Positions 1 through 64,000 of a stretch of DNA of 64,000 nucleotides are shown piece after piece. The DNA comes from a virus. Taxonomy: Duplodnaviria; Caudoviricetes. Location: the IMG/VR virus record IMGVR_UViG_3300047283_000054; one strand, given 5' to 3'. Under the pieces are notes generated by a model. That model did not search any database and had not been told where the DNA came from. It saw only the letters and a list, made by a program, of their open reading frames with translations. Every line of letters starts with the position of its first letter. Positions within the stretch are counted from its first letter, which is position 1. Made by a program: the position numbers and the translations under genes.

Positions 1-575
1 ACACCTGCAAGATAACTGTTAACAGGCTTTGGTTCATTAAAGAATGTAGGGCTTTCGTTAATTGCATTATTATTTGTATTGATATTAGTTACAGGCAACT
101 TCTTTGCACCACCATAACTATTTGCTTCATTGGCATTTAATACAGCAGTTTCAGTTGATCCGTTAGCCGGTACCATGTATAATGCTTCTGGCTCAGGTAC
201 ACAACCAATCCAATAACCATAGTTAGGATCACCGTTGATAAAAATACATATAACAGTTGTACCAATATCCGGCGGGCTACTCCATACACCATAACTAATT
301 GGATTTTGCAAATATGTTCCGTATCCTGTCTTATCGCCTGTACCTTCAGTCAATCCATAGAATGAAGTCATATAGTTAACTGTTACCCAACTATTGGCAT
401 CATCTGGGTCTGTACCGCCCATATCACTGAGATATACACGTAATCTACCTGAACGTATAGGGTCGATGTTATCTTTTACTACTCCAAAAACAGGTACAGG
501 ACTAACTACTGCACCACCTGCACCTAGTTTATTTGCGCTTGTTGCGCCTTTGGGTTTAAAGATATTATTTGCCAT
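1..575 (-). CDS. Baseplate spike / gp5-VgrG OB-fold N-terminal protein (runs off window)
   Basis: Not in the ORF track. ATG at 575-573 overlaps the stop of the preceding gene (TAATG). Reads MANNIFKPKG...FGVVKDNIDPIRSGRLRVYL...SWVTV...SYGVWSSPPDIGTTVICIFINGDPNYGYWIGC, the typical gp5/VgrG OB-fold pattern. Confidence 0.75.
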   Translation of the reverse strand, partial: MANNIFKPKGATSANKLGAGGAVVSPVPVFGVVKDNIDPIRSGRLRVYLSDMGGTDPDDANSWVTVNYMTSFYGLTEGTGDKTGYGTYLQNPISYGVWSSPPDIGTTVICIFINGDPNYGYWIGCVPEPEALYMVPANGSTETAVLNANEANSYGGAKKLPVTNINTNNNAINESPTFFNEPKPVNSYLAG

Positions 576-3229
576 TATGCGCCTTCACCTGGTCTTGCAC
601 CAGTAAGTAATGTGGTGTTTTCTGTTTCTCTACCTGCATCCGGACTTTGAGAATTAACAATACCATTTTGTGTTTGACCTGCATTTTGAACACTATCGTC
701 ATTTGCTACACCTTGATCCGTACTTTCTGTTGTAGTTGTAACAGGTGTATCACTAACGGGAACTCCGGAATCTACAAATTGTTGTTGTAATGCTATAGCC
801 TCATCAACTCCTGAAAATTCATTTTCGGGAGTGTACCCGGTACTGGCACTAGTGCTAGTACCACTAGAAGGTGTAGAACCTTCACCACCGTCACTGGTAC
901 CTGAGCGAACATCGGAGCTTGCTAAATCTATACGTCTAGGATCATTAGCGGCAAATGCGGTTCTTGCGTTAGCCGCTGTTTCGGTTGTTAATGCTACACC
1001 AGTTCTTGCGGCGGTAGCATCTGTTACATTAGCTCTTCCACCCAGTGCCGCTGCCGGTGTTCCCACTACTCCCGGGAAGTCATTGATACAACAATTTAAT
1101 GTTTGCTCAAACTTACCACCTCTAAAACTATGGTCTATATCAAGAACCATATAGCTAATACCTTTAATCTTATTAGCTACTGCGGCAGGGTAATTCCAAA
1201 AGTATATAGACTCATTAATACTTAATAAGCCATCACTATTCTTATAGTCAATTGCTTCCTTAAAATCAATTTCAATAAACACTTGTCCACCATTTGGATT
1301 AATAGTAAATCCATCACTACCATAGAATTGATTATAAACTTGGTTAATGCTTGAAGGTGTCTCTTGTGCTAGATAATCAGGGTCACCCAATATAACAACT
1401 TTGGCTTTAGCATATGCACCTGGATCATACAAACTGGTCATATATGCATTTTGTGCTTCCATACCAACGTCTTGTCGACCTTGGGTATCTTGATTCTGCT
1501 TTTTGTTTGGGTATGTGGGTACTTGAGCTCCGCCACCTTGACTTGCAGGATCACCGTTGGGAGTTAATGCAACGTTAAAATAACTATTGTCCATTGTTTG
1601 TTCGTATGATATCACCTCACTATTCTTACCAGTGAACCAATATTCATATCGTTTGTGCGGGCCATAATACTTACTAGATTTTGTATATGGTGATGAGGCT
1701 GCAGGTGTCTCATATGGTTGAATAACGTATGTAATCTCATATGCAAAATCTCCCACCTTAGTATCAAATCCTAATGTTTTAATTTCAGTGCTCAAATTAT
1801 ACCATTTAATTGGTGGTATGTTTTTCTTAGTAACTACTTCTGGACTGTTTGTGTCAGGGTCTGGTTCTTCACTAGCAACAAATATAACTTTAAGCGCATC
1901 TTCCATATATGAACTTTGCTTGATAATATTATTAATAGCTTGAGGAATAGGTGTCCCCTTATCAATTTGAATTAATCTTTTAGTAGTATCAGGTGTTGAT
2001 TTAACGCTTGTACCCTCAGTTACTTCATTTGAGTTATCCGCCCTACTCATTGGTTGTTTTTTTCTGTCAGGGTCTGCTTTGCTAATAAGACTTGCATTTT
2101 GTATAAGACTAGTATCACCTATAAATCTAACTTTATATACATTCGGTATTTCAACTGCACCTTGTGTTTTTAATGTTTGTTGATTTTCATTTAATGTTTT
2201 GAGTAAACTAGTAATACCATTACCTTCGCCGTCTAACGCTTCTTTAACAGTACTTGCAACGACTGGTACTTTATTATCTGCTGTTCCTCTAGCAATACCT
2301 AATGCAACATTAGTAGATATAACAGATGCGGTTACATTGTATGTTGTTGCGCCTCCATTAATTTTAAACTTCATTGAAGTTATTAGAATATCATAAAATC
2401 TTTCATATACACCACTAGCGTCTGGACTAGTATTAATGGTGTCGTCTGCAAATACTTCACTTGCATTTGCTATGTTTCCATTCTTATCATATCCTTGAAA
2501 TCTTATACCCAATACAAAGAACTGTCTGCTAGCATTGACTGCCTTATCATAGTTTTTTAATTTACTATTTTTTCTTAATCCGTCATTGGCTCTTTTTAAT
2601 TTAGTTATAAAAGAAAAACCATATGGTTCATATATGTTGAACGATATTGCAGTAACGTTAGATGCTGATTGTGTGTTTTTTCCATTAACTGCTGTTTTGA
2701 TTTTTAAATCATCTATATAATAATCTAAATCAAATCCAGGTGCTCGTTTACTTGTTTTGTTATTGATGCCACCAGATTGTGCGATTAAGAATGCACCACC
2801 GTTTGTTGATTGACCAGTAGCATCAGTTTGACTTAGTGCATTGATATTTTTTCTACCGGATAATTTAAAAGCGTCATATGCATCAGGTGTTATCATATAC
2901 AAACTTAATTGATATGTGTAACTACTAAAATTACCTAACGGGTTCTGTAATCTACTTCCTGGCTTTGGTCCAGTACCTACACTTTTATTAACTACATTAT
3001 TGCCTGCAGGTGTTTGAGCTTGTCCTGCTTGAGTTTGTCCTGCAAAACTTTCGTTTAGAGTTTCCATCTCATTACTACCAGTTGCAGTAGCATTGTTTTC
3101 CATTGCGGCAACTCTAGCGGCATAATCAATATCATAACTATTATCACCGTCAGACGGAGTACCACCCAAATCATTGTCGTCAGGGGTAGAAGATATTATA
3201 TTACCTAGTTCATCTGTAACAATTGCCAT
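575..3229 (-). CDS. Baseplate hub / tail protein (gp27/late-control-D-like)
   Basis: 884 aa. C-terminal region has ILGDP and Y-x-V-x-x-I-x-H-x-F-x-GG-x-F-x-QTL motifs. Lies directly upstream of the gp5-like gene. Confidence 0.55.
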   Translation of the reverse strand: MAIVTDELGNIISSTPDDNDLGGTPSDGDNSYDIDYAARVAAMENNATATGSNEMETLNESFAGQTQAGQAQTPAGNNVVNKSVGTGPKPGSRLQNPLGNFSSYTYQLSLYMITPDAYDAFKLSGRKNINALSQTDATGQSTNGGAFLIAQSGGINNKTSKRAPGFDLDYYIDDLKIKTAVNGKNTQSASNVTAISFNIYEPYGFSFITKLKRANDGLRKNSKLKNYDKAVNASRQFFVLGIRFQGYDKNGNIANASEVFADDTINTSPDASGVYERFYDILITSMKFKINGGATTYNVTASVISTNVALGIARGTADNKVPVVASTVKEALDGEGNGITSLLKTLNENQQTLKTQGAVEIPNVYKVRFIGDTSLIQNASLISKADPDRKKQPMSRADNSNEVTEGTSVKSTPDTTKRLIQIDKGTPIPQAINNIIKQSSYMEDALKVIFVASEEPDPDTNSPEVVTKKNIPPIKWYNLSTEIKTLGFDTKVGDFAYEITYVIQPYETPAASSPYTKSSKYYGPHKRYEYWFTGKNSEVISYEQTMDNSYFNVALTPNGDPASQGGGAQVPTYPNKKQNQDTQGRQDVGMEAQNAYMTSLYDPGAYAKAKVVILGDPDYLAQETPSSINQVYNQFYGSDGFTINPNGGQVFIEIDFKEAIDYKNSDGLLSINESIYFWNYPAAVANKIKGISYMVLDIDHSFRGGKFEQTLNCCINDFPGVVGTPAAALGGRANVTDATAARTGVALTTETAANARTAFAANDPRRIDLASSDVRSGTSDGGEGSTPSSGTSTSASTGYTPENEFSGVDEAIALQQQFVDSGVPVSDTPVTTTTESTDQGVANDDSVQNAGQTQNGIVNSQSPDAGRETENTTLLTGARPGEGA

Positions 3230-3541
3230 TTATATACCTAATACTTGTTTTAATGTTGCGGCTTCTGGCAAATAGATACTAGTCCCAGCAGTGAAATCAA
3301 AAAATGGATCTGCCAATGTGTTAGGGTTTCTGCTTGCAAACACCCACCATAGTTTAGGATTAGCATATAAGTCATATGCTAACATATCAGGTCGTAGATT
3401 ATACGTGGTCGTTATTTCCCAATATCTATCACTACCTAACTTAGGTATAGGTCTATCAACTAGTGTATCTAAAAATCTACCATTCACTACTCCGGTAGCA
3501 TAATATGGACTTGATGACGGATATAGATTGTTAATAGCCAT
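3230..3541 (-). CDS. Baseplate wedge protein (gp53/LysM-like)
   Basis: RPDMLAYDLYANPKLWWVFASRN...G-x-x-IYLP motif typical of gp53/tail-X LysM-type proteins. Confidence 0.7.
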   Translation of the reverse strand: MAINNLYPSSSPYYATGVVNGRFLDTLVDRPIPKLGSDRYWEITTTYNLRPDMLAYDLYANPKLWWVFASRNPNTLADPFFDFTAGTSIYLPEAATLKQVLGI

Positions 3542-4821
3542 TACCAGATACCTCCACCTGAACGTCTGCTACCTCGTAACAAAGCACCGGTAGCATATTC
3601 TTTGAGACTGAACTTGTTACTAATATCGTTTCTAGTAACGATCGGGATGCAAGTGATTTGCAATTGTAGTTTTGTGGGTACATAAGTTGCGTCAGAATTA
3701 ATTAGTGAATTTTGTGTTGAGAAGTTTGGAACTTTAGGTTGCAATCCATTTATTGCAGTACGCAATACACTTGGTACAAAGCTATTTACTATGTTATTTT
3801 GTTGTGCTACATTTACACCAGGCTGATTTGTTTGACTACCTGCACGTATATAATCTACTTCAGTTGGTGTTGCATATGTGAAATTAGTTACAACTAATGG
3901 GTGAGCATCAAACGTGTAAGCACCAAATCCACTCAAGTAACATAACGGTGGAGGTACACCATTATTGGGGTTCTGATCCTGACCATAGAACATCTTAGTT
4001 ACACTACGAAAGAAATGTATCACTGCCAACAAGTAGTTTGCTTCATTGGTGTCTTGTGCTGTAAAATCAGCCGTAATTGAAACTGTGTCTACATTACTTC
4101 CTTTATATTGATAAACTCTATAATTGCTATGTACTAGGTCACTTGGCTCATATCCTGCACTATATGTTACTGATATTCCCGGTGTGTATGGAAATATAAC
4201 ACCATCAGTTGATTGTAATGGTGCTAGTATGCCTGCTTGTCCTTTTGGAACTTTATATAAGTAATTTGCATTTGGTGCTAAACTTAATCTTGCACGCCAA
4301 TCTGGTTTCTGTTGAAAATTAGCTGTATCTTGTCTTGTGGCTGTACTACGTGTATTGTTTACTGCTGTTGATATACCTTGTCCACTGCCACCGGCTCCGG
4401 GGTCAAATACACTTTCAGTAACCTCTTGTCTAGGATCAAATACACTTTCAGTAACTTCTTGTCTAGGATCAAATACGTTTTCTGTTATAGAGTTGGGTGA
4501 TGTTACTGTTTGTCCTTCTTCACCAATATTTGTGTTGGGGTCGCTGGCAGCACTTATTGTTTGTTGGGCTTGAGGTATTTCTTGATTTTGTGCTTCTTCA
4601 CCGATATTTGTATTAGGATCTGATGCGACTAATAGGTTGTTCAACTCATTCTGAAGCTGAATTAGTGTATTTCTTGCTGTTGCTAACTGTCTTTCTATAT
4701 CAGCAATTACAGCAGGATCAGGTTGTGGAGAGCCGGAAGCCGCGTCTAATTGAAGTTCTAACGATGCGACTTGTGCCCTTGCTAAAGCAATATCGGCTTC
4801 TAATTGAGCTTGTGATGCCAT
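3541..4821 (-). CDS. Tail tube initiator / baseplate tube-cap-like protein
   Basis: FPYTP-x-I, PPP-x-x-x-L-x-GFG and P-LVV-x-x-F motifs of gp48/gp54/CIS-tube-like proteins. N-terminal coiled coil and short repeats. Confidence 0.5.
   Translation of the reverse strand: MASQAQLEADIALARAQVASLELQLDAASGSPQPDPAVIADIERQLATARNTLIQLQNELNNLLVASDPNTNIGEEAQNQEIPQAQQTISAASDPNTNIGEEGQTVTSPNSITENVFDPRQEVTESVFDPRQEVTESVFDPGAGGSGQGISTAVNNTRSTATRQDTANFQQKPDWRARLSLAPNANYLYKVPKGQAGILAPLQSTDGVIFPYTPGISVTYSAGYEPSDLVHSNYRVYQYKGSNVDTVSITADFTAQDTNEANYLLAVIHFFRSVTKMFYGQDQNPNNGVPPPLCYLSGFGAYTFDAHPLVVTNFTYATPTEVDYIRAGSQTNQPGVNVAQQNNIVNSFVPSVLRTAINGLQPKVPNFSTQNSLINSDATYVPTKLQLQITCIPIVTRNDISNKFSLKEYATGALLRGSRRSGGGIW
4399..4628 (-). 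repeat. Intragenic repeats: 33-nt unit (EVTESVFDPRQ) x~2.7 and ASDPNTNIGEE x2
   Basis: tcaaatacactttcagtaacYtcttgtctagga units start at 4403 and 4436, with a partial third copy at 4469. The second peptide repeat is visible in the translation. Confidence 0.85.
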
Positions 4822-4843
4822 AATATGTTGTTATCCTTACTTA

Positions 4844-4859
4844 TATTTAGCACTAAATA
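4844..4859. promoter_or_regulatory. Back-to-back phage late promoters (CTAAATA on both strands)
   Basis: tatttag-ca-ctaaata inverted repeat between divergent operons; resembles the T4 late promoter TATAAATA. Confidence 0.6.
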
Positions 4860-4894
4860 AAAGTGCTGTTTTTACCCTTTCCCTCACAAAATCG

Positions 4895-4923
4895 TTGCTT
4901 TTCAGCAACAATAATGCTATAAT
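4895..4923 (+). promoter_or_regulatory. Sigma70-type promoter for the late sigma gene
   Basis: TTGCTT-17 nt-TATAAT with an extended -10 TG. Confidence 0.65.
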
Positions 4924-4948
4924 CACTACAACATAATAACGGAGAACT

Positions 4949-5857
4949 ATGTCCTTACCATCAAGAAAACCTGTCAACTATTTAAATAATAAAGACATTC
5001 TAAAAGAGATACACGAAAGCAAAAACGCATACTGTTACTTTACAGATCCAAGTTATCATCGCTATGATTTTATTGTAGATATGCCACAAGCTCCAATTGC
5101 AGAAAGCTTAGAGTATGCTTTCAAGCCAGAAACAATTCAGCAAGCAAAAGAAACTCGGGCACTACGATTAAGTTTAGAACAAGGTAGTAAAGATGCAGTT
5201 AGCCCAGATTCTATACCCGTTACAGATTTAGTATTTCGTGTAATGAATTGGGATCACGTTCCAGTCGCACCAAAACAACCCCGTAAAACAGTTAAAAAGA
5301 AAACAGCAAAAGATATTTTTGAGTTTGAGGAACCAGATCCAGATGAGATTTTTGCTGACCTAGAAGATACTACAACCAAAGCAGAAGTAGATGATATGGT
5401 TCACGTTAAAGTTAACTTTCCCCCATTTCAACATTACAAAATTGATGAAAATAATACATTCTATTGTGTGGGTAAAAGTCATTGGGAAGGTGATTTGGAA
5501 ACAGGCAATTTCAATAAAGACCACGGCAAAATCACAAACAAGCTTGCCCGTATGTACATTATGATGTGTGAAAAATACGCAATGAAATATAATTGGCGTG
5601 GGTACACATACAATGACGAGATGCGTAATAGTGCAATCTTACAACTAACCTATGTTGGACTACGTTTCAATGAAGCTAAAAGTGCAAACCCATTTGCTTA
5701 CTACACAGCCGCTATCACTAATAGTTTCTGTAGGGTATTGAATACAGAAAAGCGTAATCAAAATATCAGAGATGATATTTTAGAAATCAATGGACTGAAC
5801 CCAAGTTGGTCAAGACAGGGTTCGGGTGGAACTGTATCCACTGTGTACGAAGAATAA
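4949..5857 (+). CDS. Late-transcription sigma factor (T4 gp55-like)
   Basis: NYLNNKDIL, NWRGYTYNDEM and FNEAKSANPFAYYT motifs; upstream of gp47/gp46 as in T4-like phages. Confidence 0.8.
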   Translation: MSLPSRKPVNYLNNKDILKEIHESKNAYCYFTDPSYHRYDFIVDMPQAPIAESLEYAFKPETIQQAKETRALRLSLEQGSKDAVSPDSIPVTDLVFRVMNWDHVPVAPKQPRKTVKKKTAKDIFEFEEPDPDEIFADLEDTTTKAEVDDMVHVKVNFPPFQHYKIDENNTFYCVGKSHWEGDLETGNFNKDHGKITNKLARMYIMMCEKYAMKYNWRGYTYNDEMRNSAILQLTYVGLRFNEAKSANPFAYYTAAITNSFCRVLNTEKRNQNIRDDILEINGLNPSWSRQGSGGTVSTVYEE

Positions 5858-5864
5858 TTTAACC

Positions 5865-5900
5865 AAAGCCGTTGCTAATGTGACGGCTTTATCATATAAT
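5865..5900 (+). promoter_or_regulatory. Hairpin overlapping a sigma70 promoter for leaderless gp47
   Basis: aaagccgttgc-taat-gtgacggcttt hairpin. TTGCTA-17-TATAAT ends at 5900 and the ATG is at 5907. Confidence 0.55.
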
Positions 5901-5906
5901 AGACGA

Positions 5907-6923
5907 ATGAGTAACCTTTTTAAAAAAGCCGCTGTGTTCACTGACATTCATTTTGGATTGAAGAGTAACAGCCTACAACACAACCAAGACTGTTCTGATT
6001 TTGTAGATTGGTTCATAGCCAAAGCAAAAAAAGAAAATTGTGAAACTTGTTTTTTCTTGGGCGATTATAATCATCATCGTGCAAGTATTAATATTCACAC
6101 ATTGCAATTTGGATTACAAGCATTGGAGAAACTAAGTGCTAACTTTGATACTGTATATTTTATACCAGGCAATCACGATCTTTATTATCGTGACCGTAGG
6201 GACATTCATAGTGTTGAGTGGGCTAAACATTTACCAAACGTACAAATCATCAACGACTTCTTCCAACAAGGAGATGTAGTTATTGCACCTTGGCTTGTAC
6301 AAGAAGATTACAAAAAACTACAAAAGATGGGCGGCAAATATATGTTTGGTCACCTTGAACTCCCAAGATTCTATATGAATGCTATGGTAGAGATGCCCGA
6401 TCACGGGGAAATCAACGAAGACCATATGACTGGCTTTGAAAAAGTATTCAGTGGTCACTTTCATAAACGTCAGGCACGTAAGAACATCTGGTATATCGGT
6501 AATGCTTTCCCTCATAACTATGCAGACGCAGGTGATGATGCACGTGGTATGATGATATTGGAATGGGATAATGAACCAGAGTTTTATACTTGGCCAAGAC
6601 AGCCTGTGTTCCGTGTTCATAAACTAAGTGACATTTTAGAAAACCCTGAAGGCTTGTTATTGATTGACAGCCATGTTAGAGTACATCTTGATATTGAAAT
6701 CTCGTATGAAGAGGCTAACTACTTGCGTGAGACTTGGATACCAGAACATAGACTAAGAGAGATGGCATTGATACCTATGAAAGCAGATATGAATGAGAAT
6801 GGTCAAACAGCAGATGGATTAAAGTTCGAAAGTGTTGACCAAATTATTATTGACCAAATTAACAGTATCGAATCAAATAATTTTGATAAGAAGATTCTTT
6901 TGGACATTTATAACAACCTATGA
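5907..6923 (+). CDS. Recombination nuclease subunit gp47 (Mre11/SbcD)
   Basis: DIHFG, LGD, GNHD, GH and SGHFH metallophosphoesterase motifs; start reassigned to ATG 5907. Confidence 0.9.
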   Translation: MSNLFKKAAVFTDIHFGLKSNSLQHNQDCSDFVDWFIAKAKKENCETCFFLGDYNHHRASINIHTLQFGLQALEKLSANFDTVYFIPGNHDLYYRDRRDIHSVEWAKHLPNVQIINDFFQQGDVVIAPWLVQEDYKKLQKMGGKYMFGHLELPRFYMNAMVEMPDHGEINEDHMTGFEKVFSGHFHKRQARKNIWYIGNAFPHNYADAGDDARGMMILEWDNEPEFYTWPRQPVFRVHKLSDILENPEGLLLIDSHVRVHLDIEISYEEANYLRETWIPEHRLREMALIPMKADMNENGQTADGLKFESVDQIIIDQINSIESNNFDKKILLDIYNNL

Positions 6924-8992
6924 TTACATTACAGAACATAACTTTACGCAATTTTTTAAGTATTGGTGCGGTAACGCAAGCAGTAGACTTTGATAAGAAA
7001 GACTTAACACTTATTCTAGGTGAAAACTTAGACTTAGGTGGTGACGGTGCTCGTAACGGCACAGGTAAGACTACATTGATTCAAGGATTATCCTATGCAT
7101 TGTTTGGTACACCCATTAACAATATTCGTAAAGATAATTTAGTTAATCGTACAAATGGTAAGGGTATGCTTGTTACATTGACGTTCAATGTTAATGGCAC
7201 TAACTATAAGATTGAGCGTGGTCGTAAGCCAAATATTCTTAAGTTCTATGTAAACGAAATACAAGAAAAGACAACTGAGGATCAGCAAGGTGAAAATAAA
7301 GAAACACAGGCAGCGATTGAAAAAGTTATCAATATGTCAGCCGATATGTTCCGCCATATTGTTGTATTGAATACTTACAGTGAACCTTTCTTGGCATTGA
7401 AAAACAATGAACAGAAAGATATCATTGAACAATTAATGGGTATCACATTGTTATCCGAGAAGGCTGAAGTCATCAAAGAGATGATTCGTAAAAGCAAAGA
7501 TGATATTCAGCAAGAAGATTTTAGAGTTAAAGCTATTGAAGAAGCCAATAAGCGTGTTAAAGAACAAATTGATGCACTGAAACGTAGACAAACATTATGG
7601 TTAAAGAAGCACGATGATGATTTAACTAATTTAGCCCTTCAGTATGATGAACTAAGCAAAATTAACATTGAAGTAGAGTTACAAGCACATAAAGATTTAA
7701 ACGTTTGGACTAAACAGAAAGAACAACAAGATGCATATAATGCATTAGTTGCACGTTCAACTGCTTGGCAACAAAAACACAATAGTGACGTTTCTGTAGC
7801 ACATAAAGCCTACTCACTTAAAAATGAGTACGACATTGAAGCTGAACTTAAAGCTTGGAATGATTTAAAAGATTGGCTACACGATTCCGCTGAACAAAAA
7901 TCTATAGCAACAATAATTGATACCCTAACCAAAAATATCACAAAAGAAAAAAAATTAATTGATAAATTGGTTCGGGAAGTTAAAGAACTTGAGGATCATA
8001 AGTGTTATGCTTGTGGTCAAGACTTCCACGATGATAAGCATTTAGAAGTTACCTTAGAAAAGACAACAGTACTTGAGAACGCACGTGCTGAATTAGTTGA
8101 ACTTGAAAGTCAATTGTCAATCAATCAGTCATTAGTTACTGAATTAGGACCAAAGCCTACTCCATCATACAAGACTGAAGCAGAAGCTATCCGTCACAGT
8201 GGTGATGTAGCTAACTTAAAGAAAGTTTGGGAAGACAAGAAACAAGAAACTAATCCATTTAGTGAACAACTAAATGAGTTAACTATTATAGTTTTAGGGC
8301 CTCAACCTGTCACTCACTACGATACAGAAGCAGAAGCAATTAAACATTCAAGTGAAGTTGCTAATATTCTTAATCAAATTGATAACAAGTCACAAGAGAC
8401 TGATCCATATGCAGAACAAGTAACTGAAATGGAAACACAAGCACTACAAGCAATTGACTTTGAAGCTATTAATCGTTTAACAAGAACAATGGAACATCAA
8501 AAATTCTTATTAGATTTATTAACAAGCAAAGATAGTTTTGTTCGCAAGAAAATCATTGACCAAAACCTGAGTTATCTAAACGCACGATTGACACATTACT
8601 TAGACAAGATTGGTCTGCCACATCAAGTTATCTTTAAGAATGATTTGCAGGTTGAAATTACTGAGTTGGGTCGTGAACTTGATTTTGATAATCTGTCACG
8701 CGGTGAACGCAATAGATTGATTCTTGGCTTGAGCTTTGCTTTCCGTGATGTATGGGAATCATTGTACAGTCCGATCAACACATTGTTCATTGATGAATTG
8801 ATTGATAGTGGTCTTGACACAATGGGTGTTGAGAATAGTTTGGCTATTCTCAAAGACATGAGCCGTAGACGACAGAAAAGTATTTGGCTTGTGTCACACA
8901 GAGAAGAACTAGCCGGACGAGTACCTAATGTTCTAAAGGTTGTTAAAGAGAACGGCTTCACAAGTTATAACACAGCAGTAGATATAGAATAA
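6920..8992 (+). CDS. Recombination ATPase gp46 (Rad50/SbcC)
   Basis: Walker A NGTGKTT, zinc hook CYAC, signature LSRGE, Walker B FIDE, H-loop VSH. Confidence 0.92.
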   Translation: MITLQNITLRNFLSIGAVTQAVDFDKKDLTLILGENLDLGGDGARNGTGKTTLIQGLSYALFGTPINNIRKDNLVNRTNGKGMLVTLTFNVNGTNYKIERGRKPNILKFYVNEIQEKTTEDQQGENKETQAAIEKVINMSADMFRHIVVLNTYSEPFLALKNNEQKDIIEQLMGITLLSEKAEVIKEMIRKSKDDIQQEDFRVKAIEEANKRVKEQIDALKRRQTLWLKKHDDDLTNLALQYDELSKINIEVELQAHKDLNVWTKQKEQQDAYNALVARSTAWQQKHNSDVSVAHKAYSLKNEYDIEAELKAWNDLKDWLHDSAEQKSIATIIDTLTKNITKEKKLIDKLVREVKELEDHKCYACGQDFHDDKHLEVTLEKTTVLENARAELVELESQLSINQSLVTELGPKPTPSYKTEAEAIRHSGDVANLKKVWEDKKQETNPFSEQLNELTIIVLGPQPVTHYDTEAEAIKHSSEVANILNQIDNKSQETDPYAEQVTEMETQALQAIDFEAINRLTRTMEHQKFLLDLLTSKDSFVRKKIIDQNLSYLNARLTHYLDKIGLPHQVIFKNDLQVEITELGRELDFDNLSRGERNRLILGLSFAFRDVWESLYSPINTLFIDELIDSGLDTMGVENSLAILKDMSRRRQKSIWLVSHREELAGRVPNVLKVVKENGFTSYNTAVDIE

Positions 8993-9873
8993 TGCCAGAT
9001 ATTTTTCGTTTTCAGAATGTAAAGATTGTACATTTAGAGCCGACTACTAATTGTAATGCGGCTTGTCCTCAATGCCTGCGTACAAGGACTGAATTTGAAC
9101 CTAATGAATTAAGTCTGGAAGATGTTAAAAGATTATTTGATCCAGGTGTGTTACTGCAATTAGAAAAAATATACATGTGCGGTAATTACGGTGATCCTGC
9201 AAGTGCAAGACAAACAATTGAGATGTACGAATACTTCAAATCTGTTAACCCTAATATTATCATTGGCATGAATACTAATGGTGGTATACGTTATCCCGAG
9301 TGGTGGGATAGATTAGCCAAAGTAATGAATGGTGAAAAAGATTACGTTGTGTTTAGTATCGATGGATTGGAAGATACAAATCATTTATATCGTAGGAATG
9401 TTCGTTGGTCTAAAATTATTGAAAACGCACAAGCATTTATTAATGCAGGTGGTAAAGCACACTGGGACATGTTGGTGTTTGAACATAACAAACATCAAGT
9501 TGACCAAGCACATATTGTAGCAAAACAAATGGGTTTTAAATGGTTTCGTGCTAAAGTTAGCAGACGCTTTAATCGTTTTCCAGTAGATGGAATTAGTCAA
9601 CCGACTGAATTTGTAGACAACAAAATAACACAGGGTTATATTGAATGTAGTGCAATGAAAGAAAACAGTATTTTTGTAGATGCTTCAGGAAAAGTTTTAC
9701 CTTGTTGTTGGCAAGTTGAAGGTAATTATCAACCAAATATAGTGCAATGGTTTTATGACTTATCAGAAAATTGGAATACAAATCCTGACAAGACATGTTC
9801 CAAATCGTGTTTAAAAAATAACACAGGTACTACCTTCACAAATCAATGGTATCGAGAAGTAGAGATAAAATAA
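8992..9873 (+). CDS. Radical SAM protein with SPASM/twitch-like C-terminus
   Basis: CNAACPQC motif, GNYGDP, TNG, FSIDG, C-terminal G-x-V-x-PCC and C-x-x-x-C. Confidence 0.85.
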   Translation: MPDIFRFQNVKIVHLEPTTNCNAACPQCLRTRTEFEPNELSLEDVKRLFDPGVLLQLEKIYMCGNYGDPASARQTIEMYEYFKSVNPNIIIGMNTNGGIRYPEWWDRLAKVMNGEKDYVVFSIDGLEDTNHLYRRNVRWSKIIENAQAFINAGGKAHWDMLVFEHNKHQVDQAHIVAKQMGFKWFRAKVSRRFNRFPVDGISQPTEFVDNKITQGYIECSAMKENSIFVDASGKVLPCCWQVEGNYQPNIVQWFYDLSENWNTNPDKTCSKSCLKNNTGTTFTNQWYREVEIK

Positions 9874-9904
9874 TTTATACAGTAATGTTATGATAAGTAA
9901 TAGT

Positions 9905-10468
9905 ATGCCAAGTCCACAGAAAGCAAAAGGTTCAGGTTTTGAGCGAGAAATCGCTAAATATCTATCAGAGAAGTACGGTGAATCATTCATTCGTGCTCCT
10001 GGATCTGGTGCTTATATCGGTGGAAAGAATCAATCAAGAACTCAAATACTACACGAAGGTCAGATTAGAAGTTTTAAAGGGGACATAGTTCCTGGACAGA
10101 CTTTTACTAAGATGAATGTAGAATGTAAGTTTTATGCTGATTTTCCGTTTCATTTATTACTTTCAGGGGAATGCAAAGTAATAGATGGTTGGCTAGAACA
10201 ACTCATGGATGTAGCTGATCCAGACGATTGTAATATTCTTTTTATGAAGTTCAATCGTAAAGGTCGTTACATTGCTGTACAAAGCAAACTAACATGGGTT
10301 ACTGACAATTTCTTGTATTATACAAGTCCTAAATTAGGGGATTGGATAATTATGGAATTTGACAGCTTCTTCTTAAACAACAGTACATTATTAAAAGCAT
10401 ATTCAGGCTCAACAGACACCACGTCAAATCAAACTGTTACAAAAAACATCCTCACAATAGAAACTTAA
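9905..10468 (+). CDS. Holliday junction resolvase (PD-(D/E)XK)
   Basis: KGSGFERE, R-x-PGSG, GDI and ECK motifs; start placed 5 nt after a TAAGTA late-promoter motif. Confidence 0.75.
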   Translation: MPSPQKAKGSGFEREIAKYLSEKYGESFIRAPGSGAYIGGKNQSRTQILHEGQIRSFKGDIVPGQTFTKMNVECKFYADFPFHLLLSGECKVIDGWLEQLMDVADPDDCNILFMKFNRKGRYIAVQSKLTWVTDNFLYYTSPKLGDWIIMEFDSFFLNNSTLLKAYSGSTDTTSNQTVTKNILTIET

Positions 10469-10479
10469 TTAAAATAAAA

Positions 10480-10850
10480 ATGTGTCGTCCTGGTTGCAGG
10501 ACCTCCTTGAGTTTGTACAGATTGTGCTGTGCTGACGGATCTGGAGTAAGCGTGTATAGCGATATATACGGAATACCGAGAAGGCAATCGACAAAGCGAA
10601 CCTTCAACAAGTCTATGACAACTTTATTTCTGCGTCATAGAATGTGCGTTGCTGAATGAAACACTAAAGTGCGTAAATTCAACTACAGTCCCATAAACTT
10701 TACAGAGCAACCGGTAGCATTTAATAGCATCAAATAGCTAATTAAGTGGGGAAGAAATAACAACGGATGACGGGCGTGCAAACAACCTTTACCATTGGTA
10801 GTGCTGAATAGCACTACCATGGCTTCAAAGCGGCAATATAGTCCGTATTA
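10480..10850 (+). ncRNA. Putative large structured non-coding RNA, family unknown
   Basis: ORF-free, higher GC than the flanks, several hairpins (cgtgtata-GCGA-tatatacg; ctatgac/gtcatag; ggtagtgct-gaat-agcactacc; gttgct/agcaac). Strand inferred from the GNRA loop and G-U pairs. Confidence 0.45.
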
Positions 10851-10885
10851 GATTACAGTAAAATAGAATAGATAACCGTAAAATA

Positions 10886-10928
10886 TAAGAACGAACGAAG
10901 TGAGTTCTTAGATGAACGAAGTTCATCT
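10886..10928. other. Two tandem cGAAg-loop hairpins (ssDNA-type)
   Basis: taagaac-GA-ac-GAA-gt-GA-gttctta and agatgaac-GAA-gttcatct. Confidence 0.6.
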
Positions 10929-10974
10929 TTACAAGAGATGACCCGATGTGATAAATGAACAGTTACGGGTTTGA

Positions 10975-11202
10975 TTAGAAGAATGGCATCTGTGATTTCT
11001 TAGTGACTTCCAGATTACTATCAATAATTTTCTTAATTTCTTCTCTTTCTGTTGTGGACATATTTAACACATCTTCATATGTTACTCCACCTCTCATGTA
11101 CCAGCTCATACTAAGAGCATTTTTCTTAATAGCGGCACACTCTTGTTCCATATCATCTATCAGCTTCTTTACACCTTCGTGGTCAAGGTGTAGAAGCCTC
11201 AT
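10975..11202 (-). CDS. Baseplate hub assembly protein (gp51-like)
   Basis: Small protein with WYMRGGVTYEDVLNMS-x-x-ERE, directly after the gp26-like gene. Confidence 0.5.
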   Translation of the reverse strand: MRLLHLDHEGVKKLIDDMEQECAAIKKNALSMSWYMRGGVTYEDVLNMSTTEREEIKKIIDSNLEVTKKSQMPFF

Positions 11203-12029
11203 CCGAAAAAATCAGATGTGTTCAATGTAAATTGTTGTTCATATTCGTGTTGGCAATGAATACATTTAATTTTTAATGGTTTAATTTCTGTTTGTGCTTT
11301 TAAACTAGCATTATAATCTCTGATTGCAATGTATGTTTCTCTGTCACAATTTTTTAAGAAATCTAAAATGTATTCTTTTTCCTCAACAAATACATTAGGA
11401 GTTTTTACGTGAGTTACTGTATTTGATAGTATTCTCATAGTAACTTCAGTAATGAATCTAAGTGCTTCTTGTGTTTTTTCCGCACGTACAGCTTCATTTT
11501 CTTCTTTCTCTAACATCATAAAGATACGTTGTGCTTCCATCTGACTGGTACCAGCTTCATTCATTTCTTTATAAGACAGTGGTCTAAACTTAATAGACAA
11601 CTCGTTTATGGTTAATTCTTTTTCATAATCAGCAGATTTAAGTTGACTTAGTATTCCAATTAAATTAACGCCATATTCTGCAACTTCTTTGCAACTTGGG
11701 CATTCAGACGATATTGACATATCATCACCACCGGCCGCTGATTTAATCGCAATTAGTATAGCATCTAAATCCATACTATTGATTGACCAAGGGTCTTTGA
11801 TATCTGGTATACAGCTTTTAATGATATCAGCCATAGCAGTACCGTTATATAACGCATCAGGTGTTTTTGAACTAATCTCATCGATTGCAGTCATAGGATA
11901 TACTGCTAGTTCGCCGGATTCTGGAATATTTACTACACCAGGTGCATACAGTTTACCACCACTAGGAAGTTTTAAATAAATTGCAGGTCTACGAAAATAT
12001 TGTTTTAAGGGGTTGTTTTGAATAGTCAT
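11199..12029 (-). CDS. Baseplate hub subunit (T4 gp26-like)
   Basis: NPLKQYFRRP, LPS-x-G, PMTA-x-DE, D-x-DAILIAI and two CxxC pairs. Confidence 0.7.
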   Translation of the reverse strand: MTIQNNPLKQYFRRPAIYLKLPSGGKLYAPGVVNIPESGELAVYPMTAIDEISSKTPDALYNGTAMADIIKSCIPDIKDPWSINSMDLDAILIAIKSAAGGDDMSISSECPSCKEVAEYGVNLIGILSQLKSADYEKELTINELSIKFRPLSYKEMNEAGTSQMEAQRIFMMLEKEENEAVRAEKTQEALRFITEVTMRILSNTVTHVKTPNVFVEEKEYILDFLKNCDRETYIAIRDYNASLKAQTEIKPLKIKCIHCQHEYEQQFTLNTSDFFG

Positions 12030-12065
12030 TGTTATCCTTGATAAAAAACGGGTGTTTACCCAATG

Positions 12066-12088
12066 CTAAATACTAATGACATATTTAG
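12066..12088. promoter_or_regulatory. Face-to-face late promoters for the tape-measure and gp26 operons
   Basis: CTAAATA on + at 12066-12072 and on - at 12082-12088. Confidence 0.55.
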
Positions 12089-12113
12089 TGGATAAAAAGG
12101 GGCTTAAAATATT

Positions 12114-14888
12114 ATGGATCCAGAAGTTGCAAGACAACTAACCGAAGCTGTTGAAAACTTAACCAGTGTTATGAATACCGCCGGTGGAAGATTAAGCGGT
12201 CTAGGTGACGCTGCCAATAAAGCCGCTACCTCGCAAAAAAGCTTTGATAAAGGCATAATATCAGGTACTGAACAAGCTAATGCTTATGCTGAAGCACAAA
12301 AGAAAGCCAGAGCAGCCGCAAGGAATTTTGCGGATGCACAGGACAGTGCAGTCTCAGCACTTAAGAATTTTGCTACAGGTTTAACTAATACATCTACTGA
12401 ATTTTCAAAATACAATAAAACACTAGAAAGTGCCGGCGACGCCGCATTAAGTTTAGGTAAGAACTTTGGTTTAGTTGGATTAGCAATAGGTGGATTAATC
12501 AAAGGTGTTACTATGGCGGCTCAAGCTGCCACTAAGCAAGCTGATAATACACTAAAAGCAGTTGATGAGATGAACAAGATGGGTGCCGCAGGGCAACTCA
12601 CTGCTAAAAGTGTTGCTGAAATGGGCATTAAGATTGGTCTAAGTAATGAACAATTTGCCTTAATGCCAAAAGCTCTAAAGAGAGCAGGCGATAGTATTGT
12701 TGGTTTAGGAGCAACTACTGCTGACGGCCAGAAGAAAATGATGGGTATGTTTGCTGTTACAAATCAACAGCGTGAAGCTTTCCAAAGAATGGGTATTGGC
12801 CAAGAAGAATTAATGGAAAAGCAAGCTGATTATGTTGCTTTACAAAAAGCTTCAGGTGTACAGATTACTGCAAGAATGAAGCAAGATGGTAACTTGCAAA
12901 AAGCTTCATTAGAATATACATCAAACTTATTACAACTATCAGCTATATCCGGTAAATCAGTTGACGAAGCAGCCGCTATGCAAAAGCAAGCACAGGCCGC
13001 TTATGAGATTCAAATAGATAATGCTAGAATTACACGTGAGATTAAGCAAGCTGAACTAGCAGGTAATACTGAACGAGTAAAACAACTTGAAGGTGAACGT
13101 GACGCTAGAAATAAAATGCTTAACGTTGTTGCCGATATTGGTGACGCAGATGTAACCGCAGGTTTACAGAAGTTCTTAGCTACTGGTGCAATCACTGAAC
13201 AATCAGCCGCATTCGCTCAAATGGGCGTTGATATGCAGGGCTTTAGAAAGCGTATGCAAGACGGTGAAGATGTATCTGCTGAATTTGCACAAGCTCTTAA
13301 AGATGGTATTGCTAGAAAACAAGAAGAAGTAGGAACAGCTGCCGCTTATAATAAAGAAGTTGGTAAAGTATTTGGTTTAACTGAAAAGACAATGGCTTGG
13401 GCCGCAGCCAGAGCAGATGTTGATGAAAAGAAAGCCAGAGAAGAAGCCGCTAAAGGTATAAAGAAACCTGAAGAAGGTACTACTGGTGCAACTACCGCAG
13501 AAGATCCTGCACAAAAAGCTAGAAATGCAATGACCACTGCTACTATTGAAGCCAATAGAGCATTAGAGAAAACATTATTAGCAGCCAACCCATTGATATC
13601 AGGGTTTAATGCATTAACTATAGCAGTAACAGCATTAACAACAGCAGCCGGATTAGCCGCAGTTGCATTAGGTGCAATAGCCGCAAAAGGTGCAATAGGT
13701 AAAACATTAGGTACATCTACTATGCCTGATTCAGGTGGTGGTAGAGGCACACCTAAAGGCGGTGGTAGAGGCACACCTAAAGGCGGTGGATTTAAAAGTG
13801 TAGCCGGCGGTCTTGTTAAAGGTGGTGTTGCCGCACTAGGTGGTATGGCTCTTACTAAAGGTGGAGAATATGCTAAAGAACAAGGTTACGCAAAAACTGG
13901 TGCAGGTCTAGATATTGCAGGTACAACTGCTAGTTATGCGGGTACCGGTGCAATGATTGGTAGTATTGTGCCAGGCGTAGGAACTGCTTTTGGTGCAGGT
14001 GTAGGAGCCGCAATTGGATTTGGAAAAGGTCTATATGATAATTATGGAACACTAACCAGTGGTGGAACAGATGGTGGAGGTGTTGATGCTTCTAGTAAAG
14101 CAACTGGTACTAGCACAGCCGATTTGAAAGGTATGCCTCCACCAAAAGTTAAAGTCAGTAGTCAAGGTATGAGCGAAGAAGAAATCAAACAAATGATTAT
14201 CGCTCACGAAGGTAAGAGATATAGACCTTATCAGGATACTTTGGGATTATGGACAGTTGGTGTAGGTCACTTAATAGGTGATGGTAAATCCTTACCGCCC
14301 GAAATGAATAGAGAGTTTAGTGAGGACGAAATAATGGCAATGTTTGAAAAAGACTATGCCCATCACAGAAGTGCCGCTATAAACATTCCAGGCTTTGATA
14401 AACTAGATGGTAGAGGTCAAGGTGCATTGACTGACTTAACATTCAATATGGGTCCAAGTTGGATTAGTAAATGGCCTAAGCTTAAGAAACAACTTGAAGC
14501 CGGTGATACTCAATCTGCCGCAAAAAACTTAGAACAAAGTAAATGGTATGGACAAGTTGGTAACAGAGCACCAACTATTGTTAGTTTATTAAGAGATAGT
14601 AGCCAAGTTAGTGCTAGTTTAGAAGGTATTGCACAAGGGCCAGAATCTGGTTATTCTGCTACATTGCATGGTAACGAACTTATCAAACGATTGACCAAAG
14701 ATTCTATATTAGACAAGCTTGCTAATACACCAGCCGGTGATATGTTTGGTAGTAATGCAACACCGGCGGATAATAGTGAATTGATTGATTTAATGAAAGA
14801 ATTTGTTGCTAAAATGGATGATTTAATTGACGCACAATCAGATAGTAATAGCATACAAAGTGAATTATTACAGTATTCAAAAGCTTAA
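12114..14888 (+). CDS. Tape-measure-like tail protein with C-terminal T4-type lysozyme domain
   Basis: Ala/Gln-rich helical body and glycine-zipper segments, then HEG-x5-Y-x-D-x-x-G-x-x-TVGVGH...FNMG...SKWY-x-QVGNRA. Confidence 0.75.
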   Translation: MDPEVARQLTEAVENLTSVMNTAGGRLSGLGDAANKAATSQKSFDKGIISGTEQANAYAEAQKKARAAARNFADAQDSAVSALKNFATGLTNTSTEFSKYNKTLESAGDAALSLGKNFGLVGLAIGGLIKGVTMAAQAATKQADNTLKAVDEMNKMGAAGQLTAKSVAEMGIKIGLSNEQFALMPKALKRAGDSIVGLGATTADGQKKMMGMFAVTNQQREAFQRMGIGQEELMEKQADYVALQKASGVQITARMKQDGNLQKASLEYTSNLLQLSAISGKSVDEAAAMQKQAQAAYEIQIDNARITREIKQAELAGNTERVKQLEGERDARNKMLNVVADIGDADVTAGLQKFLATGAITEQSAAFAQMGVDMQGFRKRMQDGEDVSAEFAQALKDGIARKQEEVGTAAAYNKEVGKVFGLTEKTMAWAAARADVDEKKAREEAAKGIKKPEEGTTGATTAEDPAQKARNAMTTATIEANRALEKTLLAANPLISGFNALTIAVTALTTAAGLAAVALGAIAAKGAIGKTLGTSTMPDSGGGRGTPKGGGRGTPKGGGFKSVAGGLVKGGVAALGGMALTKGGEYAKEQGYAKTGAGLDIAGTTASYAGTGAMIGSIVPGVGTAFGAGVGAAIGFGKGLYDNYGTLTSGGTDGGGVDASSKATGTSTADLKGMPPPKVKVSSQGMSEEEIKQMIIAHEGKRYRPYQDTLGLWTVGVGHLIGDGKSLPPEMNREFSEDEIMAMFEKDYAHHRSAAINIPGFDKLDGRGQGALTDLTFNMGPSWISKWPKLKKQLEAGDTQSAAKNLEQSKWYGQVGNRAPTIVSLLRDSSQVSASLEGIAQGPESGYSATLHGNELIKRLTKDSILDKLANTPAGDMFGSNATPADNSELIDLMKEFVAKMDDLIDAQSDSNSIQSELLQYSKA
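13737..13789 (+). repeat. Perfect 24-nt tandem repeat (GGRGTPKG x2)
   Basis: ggtggtagaggcacacctaaaggc twice, plus a partial third copy. Confidence 0.9.
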
Positions 14889-14912
14889 CTAAATACTGAA
14901 TAGACCTATATT

Positions 14913-16706
14913 ATGACATACAAAAAACACTTCACTAGAGTTAATCAATCCGGACAGATGAGCCCATTAGGTGGCGGTAGTGTCACTGGAGCTTGGAATG
15001 GTCCTGGACAAAATTCAGCTACCAACTATAGCAATCAAGACTTTGGTTACAAAAACTATGGTAGTCGACTCCCAGAAGTTTACACAGGTCACCCAAATCG
15101 TATTGAACGATACAACCAATATGAAATGATGGATGTAGACGCTGAGATTAATGCTTGTTTAGATATTATTTCAGAATTCAGTACACAAAAGAATGAACAT
15201 AATAAGACACCATTCAGTTTAGAGTGGCGTGAAGAGCCTACTCCACACGAAGTAGATTTATTAAAAACTCAACTACAACAATGGTGTAAGTTGAATGAAA
15301 TGGAAACACGTATCTTTAAAATCTTTAGAAATTGTTTAAAGTACGGGGATCAGGTTTTTGTTCGTGATCCAGAGAACTTCAAGTTATACTGGGTTGATAT
15401 GACCAAAGTTATTAAAGTTATTGTTAACGAAAGTGAAGGTAAGAAGCCTGAACAATACGTTATCAAAGACTTAAACATTAACTTAGAGAATTTAGTTGTA
15501 GCACAGAAAACAAATACAGACTTTGCCGCTAATCCTGCAACTGGCTTAGGTGGCACAGGTGGTGGTGGAACTGGTGGAGGTGGTGGATATACTGTTCCAA
15601 GTATGCCCTATAACACAACCGGTAGTCGTTTCAGTTTAGGTTTTAATGAAGCCGCAATCGATTCTAAACACGTTGTTCACTTAAGCTTAACTGAAGGTTT
15701 GGATCGCTTCTGGCCTTTCGGTCAAAGTATTTTAGAGAACATCTTTAAAGTTTATAAGCAAAAAGAATTACTAGAAGACGCGGTTCTTATCTATCGTGTG
15801 CAACGAGCACCAGAGCGTAGAGTTTTTAAAATTGACGTAGGCAATATGCCAAGTCATATGGCTATGGCATTCGTTGAACGTATTAAGAACGAGATTCATC
15901 AAAGACGCATTCCAAGTACACACGGTGGCGGAAGTATGGTTGATGCTACATACAATCCATTATCAATGAACGAAGATTACTTCTTCCCAGTTACTGCTGA
16001 TGGTCGTGGTTCAAGTGTTGACTTATTACCTGGTGGACAGAATTTGGGTGAGATTGATGACTTGCGTTATTTCAATAATAGATTAGCACGTGGCTTGCGT
16101 GTTCCAAGTAGTTATTTACCAACTGGTCCTGATGATAACGTTACTCCTATGAGTGATGGTCGTGTTGGTACAGCTATGATTCAAGAGTTTCGTTTCAATC
16201 AATATTGTGAACGATTACAGAATTATCTTGTCAGAAAGCTTGACGAAGAATTTAAACTATTCTTACGTTGGAGAGGATTGAATATTGATAGTGGATTGTT
16301 CAACTTAACATTTAATCCACCACAAAATTTTGCGGCTTATCGTCAAAGTGAATTGGATACAGCACGTATGAGTTCATTTACAGCGGTTGAAGCTTATCCT
16401 TATATCAGTAAACGTTTTGCTATGGAACGCTTCTTAGGATTAACTGAAGAAGAAATCAATAAAAATGAGAAAATGTGGCGTGAGGAAAACGACAAAGAAC
16501 TTGATATTCAGCCCGAAGGTAGTGATTTACGTGGAATTGGTGTATCAGTTGGTGATATTGAGACTGATATACAAACAGGTGAGGATGCTACTGCCGCAGA
16601 AGAAATGCCAATGGATCCGTCATTAGCGGCTGCAGGTCAAGTACCACAACCAGGACAAGCACAACCTGGACAGAATATGCCAGCTCCAGGTGGCACAGGA
16701 ATGTAA
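14913..16706 (+). CDS. Portal protein (T4 gp20-like)
   Basis: LLEDAVLIYRVQRAPERRVFKIDVGNMP, EDYFFP and LPGGQNLGEIDDL motifs. Confidence 0.93.
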   Translation: MTYKKHFTRVNQSGQMSPLGGGSVTGAWNGPGQNSATNYSNQDFGYKNYGSRLPEVYTGHPNRIERYNQYEMMDVDAEINACLDIISEFSTQKNEHNKTPFSLEWREEPTPHEVDLLKTQLQQWCKLNEMETRIFKIFRNCLKYGDQVFVRDPENFKLYWVDMTKVIKVIVNESEGKKPEQYVIKDLNINLENLVVAQKTNTDFAANPATGLGGTGGGGTGGGGGYTVPSMPYNTTGSRFSLGFNEAAIDSKHVVHLSLTEGLDRFWPFGQSILENIFKVYKQKELLEDAVLIYRVQRAPERRVFKIDVGNMPSHMAMAFVERIKNEIHQRRIPSTHGGGSMVDATYNPLSMNEDYFFPVTADGRGSSVDLLPGGQNLGEIDDLRYFNNRLARGLRVPSSYLPTGPDDNVTPMSDGRVGTAMIQEFRFNQYCERLQNYLVRKLDEEFKLFLRWRGLNIDSGLFNLTFNPPQNFAAYRQSELDTARMSSFTAVEAYPYISKRFAMERFLGLTEEEINKNEKMWREENDKELDIQPEGSDLRGIGVSVGDIETDIQTGEDATAAEEMPMDPSLAAAGQVPQPGQAQPGQNMPAPGGTGM

Positions 16707-16723
16707 TTTAGATAAATAACTGT

Positions 16724-16948
16724 ATGAAATTATTTGAAATGTTTGATCCAGCTACAGCAGGTTATCAAGACGTAAGTGCTGATAACAGCAAGCCAAAGTG
16801 GAGAGAAAGTCGTAAAACAAAATTAACATTAAAACAGATTCGCAAATTACGTAAGATGAATGATGTACGTAATTATGAAAAAGTTAATTATCTTAAAAAG
16901 ATACATCAACAATATGCACCCAAAGCAGAAGGTGCACCAACAGTTTAA
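16724..16948 (+). CDS. Small basic head-module protein
   Basis: 74 aa, RKTKLTLKQI-x-KLR; between portal and scaffold; ATG 5 nt after TAAATA. Confidence 0.6.
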   Translation: MKLFEMFDPATAGYQDVSADNSKPKWRESRKTKLTLKQIRKLRKMNDVRNYEKVNYLKKIHQQYAPKAEGAPTV

Positions 16949-16970
16949 TGAGTAGTTTAAACAAAAACGT

Positions 16971-17002
16971 AAAAAAATAGCACTTATTGTGCTATTTTTT
17001 TT
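16971..17002. terminator. Bidirectional intrinsic terminator
   Basis: aaaaaaatagcac-ttatt-gtgctatttttttt. Confidence 0.75.
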
Positions 17003-17052
17003 GATACCCACTAAATAACTCTACAAAGCCATTTACATTCAGGAGACAAACA

Positions 17053-17883
17053 ATGGATAACAAAAAATTTGAACAACTTATTGATTTGATTATCAATGAG
17101 AACGAAGAACAAGCACGTGCATTATTTCACGATATCGTAGTTGAGAAAAGCCGCGAAATCTATGAGGACATGATGGATGATGACATGGGTGAAGGCATGG
17201 GCGGTCAAGTAGGTCAATTCATAGACGAGATTTCAGTTGAAGAACAAGGTATGGCTGAAGGTGAAGATGATGACCTAGAGTTTGATTCTGATGAAGATGA
17301 AGTAATCGACATTGAAGATGGTGAAGATGAAGAAGGCATGGGTGAAGAAGATTTAGAAGACCGTGTTGTTGACCTAGAAGATAAATTAGACCAGTTAATG
17401 GCTGAGTTTGAAGATATTATGGCCGGTGATGATGAAGAAGTTGACGGTGATGAAAGTGATGCTGAGTTTGATGACGAAGCAGAAGAAGCCGGCAAAGACT
17501 TTACAAAAGATTTAGAAGATGACAATGATGAAGATCCTATGATGGAAGCTATCACATTGAAGAAAGTTTCTGTAACTCACGGTGACAATGGTGTTCAAAC
17601 AAAGAGCACAAACTTAAACAATAGCGGTCAAGCTGGAATGGACAGCAAGCCAGTAAAATTCAGTGGCGCAAGTGAAGCAGTTCCAACAGGACCAAAAGGA
17701 CCAAGCAATGCATATACTAAAGGTGAATCATCTGTAAAAGATGCTAATAATTGGAAGAATGCACCAGCCCAAAACAATGCTGATTTAGAATCTGCACCTA
17801 AGCCGATTACTAAAGACGAAGCAGGTAAAGTTCGTAGCCCAGTAGCAGAGTCACGTAAGGCTCCTGCTAAAAGACGTATTTAA
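17053..17883 (+). CDS. Acidic prohead core / scaffold-like protein
   Basis: Very Asp/Glu-rich; strong SD (AGGAG); directly before the prohead protease. Confidence 0.6.
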   Translation: MDNKKFEQLIDLIINENEEQARALFHDIVVEKSREIYEDMMDDDMGEGMGGQVGQFIDEISVEEQGMAEGEDDDLEFDSDEDEVIDIEDGEDEEGMGEEDLEDRVVDLEDKLDQLMAEFEDIMAGDDEEVDGDESDAEFDDEAEEAGKDFTKDLEDDNDEDPMMEAITLKKVSVTHGDNGVQTKSTNLNNSGQAGMDSKPVKFSGASEAVPTGPKGPSNAYTKGESSVKDANNWKNAPAQNNADLESAPKPITKDEAGKVRSPVAESRKAPAKRRI

Positions 17884-17897
17884 GGAATCTGAGAGCA

Positions 17898-18542
17898 ATG
17901 GCTTTGTATCTCAAGGAGCATCTGACATTTGACCGAGCCGGTATGGTTGTTGAATCTGTCAGTGAAGGCGACAAGAAGAACCTTTATATGAAAGGTATCT
18001 TCATTCAGGGCGGGGTAAAGAACGCAAATGAGCGTGTTTACCCCGTTGCTGAGATTGAAGTCGCTGTACAAACTCTGAATGAGCAAATCACAGAAGGCTA
18101 CTCAGTATTGGGTGAAGTAGATCATCCAGATGACTTAAAGATTAACTTAGACCGTGTATCACATATGATTACATCTATGTGGATGGACGGTGCTAATGGT
18201 TTCGGAAAGTTAAAGATTTTACCAACTCCAATGGGTGAATTAGTTAAAACTATGTTGGAGAGTGGTGTGAAACTCGGCGTATCAAGTCGTGGCAGCGGAA
18301 ACGTTGACGACATGAACGGCAAAGTTAGTGACTTTGAAATAGTCACTGTGGATATTGTTGCACAACCTAGCGCACCAAATGCGTATCCTAAAGCAATCTA
18401 TGAAGGTATGATGAATATGCGTCATGGTCATAAATTGTTGGATATTGCAAAGGACGCAAGAGGCGACAAGAAAGTAGAGAAGTACTTGAAAGAGGAAGTA
18501 ATGCGCCTTATCAAGGATCTCAAAATTAACAAAGGGGAATAA
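17898..18542 (+). CDS. Prohead protease (T4 gp21-like)
   Basis: GIFIQG-x-x-KN-x-N-x-RVYP, GEVDHP, GVSSRG-x-G and DIVAQPSAP motifs. Confidence 0.92.
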   Translation: MALYLKEHLTFDRAGMVVESVSEGDKKNLYMKGIFIQGGVKNANERVYPVAEIEVAVQTLNEQITEGYSVLGEVDHPDDLKINLDRVSHMITSMWMDGANGFGKLKILPTPMGELVKTMLESGVKLGVSSRGSGNVDDMNGKVSDFEIVTVDIVAQPSAPNAYPKAIYEGMMNMRHGHKLLDIAKDARGDKKVEKYLKEEVMRLIKDLKINKGE

Positions 18543-18544
18543 GC

Positions 18545-19648
18545 ATGTTTGATGCTATCAAGCCATTACTTGACAGTGGACTTATTAATGAAGATGTAGG
18601 GGCTCAGTTAAATGAGGCCTGGGAATCTAAATTGAATGAGGCTCGCCAGCAAGTCCGTGCAGAATTACACGAAGAATTCGCACAACGTTATGAACATGAC
18701 AGAAGCGTAATGGTAGAAGCCCTTGACAAGATGGTTACAGAAAGCCTATCAGAAGAAATTGAAGAATTTCACTCTGAGAAGCAAGCAATGAACGAAGACC
18801 GTGTGAAAGCACAAATGAAACTACGTGAATCTGCTACAAAATTCAATGATTTTATGGTTACTAAACTAGCCGAAGAAATCCGTGAACTACGTTCAGACCG
18901 TATTATCGCTAAAGAAAGTCAACAAAAGCTAGAGCAATTTATTGTTCACGCTTTAGCCCGTGAAATCAAAGAGTTCGCTCAAGACAAGCAGGCAGTTGTT
19001 GAAGCTAAGGTTAAGTTAGTTGCAGAAGGACGTAAACAATTAGAAGCATTGAAGGCACGTTTTGTGACCGAATCTGCTAAGAAATTGTCTACTGCTGTAG
19101 CAGGACAGTTAAAGGGTGAATTAGGCCAGTTGAAAGAAGATATCAAAGTTGCAAAAGAAAACAATTTTGGTCGCAGAATTTTCGAAAGCTTTGCAGGTGA
19201 ATTCTCAGTTACTCATTTAAATGATAAAGCTGAGACAAGAAAATTAATGCAAAAATTAGAAGAAAAAGATCGTCAACTAGCAGAATCCATTACACAAATC
19301 AACAACACTAAAAAGTTAGTTGAATCAAAAGAACGTGAAGTTCGTATTATTAAAGAGTCTAACCTTCGTGAGAAGACCATGACTGAGTTACTTTCTACTC
19401 TAAATGAGGAAAAAGCAACAGTAATGCAGAACTTACTAGAGAGTGTGCAAACAGGTAAACTGCAAGCTACTTTCGATAAGTATCTACCAGCCGTACTAAA
19501 CACTGGCGCTGTTAAGAAGTCTGTAAAGACTAACTTATCAGAGTCAAAGATGATTAGTGAAGTTACAGGGGATAAAGCTGCCAAACAAGAAGTTGATATG
19601 GAACAACGTGATAACGTTATAGATATCAAGCGTCTGGCAGGGCTTTAA
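18545..19648 (+). CDS. Prohead scaffold (gp22-like)
   Basis: Long coiled coil between protease and capsid genes; ends KRLAGL. Confidence 0.75.
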   Translation: MFDAIKPLLDSGLINEDVGAQLNEAWESKLNEARQQVRAELHEEFAQRYEHDRSVMVEALDKMVTESLSEEIEEFHSEKQAMNEDRVKAQMKLRESATKFNDFMVTKLAEEIRELRSDRIIAKESQQKLEQFIVHALAREIKEFAQDKQAVVEAKVKLVAEGRKQLEALKARFVTESAKKLSTAVAGQLKGELGQLKEDIKVAKENNFGRRIFESFAGEFSVTHLNDKAETRKLMQKLEEKDRQLAESITQINNTKKLVESKEREVRIIKESNLREKTMTELLSTLNEEKATVMQNLLESVQTGKLQATFDKYLPAVLNTGAVKKSVKTNLSESKMISEVTGDKAAKQEVDMEQRDNVIDIKRLAGL

Positions 19649-19678
19649 TTAAAAAGACATAGATTAGGAGAAATATAA

Positions 19679-20875
19679 ATGTCAAAAGTTCTATTAGAAA
19701 GCCGTTGGGACGAGACCAAGGAAGCTCTGTTAGAAGGCTTAAAGGGCACTCGCCGCTCAACTATGGGTGTTATCTTAGAAAATACTAAGAAACAACTACT
19801 TGCTGAATCTTCAGCAGGTACAACTACAGCTGGTAACATCGCTACATTAAACCGTGTTATTCTACCAGTTATCCGTCGTGTTATGCCAACAGTTATTGCT
19901 AACGAGTTGGTTGGTGTTCAGCCAATGACTGGCCCAGTTGGTCAGATCCATACACTACGTGTACGTTATGCACAAAACTTAGTGGACAACTCTGCCGCTC
20001 AAACTAGCGTTACTGCCGGTCAAGAAGCATTGAGCCCATTCACTATTGCTCAAGCATATTCACGTCAGCCATCTAACGATGCAACTGCAACAGGTTACAC
20101 AGGTAACAACACTGCGGCTCTTGAAGGTAACGGCGGTCGTCAGATCAGCGTTCAAATCTTGCGTCAAGCTGTTGAAGCTAAGTCACGTAAGTTGCAAGCA
20201 CGTTGGACATTTGAGGCAGCACAAGATGCTCAAAGCCAACATGGTATCGACGTAGAAGCAGAAATCATGGCAGCTCTTGCACAAGAGATTACTGCTGAGA
20301 TTGACCAAGAGATTCTATTGTCATTACGTACATTAGCATCTACAGAGTATACATACAACCAAGCTACTGTATCAGGTACAGCTACTTACGTTGGTGACGA
20401 ACACGCTGCCTTAGCTGTTCTAATCAACCGTGTTGCTAACTTGATCGCACAACGTACACGTCGTGGCGCAGGTAACTGGGCTGTTGTTTCTAGCGCGGCA
20501 TTGACAGTATTGCAATCTGCAACTACTTCTGCTTTCGCACGTACTACAGAAGGTACTTTCGAAGCTCCAACTAACACTAAGTTCGTTGGTACATTGAACG
20601 GCGCTATGCGTGTGTTCGTTGACTCTTATGCTCCTGATACTACACCAGTATTGGTTGGTTATAAAGGTTCAAGCGAAACTGACGCGGCAGCATTCTATTG
20701 CCCATACATTCCATTGATGAGCAGTGGTGTTGTTCTAGATCCATCAACATTCGAACCAGTCGTATCATTTATGACACGTTATGGTTACATCGAATTAACT
20801 AACACTGCATCATCTTTCGGTAATGCGGCTGATTACGTTGGTGAAATCGCAGTTCAAAACTTGACATTCCAATAA
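19679..20875 (+). CDS. Major capsid protein (T4 gp23-like)
   Basis: VGVQPMTGPVGQI, KSRKLQARWTFEAAQD, FYCPYIPL and FMTRYG motifs. Confidence 0.95.
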   Translation: MSKVLLESRWDETKEALLEGLKGTRRSTMGVILENTKKQLLAESSAGTTTAGNIATLNRVILPVIRRVMPTVIANELVGVQPMTGPVGQIHTLRVRYAQNLVDNSAAQTSVTAGQEALSPFTIAQAYSRQPSNDATATGYTGNNTAALEGNGGRQISVQILRQAVEAKSRKLQARWTFEAAQDAQSQHGIDVEAEIMAALAQEITAEIDQEILLSLRTLASTEYTYNQATVSGTATYVGDEHAALAVLINRVANLIAQRTRRGAGNWAVVSSAALTVLQSATTSAFARTTEGTFEAPTNTKFVGTLNGAMRVFVDSYAPDTTPVLVGYKGSSETDAAAFYCPYIPLMSSGVVLDPSTFEPVVSFMTRYGYIELTNTASSFGNAADYVGEIAVQNLTFQ

Positions 20876-20882
20876 ATCGGAA

Positions 20883-20961
20883 TCCTCTGTTCGGGAAACA
20901 CAGACTACGGTCTGTGTCACAGGAAGGAACAAAGAAGCACTCTCAGGAGTGCTTTTTTGTT
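20883..20961 (+). terminator. Structured 3' region and intrinsic terminator after the capsid gene
   Basis: acacagac-TACG-gtctgtgt (UNCG loop), then aagcactc-tcag-gagtgcttttttgtt. Confidence 0.8.
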
Positions 20962-20976
20962 GGCGATAAATATCTA

Positions 20977-21684
20977 ATGAACGAATTATTATATACCTTA
21001 ATAGTTACACACATCACTATAGTATGTGTTACTCTATTCTTACATAGAGGTCAAGCACATAAAGCAATTGAATTTAATCCTATACTCAGTCACTTTATGC
21101 GATTCTGGTTGTGGTTGACAACCGGTATGGTTACTAAGCAATGGGTAGCAATACATCGCAAGCATCATAGATATAGTGACGTTGAGGGAGATCCACATAC
21201 ACCTCACGTTTTTGGAATATACAATGTATTGTTCAAAGGAGCATCACTATATCATACTGCGAGTAAAGATACTGGGATGGTTAAACAATATGGAGTTGGC
21301 ACACCTGATGATTGGATAGAACAGAATGTATACAGTAAACATAGTCGTTTAGGAATTGTTTTGTTATTGCTTGTAAATTTACTTTGTTTTTCTTATTGGG
21401 GACTGCTAGTCTGGGCTATACAAATGATATGGATTCCATTCTGGGCAGCCGGTGTAATCAACGGTATAGGACATTGGATAGGCTATCGCAATGGAGAGAC
21501 TAAAGACCATAGTCGTAATATCAGTCCTTGGGGTATTATTATTGGTGGTGAAGAACTACATAACAATCATCATTTAGAACCTGCAAACCCTAAGTTAAGT
21601 AGAAAATGGTTTGAGTTTGATATGGGCTATATGTGGTTATCAATCTTTAAATTTTTTAGACTAGCTAAAATACGTACTATATAA
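20977..21684 (+). CDS. Delta-9-type fatty acid desaturase (DesA/OLE1-like)
   Basis: His boxes HRGQAH, HRKHH, HNNHH; GGEELHNNHH resembles proteobacterial DesA. Start moved to the ATG 4 nt after TAAATA. Confidence 0.88.
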   Translation: MNELLYTLIVTHITIVCVTLFLHRGQAHKAIEFNPILSHFMRFWLWLTTGMVTKQWVAIHRKHHRYSDVEGDPHTPHVFGIYNVLFKGASLYHTASKDTGMVKQYGVGTPDDWIEQNVYSKHSRLGIVLLLLVNLLCFSYWGLLVWAIQMIWIPFWAAGVINGIGHWIGYRNGETKDHSRNISPWGIIIGGEELHNNHHLEPANPKLSRKWFEFDMGYMWLSIFKFFRLAKIRTI

Positions 21685-21688
21685 ACGT

Positions 21689-22057
21689 ATGATTGTACTT
21701 GCTCCAATATCAGTAGGTGAACTGATTGACAAAATTACCATACTGAAAATAAAATCAAATCTTATCAAGGATGCAGATAAGCTATTCAACATTGAAAAAG
21801 AGCTTCAATCATTAGAAGAACTAAAAGACAGTCTTAATATAGATGTTGATTCACTACAATCTAAACTTTATGGGGTCAACTTAGAGTTATGGCACATTGA
21901 GAACTATAAACGTGAATGTGAAAAGAATCAAAGTTTTGATGACAACTTCATTGAATCTGCCCGACAAGTTTATCTTAAAAACGATCTGCGTGCCAGTCTT
22001 AAAAAACAAATCAATGAACTTGTAGGTAGCACGATTGTTGAGGAAAAAAGCTATTAA
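21689..22057 (+). CDS. Conserved phage protein (DUF6165-like)
   Basis: PISVGELIDKITIL-x-IK...LW-x-IE...ARQVY-x-x-ND-x-R...EEKSY pattern. Confidence 0.65.
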   Translation: MIVLAPISVGELIDKITILKIKSNLIKDADKLFNIEKELQSLEELKDSLNIDVDSLQSKLYGVNLELWHIENYKRECEKNQSFDDNFIESARQVYLKNDLRASLKKQINELVGSTIVEEKSY

Positions 22058-22419
22058 AGAGTATAGTCTGTGTCGCTTGTAATATCCAAAATACTCTTGC
22101 GTTTTTCTTTTAGTTTTTTCTGATGTAATCTATTACAGTTGGCACACAATGTTTTTAGATTGCGTTTATCTTTATTCTTCTTGTTATCATCTTTATAGAT
22201 AATATCTAGTTGGCATTTATCTTCTGGTACAAAGCCACACTTCTCACACTTATCTTTCTTGTGTAGTAAGTAACCAAACTTACTATTATATGCACCCTTA
22301 GCACAATCAACACAATACTTGTGCCACTTAGTAAAGCCGTGCTTGCTCACACCATTTGGCTTTGCCAATGATACATTACAATGTTTACATAGTGGTCTGT
22401 TTGGCTGTCTTATAAGCAT
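22054..22419 (-). CDS. Zinc-binding HNH-like protein
   Basis: Several CxxC pairs and a degenerate HNH (D-x-N-x-x-N...NLKTLCANCN); the catalytic His appears replaced. Confidence 0.6.
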   Translation of the reverse strand: MLIRQPNRPLCKHCNVSLAKPNGVSKHGFTKWHKYCVDCAKGAYNSKFGYLLHKKDKCEKCGFVPEDKCQLDIIYKDDNKKNKDKRNLKTLCANCNRLHQKKLKEKRKSILDITSDTDYTL

Positions 22420-22516
22420 CAACTATTTAATAAAAAGCACACCTGGGTGTTTTTTTTCTATGGTATTCATTCAGATTTATTGATAAATAATATATCACAT
22501 AAATTTAGGATGAACA

Positions 22517-24577
22517 ATGGCATTTGAACCTTTTGGTTTAGTTGGTGGATTATCAGTAGGCATACCACCAATAGTAGTTATAGATGATAACGGCATAGCC
22601 ACCCTAAACGGTTTAACTGTCACCGGTATAACAAATTTAGGCCCAACTGGTAATATTATTATTACTGGTGGTGAGAACGGATACTTTTTACAAACAGATG
22701 GTGAAGGCAGATTAACTTGGGCACCAGGTGGCAATGGCGGTGGCGGTAACGGAATACCGGGTGGTTCTAATACACAGGTTCAATATAACAACGCTGGCAA
22801 CTTTGGTGGTGACGCTGGATTTACCTATGACAGTATAAACAATATTTTATCTGTATCCGGTAATATTGTATCTAATAATTTTATTGGTTCTGGTAACATT
22901 ACTATTGCTAGTGTAAATGCTAATGGTAATGTTACAGCAAATTACTTTATTGGTAATGGTAGTCAGTTAACTGGTGTATCAGCATCATCAGCAAACTTTG
23001 CAAACTATGCCGGTAATGTTACTGTAAGTAGTCAACCAAATATCACAAGTGTTGGTACATTAGTTAGCTTAAGTGTTGCAGGCAATGTTACAGCAGGTAA
23101 TGCTAATTTAGGAAACAGTGCTGTTGCAAACTTCTTTACTGGTAGATTTTATGGTAATGCTAATACAGCAGGGACAGTTACAACAAATGCTCAACCAAAC
23201 ATTACTTCGGTTGGCACACTATCTAATTTAAGTGTTGCTGGTAATATCACATCAGGTAATGCTAACTTAGGAAATATTGCTACAGCCAACTTCTATTTTG
23301 GTAATGGCGCATTCTTAACTGGTGTAGGCAATGCAAACTACAGCCCATTAGCTAATTTTGCTAACTATGCCGGTAATGTTACTGTAAGTAGTCAGCCAAA
23401 TATCACAAGTGTTGGCACACTGCTTAACGTAGATACTTCAGGTAATGTTACAGCAACAGCCAATATTATTGGTGCCAACGTTACTGCGAACCAATACTTT
23501 AATGCACTAAACGCAAACATAACCGGATCTACTAATTTATCAGGTATAGTTACTGTAACTAATACAGGTACTATTACTTCTCTTGGTAACGTAAACTTTA
23601 CGGCTGCACCAAATGTTACATTAGGTACTGTAGCTAATTTACATATCAGTGGTGGTGTTGCCGGATATTTCTTACGCACTGACGGTGCAGGAAATTTAAG
23701 TTGGAGTGCAGGTGGAGGTGGTGGCAACGGCACTCCAGGTGGTAATACAACTGAGATTCAATTTAATGATAATGGTGTATTTGGCGCAAGCGCAAACCTC
23801 ACGTTTAATCCATTCAGTTATGTATTAGCGGTACCTACTATTAACACAACCACTGTTTCAATAGCAAACACATTGACAGTTAATACTACTGCAAATTTAT
23901 ATACTACAAATATTAATGGTGTATTGACAGCAACAAGTAATATTAATGCAACAATGTCTCCAAATATAAATTTAGGTTCAGTATCTAATTTACATATTCA
24001 GGGTGGAACAAATGGTTATGTGTTATCAACCGATGGTGCAGGTAATTTAAGTTGGACAGCAGGTGGCGGAGGAGGCAATGGTACACCAGGCGGTTCTAAT
24101 ACACAAATACAATACAATGATCAGGGTGTGTTCAATGGTAGTTCTTTCTTCACATTTAATGAAAACACCAACAATGTTCAGGTCGCTGGTAATCTTATTG
24201 CAAACGCATTAACATTGGGATCAGGAATTTATGCTTTCTCTCGTTCTAATGTATTCTTTGCAATAACAAGTAGTAACGCAACACAAGAGTTGTATGCTAT
24301 TGAAGCAGATACAATAGCAGGTGCAGATTTTACAATCATTGCAACTGATACAACAGCAAACACACGACAGGTAAGTAAAATATCTTCAATCTTTTTAGGA
24401 GAGGCTTACCAATACAATGAATACAGCACATTAGCTGTTAACGGTGCTACAGGGTACTATTCGATGGCTTATTTGCCGGGTAATATTTCTGTCACACCAC
24501 AATTTGTTCTGTATGTCACACCGACAACGAACAATAATATCGTACACAAAATATCAATTCAATCGTATGATATTTGA
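22517..24577 (+). CDS. Asn/Gly/Thr-rich virion fibre protein
   Basis: Repeated PGGSNTQ-x-Q-x-N, L-x-TDG-x-G-x-L-x-W and QPNITSVGTL modules. Confidence 0.7.
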   Translation: MAFEPFGLVGGLSVGIPPIVVIDDNGIATLNGLTVTGITNLGPTGNIIITGGENGYFLQTDGEGRLTWAPGGNGGGGNGIPGGSNTQVQYNNAGNFGGDAGFTYDSINNILSVSGNIVSNNFIGSGNITIASVNANGNVTANYFIGNGSQLTGVSASSANFANYAGNVTVSSQPNITSVGTLVSLSVAGNVTAGNANLGNSAVANFFTGRFYGNANTAGTVTTNAQPNITSVGTLSNLSVAGNITSGNANLGNIATANFYFGNGAFLTGVGNANYSPLANFANYAGNVTVSSQPNITSVGTLLNVDTSGNVTATANIIGANVTANQYFNALNANITGSTNLSGIVTVTNTGTITSLGNVNFTAAPNVTLGTVANLHISGGVAGYFLRTDGAGNLSWSAGGGGGNGTPGGNTTEIQFNDNGVFGASANLTFNPFSYVLAVPTINTTTVSIANTLTVNTTANLYTTNINGVLTATSNINATMSPNINLGSVSNLHIQGGTNGYVLSTDGAGNLSWTAGGGGGNGTPGGSNTQIQYNDQGVFNGSSFFTFNENTNNVQVAGNLIANALTLGSGIYAFSRSNVFFAITSSNATQELYAIEADTIAGADFTIIATDTTANTRQVSKISSIFLGEAYQYNEYSTLAVNGATGYYSMAYLPGNISVTPQFVLYVTPTTNNNIVHKISIQSYDI

Positions 24578-24613
24578 CCCAAATGATAAATATAAGATAA
24601 CAAGGATAATAAC

Positions 24614-27160
24614 ATGGCACTACAACCATTTAATTCGGTAAGCGGTTTCTCAGTAGGCGAAACCCCAACCGTCATCATCAGTAATACCGGCAATGTTACA
24701 GGTAATACTGCTAATTTTTCCGGTAATCTTACTGCCCTAAATGCTAATTTAGGGAATCTTACTACTTCAAATAACTTTACTGGTAACTACATAAGTGGTA
24801 ACTCTAATATAATTATTGTAGCGAACGGTGCCATAGAAATATCGTCAACCGGTAACGCAAATGTACTGGTTGTAAGTGGTACGGGTGCAAATGTCACAGG
24901 AAATTTAAGTGTATCAGGTAATGCCAACGTTGGCAATATTGGTGCTACTGGTTTTTACGGTACCACTGGTAACTTAACTGGTAATTTAGTTGCAGGTAAT
25001 GTTGATGCTGGTAACTTACTAACAGTTAACTTTGCAAATATATCAAGTAATGCAAATATTGGAAATATTGGTACAGGAATAATTACTGCATCCGGCAATA
25101 TAACTGGTGCTAACTTATTCACAGGTGGTATTGTATCTGCTACAAGTAATGTTTCTGGTGGAAATATTACTACTGTAGGTGAAGTTAGTGCAACTGGTAA
25201 TGTTACTGGTAACTTCTTTATCGGTAACGGTAGTCAATTAACAGGCTTAAACACATCTGGTATTAGTAATGGTACTTCAAACATCAGTATCCCTGTAGTC
25301 GATGGTAATATTCTATTTGGTGTAGCTGGTCAAGCAAATGTATTTGTTATCGCTAACAATGGTGCAACAGTTGGTGGAAATCTTATTACTACGGGTAATG
25401 CTACAATTGAAGACGGTGTTATTGCAACAGCAAGTAATGCTAATTTAGTATTAGAGCCAAATGGTACTGGCGTGGTTATTATTGCAAATACATCAGGTGG
25501 CGCAACAGCTATTGAAATGGGTGATCCAACTCAAGGCAATTTAGTAAGTAACGCAGTAACACTAACAAACAGTTCATCGGTATCAAATGCTATTGCATTA
25601 TTGAATAATGTTTTAGGCAAATTAGTTCCTGCATCACCGACAAACTTCCCAGGTGGACAGACATTAAGTATTACTGATTTGTCAACATATCGTATGGCTA
25701 ACTATACACAAACTGATAATACATCAGGTGCAAACAAAGGTGTAGCTGGCGGAACAACGGTTTCAAGCGTACTAAGAGCAAGTGGTTATACAACATCAAA
25801 TATCAGTACAGTAGGCCCTGGAGATAGCGGAACAATTGCTACATACCTAAATGGTACACTTGCTGGATCAAGAACATTGACCGCAAATCTTGACGGTAAT
25901 GGAACTTATAGTAATTTGGTTATATTTAATAACTATGATTACAATGTTGCTAATGCAAATATTCAACCCGGCTTCTGGAGCGTATTCTCTGCAAGAGCAA
26001 GCGGTACAGTAACTCAAGGTTGGAATGAAGTTTATATTGGAGATAGTGCCGCAACAGATACTAACATTCCTTTCTGGTTCTATGACTCAAGTGCTCCAGG
26101 TACACCGCAGTTTAGCTCAACAAGCATTAATGCACCAGTAACTCCAAGCTATGTATATTCAAGTACAGTCCCTCACTATGATAACACAAATGCATTTAAT
26201 TTAGCATTTAACGTAAATCGTTTGTCAGGTAATATGTATCCAACAAGTGATACATTTATTACTGGAACTGCAGGCGGTGCATTTGGTACCCCAACAAGTC
26301 TTACATATACAACAGCAGGCGTTGGCACTCCTCTAGCACAGAATTTATATGTTTCGTCTGGTAGCTTAACAGCAAATACTAACTCAACAATTATTTCTGG
26401 ATTTGGCGCAAGTTCAAGTGGTCCATCATTAAGCGCACTTAACAGTTATGCTACTGGAACACAAGCATTTAGTCCTGGAGCAAATGTGTTGTACAAAACA
26501 GGTACAACAAGTAGTGCAACACGTATTGAAGAAGCAAACGTATTCATTGGTTCAACAATTGGTAGTGGTAGTGGATTAGCAGTTAGAATTGTAAATCCAG
26601 GATCAGGTAACACCCCAACATTCACTGGTAGTGAAGCAAACTTTAACAGTCAATCAAGTACATTAGAAGTATATGATGCAACAGTAGTTGCAAACATATT
26701 GAAACACGATCAGACTAATTACTCAACTGGTTATTTACCAGTTGGCCCTAACTTAAGTTCAGGACGTAGTAGCACGCAATACTTTACATTTAAAGTAGTT
26801 AGAACATCAGTTTCTAAATTTGACGTTAAATGGACTGGCACAGTAGCTGGTATGTGGGTAGCATTACCTGGAAGTATCATTGACTCAACATCCGGCGCTA
26901 ACGGCTGGATAGATATGAGTGTTGCATATGCAGGTTCAGGTGCCCCTGGTCAAAACATTGGTTCAGGTGGTAACGGATCTGACGGATGTGCATTAGGAGG
27001 AGTTGCCCCATTAAATTCTGCACAAACAAATAAATCGGTAACTGCTACTTTTGGTACTGTAAGTAGTTCAAGTACACCAGATAACGAAATCTATATAAGA
27101 ATAGCATTAACAAGCGGTCAATCGGTGACTGCATTATCATTACAAACTGCGAGTAACTAA
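24614..27160 (+). CDS. Virion fibre / structural protein
   Basis: Asn-rich repeats followed by a Ser/Thr-rich beta domain; late-promoter motif upstream. Confidence 0.65.
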   Translation: MALQPFNSVSGFSVGETPTVIISNTGNVTGNTANFSGNLTALNANLGNLTTSNNFTGNYISGNSNIIIVANGAIEISSTGNANVLVVSGTGANVTGNLSVSGNANVGNIGATGFYGTTGNLTGNLVAGNVDAGNLLTVNFANISSNANIGNIGTGIITASGNITGANLFTGGIVSATSNVSGGNITTVGEVSATGNVTGNFFIGNGSQLTGLNTSGISNGTSNISIPVVDGNILFGVAGQANVFVIANNGATVGGNLITTGNATIEDGVIATASNANLVLEPNGTGVVIIANTSGGATAIEMGDPTQGNLVSNAVTLTNSSSVSNAIALLNNVLGKLVPASPTNFPGGQTLSITDLSTYRMANYTQTDNTSGANKGVAGGTTVSSVLRASGYTTSNISTVGPGDSGTIATYLNGTLAGSRTLTANLDGNGTYSNLVIFNNYDYNVANANIQPGFWSVFSARASGTVTQGWNEVYIGDSAATDTNIPFWFYDSSAPGTPQFSSTSINAPVTPSYVYSSTVPHYDNTNAFNLAFNVNRLSGNMYPTSDTFITGTAGGAFGTPTSLTYTTAGVGTPLAQNLYVSSGSLTANTNSTIISGFGASSSGPSLSALNSYATGTQAFSPGANVLYKTGTTSSATRIEEANVFIGSTIGSGSGLAVRIVNPGSGNTPTFTGSEANFNSQSSTLEVYDATVVANILKHDQTNYSTGYLPVGPNLSSGRSSTQYFTFKVVRTSVSKFDVKWTGTVAGMWVALPGSIIDSTSGANGWIDMSVAYAGSGAPGQNIGSGGNGSDGCALGGVAPLNSAQTNKSVTATFGTVSSSSTPDNEIYIRIALTSGQSVTALSLQTASN

Positions 27161-27162
27161 TC

Positions 27163-30100
27163 ATGGCCGTATCACAAGCACAAATCGTTGACTTACTATA
27201 CAAACAAGCGTTTGGTGTCACTAAAACTGACACTGCACAAAATAAAAGTCCTAGTAACGAATCAATCCCTAGCCCCGCATTAAATCGTGGCGACACTGCC
27301 TGGACACAAGCAGATGCAATCCCCAATCCAGCAGCCGCAGTAGCTAATGTCGTTCAAGCATATGTTGGAGCAAATGCAGTAGAATGTATTGCAGATAATA
27401 CAACAGTTCCGATTGGTGGTATTTACCCAACTTGGGAAACACAATTAACTAACTGGATACCACAAGAATTTGGCGCAACATATGTAGTTCAAGTTTGGGT
27501 TGATAATAGCGGTGTTGCTAATCCAACAAGCACAGGTACACAAATCTTTGCTGACGGTTCAGGTGGCACTGGTCAATATTATTACAATTATGAATCTGGT
27601 GTATTAAACTTCATCGGCGAAACTATCCCTGCGGCATTGACTGCTGGTAAAGTTCTTTATATCGTTGGTTACAGATACATTGGTTTAACTGGTGTAACAA
27701 ATTTACCAAGCGGTACTGACATTGGAAACCTTCAAATCACTGGTTCTAATATTGCAGGTACCGACGCTAATGCAAATGTATACCTTAATCCAAACGGTTC
27801 TGGTCAAGTAGTTGTTAGTGGTAACATTACCGCAAGCTATCTTTTTGGTAATGGTAGTCAATTATCCGGTATCGACACATCAGGCGTAAGTAACGGTACA
27901 AGTAATTTAAGTATCCCTGTAGCAAATGGTAACGTTAATGTTACAGCCGATGGAAACACAGTTCTAGTAGTCACAACAAATGGCGCAAACGTAGTTGGAT
28001 ACTTAGATGTTAATGGTAACATCACTTCATTAAATGCTAACTTAGGCAATTTAGCAACGGCTAACTTTGTAAACGTATCAAGTAACGTTAATGTTACAGA
28101 TACGATGCAAGCCGGTAATGTTCGTACAGACAATTTATTATATGCTAACGGTAATCCTTGGGATCTACAAGAAGCTGCCGGTTCAAATACGCAAATTCAA
28201 TACAATGATGGTAGCAATAACTTTGGCGCAAGTGCAAACTTCACGTTTGATTATGCTACACAAACATTAAATGTAACTGGCACTGCAAATATCAGTGGTG
28301 ACTTAAACGGTAACGTTGGTAACTTCAGTGGTAACGTTTCTGCACTAAATGCTAATTTAGGTAATTTAGGAACTGCTAACTTTATCAGTGTATCAAGCAA
28401 TGTTACAACGAATAACCTAGCTGTTAATTTAGAAATTTCTGGTAATACAGCAAACTTTTCTGGTAATATCATTACACTAAATGCTAATTTAGGTAACTTA
28501 GTAACAGCAAACTATGCAAACTTTGGAATATTAGCCGCAAATACTGCAAATATTTCTGGTAATATTAATGCAAACTCAGCAAACATAACTGGTAACTTGT
28601 ATGCAGGTAATGCAAACATCACCCAGTTCTTAGAAACACAATACGCTAACGTTAGTGCAAACTTGATTACAGGTAATGCTAACTTAGGTAACTATGCAAT
28701 TGTTAATTTCTTAGAAGTTACTAGTAACTTACAATCTAACAACGCTAACGTTTTAGGAACAATTCTTGCAAACGTAGCAAATATTAACGGCACTATCACA
28801 TCTGGTAATGCTAATTTAGGTAACTTAATAACAGCCAACTTTGCTAATATTTCTGGTAACTTATTAGTTGCTAATGCTAACATCTCTGATGTTTTAACAG
28901 CAAATACTGCAAACATTGTTACATTATTAACAGCAAACACTGCTAACATAACAGCATTGTTGACAACAGCAAACGCCAATGTAACAGATACATTGATTGC
29001 AAACATTGCAAATATCTCTACACTAAATGCTAATTCATTCAGTGTGTCAGGTAATATTTCAGCTGGCAATGCTAATTTAGGTAACTTGGTTACAGCTAAT
29101 TACTTCACTGGTGTGTTGGTTAACGGAACATCTAATGTAACTGTTGCAAATAATGGTAACATTGATTTAACTGCAGGTGGTAACACTACATTAGTATTAA
29201 CACCAACTGGTGCTAACATTACAGGTTATGGTAACTTCAGTAGTAACTTAACAGCACTAAATGCTAACTTGGGTAACTTGGTAGAAGCTAATCACTTTAC
29301 TGCGTCTGGTAACGTAAGTGCAAATATTGTTAATGCTAATTACTTATATGGTATATTAGCAAACGGTACATCAAATATACAAATATTCTCAAATGCTAAT
29401 ATTGCGTTCAGTGCAAATGGTTTTGCTAATATTATCGTTGTATCTGAGCTTGGCGCAAACGTAACAGGTTATATTGATGCTAATGGTAATGTTAATGCAG
29501 GTGCATTGTACTCTACAACACTAACATCTAACTCTGGTGCGTTAGACATTTATTCAGAACAAGCTGGTAATACAAATATCAACTTACACGCTTTTGGTAA
29601 TGGTACAGTTGATGTAGGCAACGTAAGAATTACAAGTCTTGCAACACCAACAGGTGACTTTGATGCGGCAACAAAAGAATACGTTGATGCTGTAGCACAA
29701 GGATTAAACATCAAGGCTTCAGTATATGTAGGTACTACGGCAGCATTACCAGCATATACTTATAATAACGGTACAGCCGGCGTCGGCGCAACTATTACTG
29801 CAAGTGCAAACGGTGCATTAGTTCTTGACGGTGAAACAATATCAACTTTGGGAACACGTGTTCTTGTTAAGAATGAAACAGCCGGCAATGCACCTTATAA
29901 TGGTATATACACATTAACAACTGCAGGTGACGGAAGCACAGCATTCGTATTAACTCGTTCATTAGATATGAACGTAGCGGCAGAATTTGATGGATCATTT
30001 ACTTTCATTAGTACTGGTGCAACATTGGCTGATACAGGTTGGGTACAAACAGCACCTATTACAGTAGTTGGAACAACTCCTGTAGTATGGACACAGTTCT

Positions 30101-31920
30101 CAGGTGGTGGTCAATATCAAGCGGCAAACGGTATCGCATTAAATGGCACATTATTCACAGCAAACGTTGATGGTATCACTACTGAAATCAGTAGTGGTAA
30201 CATTGTCGTTAAAGCTAATGCACAGTTTACAACACCAAACATTGGTGCGGCAACAGGTACAAGTATTGATTTAACAGGTAATGTATTAGCCGCTAATGTT
30301 AATGCTAATGGTGAAGTTTTCTCTAACACATTATTAGTTACAAACCTAGCAAACGTAGGTTCATTATCTGTAATAGGTAATAGTACTACTAACAACTTAA
30401 GCGTTACTAATGAGTTTACTGCTAATGCAGGAAACGTTAGTGGTAACTTAGCAGTTGGTAACTTAACAGTTAATGGAAATTCTTCACTATCAGGTAACTT
30501 TACTGCTAATAATATTACTGCTAACTTTGAATTTAGTTCAAACACGGCAAACATAACAACTGGTTTAATTGCAGGTAACTTAACATCAAATGGATTAACA
30601 TCAACACGTGTTACATTTGCTGGTACAGGTGGTTTATTAACAGACAGTGCAAATCTTACATTTGTAACTGCATCTGATACACTATCAACTGTTAATGCTA
30701 ATTTAACTGGTAATGTTATTGCGGCAAATCTAACATCAAACGCATTAACAGCAACACATGTTACATACGCTGGTGCAAATGGCTTGTTAGCAGGTAATTC
30801 ACAGTTTACATACGCCGCAATAGGTGATTTATTAACTGTTGGTAACGCTAACGTTGGAGCAAACATAAATGCTGGAACATTGGTTAACTCTCCAAACGTT
30901 ACAGTAACATCATTGACTGCCGGACGAGTAACGTTCGCTGATACAAATGGTCTATTAGTTGACAGTGCTAACTTAACATTCGATTCATTCTGGAACAGAT
31001 TGGCAACTGGTGAGGGTAACTTCACTGCTAACTTAGTGGCAGCAAACTTAAGTTCTAACAACTTGTCAAATGGTCGTGTTACCTTCTCTAATACAGGTGG
31101 ACAACTGGTTGACGCATCAACATTTACATACGATGTAGTTGTAGATTTATTAGCTGTTGGTAACGCAAACATTGGTGCATTTGCAAATGTTACAGGTAAC
31201 TTAACTGCTGGCAATATAACAACAACTGGTACTGCAAACATTGGCACATTGTCAATGGTTGGCACAAGTAACTTAGGCCCAATTGGTAATGTTACAATTA
31301 CTGGTGGTTCTAATGGTCAAGTTATAACTACAAATGGTGCAGGTGGATTGTCATTCGTTTCAATCAGTACATCAAGTATCAGTAATGGTAATAGTAATGT
31401 AAGTATTCCAAATGCTAACGGTAACATTGAATTCTCAGTAGCCGGTAATGCTAACGTTGTTACATTCACTGGAACTGGTGCAAATATCAATGGATACTTA
31501 TCAGTATCAGGTAACACAACCGGCGCTAACTTAATAACTGCTGGTGTAGTTCAGTCTAATACTGCAAACATCTCTACTTTTGTAACATTGGGTAATACTA
31601 ACATTCAGTGGGGAACAGCAACAACAACTTCAATTACAGCAGACCAAGTAATTGCAAGTGTTGCAGTTTCTGGTATAACTGGTGTAGAGTTCTTAGTTAA
31701 AGGTGTAGATTCAACAGGTGGTAAATACTCTATTGCAACTGTACAAGCGGTTACAGATGGAACAACTGTTGCAGATTATGCAATATTTGGAACTGTTTTA
31801 GTTAATGGCGTATCAACCGGAATACTAAGTGTTGCATTGAGTGGCAGTAACATTGAATTGCAAGTAACCCCATCAAGTACTAATAGTACTGTTTGGACAA
31901 CACAGTTCAGAACAATTTAA
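27163..31920 (+). CDS. Long Asn-rich tail/head fibre protein
   Basis: 1585 aa; NANLGNL repeats; DAATKEYVD and RVLVKNE...NGIY fibre motifs. Confidence 0.7.
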   Translation: MAVSQAQIVDLLYKQAFGVTKTDTAQNKSPSNESIPSPALNRGDTAWTQADAIPNPAAAVANVVQAYVGANAVECIADNTTVPIGGIYPTWETQLTNWIPQEFGATYVVQVWVDNSGVANPTSTGTQIFADGSGGTGQYYYNYESGVLNFIGETIPAALTAGKVLYIVGYRYIGLTGVTNLPSGTDIGNLQITGSNIAGTDANANVYLNPNGSGQVVVSGNITASYLFGNGSQLSGIDTSGVSNGTSNLSIPVANGNVNVTADGNTVLVVTTNGANVVGYLDVNGNITSLNANLGNLATANFVNVSSNVNVTDTMQAGNVRTDNLLYANGNPWDLQEAAGSNTQIQYNDGSNNFGASANFTFDYATQTLNVTGTANISGDLNGNVGNFSGNVSALNANLGNLGTANFISVSSNVTTNNLAVNLEISGNTANFSGNIITLNANLGNLVTANYANFGILAANTANISGNINANSANITGNLYAGNANITQFLETQYANVSANLITGNANLGNYAIVNFLEVTSNLQSNNANVLGTILANVANINGTITSGNANLGNLITANFANISGNLLVANANISDVLTANTANIVTLLTANTANITALLTTANANVTDTLIANIANISTLNANSFSVSGNISAGNANLGNLVTANYFTGVLVNGTSNVTVANNGNIDLTAGGNTTLVLTPTGANITGYGNFSSNLTALNANLGNLVEANHFTASGNVSANIVNANYLYGILANGTSNIQIFSNANIAFSANGFANIIVVSELGANVTGYIDANGNVNAGALYSTTLTSNSGALDIYSEQAGNTNINLHAFGNGTVDVGNVRITSLATPTGDFDAATKEYVDAVAQGLNIKASVYVGTTAALPAYTYNNGTAGVGATITASANGALVLDGETISTLGTRVLVKNETAGNAPYNGIYTLTTAGDGSTAFVLTRSLDMNVAAEFDGSFTFISTGATLADTGWVQTAPITVVGTTPVVWTQFSGGGQYQAANGIALNGTLFTANVDGITTEISSGNIVVKANAQFTTPNIGAATGTSIDLTGNVLAANVNANGEVFSNTLLVTNLANVGSLSVIGNSTTNNLSVTNEFTANAGNVSGNLAVGNLTVNGNSSLSGNFTANNITANFEFSSNTANITTGLIAGNLTSNGLTSTRVTFAGTGGLLTDSANLTFVTASDTLSTVNANLTGNVIAANLTSNALTATHVTYAGANGLLAGNSQFTYAAIGDLLTVGNANVGANINAGTLVNSPNVTVTSLTAGRVTFADTNGLLVDSANLTFDSFWNRLATGEGNFTANLVAANLSSNNLSNGRVTFSNTGGQLVDASTFTYDVVVDLLAVGNANIGAFANVTGNLTAGNITTTGTANIGTLSMVGTSNLGPIGNVTITGGSNGQVITTNGAGGLSFVSISTSSISNGNSNVSIPNANGNIEFSVAGNANVVTFTGTGANINGYLSVSGNTTGANLITAGVVQSNTANISTFVTLGNTNIQWGTATTTSITADQVIASVAVSGITGVEFLVKGVDSTGGKYSIATVQAVTDGTTVADYAIFGTVLVNGVSTGILSVALSGSNIELQVTPSSTNSTVWTTQFRTI

Positions 31921-31939
31921 TAACTAGTAAAGAATAAAA

Positions 31940-32638
31940 ATGGCACAAAAACCCTTAAGTTCGCTAGGTGGATTCGCAGTAGGATCAAATGCTAACATTG
32001 TTATCATTGATTCTGCTGGCAATATTACCACTGATGCCATCACAGTAAGTCTCGATGCAAATCTAGGTAATGTAGCAAATATTGTTATTACTGGTGGTGC
32101 AAACGGGCAATTCTTACAGACTGATGGTAACGGAGTGTTATCATTTGCAGTACCGTCCGCAACAAGCAATAGTGCGGCGCCAATGCCCTATCTAATACCA
32201 ACTGGTGACTCATACATAGTTAATGATAACTTTCAAGGTTTATTTGCAAACACAATCACAATTGATGGTGATTTTACAATTGATGGTGAATTGATAGAAG
32301 TAGGCACAGCAGATCCTGCAGCCTTGTTTGAATCAGTTACCTCTAATAATGTTCAGATGGAAGTTGGTAAATCATATATTGTAGATACAACAGTATCCAG
32401 AACAGTGGTATTACCATCATCTGCTAATGTTGGTTTTGGCGATCAAGTAACAATCATTGATGGCACTGGTAATGCGTATCTAAGCCCAATATCAATTAGT
32501 GGAAACGGATCTAATATATTGGGTGACGCTAATGCGTATGTACTGGGAGTCAATGATTCTGCGGTAACATTGGTGTACTATAATACTCCACGTGGTTGGA
32601 TATTAAGTGCATACCCAATATTGAATTATAGCCCGTAA
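31940..32638 (+). CDS. Short fibre-associated structural protein
   Basis: Shares the N-terminal motif of 22517/24614; C-terminal Y-x-VDT...LP...GD-x-V-x-IID...LVY...GW module. Confidence 0.6.
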   Translation: MAQKPLSSLGGFAVGSNANIVIIDSAGNITTDAITVSLDANLGNVANIVITGGANGQFLQTDGNGVLSFAVPSATSNSAAPMPYLIPTGDSYIVNDNFQGLFANTITIDGDFTIDGELIEVGTADPAALFESVTSNNVQMEVGKSYIVDTTVSRTVVLPSSANVGFGDQVTIIDGTGNAYLSPISISGNGSNILGDANAYVLGVNDSAVTLVYYNTPRGWILSAYPILNYSP

Positions 32639-32698
32639 TATTGTAAAAATACAGTATTAAATGATAAAGAGATAAATATATTATAATAGGAAAAAATT

Positions 32699-35611
32699 AT
32701 GCTGATTTTACTACAAAGAGCAAGTGCAAATGTACCCAACCCACCAGCCGGCAAGTCAACACTATTTGTTGATACAAACGGAAACTTTAACGTTCTGAAT
32801 AGTAACGGAGGATACGGCTCATTTAACGGTTCTTTCGTTGCGATTGGCAATGTCGATTTAGGTCCCGTAGGAAATATTTTTATTGCTGATGGCTCTAATG
32901 GTCAAGTACTCAAATCATACGGAGCTAACGGCCATGTATATTGGGATACTGATAGTGCGACCCCAGGTGGCTCTAATACACAAATTCAATTTAATGACGC
33001 TGGTTCATTAGGCGGTAACACTGGTTTTACTTTTGACAAAACGACTGGAGCATTATCTATAACGGGTAATATCTCTGCTGGTAACGTAGGTGCTACAACA
33101 TTCACTGGTGCTCTGAGTGGTGCGGCAACAACAGCTGGTACTGTAACAACAGCGGCTCAACCTAACATTACAAGTGTTGGTACATTAACAAGCTTAAGTG
33201 TTACTGGTAATGTAGCTGCCGGCAACATTTTAACAGATAATCTATTATATGCTAACGGTACTGCATGGGATATGCAACAACCGGGCGGTACTAACACACA
33301 AGTTCAATATAATAACAATGATAATTTTGGTGCATCTTCTGCATTTACATTTGATTCTGGAACAAATACTTTAACTGCAACAAACATTGCAGGCACAACT
33401 GTTAGTGTAGTTGGTAATGTAACTGGCGCTAACTTATTCACTGGTGGCTTTGTTTCCGCAACCGGTAATGTTACTGGTGCATTCTTTATTGGTAATGGTA
33501 GTCAATTAACAGGTATTGATGCTACCACTATTCAAAATGGTACAGCAAACGTAAGAACATTTAATAATGCCAATGTAACAGTTAGTTCCAACGGTAATGC
33601 AAACATATTAGTAGTTACGGGCACTGGTGCAAATATTAATGGCACATTAAGTGCAACTGGTAACGTAACTGGTGCTAACTTATTTACCAGTGGAAGTGTA
33701 GATGCAACCGGTAACATTAATGCTACTGGTAATGTTTCTGCCGGTAACATTGGTACAACTGGTAATGTTTCTGCTGTCAATATAAATGCTACCGGGAATG
33801 TGTTGGCAACAACAGGTGAAATAAAATCTAATATAGCAAACATTACAAATCTTTTAGTAGCAAATGTAATAACTGCATCAGGTAACGCAAACGTTGGTAA
33901 TATTGGAGCGGCAACAGGTATATTTACAACTGTTTCTGTGTCAGGCAATTTAACTGTAGGTAATATCGTATCAAGCGGCACAGGTGGCAACATTTCTGGT
34001 GCTAACGTAATATCTGCTAATCTATTCACTGGTACACTAACAACAGCGGCACAGCCAAACATTACAAGTACTGGTACTCTCACTTCATTAGCAGTAACTG
34101 GTACTGCAACTGCCGGTAATCTTTCAACTGGTGGCACATTAAGTGCTACAGGCAATATTGTTTCAGCCGCAAACGTAGTAACAGATTTGATTGTTGGTAG
34201 AACACAAAGTGTCTCAATTACAGCAACTGGCTCTAACCAAAACATCAACTTAACTCCTACAGGAACTGGTACAGTTAACGTTGGTAACTTTATAATTTCT
34301 AATGTTGCAACTCCAGTTAACTCTACTGATGCGGCAACTAAACAATATGTTGATGACGTTGCACAAGGTCTACATACACACGATAGTTGTAATGCAGCCA
34401 CAACAACTACATTAGCAAGTATTTCAGGCGGTACTGTTACATATAACAACGGTACAAGTGGTGTTGGTGCAACATTAACAACAACAGGATCATTCACAAC
34501 TATTGATGGTGTTACATTGTCAAACGGTATGCGTATTCTTGTTAAGGACGAAGCAACTGCCGCAAATAACGGTATCTATGTAAGAACAAGCAGTACAGTG
34601 TTAACACGTGCCGATGACTTTGATACACCAACTGAAATGGCTGGAGGCGACTTTACATTCGTTACTGCAGGTACAGTATATGATAACACTGGTTGGGTAA
34701 TGCCTGATGCAGTTACTACAGTTGGCACAAGTCCAGTTGTTTGGGTACAGTTCTCAGGTGCTGGTACATACACTGCAGGTACAGGATTAGCATTAAACGG
34801 TAGTGTATTCAGTATTGCTAATACTACAGTAGTTGCAGGTGCATATGGTAATGGTGATTATAACGCTACATTTACTGTTAATAGTCAAGGTCAATTAAGT
34901 GCTGCCGCAAACGTAGCAATTACAGCTAACGCTGGAAACTTAAGTGGTACAGTATTGAAATCAACAGTTGTTACTTCTAGTTTAACAAGTGTTGGCACAT
35001 TGACAACATTGAGTATCAGTGGTAATGCGAACATAGGGAACGTTGGTGCAGCCGCAGGTGTATTTACAAGTGTTTCAGGTAATGGATCTAGTTTAAGTTC
35101 TATTACAGGTGCAAACGTAACAGGAGCAGTTGCATTTGCAACAACAGCTAATGCAGTAGCAGGTGCTAATGTAAGTGGACAAGTAGGTAACGCATTAGTA
35201 GCAGGTACTGTTTATACCGGAGCACAAGGTAATATTACTAGCTTAGGTACATTAAGTTCATTGAGCGTTAGTGGTAATGCTAACGTTGGTAACATTGGTG
35301 CTACTAACTTAGTTGGTACATTAACTACCGGATCACAGACTAATATCACAGCAGTTGGTACACTAGCAAGTCTAAGTGTTTCTGGTAATGCTAACGTTGG
35401 TAACATTGGTGCAGGTTCAGGTATATACACTACATTGAGTGCATCTGGTAACGTAACTGGTGGTAACTTAGTTTCTACTGGTCAGCTAGGTGGAACAGGT
35501 GCAACACATTTAGGTAACACATTCACTACTGGTGCTAATACAACAGCCGGTACTGTAACTGGTAACTTTGCATTGAGTGCTGGTTCAAGATTCCAAGCAA
35601 CTTACGCTTAA
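32699..35611 (+). CDS. Fibre protein ending at GSRFQATYA
   Basis: Same repeat modules as its neighbours; DAATKQYVD and RILVKDE...NGIY motifs. Confidence 0.7.
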   Translation: MLILLQRASANVPNPPAGKSTLFVDTNGNFNVLNSNGGYGSFNGSFVAIGNVDLGPVGNIFIADGSNGQVLKSYGANGHVYWDTDSATPGGSNTQIQFNDAGSLGGNTGFTFDKTTGALSITGNISAGNVGATTFTGALSGAATTAGTVTTAAQPNITSVGTLTSLSVTGNVAAGNILTDNLLYANGTAWDMQQPGGTNTQVQYNNNDNFGASSAFTFDSGTNTLTATNIAGTTVSVVGNVTGANLFTGGFVSATGNVTGAFFIGNGSQLTGIDATTIQNGTANVRTFNNANVTVSSNGNANILVVTGTGANINGTLSATGNVTGANLFTSGSVDATGNINATGNVSAGNIGTTGNVSAVNINATGNVLATTGEIKSNIANITNLLVANVITASGNANVGNIGAATGIFTTVSVSGNLTVGNIVSSGTGGNISGANVISANLFTGTLTTAAQPNITSTGTLTSLAVTGTATAGNLSTGGTLSATGNIVSAANVVTDLIVGRTQSVSITATGSNQNINLTPTGTGTVNVGNFIISNVATPVNSTDAATKQYVDDVAQGLHTHDSCNAATTTTLASISGGTVTYNNGTSGVGATLTTTGSFTTIDGVTLSNGMRILVKDEATAANNGIYVRTSSTVLTRADDFDTPTEMAGGDFTFVTAGTVYDNTGWVMPDAVTTVGTSPVVWVQFSGAGTYTAGTGLALNGSVFSIANTTVVAGAYGNGDYNATFTVNSQGQLSAAANVAITANAGNLSGTVLKSTVVTSSLTSVGTLTTLSISGNANIGNVGAAAGVFTSVSGNGSSLSSITGANVTGAVAFATTANAVAGANVSGQVGNALVAGTVYTGAQGNITSLGTLSSLSVSGNANVGNIGATNLVGTLTTGSQTNITAVGTLASLSVSGNANVGNIGAGSGIYTTLSASGNVTGGNLVSTGQLGGTGATHLGNTFTTGANTTAGTVTGNFALSAGSRFQATYA

Positions 35612-35658
35612 CAATATCAAATTCATACACACTACTTAGAAATGATAAGTAGTGATGT

Positions 35659-36102
35659 ATGAATATCTTTCAATCAACGTATGAAGCAAGGCTTCAAGCT
35701 TGGTTTCAATTACGGAAATCCGTAACTAGTTTACCCATAGAACAACAATGTATAACCATAGACGAATGGTGGCAAGATGCACCATTGGTTACCCATCATC
35801 TTCACCCACACGACATAGATAACTGGCCCGATCCTTGGGAACTTTTGTCCGAAAATATCTATTGTGAGGTTGCAAGAGCTTTAGGAATATGTTATACTCT
35901 ACATCTTATAGGAATAAATGATATAGAATTAGTATTAGCTAGAAATGAAACAGCAGAAGATGTAGTATTAGTCCTAGTTGATAACGCAAAATATATAATG
36001 AATTACTGGCCTAATACGGTCATAAGTAATACACTAAAAGATTTTAAAGTAGTACAAAAGTTAGATTTACAAACAATAATTACAAAAATAGGTAGAACAT
36101 GA
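35659..36102 (+). CDS. Conserved hypothetical phage protein
   Basis: 147 aa, WPDPWELL...YC motif; overlaps the nrdA start; TAAGTA 7 nt upstream. Confidence 0.65.
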   Translation: MNIFQSTYEARLQAWFQLRKSVTSLPIEQQCITIDEWWQDAPLVTHHLHPHDIDNWPDPWELLSENIYCEVARALGICYTLHLIGINDIELVLARNETAEDVVLVLVDNAKYIMNYWPNTVISNTLKDFKVVQKLDLQTIITKIGRT

Positions 36103-38417
36103 AGATAAACGTCACCAAACGCTCTGGGAATAAAGAACCACTCACATTAGAAAAATGGCAAGCACAGGTAGCAAAAGTATGTAAAGGGATAGCAGATGTT
36201 AGTCCCTCAATGATAGAAATTAAATCACAACTACATTTTTATGATGGCATTACTACACAAGAAATTGATGAAATAACATTACGTGCGATTGTAGATTTAA
36301 TTGACGTAGAACAGAACCCAGATGTTGGGCATACTAACTATCAATATGTGGCAGGTAAACAACGTGTATCTATGTTGCGTAAAGATGTATATGGTAGATA
36401 TGACGTACCTCACCTATACGATATTATTAAAAAGAATGTAGCCACTGGTCTTTACACAGATGAACTATTGTCTTGGTATACACAAGAAGATTGGAACAAG
36501 ATGAATGATATGTTGGATCATTCTAAGGACGAACAATACTCTTATGCCGCCATTGAACAACTCATTGAAAAATACTTAGTAAAGAATAGAAGTACGAAAG
36601 AAATTTATGAAACTCCACAAATTAGATACATGGTTGCAGCCGCAACTGTTTTTCATAGTGAAGAACCTAATAACGCCCGTATGCGTTATATCAAAGAATA
36701 TTATAATGCGGCTTCGGACGGTCTCTTTACTCTTGCAACCCCTGTGCTTGCTGGCCTTGGGACTCCTACTAAACAGTTCAGCAGTTGTGTTCTTATCCGC
36801 AGTGATGATGACTTGGATTCGATCTTTGCCTCGGGAGAAATGATGGCCAAGTATGCCAGCAAACGTGCAGGCATTGGTTTAGAAATTGGACGATTACGTC
36901 CATTAGGTAGTCCCATCAGAGGTGGCGAGATTATGCACACAGGTATGATACCGTTCTTAAAGAAATGGTTTGGCGATTTACGTAGTTGCAGTCAAGGAGG
37001 TATTCGTAATGCAAGTGCTACTGTTTTTTATCCTATTTGGCATCATCAGTTTGATGATCTTATTGTACTTAAGAACAACCAAGGAACAGAAGAAACCCGA
37101 GTCCGTCATATGGATTATGGGGTTGTGCTTAGTGCTTTCTTCTGGAGACGATTTAAAAACAAAGAACAAATAACTTTCTTTGATCCAAATGAAGTGCCTG
37201 ACTTATATGAAGCATTCTATAGTAATACAGAATTATTTGAAGAACTATATGTAAAATACGAAAAGCAATCAAGTTTACGTAAGAAGTCAATGAGTGCTGA
37301 AGAAGTATTCAAGTCAGGCATTCTTAAAGAACGAACAGATACAGGACGTATATATCTTGTGTTCGTTGACAACGTGATGAATCAAGGCCCGTTCGATCCA
37401 GAGTACCATACAATTTACCAGAGTAACCTTTGTTGTGAGATCCTACTTCCGACAAAAAGCTTTAAAAGATTAGACGATGATACCGGAAGGATAGCCTTAT
37501 GTACCTTAGGTAGTATCAACTGGGGTGCGTTCCGTAACCCAGAAGACATGCGCCGTGCTTGTCGCATATTGCATCGTAGCCTCAATAACATTCTTGACTA
37601 TCAAGACTTTCTATCCATTCAATCTAAATTATCAAACGATGAAATCAGACCTCTTGGAATTGGAATTACTAATCTTGCCTACTGGCACGCCAAGCGAAAT
37701 CTCAAGTACGGAGAAAAAGACTCCCTAGCTGAAGTCAAGACGTGGATGGAACACTTATCCTTCTACTTAACTGAAGCAAGTGTAGAACTAGCACAAGAAC
37801 GTGGTCGTTGCGAACATAGCGATAAAACACGTTATGGGCAAGGTATATTCCCTTGGGAACTACGTGCTAAGGGCGTTAACGAATTAACAAACTTTGATCC
37901 AGAACTTAACTGGGAAGGATTACGTGCTATGATGCGTAGTTATGGTGTCCGTAATGCTACACAAATGGCAGTCGCTCCTGTAGAATCAAGTAGTGTAGTA
38001 ATTAATAGTACCAATGGTATTGAAATGCCAATGAGTTTAATCTCTGTAAAAGAAAGTAAAGCAGGAAGTTTTGTTCAAGTTGTTCCTGAATATCACAAAC
38101 TTAAAAACAAATATCAGATGATGTGGGAACAGAAAGATTGTGACGGATACTTAAAGACAGCGGCAGTCATTGCAGCCTATGTTGACCAAAGCATAAGTAC
38201 TAATACGTTTTATAATCCTGCACATTTCCCTGATAGAAAAGTCCCAACTACATTGATTGCTAAGAACTTGATGCAAGCACACTATTGGGGACTAAAGACA
38301 TTCTATTATAGTTTGATTAATAAAGCAGGTAGTAAGAGCCAAGACGAGACTGTATTAGATTTGCCTAGCGGTTTTAATGATATGGATGAAGAAGATTGTG
38401 AGGCATGCAAGCTATGA
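36099..38417 (+). CDS. nrdA: Ribonucleotide reductase class Ia alpha subunit
   Basis: N-terminal ATP cone (VTKRSG), QFSSC, SNLCCEI, LCTL, LGIG, KTFYY and C-terminal CEACKL. Confidence 0.95.
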   Translation: MKINVTKRSGNKEPLTLEKWQAQVAKVCKGIADVSPSMIEIKSQLHFYDGITTQEIDEITLRAIVDLIDVEQNPDVGHTNYQYVAGKQRVSMLRKDVYGRYDVPHLYDIIKKNVATGLYTDELLSWYTQEDWNKMNDMLDHSKDEQYSYAAIEQLIEKYLVKNRSTKEIYETPQIRYMVAAATVFHSEEPNNARMRYIKEYYNAASDGLFTLATPVLAGLGTPTKQFSSCVLIRSDDDLDSIFASGEMMAKYASKRAGIGLEIGRLRPLGSPIRGGEIMHTGMIPFLKKWFGDLRSCSQGGIRNASATVFYPIWHHQFDDLIVLKNNQGTEETRVRHMDYGVVLSAFFWRRFKNKEQITFFDPNEVPDLYEAFYSNTELFEELYVKYEKQSSLRKKSMSAEEVFKSGILKERTDTGRIYLVFVDNVMNQGPFDPEYHTIYQSNLCCEILLPTKSFKRLDDDTGRIALCTLGSINWGAFRNPEDMRRACRILHRSLNNILDYQDFLSIQSKLSNDEIRPLGIGITNLAYWHAKRNLKYGEKDSLAEVKTWMEHLSFYLTEASVELAQERGRCEHSDKTRYGQGIFPWELRAKGVNELTNFDPELNWEGLRAMMRSYGVRNATQMAVAPVESSSVVINSTNGIEMPMSLISVKESKAGSFVQVVPEYHKLKNKYQMMWEQKDCDGYLKTAAVIAAYVDQSISTNTFYNPAHFPDRKVPTTLIAKNLMQAHYWGLKTFYYSLINKAGSKSQDETVLDLPSGFNDMDEEDCEACKL

Positions 38418-39151
38418 AGATAGCGGTATACGGTGATAGCTTTGTTGCACCAATTCAACCTGAACATAAAGGCTTTGATTTCCTATGGTGTAACACCCTA
38501 GCCAATAAATTAAACGGATCTATCGATAACTTTGCAAAAATAGGCACCAGTATATTTTATAGTTATCAAAAATTTCTATCTAACTATAATGATTATGATT
38601 TATGTATTTTTGTCGTCACTGAACCAAATAGATATTTTAAAACATTGAATTTTGCATCCGGTGTACCACGAACTATAGGTAATATGGATCAATTAGAATT
38701 TTATAGAAAAACATTGAATCTTAATGCAGAAGATAAACAAACACTTACATGGCTCGAAGGATGGTTTTTATCATCTGACCCTGACTATAATAAGTGTTTT
38801 GGTAATTTAATGGTAAATGATATTATTAATAAAAAACCAAACACTGTATTATATCCTGGATTTACTGCAAGTTCACATGACACAAATTTGATCCCACTTC
38901 ACGAAATACACAAAATGCAATTAAGTAAAATGGGGAAAGATTTTAATAGTGATTTAAGTTTTTTATATTCTGAAAATTCTAATAAAATTGCTGGCCATTT
39001 TACTGAACCATACAATAATTTTATATCAGAATTAATATACAACAAAATTACAAACGGATTCTATGATTTTTCTGGATTACAAGAAATCGAAGTAGATACT
39101 ACAATAAACTATTATGATTACATTGACAAAACTAAAGGTTGCCCCAAATGA
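38414..39151 (+). CDS. SGNH/GDSL-like hydrolase between nrdA and nrdB
   Basis: KIAVYGDSF, NFA-x-x-G-x-S and a late GH motif; ATGA overlaps at both ends. Confidence 0.6.
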   Translation: MKIAVYGDSFVAPIQPEHKGFDFLWCNTLANKLNGSIDNFAKIGTSIFYSYQKFLSNYNDYDLCIFVVTEPNRYFKTLNFASGVPRTIGNMDQLEFYRKTLNLNAEDKQTLTWLEGWFLSSDPDYNKCFGNLMVNDIINKKPNTVLYPGFTASSHDTNLIPLHEIHKMQLSKMGKDFNSDLSFLYSENSNKIAGHFTEPYNNFISELIYNKITNGFYDFSGLQEIEVDTTINYYDYIDKTKGCPK

Positions 39152-40248
39152 GTAAACAACAATACAACTTACACACTAAGACAGATTATTTGAATAGAAA
39201 AATGTTTTTGGATCCGGAAGGTCCCGTAACCATTCAAAGATTTGAAGAAGTAAAATATAAAAAGATAGCTGACTTTGAAACAACGGCACGTGGTTTCTTC
39301 TGGGTTCCAGAAGAAGTATCACTTACTAAAGATGCTAATGATTTTAAAGAAGCCAGTGATGCTGTTAGACATATCTTTACTAGTAACCTGTTACGTCAAA
39401 CAGCATTAGATAGTTTACAAGGTCGTGCACCTAGTCAGGTGTTCACGCCTGTGGTGTCATTGCCCGAACTAGAAGCATTGATTTACAACTGGAGTTTCTT
39501 TGAAACTAACATTCATAGTCGTAGCTATAGTCATATCATTCGCAATATCTACAACGTACCCAAAGAAGTATTCAATACTATCCATGATACAAAAGAGATT
39601 GTTGATATGGCAAGTAGTGTAGGCAGATACTATGATGAACTACACAAAGTTAACTGTCGCAAAGAGTTAGGTGAAGATGTGAACGAGAAGGAACACATCA
39701 AAGCAATCTACATGGCACTACATGCCAGTTACGCATTGGAAGCATTCCGCTTTATGGTATCATTCGCTACATCACTAGCAATGGTTGAGAACAAAATCTT
39801 TATTGGTAATGGCAATATTATCAGTTTAATTCTCCAAGATGAACTTCTCCATAAAGGCTGGACTGCCTACCTTATTAACCAAGTAATAAAAGAAGATAGC
39901 AGATTTGCACAAGTTAAATCAGAATGTGAAGCTGAAGTCTATCAACTTTATTTGGATGTTATCCGTGAAGAAAAAGAATGGGCAGACTACTTGTTTAAGA
40001 TGGGTCCAGTCATTGGATTAAATGCAACCGTGTTGAAAGACTTTGTTGATTACACGGCTGTATTCGCATTAAAAGAAATTGGTATTAGATATAATAGTCC
40101 TGCACCTAAAACAACACCTATTCCTTGGTTCAACAAACACGTTGATACAAGTAAGAAACAAACTGCATTACAAGAAAATGAATCAACTAACTATGTAATT
40201 GGTGTAATGACTGATAGTATTGAATATGATGAACTACCAAATATTTAA
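39148..40248 (+). CDS. nrdB: Ribonucleotide reductase class Ia beta subunit
   Basis: FFWVPEE, DSLQ, ETNIHSRSY, LEAFRF, DELLH and QENE-x-x-x-Y motifs. Confidence 0.95.
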   Translation: MSKQQYNLHTKTDYLNRKMFLDPEGPVTIQRFEEVKYKKIADFETTARGFFWVPEEVSLTKDANDFKEASDAVRHIFTSNLLRQTALDSLQGRAPSQVFTPVVSLPELEALIYNWSFFETNIHSRSYSHIIRNIYNVPKEVFNTIHDTKEIVDMASSVGRYYDELHKVNCRKELGEDVNEKEHIKAIYMALHASYALEAFRFMVSFATSLAMVENKIFIGNGNIISLILQDELLHKGWTAYLINQVIKEDSRFAQVKSECEAEVYQLYLDVIREEKEWADYLFKMGPVIGLNATVLKDFVDYTAVFALKEIGIRYNSPAPKTTPIPWFNKHVDTSKKQTALQENESTNYVIGVMTDSIEYDELPNI

Positions 40249-40258
40249 AAAGGAAAAT

Positions 40259-41152
40259 ATGAAAAAATTATTAGTTATATTAAGCTTAGTCTTTCTGACG
40301 GCTTGTACAAAAACAACTGAAGCACCTACAGCAGTTTCATCTGCACCGTCATTTGTATTAGATTATACATCAAATTGTACCTCAGGTGGTACTCCAACAA
40401 TCAATAGCAACTCTATCACGTTTGGTTCAGGTACTCAATGTCAAGCAGGTAGATTGGTATCTACACAAAGTTATACTGACATTACTGAATTTAGAGCTAC
40501 AGTGGATCTTAGCAAGTTGAGTAATAACTATGTGAATGCATCTATCTACATGGTATCAAACCCTGTACAACCTACAACACAACCTACAGGTAGTAACTAC
40601 TGTGACTCCGGTGGTAACGGTAATCAATGGAACTGTAGAGAAATTGATTTCATGGAAACTAATGGTAACAAATTGTTTCAAACTACTATGCACTTAGGTG
40701 ACGGTGGAAGTTCAGCACCACAAAATTATGCATATTCTTATGCTAACACCGCACTTAACAATAGTTGTTTTACAAGTGCAAATATGAAGAATGACCCTGC
40801 TAATGGATTACACGACATTACTGGCATTGACATGAGCAAGCCATTCGATATGGTTGCAACTTTTACATATGACACTCCTAAAATGGTTGTCACATATCAG
40901 CAAGGATCAGTTAATGTTGTAGTATATGATTCATCTACTGCAGGTGCTGAAGGAAGTAAAACATTAGATATGACCGACTTAACAACTTCAATGAAGAATG
41001 GTTACTGGCCAGTTATATCATTTTGGCAAGGGTATAGCCCAACTGGCCCTAGCTCTGCACCATGGTGGAACGGAAGTTGTGGTTGGGGAGCATTATGCAA
41101 CAACAGTAGTTCATATTGGAGTGTAAGTAATATACAAGTTACCACAAAATAA
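40259..41152 (+). CDS. Lipoprotein glycoside hydrolase, clan GH-B (GH7/GH16-like)
   Basis: Lipobox MKKLLVILSLVFLTA-C; catalytic E-x-D-x-x-E (CREIDFMETN); YCD, IDMSKPF and SNI motifs. Confidence 0.65.
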   Translation: MKKLLVILSLVFLTACTKTTEAPTAVSSAPSFVLDYTSNCTSGGTPTINSNSITFGSGTQCQAGRLVSTQSYTDITEFRATVDLSKLSNNYVNASIYMVSNPVQPTTQPTGSNYCDSGGNGNQWNCREIDFMETNGNKLFQTTMHLGDGGSSAPQNYAYSYANTALNNSCFTSANMKNDPANGLHDITGIDMSKPFDMVATFTYDTPKMVVTYQQGSVNVVVYDSSTAGAEGSKTLDMTDLTTSMKNGYWPVISFWQGYSPTGPSSAPWWNGSCGWGALCNNSSSYWSVSNIQVTTK

Positions 41153-41163
41153 AAGGAAAATAA

Positions 41164-41394
41164 ATGACAGCAATCGTATGGAGTAAGTATCATTGTCCCT
41201 ATTGCGACCAAGCAAAGGCATTATTAAAAAGTAAAGGTATACAATTTGAAGAACGTAAGATTGGAGATGGTTATACCAAAGAAGAATTGCTTGAAGCAAT
41301 CCCGTCAGCAAGAACAGTACCACAAATCATTTTAGATGGCGTACTAATCGGTGGTTTCACTGAACTCAAACAAAAATTAACAGAAAGTAATTAA
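41164..41394 (+). CDS. Glutaredoxin
   Basis: CPYC, TVPQI and IGGF motifs. Confidence 0.92.
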   Translation: MTAIVWSKYHCPYCDQAKALLKSKGIQFEERKIGDGYTKEELLEAIPSARTVPQIILDGVLIGGFTELKQKLTESN

Positions 41395-41699
41395 TGCAAA
41401 TAGCAATTGAACCAAACAAAGTATACACGTTTAAACTCAACTCGGGTGAAGAACTGATAGCAAAAGTAATTCAAGCAGGTGGAGAGTTTATTCAAATTGA
41501 AGAACCTGTCTCTATTGCACCTACACAACAGGGTATGCAAATGATTCCTAGCGTATTTACTGCAAATCCGAAGAGTGATTTTAAGCTAAATACAAGTAGT
41601 ATTGCTCTTTATGCTGAAACTGATGATAGTGTTAGAATGAAGTATTTAGAAGCAACGACTGGTATCAAAGTACCAGACAAGAAAATTGTATTAGGATAA
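41394..41699 (+). CDS. Sm-like fold phage protein
   Basis: FKLNSGEELIAK...Y-x-x-x-TTGI pattern common in T4-like phages. Confidence 0.55.
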   Translation: MQIAIEPNKVYTFKLNSGEELIAKVIQAGGEFIQIEEPVSIAPTQQGMQMIPSVFTANPKSDFKLNTSSIALYAETDDSVRMKYLEATTGIKVPDKKIVLG

Positions 41700-41700
41700 A

Positions 41701-41985
41701 ATGGCAAAACTAAGTCGTGTAGGTGACAAGAATCAAGAGGGCGGCGCTATCGTAAGAGGCGCCGGTACTGTCTTTGCCAATGGAATCCAAGTTGGTCTAC
41801 ACGTTAGTGCTATTACTCCACACGCACCTTGGAGTAAAAAAGGTCATCCACCACACAAAGCCGCTGTAACAACTAGTGCTAGTCCAACAGTATTTGCTGA
41901 AGGTAGTGCGGTGCTTAGAGTAGGGTCAGGAAACAGTTGCGGTCATAGTATCGTTGATGGTAGTCCTGATGTATTTGTCCCATGA
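41701..41985 (+). CDS. PAAR-repeat spike tip protein
   Basis: RVGD, TVFANG, H-x-P...H and RVG...CGH-x-I-x-x-GSPDVF motifs. Confidence 0.85.
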   Translation: MAKLSRVGDKNQEGGAIVRGAGTVFANGIQVGLHVSAITPHAPWSKKGHPPHKAAVTTSASPTVFAEGSAVLRVGSGNSCGHSIVDGSPDVFVP

Positions 41986-43370
41986 GTGATACAGGAAAAC
42001 AAAGTCCATTAGGTGTTAATACACTAAGCTCACTACTACAAAATCAGGGTTTTAATATAAACCCTATTATGGTTGACTTTACTGGTGTTAGTATCAGTGA
42101 ATCGTCTGCTACTAATTTAGGTATAATTGTTAACGATACTTGTTTACGATTACTTACATATGCGATTAATGATGCATACACTAGAGGTGAACCAAGCTTA
42201 GTAACAGCTGGGTCTTTTGTTATAGGATCTATATACACTATTATTAGTGTAGGTAGTACTAGTTTCACATCAATCGGAGCATCTAGTAATACAGTTGGTG
42301 TAACATTTACGGCCACAGCAGCCGGTACTGGAACCGGAACAGCTATGCCAGGGACAGCTACTTATTACACAGTCAACAATACCACCTATAATAATCTAAT
42401 CTCAATAGGTTCTACAACTATACCTGCATTAGGTAATAGTAAAGCACCTACGTTCAACTGGACAGGTTATCCTAATTGGGCAAGTAACTACACTTACACT
42501 AACGAAGTAACACGTTGGGGCTATGTAAGATTGTTTGCACTTCAAGGTTATAATGAGTTTAACTACAATGATGGTTTACCTGCATATAAAGATTACCTAT
42601 CAGCTTTTACGGCGGCAAGTAGTTTTGTAGAGTATACAAATAAAGCTATAATGTCTATGACGAATTCGCAAGACTTCTTAGAAGGCACATATAGCAATAT
42701 GAATGATTTGATTAGTGCTGACATTGCCGGAGTAAGTTTAGCAACAACTACGTTTGGTCGTGATTTAATTACCACTGGTAAGGCAATTAATTTATCAACC
42801 ATATCTACATTTGGATTACCGTCAAATTTATTATTGACTCTTGTTCAAAATAATGCTCTGACACAAAATGTAAGTTTAGCATTATTAGCATCAGGTATAC
42901 AACAAAGTGAATTGAGCCAAATACTAGACAATACTATTACCGCAACGACAGAACAAGAACGCAATATATACGGAGCGTTTAATCTTATTGTAGGTGATAG
43001 TCTTACTGAAGTATTAATACCGCTCAATTGTAAAACACGTGGGTTAGAATCACTTGCTGATTTATTAAACCCGCAAAAGTTATTCCCTAATAGTTATCAA
43101 ACATTAACAGTACCAGTATATAATACTACTCAATCAGTAACTAATAGTAAAACATACTATCCTATCTATAGTGGTGGTGGGGTGAATGGTAATTTAAATA
43201 GTCCATTAGTAGCTAATCAGATTGGAACACAAATATCAGGTGGCACACCACAATTGTCAGAAAGTGTAAACCAGACTACACCTATTGTTACTACACCTGA
43301 ACTCACAACTACAACCAGTACTGGTAACGGTGGGAAAGTATATGATACATTTGATAATGCGGTGAGGTAA
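41982..43370 (+). CDS. Putative virion structural protein
   Basis: 462 aa, translationally coupled to PAAR; contains a TAGSFVIG-x-x-YTI-x-x-VG-x-T-x-FT-x-IGA module seen in fibre-type proteins. Confidence 0.5.
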   Translation: MSDTGKQSPLGVNTLSSLLQNQGFNINPIMVDFTGVSISESSATNLGIIVNDTCLRLLTYAINDAYTRGEPSLVTAGSFVIGSIYTIISVGSTSFTSIGASSNTVGVTFTATAAGTGTGTAMPGTATYYTVNNTTYNNLISIGSTTIPALGNSKAPTFNWTGYPNWASNYTYTNEVTRWGYVRLFALQGYNEFNYNDGLPAYKDYLSAFTAASSFVEYTNKAIMSMTNSQDFLEGTYSNMNDLISADIAGVSLATTTFGRDLITTGKAINLSTISTFGLPSNLLLTLVQNNALTQNVSLALLASGIQQSELSQILDNTITATTEQERNIYGAFNLIVGDSLTEVLIPLNCKTRGLESLADLLNPQKLFPNSYQTLTVPVYNTTQSVTNSKTYYPIYSGGGVNGNLNSPLVANQIGTQISGGTPQLSESVNQTTPIVTTPELTTTTSTGNGGKVYDTFDNAVR

Positions 43371-43371
43371 T

Positions 43372-44784
43372 ATGGCAGATACAATAATACAACAATTTCC
43401 TGTAGGGTTTGGCTCATATTTAGATGGTATATTACCGCCGTCTATTGCAACTGCGGCTGGTGCATTCAGTGTATCAATGCAACAGATTACAAACATAAGT
43501 TCTATTCCTATAGAGAAGTTTGCACAGATTGTAACTAACATTGAAACGATTGCAGGGTTAGCAGTGAATGGAACTAACGTTCCAGTAGATAACACATTAG
43601 TAAGTGGATCATTACCATTAATCGCATTGGGAAGCGGACCATACGGGACATACACAATGAGTGACTTCTTTGGTTGTATGACTGGCTTACCTTATATTGG
43701 TATTGATATTAAAGGATTGATGAATGCAATAGAGACACCTGCATTATATAACATTTATGAAAATTTGTACTTAGCTGTTACCTGGGAACAAGCTACAGCA
43801 ACGTGGAATGGTACATCATTTACTTATACAAACAAAGGTGGTGGTTATGCATCTGCCCCGACAGTTACAGTAGGTGGTAATCCTGCAACTGCTACAATAG
43901 GAACTGATGCTACTGATTTAAATACCTTTGGCAGAATAATATCGATAAGTTATTCTGGTGTAGCTGGTACAGTAGTGATAGACCCTCCACCGGGTGGAGG
44001 TTGGCCTACCATGAACACAGTTGTTCAAGGTTATATTGATGCTGCCAATGCAGAGATATTAGCAATACAAACTGCTAATCAACTACTATCAGAACAATTG
44101 AACACTAATTGGAATTATACCGGCACTCAATTAACGATAGAGCAACGTGCATTAGATACCGGCTTACCTGTACCCGTACCACCTGATCCGATTGATGTAG
44201 TGCCCGATCTAGCACAGTTCCCAACTACACAAATATCATTCACTGATTCAATACCGCAGTTTGCACTTAATACTGACCCACATATGCAGGCACAATCTAT
44301 TGAAGCAATAGCTAACATATGTTCACCGGGTGGACAGAGTATTGTTGGTATGATGCGTGAAGCACGTAACCAAGTTAGATTAAATGAAATAGGTGTACCG
44401 TTAAGTAATAATATCAATGATACTATTACTCCGGTACAAAATAAAGAGTTAGTAGCTAATGGCACATTGGCTAACTCTAATCCAGCAACACTAGCACAAG
44501 TAAACTGTAACACCGGCGATGAGATTAATCCTAATCCATATGGTGTATATGATCCAAACAATAATAACTATTATGTAACTAATCCTGATTTTGGTGTGTC
44601 TCTGTTAGATACAGGAAATGCCGAAGCATTAGGATCTTTTGCGGGTTCCGAGTATAATAATCTTATACCAACGAACTTGAATACTATCTATGCGTCAAAG
44701 AACTTGTTACCTTCTACTTACACAGTTGGAGAAGCAATCGATGAAGTTATTCGTTGCAACTGCGATTGCTGGGATTTAATCTAA
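43372..44784 (+). CDS. Putative virion structural protein
   Basis: 470 aa, GGGY-x-SAPTVT motif, Cys-rich C-terminus (CNCDCW). Confidence 0.5.
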   Translation: MADTIIQQFPVGFGSYLDGILPPSIATAAGAFSVSMQQITNISSIPIEKFAQIVTNIETIAGLAVNGTNVPVDNTLVSGSLPLIALGSGPYGTYTMSDFFGCMTGLPYIGIDIKGLMNAIETPALYNIYENLYLAVTWEQATATWNGTSFTYTNKGGGYASAPTVTVGGNPATATIGTDATDLNTFGRIISISYSGVAGTVVIDPPPGGGWPTMNTVVQGYIDAANAEILAIQTANQLLSEQLNTNWNYTGTQLTIEQRALDTGLPVPVPPDPIDVVPDLAQFPTTQISFTDSIPQFALNTDPHMQAQSIEAIANICSPGGQSIVGMMREARNQVRLNEIGVPLSNNINDTITPVQNKELVANGTLANSNPATLAQVNCNTGDEINPNPYGVYDPNNNNYYVTNPDFGVSLLDTGNAEALGSFAGSEYNNLIPTNLNTIYASKNLLPSTYTVGEAIDEVIRCNCDCWDLI

Positions 44785-44792
44785 GGATGAAT

Positions 44793-45368
44793 ATGAAACT
44801 AAACTTTATTAAACCTATAGTTGCCTTCATTATAATTGTAGGTGTACATCTTACATACGATCCTACTGAAATAGTTACTACAGAGGAAGAACCAGAAGTT
44901 GTTGCTAAAGTAGTAGATCCCAAACAACTTGCGTGTATGGCAAAAAATATATTCTATGAAGCCGGCGGTGAATCTATATTAGGTCAAGCCGCTGTAGCCA
45001 GAGTAGTAATAAATCGTATTAATCATGGTTTTGCTAACACTCCCTGTGCAGTTGTATATCAATCACATATGGTAGAAAAAATAATAGACGATGAACTTAC
45101 TAAAGTAAAATTATGTCAGTTTAGTTGGGTGTGTGAAGGTAAAGGTGAACCAAACACAAATAGTCAACGATATAAACAAGCACAGCAAGTAGCATATGAA
45201 GTTATGGCTAATGATGCGTACAATGATGTTGTACCCAAATCAACATTATTCTTCCACAACTTAACTGTTGATCCGTTATGGCCTTATAAGCAAGTGGCAA
45301 AGATAGGGAATCATATCTTTTACAGTAAACATAAGAAACCGCAAAAAACAAACACCCAAAAAATCTAA
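44793..45368 (+). CDS. Cell wall hydrolase (SleB/Hydrolase_2)
   Basis: CMAKNIFYEA-x-GE, AVA-x-VV-x-NR, CQFSW and IGNHIFY motifs; N-terminal hydrophobic anchor. Confidence 0.88.
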   Translation: MKLNFIKPIVAFIIIVGVHLTYDPTEIVTTEEEPEVVAKVVDPKQLACMAKNIFYEAGGESILGQAAVARVVINRINHGFANTPCAVVYQSHMVEKIIDDELTKVKLCQFSWVCEGKGEPNTNSQRYKQAQQVAYEVMANDAYNDVVPKSTLFFHNLTVDPLWPYKQVAKIGNHIFYSKHKKPQKTNTQKI

Positions 45369-45415
45369 CATAAGTACACATGATAGTGTATACTGTCTAA
45401 ACTAATAAGGAATTA

Positions 45416-46516
45416 ATGAGTTATCTATTTACAAGTGAATCCGTGTCTGAGGGACACCCGGATAAAATTGCCGATGCAATTAGCGACGCCGTACTAGATT
45501 TAGTAATGGCAAAGGAAGACAAGTCAATGCGTTGTGCCTGTGAAACACTGGTCACTACTAATCGTGTTATTGTTGCAGGAGAATATAAAGGTATGCTTCA
45601 TACAGAAGAAGTAGACAGTGCGGTAAGAAAAGTCATCAAAGATATTGGTTACGAACAGTCTGGATTTGATTGGCGCACCGCTGAGATTACTAATCTACTA
45701 CACGGTCAAAGTGCTGATATTGCACTAGGTACTGATAACTTTGGAGCCGGAGATCAAGGATTAATGTTTGGCTATGCCTGCAATGAAACTGACAACCTTA
45801 TGCCCAGTGCTATCTACTGGTCACATCGTATTGTAGAACAATTGACAAAACTACGCAAAGCAGGTTCTGCTCCATATCTTGGACCAGACGCTAAAAGTCA
45901 AGTTACATTTGAATACAATGACGATAACACACCCAAGCGTATTAGTAAAGTTGTATGTAGCACTCAGCACAATGAAGATGCAGAAATTGATTTGGTAAGA
46001 ATTTCTGTAGAATCTATTATTCGTAATATCTTACCGTCAGAGTTTGTAGATGATAAAACTGAATTCTTTATTAACCCTACTGGTAGATTTGTTGTTGGTG
46101 GCCCTGATGGTGACACTGGGCTTACTGGCCGTAAGATTATTGTTGATACTTACGGTGGTTATAGTCCTCATGGTGGCGGAGCCTTCAGTGGTAAAGATCC
46201 TACTAAAGTGGATCGAAGTGCCGCCTACTTAACACGCTACTTAGCCAAGAACATCGTAGCCAGTGGTCAAGCACCTTGGGCAACAGTACAGATTAGTTAT
46301 GCAATTGGTATGGCGCAGCCTATGAGTTTTTATGTTGAAACCAATAGTATCTCCCAAAGTCGTATGTTAACAAAACAAATTCAAGAAGTTGTTGATTTGA
46401 CACCTAAAGGTATCATTGATAGATTTAATTTGTTTAGACCGATATATAGCTCAACTACAAACTATGGACATTTTGGTAAACCCGATCTGCCTTGGGAAAA
46501 AATAGATTTGTTCTAA
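45416..46516 (+). CDS. metK: S-adenosylmethionine synthetase
   Basis: FTSESVSEGHPDK, GAGDQG and GGGAFSGKDPTKVDRS motifs. Confidence 0.96.
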   Translation: MSYLFTSESVSEGHPDKIADAISDAVLDLVMAKEDKSMRCACETLVTTNRVIVAGEYKGMLHTEEVDSAVRKVIKDIGYEQSGFDWRTAEITNLLHGQSADIALGTDNFGAGDQGLMFGYACNETDNLMPSAIYWSHRIVEQLTKLRKAGSAPYLGPDAKSQVTFEYNDDNTPKRISKVVCSTQHNEDAEIDLVRISVESIIRNILPSEFVDDKTEFFINPTGRFVVGGPDGDTGLTGRKIIVDTYGGYSPHGGGAFSGKDPTKVDRSAAYLTRYLAKNIVASGQAPWATVQISYAIGMAQPMSFYVETNSISQSRMLTKQIQEVVDLTPKGIIDRFNLFRPIYSSTTNYGHFGKPDLPWEKIDLF

Positions 46517-46995
46517 TGAACGAAGATAAGCCAAACTCAGCGAACGGTGTTAGTAGTTATGACTCTACTGGTACTGGTTCGCTTATCCACTTCTTCAATC
46601 GTAACGTAACACCATATGCTACAGAAAGTAGTGGACCTAAGTTTGATTTAGTTCCTGTCGAGAAGCATAAAGACATTATGCTTAATGTTGCAAGGTTGCA
46701 TGCCAAGCAAGAGTATGATAGAATAATGGAACTAGTAACTGTATTACAGAAACAAGCAGAACAGATTAAACATAGACTTGATTTGACTGATATGGTTCAC
46801 GCCGCTAAATATGATTTTCAATTATCGAATGGCAACATATATTGGTTATTGTTTGATACACGTAAACAGTTTACTAGATTAAGTATTCATGGTCCCAATG
46901 ATTGGTCTGCTGGTAAACCAGTTGATTATGAATACATTTGCAAAGTTAAATGGTTAGGTGATCACACTTGGATAGAGGTAGAAGATGATAAGTAG
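46516..46995 (+). CDS. DUF2452-like protein
   Basis: A-x-Y-x-F...G-x-IYWL...LSI-x-GP-x-DW...D-x-TW pattern; TAATG coupling to metK. Confidence 0.55.
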   Translation: MNEDKPNSANGVSSYDSTGTGSLIHFFNRNVTPYATESSGPKFDLVPVEKHKDIMLNVARLHAKQEYDRIMELVTVLQKQAEQIKHRLDLTDMVHAAKYDFQLSNGNIYWLLFDTRKQFTRLSIHGPNDWSAGKPVDYEYICKVKWLGDHTWIEVEDDK

Positions 46996-47548
46996 TAGCC
47001 CAGAACGACATACTTTTCAAGCAGAGGCGTATGTTGAACGTTGTAAAGAAGAAGGCAAACAGCCTAGTGAAGATTACTTAAATCTTTACAAGTCGGCGAA
47101 ACAACGGGATGAAGAAAACATTGCAAATCCTGAATGGCAAAAAGATAACATGGAGTATGATTTACGTAGTACTCAATGGATTATTGATAAAGTAAAAAAT
47201 GATGAAGTATATGCTCAACATTTATATGCTTCTATGTGCAACAATGACTTTACTAAAAATGATGTATGGCCTATACTAACTGAGAAACGTTGGAGTTGTA
47301 GTTGGAGACACGCAGGTGGCATCATTGCTGATATGCAAGAAAAGGGCGATTACATTGATTGGTACTGTAGTGGTATCAGAAATAGTAAGATACTAGCCGA
47401 TGATGAATTCCGAGCACTAACCAAAGAACAACAAGAATTTTATATACAAAGTAAAAAGTTTGTCCCAGAAAGTTGCGTAACTGATGAGATACGAGAAGAT
47501 TTATTAAAATTAGGTTGGATTGTAATTGATGACAATGAAGAACGCTAA
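46985..47548 (+). CDS. Conserved hypothetical phage protein
   Basis: 187 aa; LYA-x-MCNN, WSCSWR-x-AGG and YIDWYCSG motifs. Confidence 0.6.
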   Translation: MISSSPERHTFQAEAYVERCKEEGKQPSEDYLNLYKSAKQRDEENIANPEWQKDNMEYDLRSTQWIIDKVKNDEVYAQHLYASMCNNDFTKNDVWPILTEKRWSCSWRHAGGIIADMQEKGDYIDWYCSGIRNSKILADDEFRALTKEQQEFYIQSKKFVPESCVTDEIREDLLKLGWIVIDDNEER

Positions 47549-47570
47549 ATACAATACAGGAGACTAACAC

Positions 47571-47951
47571 ATGGCTTATAGCGCAAAAGTAGTAGACCAC
47601 TACGAAAATCCAAGAAACGTCGGTAGTTTTGCAAAAGATGATGACGATGTAGGTACGGGTATGGTAGGAGCCCCAGCTTGCGGGGACGTAATGAAATTAC
47701 AAATTAAAGTAGATAAACTAACAGGATTAATCACAGATGCCAAATTTAAAACGTATGGGTGCGGGTCGGCTATTGCTAGCTCAAGTCTTGTCACTGAATG
47801 GGTCAAAGGGAAAACACTTGACCAAGCTGCCGAACTCCGAAACTCTGAAATCGCAGAGGAACTTGCACTCCCCCCAGTCAAAATCCATTGCTCAATCCTC
47901 GCGGAAGACGCCATCAAAGCCGCAGTAAACGATTATAAACAGAGACACTAA
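47571..47951 (+). CDS. iscU: Fe-S cluster scaffold
   Basis: DHYENPRNVG, APACGDVM, FKTYGCGSAIASSS and LPPVKIHC motifs. Confidence 0.96.
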   Translation: MAYSAKVVDHYENPRNVGSFAKDDDDVGTGMVGAPACGDVMKLQIKVDKLTGLITDAKFKTYGCGSAIASSSLVTEWVKGKTLDQAAELRNSEIAEELALPPVKIHCSILAEDAIKAAVNDYKQRH

Positions 47952-48253
47952 TGTCAAATGATACAGCAAAATTTTTAAATAGCCGGCGCAGGCACAAGAA
48001 TGATGTAGCAGTCGCAAGACAAGTTCGTATTGCTAAACAACATGGTTTAGGATTTTATGACAAAGCTATCAAAGAACCGCATCGTTTAGCAAAACATCAT
48101 GTTATGGATTGTGGCAATAAAGAATGTTATATATGTGGCAACCCACGTAGGTCACATAAAGACAAACTAACAGCACAAGAAAAACGATTGTTTCAAGACG
48201 TAGAGAAAACTACAGATAAACATAGCAACGGTTTAACTTCCGCAGAAGATTAA
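47951..48253 (+). CDS. Hypothetical basic Cys-containing protein
   Basis: 100 aa; CGNKECYICGNPR. Confidence 0.6.
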   Translation: MSNDTAKFLNSRRRHKNDVAVARQVRIAKQHGLGFYDKAIKEPHRLAKHHVMDCGNKECYICGNPRRSHKDKLTAQEKRLFQDVEKTTDKHSNGLTSAED

Positions 48254-48324
48254 TCTACCCTTTTTGTTGTATAAATACTGTTGAGTATGTTATACTCAGA
48301 CAGACTACACACAAGGAGAAAAAT

Positions 48325-48864
48325 ATGAAAACAGTTGGTGATAAATTAGAAGCATTTGTAGTAACAGGTGTTAAGCCAGGACAACCGGAAGATGCATTCT
48401 TCCCAATTACAGAAGAAAGTTTTGCAGGTAAATGGAAGATTATCGTTTACTATCCAAAAGACTTTACCTTTGTATGCCCTACAGAAATCGTAGCATACGA
48501 CAAATTACGTAGTGATTTTGAAGACCGTGATGCAGTATTACTCACAGGTTCCACTGACAATGAGTTCTGTAAAGTGTCATGGCAAAAAGCACACCCAGAC
48601 TTAGCAAAGATTAGTCATAATCAATTTGCTGATACAGCACGTGATGAGCGTAGCTTGATTAATCAACTAGGAGTATTCTATGCTCCAGCTGGTGCGGCAC
48701 TACGTGCAACATTTATTGTTGATCCAGAGAATGTTATTCAACACATTACTGTTAACAACTTAGATGTTGGTCGTAGCCCAGAAGAAACATTGCGTGTATT
48801 AGACGCATTGCAAACCGGTGAATTATGCCCTTGTAATCGTGCTATCGGTGGAGAGACACTATAA
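48325..48864 (+). CDS. ahpC: Peroxiredoxin
   Basis: YPKDFTFVCPTE and GELCPCN motifs. Confidence 0.93.
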   Translation: MKTVGDKLEAFVVTGVKPGQPEDAFFPITEESFAGKWKIIVYYPKDFTFVCPTEIVAYDKLRSDFEDRDAVLLTGSTDNEFCKVSWQKAHPDLAKISHNQFADTARDERSLINQLGVFYAPAGAALRATFIVDPENVIQHITVNNLDVGRSPEETLRVLDALQTGELCPCNRAIGGETL

Positions 48865-49400
48865 TGAATCCAATCACAATTGGTGGCGACTGGGTTGCAA
48901 ACATAAAAGAATCTATATCAGATCATTCTAAAGATATTAAGTTGAACATAGATGCGGTTATTAACCGCAGTGGTTTAGACTTAGTTGACGCACATGCTTG
49001 TGCATTAGCAGCCGCTATTGCTTCAGGCAACGGGGAACTAGCATTTGAAATTCAAATGAATGGTCCATTAATGGGTGCAGAAGAATGTGAAGCCGCAAAG
49101 ACTGCCGCAAGTCTCATGGGTCAAAACAATATATGGTATCCATTTGTTGAGATGGCGGGAGACGAAGGCATGAAAGGTCTACCTGCAGGATTGCGTATGA
49201 ATGCGTATGCTACTCACGGTGGGGTATCTAAGAAGAAATTCGAAATGTATTCATTAGCCGCAAGTATTGTTGGTAAATGTCATTTCTGTGTCAGAGCACA
49301 TTATGATACACTAAAGAAAGAAGGCATGACTACACAAGAGTTAATGTCAGTTGGCCGCATTGCGGCAGTTGTTACTGCAATAGGTAAAGTAGCACCTTAA
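48864..49400 (+). CDS. ahpD: Alkylhydroperoxidase reductant
   Basis: AA-x-LM-x-x-NN-x-WY, LRMN and S-x-x-GKCHFC-x-x-AH motifs; coupled to ahpC. Confidence 0.88.
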   Translation: MNPITIGGDWVANIKESISDHSKDIKLNIDAVINRSGLDLVDAHACALAAAIASGNGELAFEIQMNGPLMGAEECEAAKTAASLMGQNNIWYPFVEMAGDEGMKGLPAGLRMNAYATHGGVSKKKFEMYSLAASIVGKCHFCVRAHYDTLKKEGMTTQELMSVGRIAAVVTAIGKVAP

Positions 49401-49966
49401 TGTTACTGCATGAACTGCATGATTCCTCTAACGAGTTTGTAATGAACTTGTTAGAGGTTTCTCTTTCTAAGATAACAGATAATAATATTATCAAAAATTA
49501 TCATCCTGATTACAAAAATAATCCTGCCAACATTTTTTACATATTGAATGATGTTAATAGCAGATATAGACGTGGGTGTTATTATGTATTAGAAGATGAA
49601 GGCAAGTACGTGTGCAGTGCTGGATGGAATCAATATGATTTAGATTCTTCAATTGCCCTTGCATTGACAAGAGCATATGTTGAACCTAATTACAGAACAA
49701 AATACTATATGGGTGAGTATATACTACCTAAAATTATAGAAAGTACAAGAGGATATGAGCATTTATATATTACTGCCGATTCATATAATAGTGCAATTTA
49801 TCAATGGTTTGTTCGTGCAGAAGCGGGAAAAAGTCCTGGCATGTTTAGTGATTGGCCTGATATCTATAAAAACTTTAAACCAATTGGTCAAAAGACTATA
49901 TACTATACTGAGCAATATGTAGTAGAGTATAAAAATGAATATAGTAAACTTGGGAAAATTAATTAA
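49400..49966 (+). CDS. GNAT-fold protein (putative acyltransferase)
   Basis: LTRAYVEPNYR resembles GNAT motif A. Confidence 0.45.
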   Translation: MLLHELHDSSNEFVMNLLEVSLSKITDNNIIKNYHPDYKNNPANIFYILNDVNSRYRRGCYYVLEDEGKYVCSAGWNQYDLDSSIALALTRAYVEPNYRTKYYMGEYILPKIIESTRGYEHLYITADSYNSAIYQWFVRAEAGKSPGMFSDWPDIYKNFKPIGQKTIYYTEQYVVEYKNEYSKLGKIN

Positions 49967-50531
49967 TCCAAATGATTTTCAAATATATGTTGATGAAGCA
50001 GAAAAACTAGAAACTGTTATTCATAAATATGGTGGAGATTTTGTAATACCCGACTATCCGTGCTGGATGGAATACAGAAATGAAGGTGAAGTTGAAGGTT
50101 CTATTTCATTCACTAGAAACACTAATAAACATCCAATTCTGAAAGAAATGGTAGAAAAGATATTTAATATCTTTAAAACAATATTCCCCGCAAGTAGACC
50201 AGTAATATTAGAAAGAATTCACTTTATCCGTACTAAAGGAAGTATAGTTGTTCACAAAGATGAAGCAGGTAGAAATACTTGTATAAACATTGGAGTGAGA
50301 AATAGCACCGGTGCGATTACTAAAATAAGTAATGATAACGTAAAAAATAATTTTAATAACAACCATTCAGCAATAACTGTAATAGAAGGTCATGCTTATC
50401 TAATGAACACTAATCAATATCATGCAGTTGAAAGTATAAATGACAAACCTAGATATTTGATTACATATGGTTTTGGTGATACTTTTGATATTTTAAAAAA
50501 AGAATTTAAAAATGAATTTTACTCACAATAA
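49935..50531 (+). CDS. 2OG-Fe(II) oxygenase / AspH-like cupin
   Basis: H-x-D (VHKD), then YLMNT-x-x-YHAV...PR. Confidence 0.65.
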   Translation: MNIVNLGKLINPNDFQIYVDEAEKLETVIHKYGGDFVIPDYPCWMEYRNEGEVEGSISFTRNTNKHPILKEMVEKIFNIFKTIFPASRPVILERIHFIRTKGSIVVHKDEAGRNTCINIGVRNSTGAITKISNDNVKNNFNNNHSAITVIEGHAYLMNTNQYHAVESINDKPRYLITYGFGDTFDILKKEFKNEFYSQ

Positions 50532-51429
50532 CCACTTACAATATACAATAGGTGGCAGAGAATTTGGATATAGAGAAAATTCCTACGAAAAATACAATGT
50601 CACTATCGGTCAAATAGATAAAGACCATTATAGAACTAGTAGTTATCAAAATGAATTAAAAAGAACAGCAGACCTAATCTATCAAGATTATGGTAAAGAT
50701 TTTGCATTATTCCTAAGTGGAGGAACTGATAGTGAAATCGTAGCACGAAACTTTTTAAGTATTGGTATAAAACCCACGTGCTATACTATAAAGTTTAAGG
50801 ATAATTACAATCTTTCGGATGTAGTTGAGGCGATTGATTTAGCTAAAGAATTGGATCTACCGTTGCATATAATAGACTTTGATGTTAAAGATTTTTTATA
50901 TAGTGGTGAAGCTAGCGAATTCGGTAGTCAACTTCAATGCACTCAAATTACCTATCTAATGGTATATCATTCTATTAAAAAAATAGGAATGCCATCAGTG
51001 ATGGGTGGAGAAGTATTTTTAAAAAGAAATATCAATACTGACCCAAGTACTTGGGTTTATTGTATACGTGAGAACGAAGATGCAAGCGCAATGCGATTTA
51101 GTTTGAAATTCAATCTACCATTAGTCAATGAATACTTCAGTTACACTCCTGAACTATTGTTATATTATTTAGAAGATCCTGATATTACTAATTTAGTAAC
51201 TACCAAATACAATTATAAATTAACATCGGTGAGTAGCAAAAATGCTATATTGAAAAGACTTGTACCTGAAATTAGAGTTCGTAAAAAGACACACGGCTTT
51301 GAAAAATTATTAGCATTTAATTTTGAAGCGTATAGGCAGTTAGCAAATGAACAAATAATGCGTTTGGAAAATAGTTTAGATGGGATAGAATACAACACAG
51401 TTGTCAATATGTTACGAGGAAACACATGA
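50512..51429 (+). CDS. PP-loop ATP pyrophosphatase (asparagine-synthetase C-terminal-like)
   Basis: LFLSGGTDSE PP-loop, MGGE and R-x-K-x-x-GFE; no glutaminase domain. Confidence 0.65.
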   Translation: MNFTHNNHLQYTIGGREFGYRENSYEKYNVTIGQIDKDHYRTSSYQNELKRTADLIYQDYGKDFALFLSGGTDSEIVARNFLSIGIKPTCYTIKFKDNYNLSDVVEAIDLAKELDLPLHIIDFDVKDFLYSGEASEFGSQLQCTQITYLMVYHSIKKIGMPSVMGGEVFLKRNINTDPSTWVYCIRENEDASAMRFSLKFNLPLVNEYFSYTPELLLYYLEDPDITNLVTTKYNYKLTSVSSKNAILKRLVPEIRVRKKTHGFEKLLAFNFEAYRQLANEQIMRLENSLDGIEYNTVVNMLRGNT

Positions 51430-52025
51430 ATGCTATTAAATTAAACAATACACACTTAGGTCAAATACGACATTTGTTTTACTCTAATAAATTTATGGGT
51501 ACAGATAATGCTAATGTTCATGTGCAGGATGGATTTGATAAAGTTACTGAAATGCATTTAAATACATTTGCAGCCGCATACTTATCAGATTCTAAAAATT
51601 ATCACGTATACGGAGTACTAAACGAAAAACATCAAATAAATTCTATTTTGGGTTTTTATGAATCAGTTGATGACTCTAGTTGGTATTGGACACTTATAAG
51701 AACTACAGGTAACAATGGCCCGGAAATAAAATTGTTATTAGATGCTGTAATAGAATATAATGAAAAAAATGGTAGATTTAAATTTTATAGTATGTTTCCG
51801 CTACAGTATAAAAAAGTATATCGCAGACTTGCGTTTAGCGATAAAGCAAAAGAAAGATATGATTACTTTGATGAATATCAAGTAGAAACAAAGCATTACC
51901 CAATATTCTCATTGGTCTGGCAAATTCTATACAATAGAACATTGGCACCTGTTGATACTATAGTTAGATGCACTTTCTTAAAGAAAGAATATCGACAAAG
52001 TTTGTATAATGCGGGTAGGTTATAA
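51426..52025 (+). CDS. Hypothetical protein, possibly GNAT-like
   Basis: 199 aa, overlaps the preceding gene; fold guess is weak. Confidence 0.4.
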   Translation: MNAIKLNNTHLGQIRHLFYSNKFMGTDNANVHVQDGFDKVTEMHLNTFAAAYLSDSKNYHVYGVLNEKHQINSILGFYESVDDSSWYWTLIRTTGNNGPEIKLLLDAVIEYNEKNGRFKFYSMFPLQYKKVYRRLAFSDKAKERYDYFDEYQVETKHYPIFSLVWQILYNRTLAPVDTIVRCTFLKKEYRQSLYNAGRL

Positions 52026-52035
52026 ATACATCATA

Positions 52036-52839
52036 ATGTTCAAAAATATATCAAAATATTCTTGGTTTAGCTTTTTGCCCTTCATTTTATTGGCAGTAAT
52101 AACCATTGGGTTGTACACTACAAGTGTAATACCAACCTATTACTTAATATTTACTGTAATAAATTGGACTTTAATTGCTGGTTTAGGAGTAGCAGTGGGA
52201 TATCATAGATTATTTTCGCACAACACACATCCTAATTTACCTACTTGGAAAGAGAACATAATTTTATTCTTTGGAACACTAAGTGGTCAGGGATCTAGTA
52301 TAACTTGGTCGGCATTACATCGAGGGTATCATCACAAATTTAGTGATACTGAGCGAGATTTACATAGCCCAAAGTTTGGTATATACCACGCATTATTCGG
52401 ATGGTCTACTAAAGTTACCGAAAATAATCCTATTGTCAACCTAAAGTATGCAGGACCAATATTACGTAAGAACAATCATTTATGGTTTCATCAACATCAA
52501 ATGACAATACTTTGGCTTGTACCTATCATAGTTGCAATATTTGATTGGAAACTTAGTTTAGCAATGTTCTGTTTACCTACTGGGTTGTGTCTTTTACAAG
52601 ATAACTTAGTAAATGTGTTCGGACATTTAAAAGGAGGTATCGGATATAGAAATTTTGAAACTAACGATAACTCACACAATAATATAATATTGGGTTACTT
52701 GGGTTGGGGTCAAGGTTGGCATAACAACCATCACCATGATCCTAAGTCATTTGATTTTGGTACCGCTATTAGTGGCAAATGGTGGGAATTCGATCCCTGT
52801 AGACTTTTTAACCCTTTTTTAAATAATGTTCAGACTTAA
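52036..52839 (+). CDS. Membrane fatty acid desaturase-like 1
   Basis: HRLFSH, HRGYHH, GWHNNHH; WWEFDP; start at the ATG 7 nt after TATAAATA. Confidence 0.85.
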   Translation: MFKNISKYSWFSFLPFILLAVITIGLYTTSVIPTYYLIFTVINWTLIAGLGVAVGYHRLFSHNTHPNLPTWKENIILFFGTLSGQGSSITWSALHRGYHHKFSDTERDLHSPKFGIYHALFGWSTKVTENNPIVNLKYAGPILRKNNHLWFHQHQMTILWLVPIIVAIFDWKLSLAMFCLPTGLCLLQDNLVNVFGHLKGGIGYRNFETNDNSHNNIILGYLGWGQGWHNNHHHDPKSFDFGTAISGKWWEFDPCRLFNPFLNNVQT

Positions 52840-53584
52840 TAACATCGTCAAATTTAGAATACTTCATATTATAAATCATTTAGTAGCACTATATGGTTTG
52901 TATTTAATTGCCAATGGAGACGATTTTAGTTGGTTGTGGTTAACTTTAATAGCATTTTTATGGACTGGTATTGTAGGTGTTAATGTGTCACTACATCGTT
53001 ACTATAGTCATAAATCATTTAAGACACCTAAGTGGAAAGAACGCATACTATTATGGTCTAGTATACCTACAAGTTTAGGAAGTCCTGCAATGTGGTGTAG
53101 CGTACATAGAATGCATCATAGTCATAGTGATACCGAGCGTGATCCACACAATCCTGAATATGGTAAATTGAAAACATGGTTTGGTATATGGAAAACAATG
53201 GCTATTCCGAAACGATTTGTAGCTCCGTTCTTAAAAACTAGTGAATTAAAGTTTGTACATAACTATTACTTCTTATTAAATTATATCATATTGATTGGTT
53301 TAGCGTTGATAGATATTAGACTAGCGGCTTGTGTTTATGCAATACCTGCCGTAGGTTGTTTTCATGGAGCACAATCAATAGGTGTGTTACCGCACTTATG
53401 GGGTTATAGAAGATATAACGCTAGTGATAAAAGTCACAACAATTGGTTAGCAAGTATATTAGCATTAGGCGAAGGTTGGCATAACAATCACCATGCCAAT
53501 CCCGGCAGATGGTGGCAAGGAGAAACTTGGTGGGAAATTGACCCTCCTGCGTTTATGATTAAGTATTTCTTTAAACATGACTAA
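52826..53584 (+). CDS. Membrane fatty acid desaturase-like 2
   Basis: HRYYSH, HRMHH, GEGWHNNHH. Confidence 0.87.
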   Translation: MFRLNNIVKFRILHIINHLVALYGLYLIANGDDFSWLWLTLIAFLWTGIVGVNVSLHRYYSHKSFKTPKWKERILLWSSIPTSLGSPAMWCSVHRMHHSHSDTERDPHNPEYGKLKTWFGIWKTMAIPKRFVAPFLKTSELKFVHNYYFLLNYIILIGLALIDIRLAACVYAIPAVGCFHGAQSIGVLPHLWGYRRYNASDKSHNNWLASILALGEGWHNNHHANPGRWWQGETWWEIDPPAFMIKYFFKHD

Positions 53585-54308
53585 TGTGCCTGACACGTTA
53601 AAATATTTGTTAAAGGTTAATTTGCCAGTATTATTAATAGGCATTTTTATACCGTTTCTAGTAGATTTAACTTTTTCATCATTGATATGTTTTGTAATTT
53701 TTTACACACTGATATATCTTGTGGCAGGAAACATCTATCATAGATATTGGTCACACAAACAATTCTCAGCTAATGAAATTTTTATAAAAATTACAAGTGT
53801 TTTAGGATTGTTTATAATGGTTGGTGATCCTATCTCTTACTCAAAGAGTCATAGATACCATCACGCACACAGTGATACAGATAAAGATATACATAGCCCT
53901 ATACATGGTGTATTTCATTCATTAATTGGATGGATGTTTGTTAAACATAGTTTACCTTTATTTCTAGTACGTGATTTAGTTACTGATTCAAAGAATAGAT
54001 ATCTAGCAACGTTAGCTAAACATCAAATAAAAATTATATGGTTGGGTATCATTCTATGTTATGTAATCAACATACATTTATTTGTGGGATTGATATATTC
54101 AATGATATTGGGATTTGTAATGGAGATGCTTACTAATGCTTTTGCACACGATGGTATAGAAAAAACTGCGATTGATAACTATCTAATAGCATTGATTAGC
54201 TTTACTCAATTACATAAAGAACATCATATTAATCCATCTTCTACAAACAAAGATATGGGTAGGTTTTTGTTTTTGTTTTTAGAAAAATTTAAATTAATTT
54301 CGAGGTGA
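53577..54308 (+). CDS. Membrane desaturase-like 3 (divergent)
   Basis: HRYWSH, HRYHH, atypical third box HKEHH; shortened C-terminus. Confidence 0.75.
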   Translation: MTNVPDTLKYLLKVNLPVLLIGIFIPFLVDLTFSSLICFVIFYTLIYLVAGNIYHRYWSHKQFSANEIFIKITSVLGLFIMVGDPISYSKSHRYHHAHSDTDKDIHSPIHGVFHSLIGWMFVKHSLPLFLVRDLVTDSKNRYLATLAKHQIKIIWLGIILCYVINIHLFVGLIYSMILGFVMEMLTNAFAHDGIEKTAIDNYLIALISFTQLHKEHHINPSSTNKDMGRFLFLFLEKFKLISR

Positions 54309-54310
54309 AT

Positions 54311-55087
54311 ATGAATTGGTACTTTTATAAAATATGGATTCCATTGCAAATAGCAACAGTATTGTCAATCGTTGCAGTTTGTATGGGATATGTTTCTCTT
54401 AATTGGTATGTTATATTTTTAGCATTCTTTTTAGTGGGTCCAATTGGCACTGGCGTAGGATATCATCGATTGTTTAGTCATAGACAATTTGAAACTTGGA
54501 AGCCTCTAGAATATATTATTGCAATATTGGGAACTCTTGCCGCTTATGCACCTGTATTATTTTGGGCATCACAGCACGTATACCATCATAGACATTCTGA
54601 CGAGCCCGGAGACCCTAGTAGTCCAAAACAATATGGATTCTTTGAAAGCTTTTTAATGTGGAGAATGCGTAAGAAAACACTACGAAAGATTAGTCTTAAA
54701 AATTATCCTATAATGAGAATGATGAAAGATCCGTTCTTAATGTTTATGAGTAATCATTTTACAATGATAATTTATACTTATGCAATAATATTGCTATTAA
54801 TTGATCCGTTCTGGTTTGTAAACCTGTTTATTATCCCTGCCGCATTAGAACATTTTAGAACTAATGCTATTAGTAGTATGAGTCATTTAAATATCCCATT
54901 AAGCTATCGTAATTTTGAGACTAAGGACAACAGTCACAATAATATTATAATAGGCTGGTTAAGCTTTGGCTTTGGCTGGCACAATAACCATCATCACAAT
55001 CAGCGTGAATTAGTGAACACTCATCGTTGGTATGAAGTGGATATTGAGGGATTGATTGGTAAATTAATATCTAAACCAGTTAAGTAA
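54311..55087 (+). CDS. Membrane fatty acid desaturase-like 4
   Basis: HRLFSH, HVYHH, GWHNNHH. Confidence 0.85.
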   Translation: MNWYFYKIWIPLQIATVLSIVAVCMGYVSLNWYVIFLAFFLVGPIGTGVGYHRLFSHRQFETWKPLEYIIAILGTLAAYAPVLFWASQHVYHHRHSDEPGDPSSPKQYGFFESFLMWRMRKKTLRKISLKNYPIMRMMKDPFLMFMSNHFTMIIYTYAIILLLIDPFWFVNLFIIPAALEHFRTNAISSMSHLNIPLSYRNFETKDNSHNNIIIGWLSFGFGWHNNHHHNQRELVNTHRWYEVDIEGLIGKLISKPVK

Positions 55088-55091
55088 TGTT

Positions 55092-55949
55092 ATGTTTATT
55101 ACACAAGAAGGAAGACTGCCTTTCCCCAAAGTTGATCCTATTCGCTTACCTCAAGTTATCAGTTTAGCTAAAAGTTATTTAAGTGAATCAACATTGTCTA
55201 ATGATATTACGTATGTTAAACAAACAATGCGTGAGTTAGAACAAACGTACAGAGACTGGTTTAGTCCTGTAATTGACACTAGTATATTTCCATATATGTA
55301 TTTTACTAACAATGGAATAACACAAGGTCTAGAGTTCATGGCTATTCATTATAGAAAGCATAACATTAAATTACTTCAGGGTGATTACTTTTGGTTAAAG
55401 ATTTGTAATGCGGCGACAGAATTAAATCAGGTCGAGCAATGTGATATTAGCTATTCATCTACACCGAGTGCAATAGACGGTAATATGAGTGAAGTAGTAT
55501 GGCCTAGTAGTCATCACATACTTGACGGTGCATATGTAGGGACTACTACAACTAAAGCATTTATACCGAGTAATACTGAGGTGTTGTTATTAGGATTTGG
55601 AAAGAACTTGGGTTTAGTAGAATTAAGAACCGGGCTTATACTAAGTAAGAAACCTATACAAACATTAGAAGCATTGCACAAAACATTTGGTCACGTGGGT
55701 TTAGTGAATCACGAAGTAATTGGGAAGATATGTAAACAATTACCCATTATAGAATTAGCTACATCACTAAAACAGTCTCAGAAAGTATTTTGTGAGCAAG
55801 TATTAGATATCAAATTGATACCCAGCGACTCGGCTATATTGGCTACAACAACTGATGATATTAAATTTTATAAAAGACCAAACGGCATTGTGCGAATACC
55901 ATTAGGGGAAAGCATTACACACTTTTTACAACAGAGTTCAGTATTATGA
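55092..55949 (+). CDS. PLP-dependent fold-type-I enzyme (aminotransferase-like, minimal)
   Basis: NGITQGL, ILDGAY and FGK-x-x-GL-x-x-LR-x-G (Schiff-base Lys motif). Confidence 0.6.
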   Translation: MFITQEGRLPFPKVDPIRLPQVISLAKSYLSESTLSNDITYVKQTMRELEQTYRDWFSPVIDTSIFPYMYFTNNGITQGLEFMAIHYRKHNIKLLQGDYFWLKICNAATELNQVEQCDISYSSTPSAIDGNMSEVVWPSSHHILDGAYVGTTTTKAFIPSNTEVLLLGFGKNLGLVELRTGLILSKKPIQTLEALHKTFGHVGLVNHEVIGKICKQLPIIELATSLKQSQKVFCEQVLDIKLIPSDSAILATTTDDIKFYKRPNGIVRIPLGESITHFLQQSSVL

Positions 55950-57142
55950 AAAGTATAGTGATAGTCAATCCTAATAGGTATACAGGATATTCATATATTA
56001 CCTATGCTAAAAAATTCTTACCAGAATACAATCTTATAGGATTATGGACTACTATAAACCTACAAACACAATTTAAAAGTTCTGCTACCGTTCATCTTAA
56101 TGAGATGTTAATTGCAGAAGATATGTTATATAATAATTTAGTTGATACTATCAGACTGAAAAATCCTGTGTGTTTTATGGTAGGTGACGATAGTGCATTT
56201 AGTCTAGCAGATAGGCTACAAAATGATTTTTTTCCAAATCATTCAAATGATATCTCATTGTATGAAAAGCGTATTAGCAAAAACAATTATTTAGAATACT
56301 TGTATCAAAAAAACTTAGTAACCACTAAACAATATAACGTTAGTATTGATTCAATTCCTAATTTAGATTTTAGCCAAAAATATATTCTTAAACCTATAAA
56401 CGGTGCCGGTAATGAAAACGTGTTTGTTGTTAAGTCGGTTGATACTATAAAGAATGTTTTAAATACATACACTGACACTTTTGTATTGCAAGAATATATT
56501 GAAGGTGAAGAATACTGTATGGAAATATCTTCTTTTAATGGAATACATAAATGCACCATGGCAAGTATATACAAAGGACAGTACCTAGTAGATGGATTGA
56601 ATCCGTGGCGTGAAGAAAATGAGCTAGTATCACCAGCAGATCCAAATGTAAAAATAATTTACGAATATGTATCTGAAATATTAACTACTTTGGGAATAAG
56701 ATTGGGTATGTCTTGGACACAAGTAAAAATTAATAACGGCATACCGCATTTAATAGAAATCAACTTTAGATCACAAGGACATGGTGTATTTCAATTTATA
56801 CATAAAGCAACTGGATCTAACTATGCATCTGAGTCATTTAAAGCATATTTAAAAAGAGATAGTTTAGACCTACATAATTTAATGTATGAAAAGATAGGCA
56901 ACTGGAATAAAATATGTGTGAATAATATGACCAATCGTTATGTTGAATCAGTTGCCTGGGATGAGTTGTCAGATATCAAATCAGATATACACATACACCA
57001 ATATGCAACGTTACCCAATATAATTCCAGTATCACGTAATTTTAAAACTACTATTGGTATGATTCTTTTACAAAATACTGATACAAATCAATATTTAACT
57101 GATTACCAACGTGTAAAAAATTGGAAGTCAAAAATAGAGTAA
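55946..57142 (+). CDS. ATP-grasp ligase
   Basis: ILKP-x-x-GAG, LQEYIEGEEY and LIEINFR motifs. Confidence 0.8.
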   Translation: MKSIVIVNPNRYTGYSYITYAKKFLPEYNLIGLWTTINLQTQFKSSATVHLNEMLIAEDMLYNNLVDTIRLKNPVCFMVGDDSAFSLADRLQNDFFPNHSNDISLYEKRISKNNYLEYLYQKNLVTTKQYNVSIDSIPNLDFSQKYILKPINGAGNENVFVVKSVDTIKNVLNTYTDTFVLQEYIEGEEYCMEISSFNGIHKCTMASIYKGQYLVDGLNPWREENELVSPADPNVKIIYEYVSEILTTLGIRLGMSWTQVKINNGIPHLIEINFRSQGHGVFQFIHKATGSNYASESFKAYLKRDSLDLHNLMYEKIGNWNKICVNNMTNRYVESVAWDELSDIKSDIHIHQYATLPNIIPVSRNFKTTIGMILLQNTDTNQYLTDYQRVKNWKSKIE

Positions 57143-57164
57143 TAAATAAATTATAAGGAATAAT

Positions 57165-57815
57165 ATGTTAATTTCAAATGAACCAAATGTTGTGATAGAT
57201 AGAACTGATAGTATGTATCCTTGCGTTTTGCATAAGATAACCAATGGAAAATTTGAAGTTCCGACAAATGCAACAGTATATGGATTTGTACTAGAAGGAC
57301 ACGCAATTATATCCGATACAAAAACAATTGAAGAACATGAATTTTTTTCTATCAACTCACATTATAAAAGTAAGACCATAATATTTAATGGAGTAGGTGC
57401 TGTTATTGTAAAATATGGATTCCATGGACAAAATGTATTTGGTGGTCCTGTTGAGAAGCAAGGACGATTATGTTATATCAATCATTGCTCTGATTCATTG
57501 TTAGTATATCCACCTAGAATGGGTGATCCTAGTATGAGTCTATTACATTTTCCTGAGAACATTATACAAGATTTCCACACACATCCTAGCTTTAGATTAG
57601 GTATTATCTTTCGAGGAAAAGGATATGCTGAGTCCAAAACTAACAAATATGATTTATCCCCCGGTGCTGTATTTTGCATGGAAGAACAAGAGGTGCATCG
57701 ATTTGTAACAGAAAATTCTTTGTTAAGCGTTATCAGTTTTCATCCAGACGGAGATTGGGGACCAACAGACCATGATCATACCCTATTAAATAGAACATAT
57801 TTAAAAATGAAATGA
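57165..57815 (+). CDS. Cupin-domain protein
   Basis: Q-x-FHTHPS-x-R-x-G...EVHRF cupin motif. Confidence 0.7.
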   Translation: MLISNEPNVVIDRTDSMYPCVLHKITNGKFEVPTNATVYGFVLEGHAIISDTKTIEEHEFFSINSHYKSKTIIFNGVGAVIVKYGFHGQNVFGGPVEKQGRLCYINHCSDSLLVYPPRMGDPSMSLLHFPENIIQDFHTHPSFRLGIIFRGKGYAESKTNKYDLSPGAVFCMEEQEVHRFVTENSLLSVISFHPDGDWGPTDHDHTLLNRTYLKMK

Positions 57816-58399
57816 TTGAATACGTTTATCTAACTGATAGTGATATACCAAAGTTAGTTGATTTTTTTACAAAATCTACTACGTCAGAAAGAGCAGCCGA
57901 ATGGATGATACAAAGTCTAACTAATCAGTCATCTGATATTGTTATTGCGGCTGAAATAGTAAATGATAATATAAATGGAATTGTGTGTGGATGTACTCTA
58001 TCATATTGGATTAACGCTAAAACTAACTTTTTACCAATCTGGTTAGCAATACGTATGGATAGATTAACATCATCACCTACAAGCTTTGGTAGCTTCATAA
58101 AAATCACATCTAGGATGTTAACTAGTTTTTTTGAAAAGAAAAATTGTTTCCAACACTATATTATTCGCCGACTTCCTAAAAAAGATATGGATTTGCCTAG
58201 ACTACAGGAAGTAGTAAACAAATCTTGGGGGTTTTATCCGTACATTGCCACAGTAGAATCAGTAATTAAATCTAATGAGGATCTTGAAAAATCATGTAGT
58301 TTGTTTAAGACAATGATTAATACGTATCAATCACCAGTCGTTGTGTTATCATTAAATATCGATAACGCTACTAGAGAAAAACGATTATTCAGTAATTAA
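57812..58399 (+). CDS. Hypothetical protein
   Basis: 195 aa, ATGA-coupled last gene of the cluster. Confidence 0.5.
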   Translation: MIEYVYLTDSDIPKLVDFFTKSTTSERAAEWMIQSLTNQSSDIVIAAEIVNDNINGIVCGCTLSYWINAKTNFLPIWLAIRMDRLTSSPTSFGSFIKITSRMLTSFFEKKNCFQHYIIRRLPKKDMDLPRLQEVVNKSWGFYPYIATVESVIKSNEDLEKSCSLFKTMINTYQSPVVVLSLNIDNATREKRLFSN

Positions 58400-58810
58400 T
58401 GCATTTACCGCATCATATGAAGTTGACTTGTCGATTATATCAATTATCATATCATCGTCAGTAAAAATTTTTACTGTTCTTGTTAAATTAAACATTGTAA
58501 TCAAAGCGTTTCTTTCGGCTTCGGATTCATCGGACAATGCTTTATATGTGTTGAACTCCTCGTCGCTGACGAATACTCTCGAATTTATGATATTCCCGTC
58601 CGCATCTTCTACATTACTGTTAATTAAAAAGTATATGGCAGGCGAGTTATTAATTAATTTTTCAACATATGCTAAAAATGCAGTGTATTCTACTAGTGTG
58701 AAGCCGGTTGGTAAATTTGTTTCAGAATATAAATTAACAAAGTTTAGTGTGTTTGGCCACGGAATGCTATCTGGGGCATTTTTTTGCCATTTGGTTAAAA
58801 CCGCTATCAT
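58385..58810 (-). CDS. Hypothetical protein
   Basis: TAAATA (58838-58833) and SD AGGAG precede the ATG at 58810. Confidence 0.6.
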   Translation of the reverse strand: MIAVLTKWQKNAPDSIPWPNTLNFVNLYSETNLPTGFTLVEYTAFLAYVEKLINNSPAIYFLINSNVEDADGNIINSRVFVSDEEFNTYKALSDESEAERNALITMFNLTRTVKIFTDDDMIIDIIDKSTSYDAVNALITE

Positions 58811-58893
58811 ACAAATTCTCCTATTATTACTATATTTATGCCCGTTACAATTATACAAGTAATAGTATTTGGGTAAACAACCTAAAAAAATTG

Positions 58894-58922
58894 TTGACTT
58901 TAATTCAAATCAGTGTTATACT
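58894..58922 (+). promoter_or_regulatory. Sigma70 promoter upstream of the leader ORF
   Basis: TTGACT-17-TATACT. Confidence 0.7.
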
Positions 58923-58998
58923 TCAGTCTGAATTGAGAAAAGGTGTGAAAAACATCTGTTATTTGCACTAATTTACAACCAGGACTAAATAAAAGACT

Positions 58999-59136
58999 AT
59001 GATGAATAAAACTTGTAATTTGCTGAAACATTTGGGACAATGGCAGTCATTAGCCAGTGTATCCTTTGTACCAGCATATCCAACAAGTATTCGCGGCTCA
59101 AATGATAACCAAGAACGAGGCCCGGGGACTAGGTAA
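58999..59136 (+). CDS. Putative attenuator leader peptide, 45 aa, all 20 amino acids
   Basis: MMNKTCNLLKHLGQWQSLASVSFVPAYPTSIRGSNDNQERGPGTR*; ATG 7 nt after CTAAATA; not in the ORF track. Confidence 0.6.
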   Translation: MMNKTCNLLKHLGQWQSLASVSFVPAYPTSIRGSNDNQERGPGTR

Positions 59137-59205
59137 CAAGTTAACATCATAACTAAATTTATCTAACCCCTGGGAAACTAAAAAGTCTCAGGGGTTTTTG
59201 CTTTT
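59121..59205 (+). terminator. Intrinsic terminator with overlapping alternative antiterminator
   Basis: Terminator stem 59165-59175/59186-59196 plus U-tract; alternative pairing 59121-59136 with 59159-59174. Confidence 0.75.
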
Positions 59206-59227
59206 ACATAGAGGAATTTGACAATAA

Positions 59228-59395
59228 ATGGATAAAGAGATACAATACAAAACTTCTGAAACAAAACGTGATTGGTTTAGCAATCACGTTCTGACGAAGG
59301 AGCAAGTAGCACAGTTGATAGAAAATAAATTTGAACGTGCTAGAGTCCATCATGAGGCTGTTAAGAAAGTTAACCAACTGACTTACACTGATTGA
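59228..59395 (+). CDS. Small hypothetical protein (55 aa)
   Basis: MDKEIQYKTSETKRDWFSNHVLTKEQVAQLIENKFERARVHHEAVKKVNQLTYTD*; GAGG upstream; first ORF after the terminator. Confidence 0.45.
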   Translation: MDKEIQYKTSETKRDWFSNHVLTKEQVAQLIENKFERARVHHEAVKKVNQLTYTD

Positions 59396-59399
59396 TGAC

Positions 59400-59545
59400 A
59401 GCGTGAATAGGCAACGAGAGCCGTAATACAGCGCAAAATGTATAGAATGGGCGGACAGTAGGATGAAATCTATGGCGAGAACATAGAAAATAAAATCACT
59501 GGGTAGGGTATCGATCCTATCATGTCGTGTAGTAATACACGGCAT
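59400..59545 (+). ncRNA. Putative structured small RNA
   Basis: ORF-free series of hairpins, e.g. tctatg/cataga nested in cagt/actg, and atgtcgtgta-GTAA-tacacggcat. Confidence 0.4.
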
Positions 59546-59616
59546 TCTAAAACACACTATGGATAAACAGTACCCTGACCCTTCTGACGGGTTAAGCCTA
59601 GTGTGTTTTAGAATGC
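59542..59616 (+). repeat. Perfect 18-bp inverted repeat enclosing 39 nt
   Basis: gcattctaaaacacacta / tagtgtgttttagaatgc. Confidence 0.85.
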
Positions 59617-59691
59617 GACCTTAGCTCAGATGGATAGAGCACCAGGCTACGAACTTGGGGGTCAGGAGTTCGACTCTCTTAGGTCGCACCA
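59615..59691 (+). tRNA. tRNA-Arg(ACG)
   Basis: Cloverleaf; loop CTACGAA; encoded CCA. Confidence 0.93.
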
Positions 59692-59743
59692 AGATTTGAC
59701 AATAATTAATTTGTCTGATACAATACATTTTTAAGGAAACGAT

Positions 59744-59764
59744 ATGAAACGCAGTAAGCGATAG
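59744..59764 (+). CDS. Minigene MKRSKR* followed by hairpin/pseudoknot
   Basis: Own sigma70 promoter, SD AAGGA, ATG AAA CGC AGT AAG CGA TAG. Confidence 0.5.
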   Translation: MKRSKR

Positions 59765-59823
59765 TGTCGTCATAGACTTCCGTAGGTCTATGATTGGCAC
59801 GTAAAATCAAACATACGACTTAT

Positions 59824-59899
59824 GGAAGCATAACTCAATGGCTAGAGTAACCGGCTTTTAACCGGTAAGTTGTGGGTTCGAGTCCCACTGCTTCTACCA
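59824..59899 (+). tRNA. tRNA-Lys(TTT)
   Basis: accgg-CTTTTAA-ccggt; CCA. Confidence 0.92.
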
Positions 59900-59976
59900 T
59901 ATAAAAACATATTTGACTAAACTCGGGTTCATCCGTGATGGCATTGCTACTATATCAAGTGTGTTTTTCTATGGTA
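59895..59976 (+). repeat. 22-bp imperfect inverted repeat enclosing 38 nt
   Basis: taccatataaaaacatatttga / tcaagtgtgtttttctatggta (one mismatch, two G-U pairs). Confidence 0.8.
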
Positions 59977-59993
59977 TAGATTAAATAATATCT

Positions 59994-60179
59994 ATGATAG
60001 TTCAAAGTGTAACCTCAGTGAACGATATGGTTAATCACCAGTATCGTACCACGGTTTACAGTCAGTTAGTAGATCCTACAACTAATAAGAAAATTATTGA
60101 AGTTGTACAGTATCTTTATAACAAAGTAGGAGAGTTAGAGCCTACTCATCATAGTACTCAAGTAGACAAAAAAGCATAA
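59994..60179 (+). CDS. Small hypothetical protein (61 aa)
   Basis: ATG 6 nt after TAAATA. Confidence 0.55.
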   Translation: MIVQSVTSVNDMVNHQYRTTVYSQLVDPTTNKKIIEVVQYLYNKVGELEPTHHSTQVDKKA

Positions 60180-60180
60180 C

Positions 60181-60268
60181 GGAAGATTGGCAGAGTGGCC
60201 GATTGCGTCAGTCTTGAAAACTGAAGGCTCGAAAGGGCCCGTGAGTTCGAATCTCACATCTTCCTCCA
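60181..60268 (+). tRNA. tRNA-Ser(TGA)
   Basis: tcagt-CTTGAAA-actga; long variable arm; CCA. Confidence 0.92.
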
Positions 60269-60274
60269 ACATAT

Positions 60275-60351
60275 GGTGCTTGTCGTCAAGCGGTTAAGAC
60301 CTCGGATTGTGATTCCGATATACGTGGGTTCGAATCCCATCAAGCACCCCA
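60275..60351 (+). tRNA. tRNA-His(GTG)
   Basis: Loop TTGTGAT; G-1:C73; CCA. Confidence 0.93.
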
Positions 60352-60357
60352 AGTAAT

Positions 60358-60436
60358 GCCCCTGTAGACAAATAGGAAAAGTCGGTTCTTCAAGAGAGAG
60401 CGCCAGTTGTCGGTTCAAACCCGATCAGGGGTACCA
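60358..60436 (+). tRNA. Atypical tRNA, probably Leu (AAG or shifted CAA)
   Basis: Good acceptor, D and T arms; anticodon arm gttct-TCAAGAG-agagc lacks U33; short variable region. Confidence 0.6.
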
Positions 60437-60511
60437 GGATGTATAGCACAGCGGTAGTGCAATTCCTTCATACGGAATAGGTCAGTAGTTCAAATCTACT
60501 TACATCCACCA
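60437..60511 (+). tRNA. tRNA-Met/Ile2(CAT)
   Basis: attcc-TTCATAC-ggaat; abuts the previous tRNA with no spacer. Confidence 0.88.
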
Positions 60512-60515
60512 TTAT

Positions 60516-60592
60516 AGCCTCATAGCTCAGTTGGTTAGAGCACCGTCTTGATAAGGCGGGGGTCCTGTGTTCGAGTCACAGTGAGGCTACCA
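60516..60592 (+). tRNA. tRNA-Ile(GAT)
   Basis: ccgtc-TTGATAA-ggcgg; CCA. Confidence 0.92.
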
Positions 60593-60612
60593 CATATTTA
60601 AAGGAGACAATA

Positions 60613-60702
60613 ATGAATTGGAATCAATCAGTAGAACAACATAAACAAGAAATTGAAGCTTGGACATCTTTGTGCAATGAGTACAAGGAGTCTCTTTATT
60701 AA
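60613..60702 (+). CDS. Small ORF, 29 aa
   Basis: Strong SD AAGGAG; MNWNQSVEQHKQEIEAWTSLCNEYKESLY*. Confidence 0.45.
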   Translation: MNWNQSVEQHKQEIEAWTSLCNEYKESLY

Positions 60703-60711
60703 AGATAAAAT

Positions 60712-60789
60712 ACCCCCTTCGCCAAGTTGGTCTAAGGCATCGGATTTTGATTCCGACACTCCGAGGTTCGAATCCTTGAGGGGGTGCCA
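60712..60789 (+). tRNA. tRNA-Gln(TTG)
   Basis: tcgga-TTTTGAT-tccga; CCA. Confidence 0.9.
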
Positions 60790-61304
60790 ATATCATCAAA
60801 TACTAATAAATAAAGTGGTGAGTTTGAGTTGTTTTTATAATAATGTATACTTTTTAAAGGGAAGTCTATAATAGAATTAGAAATCTGATTTACGTCAATA
60901 ATTCTATTTTCAAAGAAAATTTCAACATTAGTATCTATATCTAAGTAAATCTGATATCGGTGTATTAATTTATTTGATCGCACAAATGGGATGTTTGCAT
61001 CAGTATGTGCATTTATCTTTTCCCCAGGTAATAGTCGGTGCCAATATACACGTCCTATTGCATTATTACCCGTAATACTTTTTAGAATATTTTTAGTTTT
61101 TGAAAAAAAATCCCATTTTTTACTTGTAACAACTAATTCGTTATTACACCATTGTAGATATATTGACTTTCCTTCTTTCAAAGAAGTTAAATTTAAATCA
61201 GTAGCATGGTTATGCCACAACAAATTATTGTTTACTAATTCTTCTTTTAAGTCAACTATTTCTAGGGATGTTAATTTTCTAATTAAAATTGAGTCATAAT
61301 ACAT
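60732..61304 (-). CDS. Aspartyl/asparaginyl beta-hydroxylase-like 2OG-Fe(II) oxygenase
   Basis: L-x-PG-x-x-I-x-x-HTD...R-x-x-I-x-L...H-x-x-x-N-x-S...LVFD; TAAATA 4 nt before the ATG. Confidence 0.7.
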   Translation of the reverse strand: MYYDSILIRKLTSLEIVDLKEELVNNNLLWHNHATDLNLTSLKEGKSIYLQWCNNELVVTSKKWDFFSKTKNILKSITGNNAIGRVYWHRLLPGEKINAHTDANIPFVRSNKLIHRYQIYLDIDTNVEIFFENRIIDVNQISNSIIDFPLKSIHYYKNNSNSPLYLLVFDDIGTPSRIRTSECRNQNPMP

Positions 61305-61322
61305 AATGTATTTATATACTTT

Positions 61323-61469
61323 CGGGATAGACGATAGGTTTGAGTCCCTGTCAATCTAGTCACAGTGGGGCTACTGTGATGACACTATAGTATGATTGAT
61401 GGGTGTATAAACTTGCCTATACGAGACAATCTAACGAGGCTTATTAACACTAAGATAGTTAGGCTCCCG
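61323..61469 (+). ncRNA. Putative ~150-nt structured RNA
   Basis: Closing cggga/tcccg; internal stems gatagg/cctgtc, tcacagt/actgtga, gattg/caatc, ctaac/gttag. Confidence 0.45.
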
Positions 61470-61479
61470 CCCTTTATAA

Positions 61480-61555
61480 GCCGATGTAGCTCAGTTGGTA
61501 GAGCGACAGACTGAAAATCTGTGCGTCAATGGTTCGATCCCATTCGTTGGCACCA
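61480..61555 (+). tRNA. tRNA-Phe(GAA)
   Basis: acaga-CTGAAAA-tctgt; CCA. Confidence 0.93.
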
Positions 61556-61618
61556 AAATAAGATATTATACATTTATTATTTACTAATGTGATAAATAAT
61601 CATATATGGGGAATTAGA

Positions 61619-61900
61619 ATGACAACATTCACAAAACAAACAATATGTACATATCAAATTGATATTGGATCATTATCACCTTTTTACAAAGATGAAGGCC
61701 TAGAAAAACTCAGTCTTTTAGAAAAAGAAGGAAAAACTCTAGTTTTTGGTTATACATTTGATGACCCGTATACTATTAGAAGACCATGGTTAGATCAAGC
61801 GGCCGCAGAAGAATGGGTAGCTTTTGTTACAAACTTAGCCAGTGACGATCAGGTCACTATCGTATCTATCGAAATAGTAGACTCAACCCTAGTAGGTTGA
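61619..61900 (+). CDS. Hypothetical protein
   Basis: R-x-W-x-DQAAAEEW motif; TAAATA and GGGG upstream. Confidence 0.55.
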   Translation: MTTFTKQTICTYQIDIGSLSPFYKDEGLEKLSLLEKEGKTLVFGYTFDDPYTIRRPWLDQAAAEEWVAFVTNLASDDQVTIVSIEIVDSTLVG

Positions 61901-61933
61901 CAAAAAATACAATTCAAGTATAATACTTACATT

Positions 61934-62008
61934 GGGTCCTTAGTTCAATGGATAGAATGCCATGCTTCGAACTTGGAGATGTGGGTTCGATTCCTGCAGG
62001 ACCCGCCA
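61934..62008 (+). tRNA. tRNA-Arg(TCG)
   Basis: Loop CTTCGAA; one mismatch in the anticodon stem; CCA. Confidence 0.85.
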
Positions 62009-62056
62009 ACACAGCATTAAATACAATCAGTGACAATAGCAGAAAAGGAGTACACA

Positions 62057-62617
62057 ATGGCTGTTCTAGCACTAGATATCTCAGGAGTTCCCCGGCAGTG
62101 GATCTCAAATGATGACGCAATTACCTATAAAGCAAAAGATGCCATCGCATGGTCAATGGGTGAAATTGTGGCTAAATATCGTGGTGGTATACAAAAAGAC
62201 GGTACACTAAGTTACTTAGAAACTAATAGCATTATCGCTATCAAAGGTCACGGATTCAATCCATATAAACACTCATGTGTGGCACTAACTAACAAAACAC
62301 TATTTGGTCGTGATAGACATGTATGTGCTTATTGCGGAGAGTACCATGCTAACTATCACATGCTAAGTAGAGACCACATTGTTCCAAAAAGCAAAGGTGG
62401 TGAAAACACTTGGATGAACGTTGTTACAGCTTGTAAAGATTGTAACAGTAAGAAAGGTCATAAGAGTTTAAAGGAAGTACGTATGGAATTGTTATACGCA
62501 CCTTATGTACCTAATCACTATGAGAATATGATATTACAACATAGAACAATTCTTGCAGACCAAATGGAATACTTGTTAGCAGGTGTTCCCAAACACAGTA
62601 GAATATTGCTATCATAG
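62057..62617 (+). CDS. HNH endonuclease (McrA-like)
   Basis: RD-x-x-x-CAYCG...DHIVPKSKGG...W-x-NVVTAC-x-x-CN-x-x-KG; SD AAGGAG. Confidence 0.88.
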   Translation: MAVLALDISGVPRQWISNDDAITYKAKDAIAWSMGEIVAKYRGGIQKDGTLSYLETNSIIAIKGHGFNPYKHSCVALTNKTLFGRDRHVCAYCGEYHANYHMLSRDHIVPKSKGGENTWMNVVTACKDCNSKKGHKSLKEVRMELLYAPYVPNHYENMILQHRTILADQMEYLLAGVPKHSRILLS

Positions 62618-62665
62618 GTTGACACAAAAGTTTTCCTATGATACAATACACTTAAATAAAAATAC

Positions 62666-62740
62666 GCCGACTTAGCACAGTGGTAGTGCAATCGCCTTGT
62701 AAGCGATAGGTCATCAGTTCGAATCCGATAGTCGGCACCA
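62666..62740 (+). tRNA. tRNA-Thr(TGT)
   Basis: atcgc-CTTGTAA-gcgat; CCA. Confidence 0.92.
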
Positions 62741-62746
62741 AATTAT

Positions 62747-62822
62747 TCTCCTATAGCTCAGTCGGTAGAGCGTTTGACTGTTAATCAAAATGTCCGTGGT
62801 TCGAGCCCACGTAGGGGAGCCA
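62747..62822 (+). tRNA. tRNA-Asn(GTT)
   Basis: tttga-CTGTTAA-tcaaa; CCA. Confidence 0.93.
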
Positions 62823-62831
62823 AACAAATAG

Positions 62832-62906
62832 CTGGCGTTAGTATAATGGATAATACAATTGCCTTCTAAGCAATCAATAGAGGTTCGATTCCTCTACGCC
62901 GGACCA
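62832..62906 (+). tRNA. tRNA-Arg(TCT)
   Basis: attgc-CTTCTAA-gcaat; CCA. Confidence 0.9.
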
Positions 62907-63130
62907 AATGTTGTTTATTTACAACAACTAAGAATTTGACAATAAATCCTCAATCTGCTATACTCTATGTATAGATTGATTGAACAAGTTCTTGGAAACA
63001 GAGACACAAAAAAGAATTTGACAATTAATCAAAACGGTGTTATAATAGACACATAGCAACAAACGATAGAGTCAGTTGCAAAAAGTTCTTTAAAATTTAG
63101 AATTCATATATCCCTGTTAAGTTCAGGGCT

Positions 63131-63337
63131 CTATATGTAAACATATTAAGGGTTACCTAATCCGTTAGGTACTTAGTGCGAGGACAGTGGGGCCGCCCAC
63201 GCTCAATCTAAGTATATGAAGCGTATGATAACGAAAGTTACGAACGTGACGGGCAGTTAGGCAGTAATGACAAAACTGAAAATATAAGAGACGGTCTTAT
63301 ATTAGAAGTGTAGTTCCCATAATGTGTTTTCATATAG
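63131..63337 (+). ncRNA. Putative ~170-nt multi-hairpin RNA bracketed by an 18-bp stem
   Basis: ctatatgtaaacatatta/taatgtgttttcatatag; inner stems acctaa/ttaggt, tacttag/ctaagta, gtggg/cccac, taac-GAAA-gtta, aatataaga/tcttatatt. Confidence 0.55.
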
Positions 63338-63339
63338 TG

Positions 63340-63466
63340 TGTTATTAGTTTTGCTGACGTAAGCCCCTGAGTAAACGTCAACTCTACGTAACTATGTGTA
63401 TAAACGGTAAACTTGCAAATAATTCCGTTGAGCATAGCAAATAGTGCGTCAGCAAAACTAATAACA
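63340..63466 (+). ncRNA. Putative RNA with a perfect 20-bp closing stem around 87 nt
   Basis: tgttattagttttgctgacg / cgtcagcaaaactaataaca. Confidence 0.55.
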
Positions 63467-63472
63467 TAATAT

Positions 63473-63547
63473 GCACGGTTCGTCTATCGGCTAGGACATT
63501 CGCCTTTCACGTGAATAAGACGGGTTCGATTCCCGTACCGTGTACCA
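63473..63547 (+). tRNA. tRNA-Glu(TTC)
   Basis: ttcgc-CTTTCAC-gtgaa; CCA. Confidence 0.9.
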
Positions 63548-63556
63548 AGTATTCAA

Positions 63557-63641
63557 GGAGATGCCGCCGTAATGGTATGGCAGGGGACTGTAAATCCTCC
63601 GACTTAAGTCACAATAGGTTCGATCCCTATCATCTCCACCA
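63557..63641 (+). tRNA. tRNA-Tyr(GTA)
   Basis: gggga-CTGTAAA-tcctc; long variable arm; CCA. Confidence 0.9.
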
Positions 63642-63656
63642 ATCATAAATATTATC

Positions 63657-64000
63657 ATGTTTACCCTTATTGAAGATAGTAGTCCTTTTTATGTAAGATT
63701 TACCTTTACCGGTATTGAAACTTTTATCGACCACATGAAATCACTATCACCTGACTGTTTTTATAAAAAAGATTGTGTAGGTTATATCCATTCGGATGTA
63801 ATAGAAAGTGAATCAGAAACGGTTTTAAAAAAACTCCCGTTAACAAAAAAATTTGAATTCGTCAAAAAACGAATAGGAGTATTTGAGACTTTACCATATG
63901 GTGGATGCGGTATTCACAAAGATGGTCATAATAGGAAAGTTAGTTTCAACATACCTATTGAAATTCACAATGAACTGTGTGTCACTAAATGGTATGATGA
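63657..64000 (+). CDS. Partial 2OG-Fe(II) oxygenase-like protein
   Basis: MFTLIEDSSPFYVRF...GGCGIHKDG...VSFNIPI, open to the window end; ATG 5 nt after TAAATA. Confidence 0.55.
   Translation, partial: MFTLIEDSSPFYVRFTFTGIETFIDHMKSLSPDCFYKKDCVGYIHSDVIESESETVLKKLPLTKKFEFVKKRIGVFETLPYGGCGIHKDGHNRKVSFNIPIEIHNELCVTKWYD

Follow-up and report, generated by a model that had tools for sequence, protein, structure and literature searches.

The analysed stretch of DNA (64,000 nt, in the following called the window; IMG/VR record IMGVR_UViG_3300047283_000054) is part of the genome of a large myovirus and encodes a portal protein, a major capsid protein, a ribonucleotide reductase, and SbcC-like proteins. 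Its capsid shares 66% identity with the capsids of Vibrio phage 2.275.O, PA5oct, and the GAP32 group, and none of the deposited phage genomes searched proved to be closely related to the phage of the window. The gene at positions 58385-58813 lies on the minus strand, such that the leader unit following it begins a new transcription unit on the plus strand, on which all further features are situated unless stated otherwise. A search of IMG/VR with the protein of this upstream gene as query did not find a relative.

The unit starts with a sigma70-type promoter (P1, 58894-58922), which consists of TTGACT and, after 17 nt, an extended -10 element (TG-TATACT), and which agrees with the consensus at 10 of 12 positions. 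Its -35 and -10 hexamers are kept in the relatives described below, although the upstream genes vary. Within the 5' UTR, a stem-loop (58942-58969) is predicted in the fold of the full transcript and exhibits compensatory changes among the relatives (e.g., GGTGTG/TGCACT versus GGTACA/TGTACT). The late-promoter-like motif CTAAATA, reported in a preliminary description of this DNA to lie 7 nt before the leader ATG, is found at that distance, with its coordinates slightly corrected to 58985-58991. It is part of a near-invariant stretch that also contains AGGA, 14 nt before the ATG; this is a poor spacing, whereas other genes here exhibit 5-10 nt. Over the entire window the motif is not enriched (16 copies found versus 19.8 expected); 9-10 of the 16 copies are situated directly upstream of gene starts in correct orientation, mostly of structural genes, and the distance from the motif to the start of the portal gene and of other structural and further genes is 18-53 nt (positions of copies before gene starts: 4844, 12066, 12082, 14889, 17011, 47545, and 58985). 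In this phage group, CTAAATA is a candidate late-promoter core. The relatives keep it almost unchanged, but this invariance is partly due to the design of the search pattern.

The leader ORF (58999-59136) comprises 45 codons plus a TAA stop. As described previously, its first 39 codons already cover all 20 amino acids, and 33 different codons occur in it. Windows of 45 residues with all 20 amino acids make up about 1% (0.8-2%) in the genes of this phage. There are 216 small ORFs (35-60 aa) in the window, two of which hold all 20 amino acids, namely the leader and its own antisense ORF; at a rate of about 1%, two of 216 are expected and two were found, such that this content is unremarkable within the window alone. 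The antisense ORF (59150-58968) was rejected as a gene, since it is interrupted by stops in 30 of 78 relatives. Concerning codon usage, the comparison with random windows of 45 codons, as suggested in the preliminary description, places the 33 distinct codons among the top 0.9% of gene windows, with the 20-amino-acid content at about 1%, i.e., at chance level in the window; the CAI of the leader (0.538) corresponds to the 2.2nd percentile. Among windows already possessing all 20 amino acids, 33 codons are ordinary (5-95% range 26-34.5), and the codon diversity of the leader is thus explained by its amino acid content, which implies as much. The rare codons at the 3' end of the leader are at the same time bases of the RNA helix described below. 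Forty-one of the 45 codons are matched by the tRNA set of the phage, compared to 82.5% genome-wide, a value reached by 10% of windows. The 'pan-codon' design proposed in the preliminary description was consequently rejected: the codon diversity follows from the amino acid diversity, and the match to a phage set of 26 tRNAs is not significant. There is also no run of any codon in the leader, i.e., the codon enrichment typical of leader-peptide attenuators is not found. The peptide had no match in Pfam, PHROGs, or NCBIfam.

Downstream of the leader stop, an intrinsic terminator (59165-59205) is followed by a second sigma70-type promoter (P2, 59218-59246; TTGACA, 17 nt, TACAAT; 11 of 12 positions), which begins 13 nt past the T-run of the terminator, is conserved, and overlaps the start of ORF2 (59228-59395), a conserved ORF coding for a protein of 55 aa (48-55 aa in relatives) that had no significant match in Pfam, PHROGs, or NCBIfam. 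The register of P2 is fixed in 52 of 56 relatives bearing ORF2: its -35 element begins 10 nt before the ORF2 ATG, and its -10 element falls in codons 5-7. Because the start codon of ORF2 lies upstream of the transcription start of P2, ORF2 should be translatable only from transcripts that have passed the terminator. Between ORF2 and the first tRNA gene, a structured-looking, conserved RNA region (59396-59614) is situated, conserved blocks of which recur in the relative L018 and directly after the terminator in the distant members L191-L193; blocks shared before the first tRNA are GGCAACGAG, GGGCGG, and GGATGAA. A search of positions 58000-64000 against Rfam (E up to 1) yielded only tRNAs and neither a T-box nor any other family. 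The tRNA array itself (59615-63641) contains 15 tRNA genes before the window ends, and tRNA-Arg(ACG) comes first in it, as it does in most close relatives. Relatives encode as many as 26 tRNAs, with every amino acid represented (L013).

Five more near-consensus promoters of the sigma70 type (11-12 of 12 positions) are located in the array, all on the plus strand (59696-59724, 61897-61924, 62619-62647, 62936-62964, and 63018-63046). Judged from their positions, these and P2 can supply tRNA transcripts that do not pass the terminator, which bears out the earlier caveat that sigma70 promoters might bypass the gate. The proposed gating of the downstream genes by read-through accordingly holds for one part only: ORF2 needs read-through and, by the arrangement of promoters, is predicted to be the only product strictly needing it, whereas the tRNAs are reachable from P2 and from the promoters of the array. 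P2 and ORF2 come after the terminator in most clades. In L191-L193 both are missing, and the conserved RNA and the tRNAs are situated directly behind the terminator; in these distant members neither a promoter nor an ORF is present between the terminator and the RNA and tRNA genes.

Homologues were collected as peptide homologues in a protein collection and subsequently by pattern scans of IMG/VR and JGI metagenomes. The pattern scans gave 119 copies of the leader with 69 distinct peptides, and a profile search of 1.84 billion representatives yielded 36 representatives of the family with a median pairwise identity of 41%. All relatives are on contigs of uncultured phages or metagenomes, mostly from freshwater, some of them approximately 350-520 kb long. 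A DNA search of INPHARED with the region returned matches to tRNA-Arg only, and tblastn of three family peptides against INPHARED returned nothing credible, such that the element is absent from the cultured phages of this collection. Vibrio phage 2.275.O, the closest cultured relative by capsid, does not possess such a unit; its ordinary small CDSs extend to 10 nt before the first tRNA. In every locus with enough downstream sequence, the unit precedes a tRNA array, the first tRNA being encoded on the same strand 220-1430 nt (mostly 400-560 nt) beyond the leader stop. The genes upstream of the unit vary among relatives, and its place ahead of a large tRNA array is constant.

The homologous leader peptides are 43-56 aa long. 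All 78 distinct leader ORFs have lengths of 129-144 nt that are multiples of 3, with indels in-frame only. Codons 27-33 (59080-59100) encode the core YPTSIRG, which is invariant in the family and constitutes its signature even at 30-40% identity; nearly all changes within it are synonymous (19 synonymous versus 3 non-synonymous), the Arg codon alone accounting for 9 versus 0. On this evolutionary evidence (reading frame kept, synonymous excess, antisense frame broken), the leader ORF appears to be translated. The core moreover appears to be under selection at the peptide level, which codon sensing does not need and does not explain. Nascent arrest peptides of the SecM and TnaC type stall the ribosome making them by means of a conserved motif, and the core may bear some likeness to that of SecM.

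The content of all 20 amino acids is retained among the relatives to a much larger extent than their variability would lead one to expect. It is found in 63 of the 69 distinct peptides; the exceptions are one clade without Val, a single sequence without Asp, and a single N-truncated sequence without Cys. The leaders without Val belong to the relatives L027, L035, L073, and L153, whose loci stop short of the end of the tRNA array. On the tree, 73 of 78 tips possess all 20 amino acids. Simulations along this tree started from six real sequences as roots, each column undergoing as many changes as observed and taking its residues from its own pool. They gave means of 9.5-25 such tips according to the root (five of the six roots gave 21-25) and a maximum of 69, and none of 1500 simulations per root reached 73. 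Of the distant representatives, 27 of 36 hold all 20 amino acids within 43-56 residues, the others being without one or two, whereas sampling the columns of the profile independently leads to all 20 in 19.7% (binomial probability of 27 of 36 about 1e-12). Both null models take the columns as independent, and the representatives are taken as roughly independent, such that the exact P values are soft, with direction and size of the effect being clear. Amino acids occurring only once that are lost at their position return elsewhere in the peptide, e.g., Phe at position 35, Asp at 18, Lys near the C-terminus, and Cys at 17. Selection thus appears to keep all 20 amino acids in the leader, and the support that this lends to a putative gauge of all 20 amino acids is statistical.

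Concerning the RNA structures, the end of the leader ORF including its stop codon (Region 2, 59121-59136) constitutes the 5' arm of a putative antiterminator, the 3' arm of which (Region 3, 59159-59174) overlaps the 5' arm of the terminator. The pairing at 14 of 16 positions, the inner stem, and the overlap given in the preliminary description were all found as described: Region 2 and Region 3 form 12 Watson-Crick and 2 G-U pairs with 2 mismatches, divided into stem 1 (CCCGGGG in the 5' arm) and stem 2 (TAGGTAA, with the stop codon), and they enclose stem 3, an apical hairpin (59139-59154; AGTTA/TAACT, 59139-43 with 59150-54). Altogether, a helix of approximately 19 bp with internal loops results. 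An equally favourable duplex (-20.7 kcal/mol) arises in 0.35% of cases when the upstream 99 nt are dinucleotide-shuffled, and in none of 1720 other windows of 99 nt. The terminator possesses a G+C-rich stem of 9 bp (59167-75 with 59186-94), which extends to 11 bp with 59165-66 and 59195-96 included, and then the T-run TTTTTGCTTTT; it was missed by a simple terminator scan because its loop is 10 nt long.

Both structures are conserved. Across 46 relatives, pairing in the terminator extends to 98% of cells, and 6 relatives exhibit double changes from C-G to A-U; the T-run is strong in 71 and weak in 6 of the 78 relatives. For most relatives the terminator energy lies between -16.6 and -19.6 kcal/mol, L040 and L057 being at about -12 kcal/mol; antiterminator energies are -16 to -22 kcal/mol in nearly all of them (-24.7 kcal/mol in L035). 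In a model-based alignment of the antiterminator, 90% of cells are paired and 5 pairs are doubly changed (46 cells), which exceeds all 500 shuffles and every slid control. Stem 2, containing the stop codon, covaries (TAGGTAA/TTATCTA versus GGAATAA/TTATTTT, TAGA/TCTA, and GGTAAACA/TGTTTATT), stem 3 shows a pair of compensatory insertions (GTTTA/TAAAC) in L008 and L017, and in stem 1 a G-U pair is changed to A-U in L049 and a C-G pair to U-A in L196. MAFFT and covariance-model alignments misplace clades in which CCCGGGG is shifted by 1 nt, and the share of 'unpaired' cells at two pairs of stem 1 is inflated by this misregistration; folds of the individual sequences reveal 6-7 pairs in stem 1 in all members. 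The heptamer CCCGGGG persists in two codon phases, in which different C-termini are encoded (GPGTR versus PRGTE), and in the codon preceding it positions 1 and 2 vary and a C in third position is kept, which argues for selection on the RNA. The same architecture is built from other sequence in L191 (GGGACCAAA with UUUGGUCCC), and L193 is similar. The leader stop codon is situated inside the antiterminator in every member, namely in its apical part in L194 and L195, which belong to a subfamily with a longer ORF. The expectation of the preliminary description that leader ORF, 20-amino-acid content, and alternative antiterminator and terminator would be conserved in relatives with covariation is therefore borne out.

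Which of the two structures is obtained depends on the length of RNA that is folded: the local fold is the antiterminator and the fold of the full transcript is the terminator. RNA cut before the 3' arm of the terminator folds to the antiterminator in all 46 relatives examined in this way, and truncated RNA folded from the ATG does so in 77 of 78. The minimum-energy folds of the full-length RNAs of the relatives flip between the two states, whose energies are close, and for the RNA of the window without a ribosome both the minimum-energy fold and the ensemble favour the terminator (P 0.98). Masking of ribosome footprints at equilibrium gave mixed results, several stall positions also yielding the terminator, and is not counted as support here. 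Regarding the attenuator logic put forward in the preliminary description, the anatomy, i.e., the stop codon within the antiterminator and the folds of truncated RNA, thus fits, whereas the equilibrium folds with masked footprints are equivocal. As these folds are mixed and the ensemble favours the terminator, the argument for a switch is a kinetic one, according to which the antiterminator would be complete before region 4 exists.

Since all three features (the gene with 20 amino acids, the competing hairpin, and the stop signal) are kept in more than 100 relatives, the unit is probably a switch; the element is real and conserved, and it is probably regulatory. The explanation that we prefer, with a probability of roughly 0.55, is a ribosome-mediated attenuator that gauges overall decoding and gates the ORF of 55 aa, the unnamed RNA, and the tRNAs. 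Transcripts starting at P1 would carry the leader of 45 codons, and its last codons together with the stop would form the 5' arm of the three-stem antiterminator. A leading ribosome that is on pace would reach the stop and cover approximately 59119-59141, leaving Region 3 free, in which case the terminator would form and the transcript would end near 59200. If the ribosome were absent or delayed earlier in the leader, the antiterminator would arise before the 3' arm of the terminator is made, and RNA polymerase would continue into ORF2, the conserved RNA, and the tRNAs. With at least one codon per amino acid kept by selection, such a switch would report overall decoding capacity, not a single amino acid. 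From this arrangement we infer that the folding is decided by the position of the ribosome and that read-through is of importance for the supply of tRNAs. Points against this explanation are the promoters that bypass the gate, the mixed equilibrium folds, the peptide-level selection on YPTSIRG, the poor spacing of AGGA, the weak T-runs of six relatives, and the lack of a special match between leader codons and phage tRNAs.

A broader version, namely a universal gauge of decoding in which any shortage, lack of charging, or cleavage of a tRNA raises the phage tRNAs together with ORF2 as an effector, is put forward more tentatively, at somewhat below even odds. The signal could be tRNA cleavage, e.g., by host anticodon nucleases, or the phage-induced decay of host tRNAs. 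For the preferred attenuator, too, the extent of the sensing zone, in which a stalled ribosome would leave the antiterminator free, is a caveat. A limit at P+11 (counted from the P site), set by the ribosomal helicase, is assumed here for the persistence of a downstream duplex. All 20 amino acids are included in the sensing zone (53 of 62 peptides) only if the duplex persists to P+11, whereas at P+12 or more mostly 19 are included. In 33 of 62 peptides the residue completing the set, mostly Glu, is situated only 8 nt before stem 1, and because of this proximity to the antiterminator arm a stall at this residue may not relieve termination.

The position of Glu at the edge of the sensing zone would equally suit an attenuator that is real and gauges only the coupling of transcription and translation, or that responds to stalling at few codons of the TSIRG stretch, the critical one being, e.g., the invariant and rare Arg codon (CGC or CGT), with the content of all 20 amino acids being a side effect of constraints on the peptide. 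CGC is indeed rare in the genes of the phage (2.2 per 1000), and the array opens with its reader, tRNA-Arg(ACG). Furthermore, the IRG codons harbour Region 1 (59090-59098), which pairs with 59119-59126 in Region 2; this pairing is found in all relatives and is preserved by the synonymous changes observed (CGC/CGT, GGC/GGT), and when Region 1 is masked, with the A site at codon 36, the antiterminator becomes the equilibrium fold. The predicted pairing, which might add an anti-antiterminator similar to that of trp, has an energy of only about -8 kcal/mol, and the antiterminator prevails over it in the truncated folds of 77 of 78 relatives. The excess of peptides with all 20 amino acids over two null models and the relocation of amino acids occurring once would also require another cause, and we consider this alternative unlikely.

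More doubtful still is the alternative that the ORF codes for a functional small protein or for a nascent peptide causing arrest or pausing, and that the hairpins end or stabilise the transcript or serve as a processing site of the RNase III type. The strong purifying selection on the core, with its ratio of 19 synonymous to 3 non-synonymous changes, and the persistence of YPTSIRG as the family signature would be expected of such a protein, and the antiterminator helix with its internal loops and the weak T-runs in some relatives are compatible with the suggested functions of the hairpins, whereas the peptide is without a match in the three protein family collections searched. Left unexplained by this alternative are the stop codon, which is always situated in a covarying helix that competes with the terminator, the occurrence of CCCGGGG in two phases with changing C-terminal residues, the fixed site before tRNA arrays, and the retention of all 20 amino acids.

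Least probable is a discrimination between promoters, in which early transcripts from P1 would carry the 5' UTR, be translated, and terminate, and late transcripts from CTAAATA would start at or next to the ATG, be poorly translated, form the antiterminator, and read through, leading to late tRNA expression: the short distance of 7 nt to the ATG, the near-invariance of the motif and its occurrence before structural genes, and the folding of truncated RNA without a ribosome to the antiterminator agree with it, but the late-promoter function is assumed only by analogy with the T4-type motif TATAAATA, the invariance is partly a product of the search pattern, the content of all 20 amino acids is left unexplained, and the proposal is compatible with the preferred attenuator instead of exclusive of it.

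The general organization of the unit is similar to that of the attenuators of amino acid operons (the trpL, hisL, leuL, thrL, and ilv leaders), in which a ribosome at the leader stop favours termination. A short translated leader, an intrinsic terminator, an antiterminator exclusive of it, and a choice by ribosome position (as proposed here) are common to both. There are, however, several differences between them: The phage leader has no runs of codons for a single amino acid, every amino acid occurring mostly once or twice; its stop codon is situated inside the antiterminator arm and not before it, and the anti-antiterminator is weak; and it is followed by a small ORF, an RNA, and tRNAs instead of genes for biosynthetic enzymes. 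T-box riboswitches bind one uncharged tRNA directly and do not need translation. They resemble the proposed phage switch in that a terminator and an antiterminator report the charging of tRNAs, whereas the phage region has no T-box match in Rfam. To our knowledge, the leader-peptide attenuators described so far each respond to a single amino acid or a few, and the known uORFs responding to general translation stress were discovered through antibiotics. For the bmrB leader of Bacillus subtilis we know of no constraint on composition.

In the bmrB-bmrCD attenuator, translation of the leader controls an intrinsic terminator, and the attenuator is described as sensing a general slowing of translation and not a single amino acid (PMC4191407). 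Unlike the phage unit, it is bacterial; it is induced by antibiotics targeting the ribosome and controls a transporter. The toiL uORF of topAI-yjhQ in E. coli is a single short ORF with stalling at several codons for several causes; the antibiotics that it reportedly senses belong to several ribosome-targeting classes, and it regulates a toxin-antitoxin operon (PMC12121999). It is not known to have an intrinsic-terminator switch of the kind of the phage unit. In mycobacteria, the response of the whiB7 uORF is tied to translation stress and alanine starvation; unlike the phage unit, this system responds to alanine and antibiotics, controls a transcription factor, and is unrelated to tRNA genes (PMC10274678). 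By function, these general translation-stress leaders (bmrB, toiL, and the whiB7 uORF) would be nearest to the phage unit, the anatomy of which is compatible with such a role. A literature search found no published account of leader peptides that precede phage tRNA genes.

If the preferred reading is true, the unit would represent a new sensing logic, with overall decoding capacity as the signal and with tRNAs, which need no translation themselves, as the output, and a leader kept by selection to contain all 20 amino acids would be fixed before viral tRNA arrays that themselves cover all 20. It would be linked to the questions of why large phages carry sets of tRNAs (PMC10264068, PMC11025619) and how phages answer defences that target tRNAs (PMC11464382, PMC11555353). 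With approximately 280 nt, it would also constitute a compact sensor part suited to cell-free testing.

Within the tRNA array of the window, an ORF on the minus strand (60732-61304) exhibits a weak similarity to Asp/Asn beta-hydroxylases, and a gene for an HNH endonuclease (62030-62617, plus strand) is embedded among the tRNA genes. The tRNA-Leu at 60358-60436 has the unusual anticodon AAG and the lowest tRNA model score in the array (37 bits).
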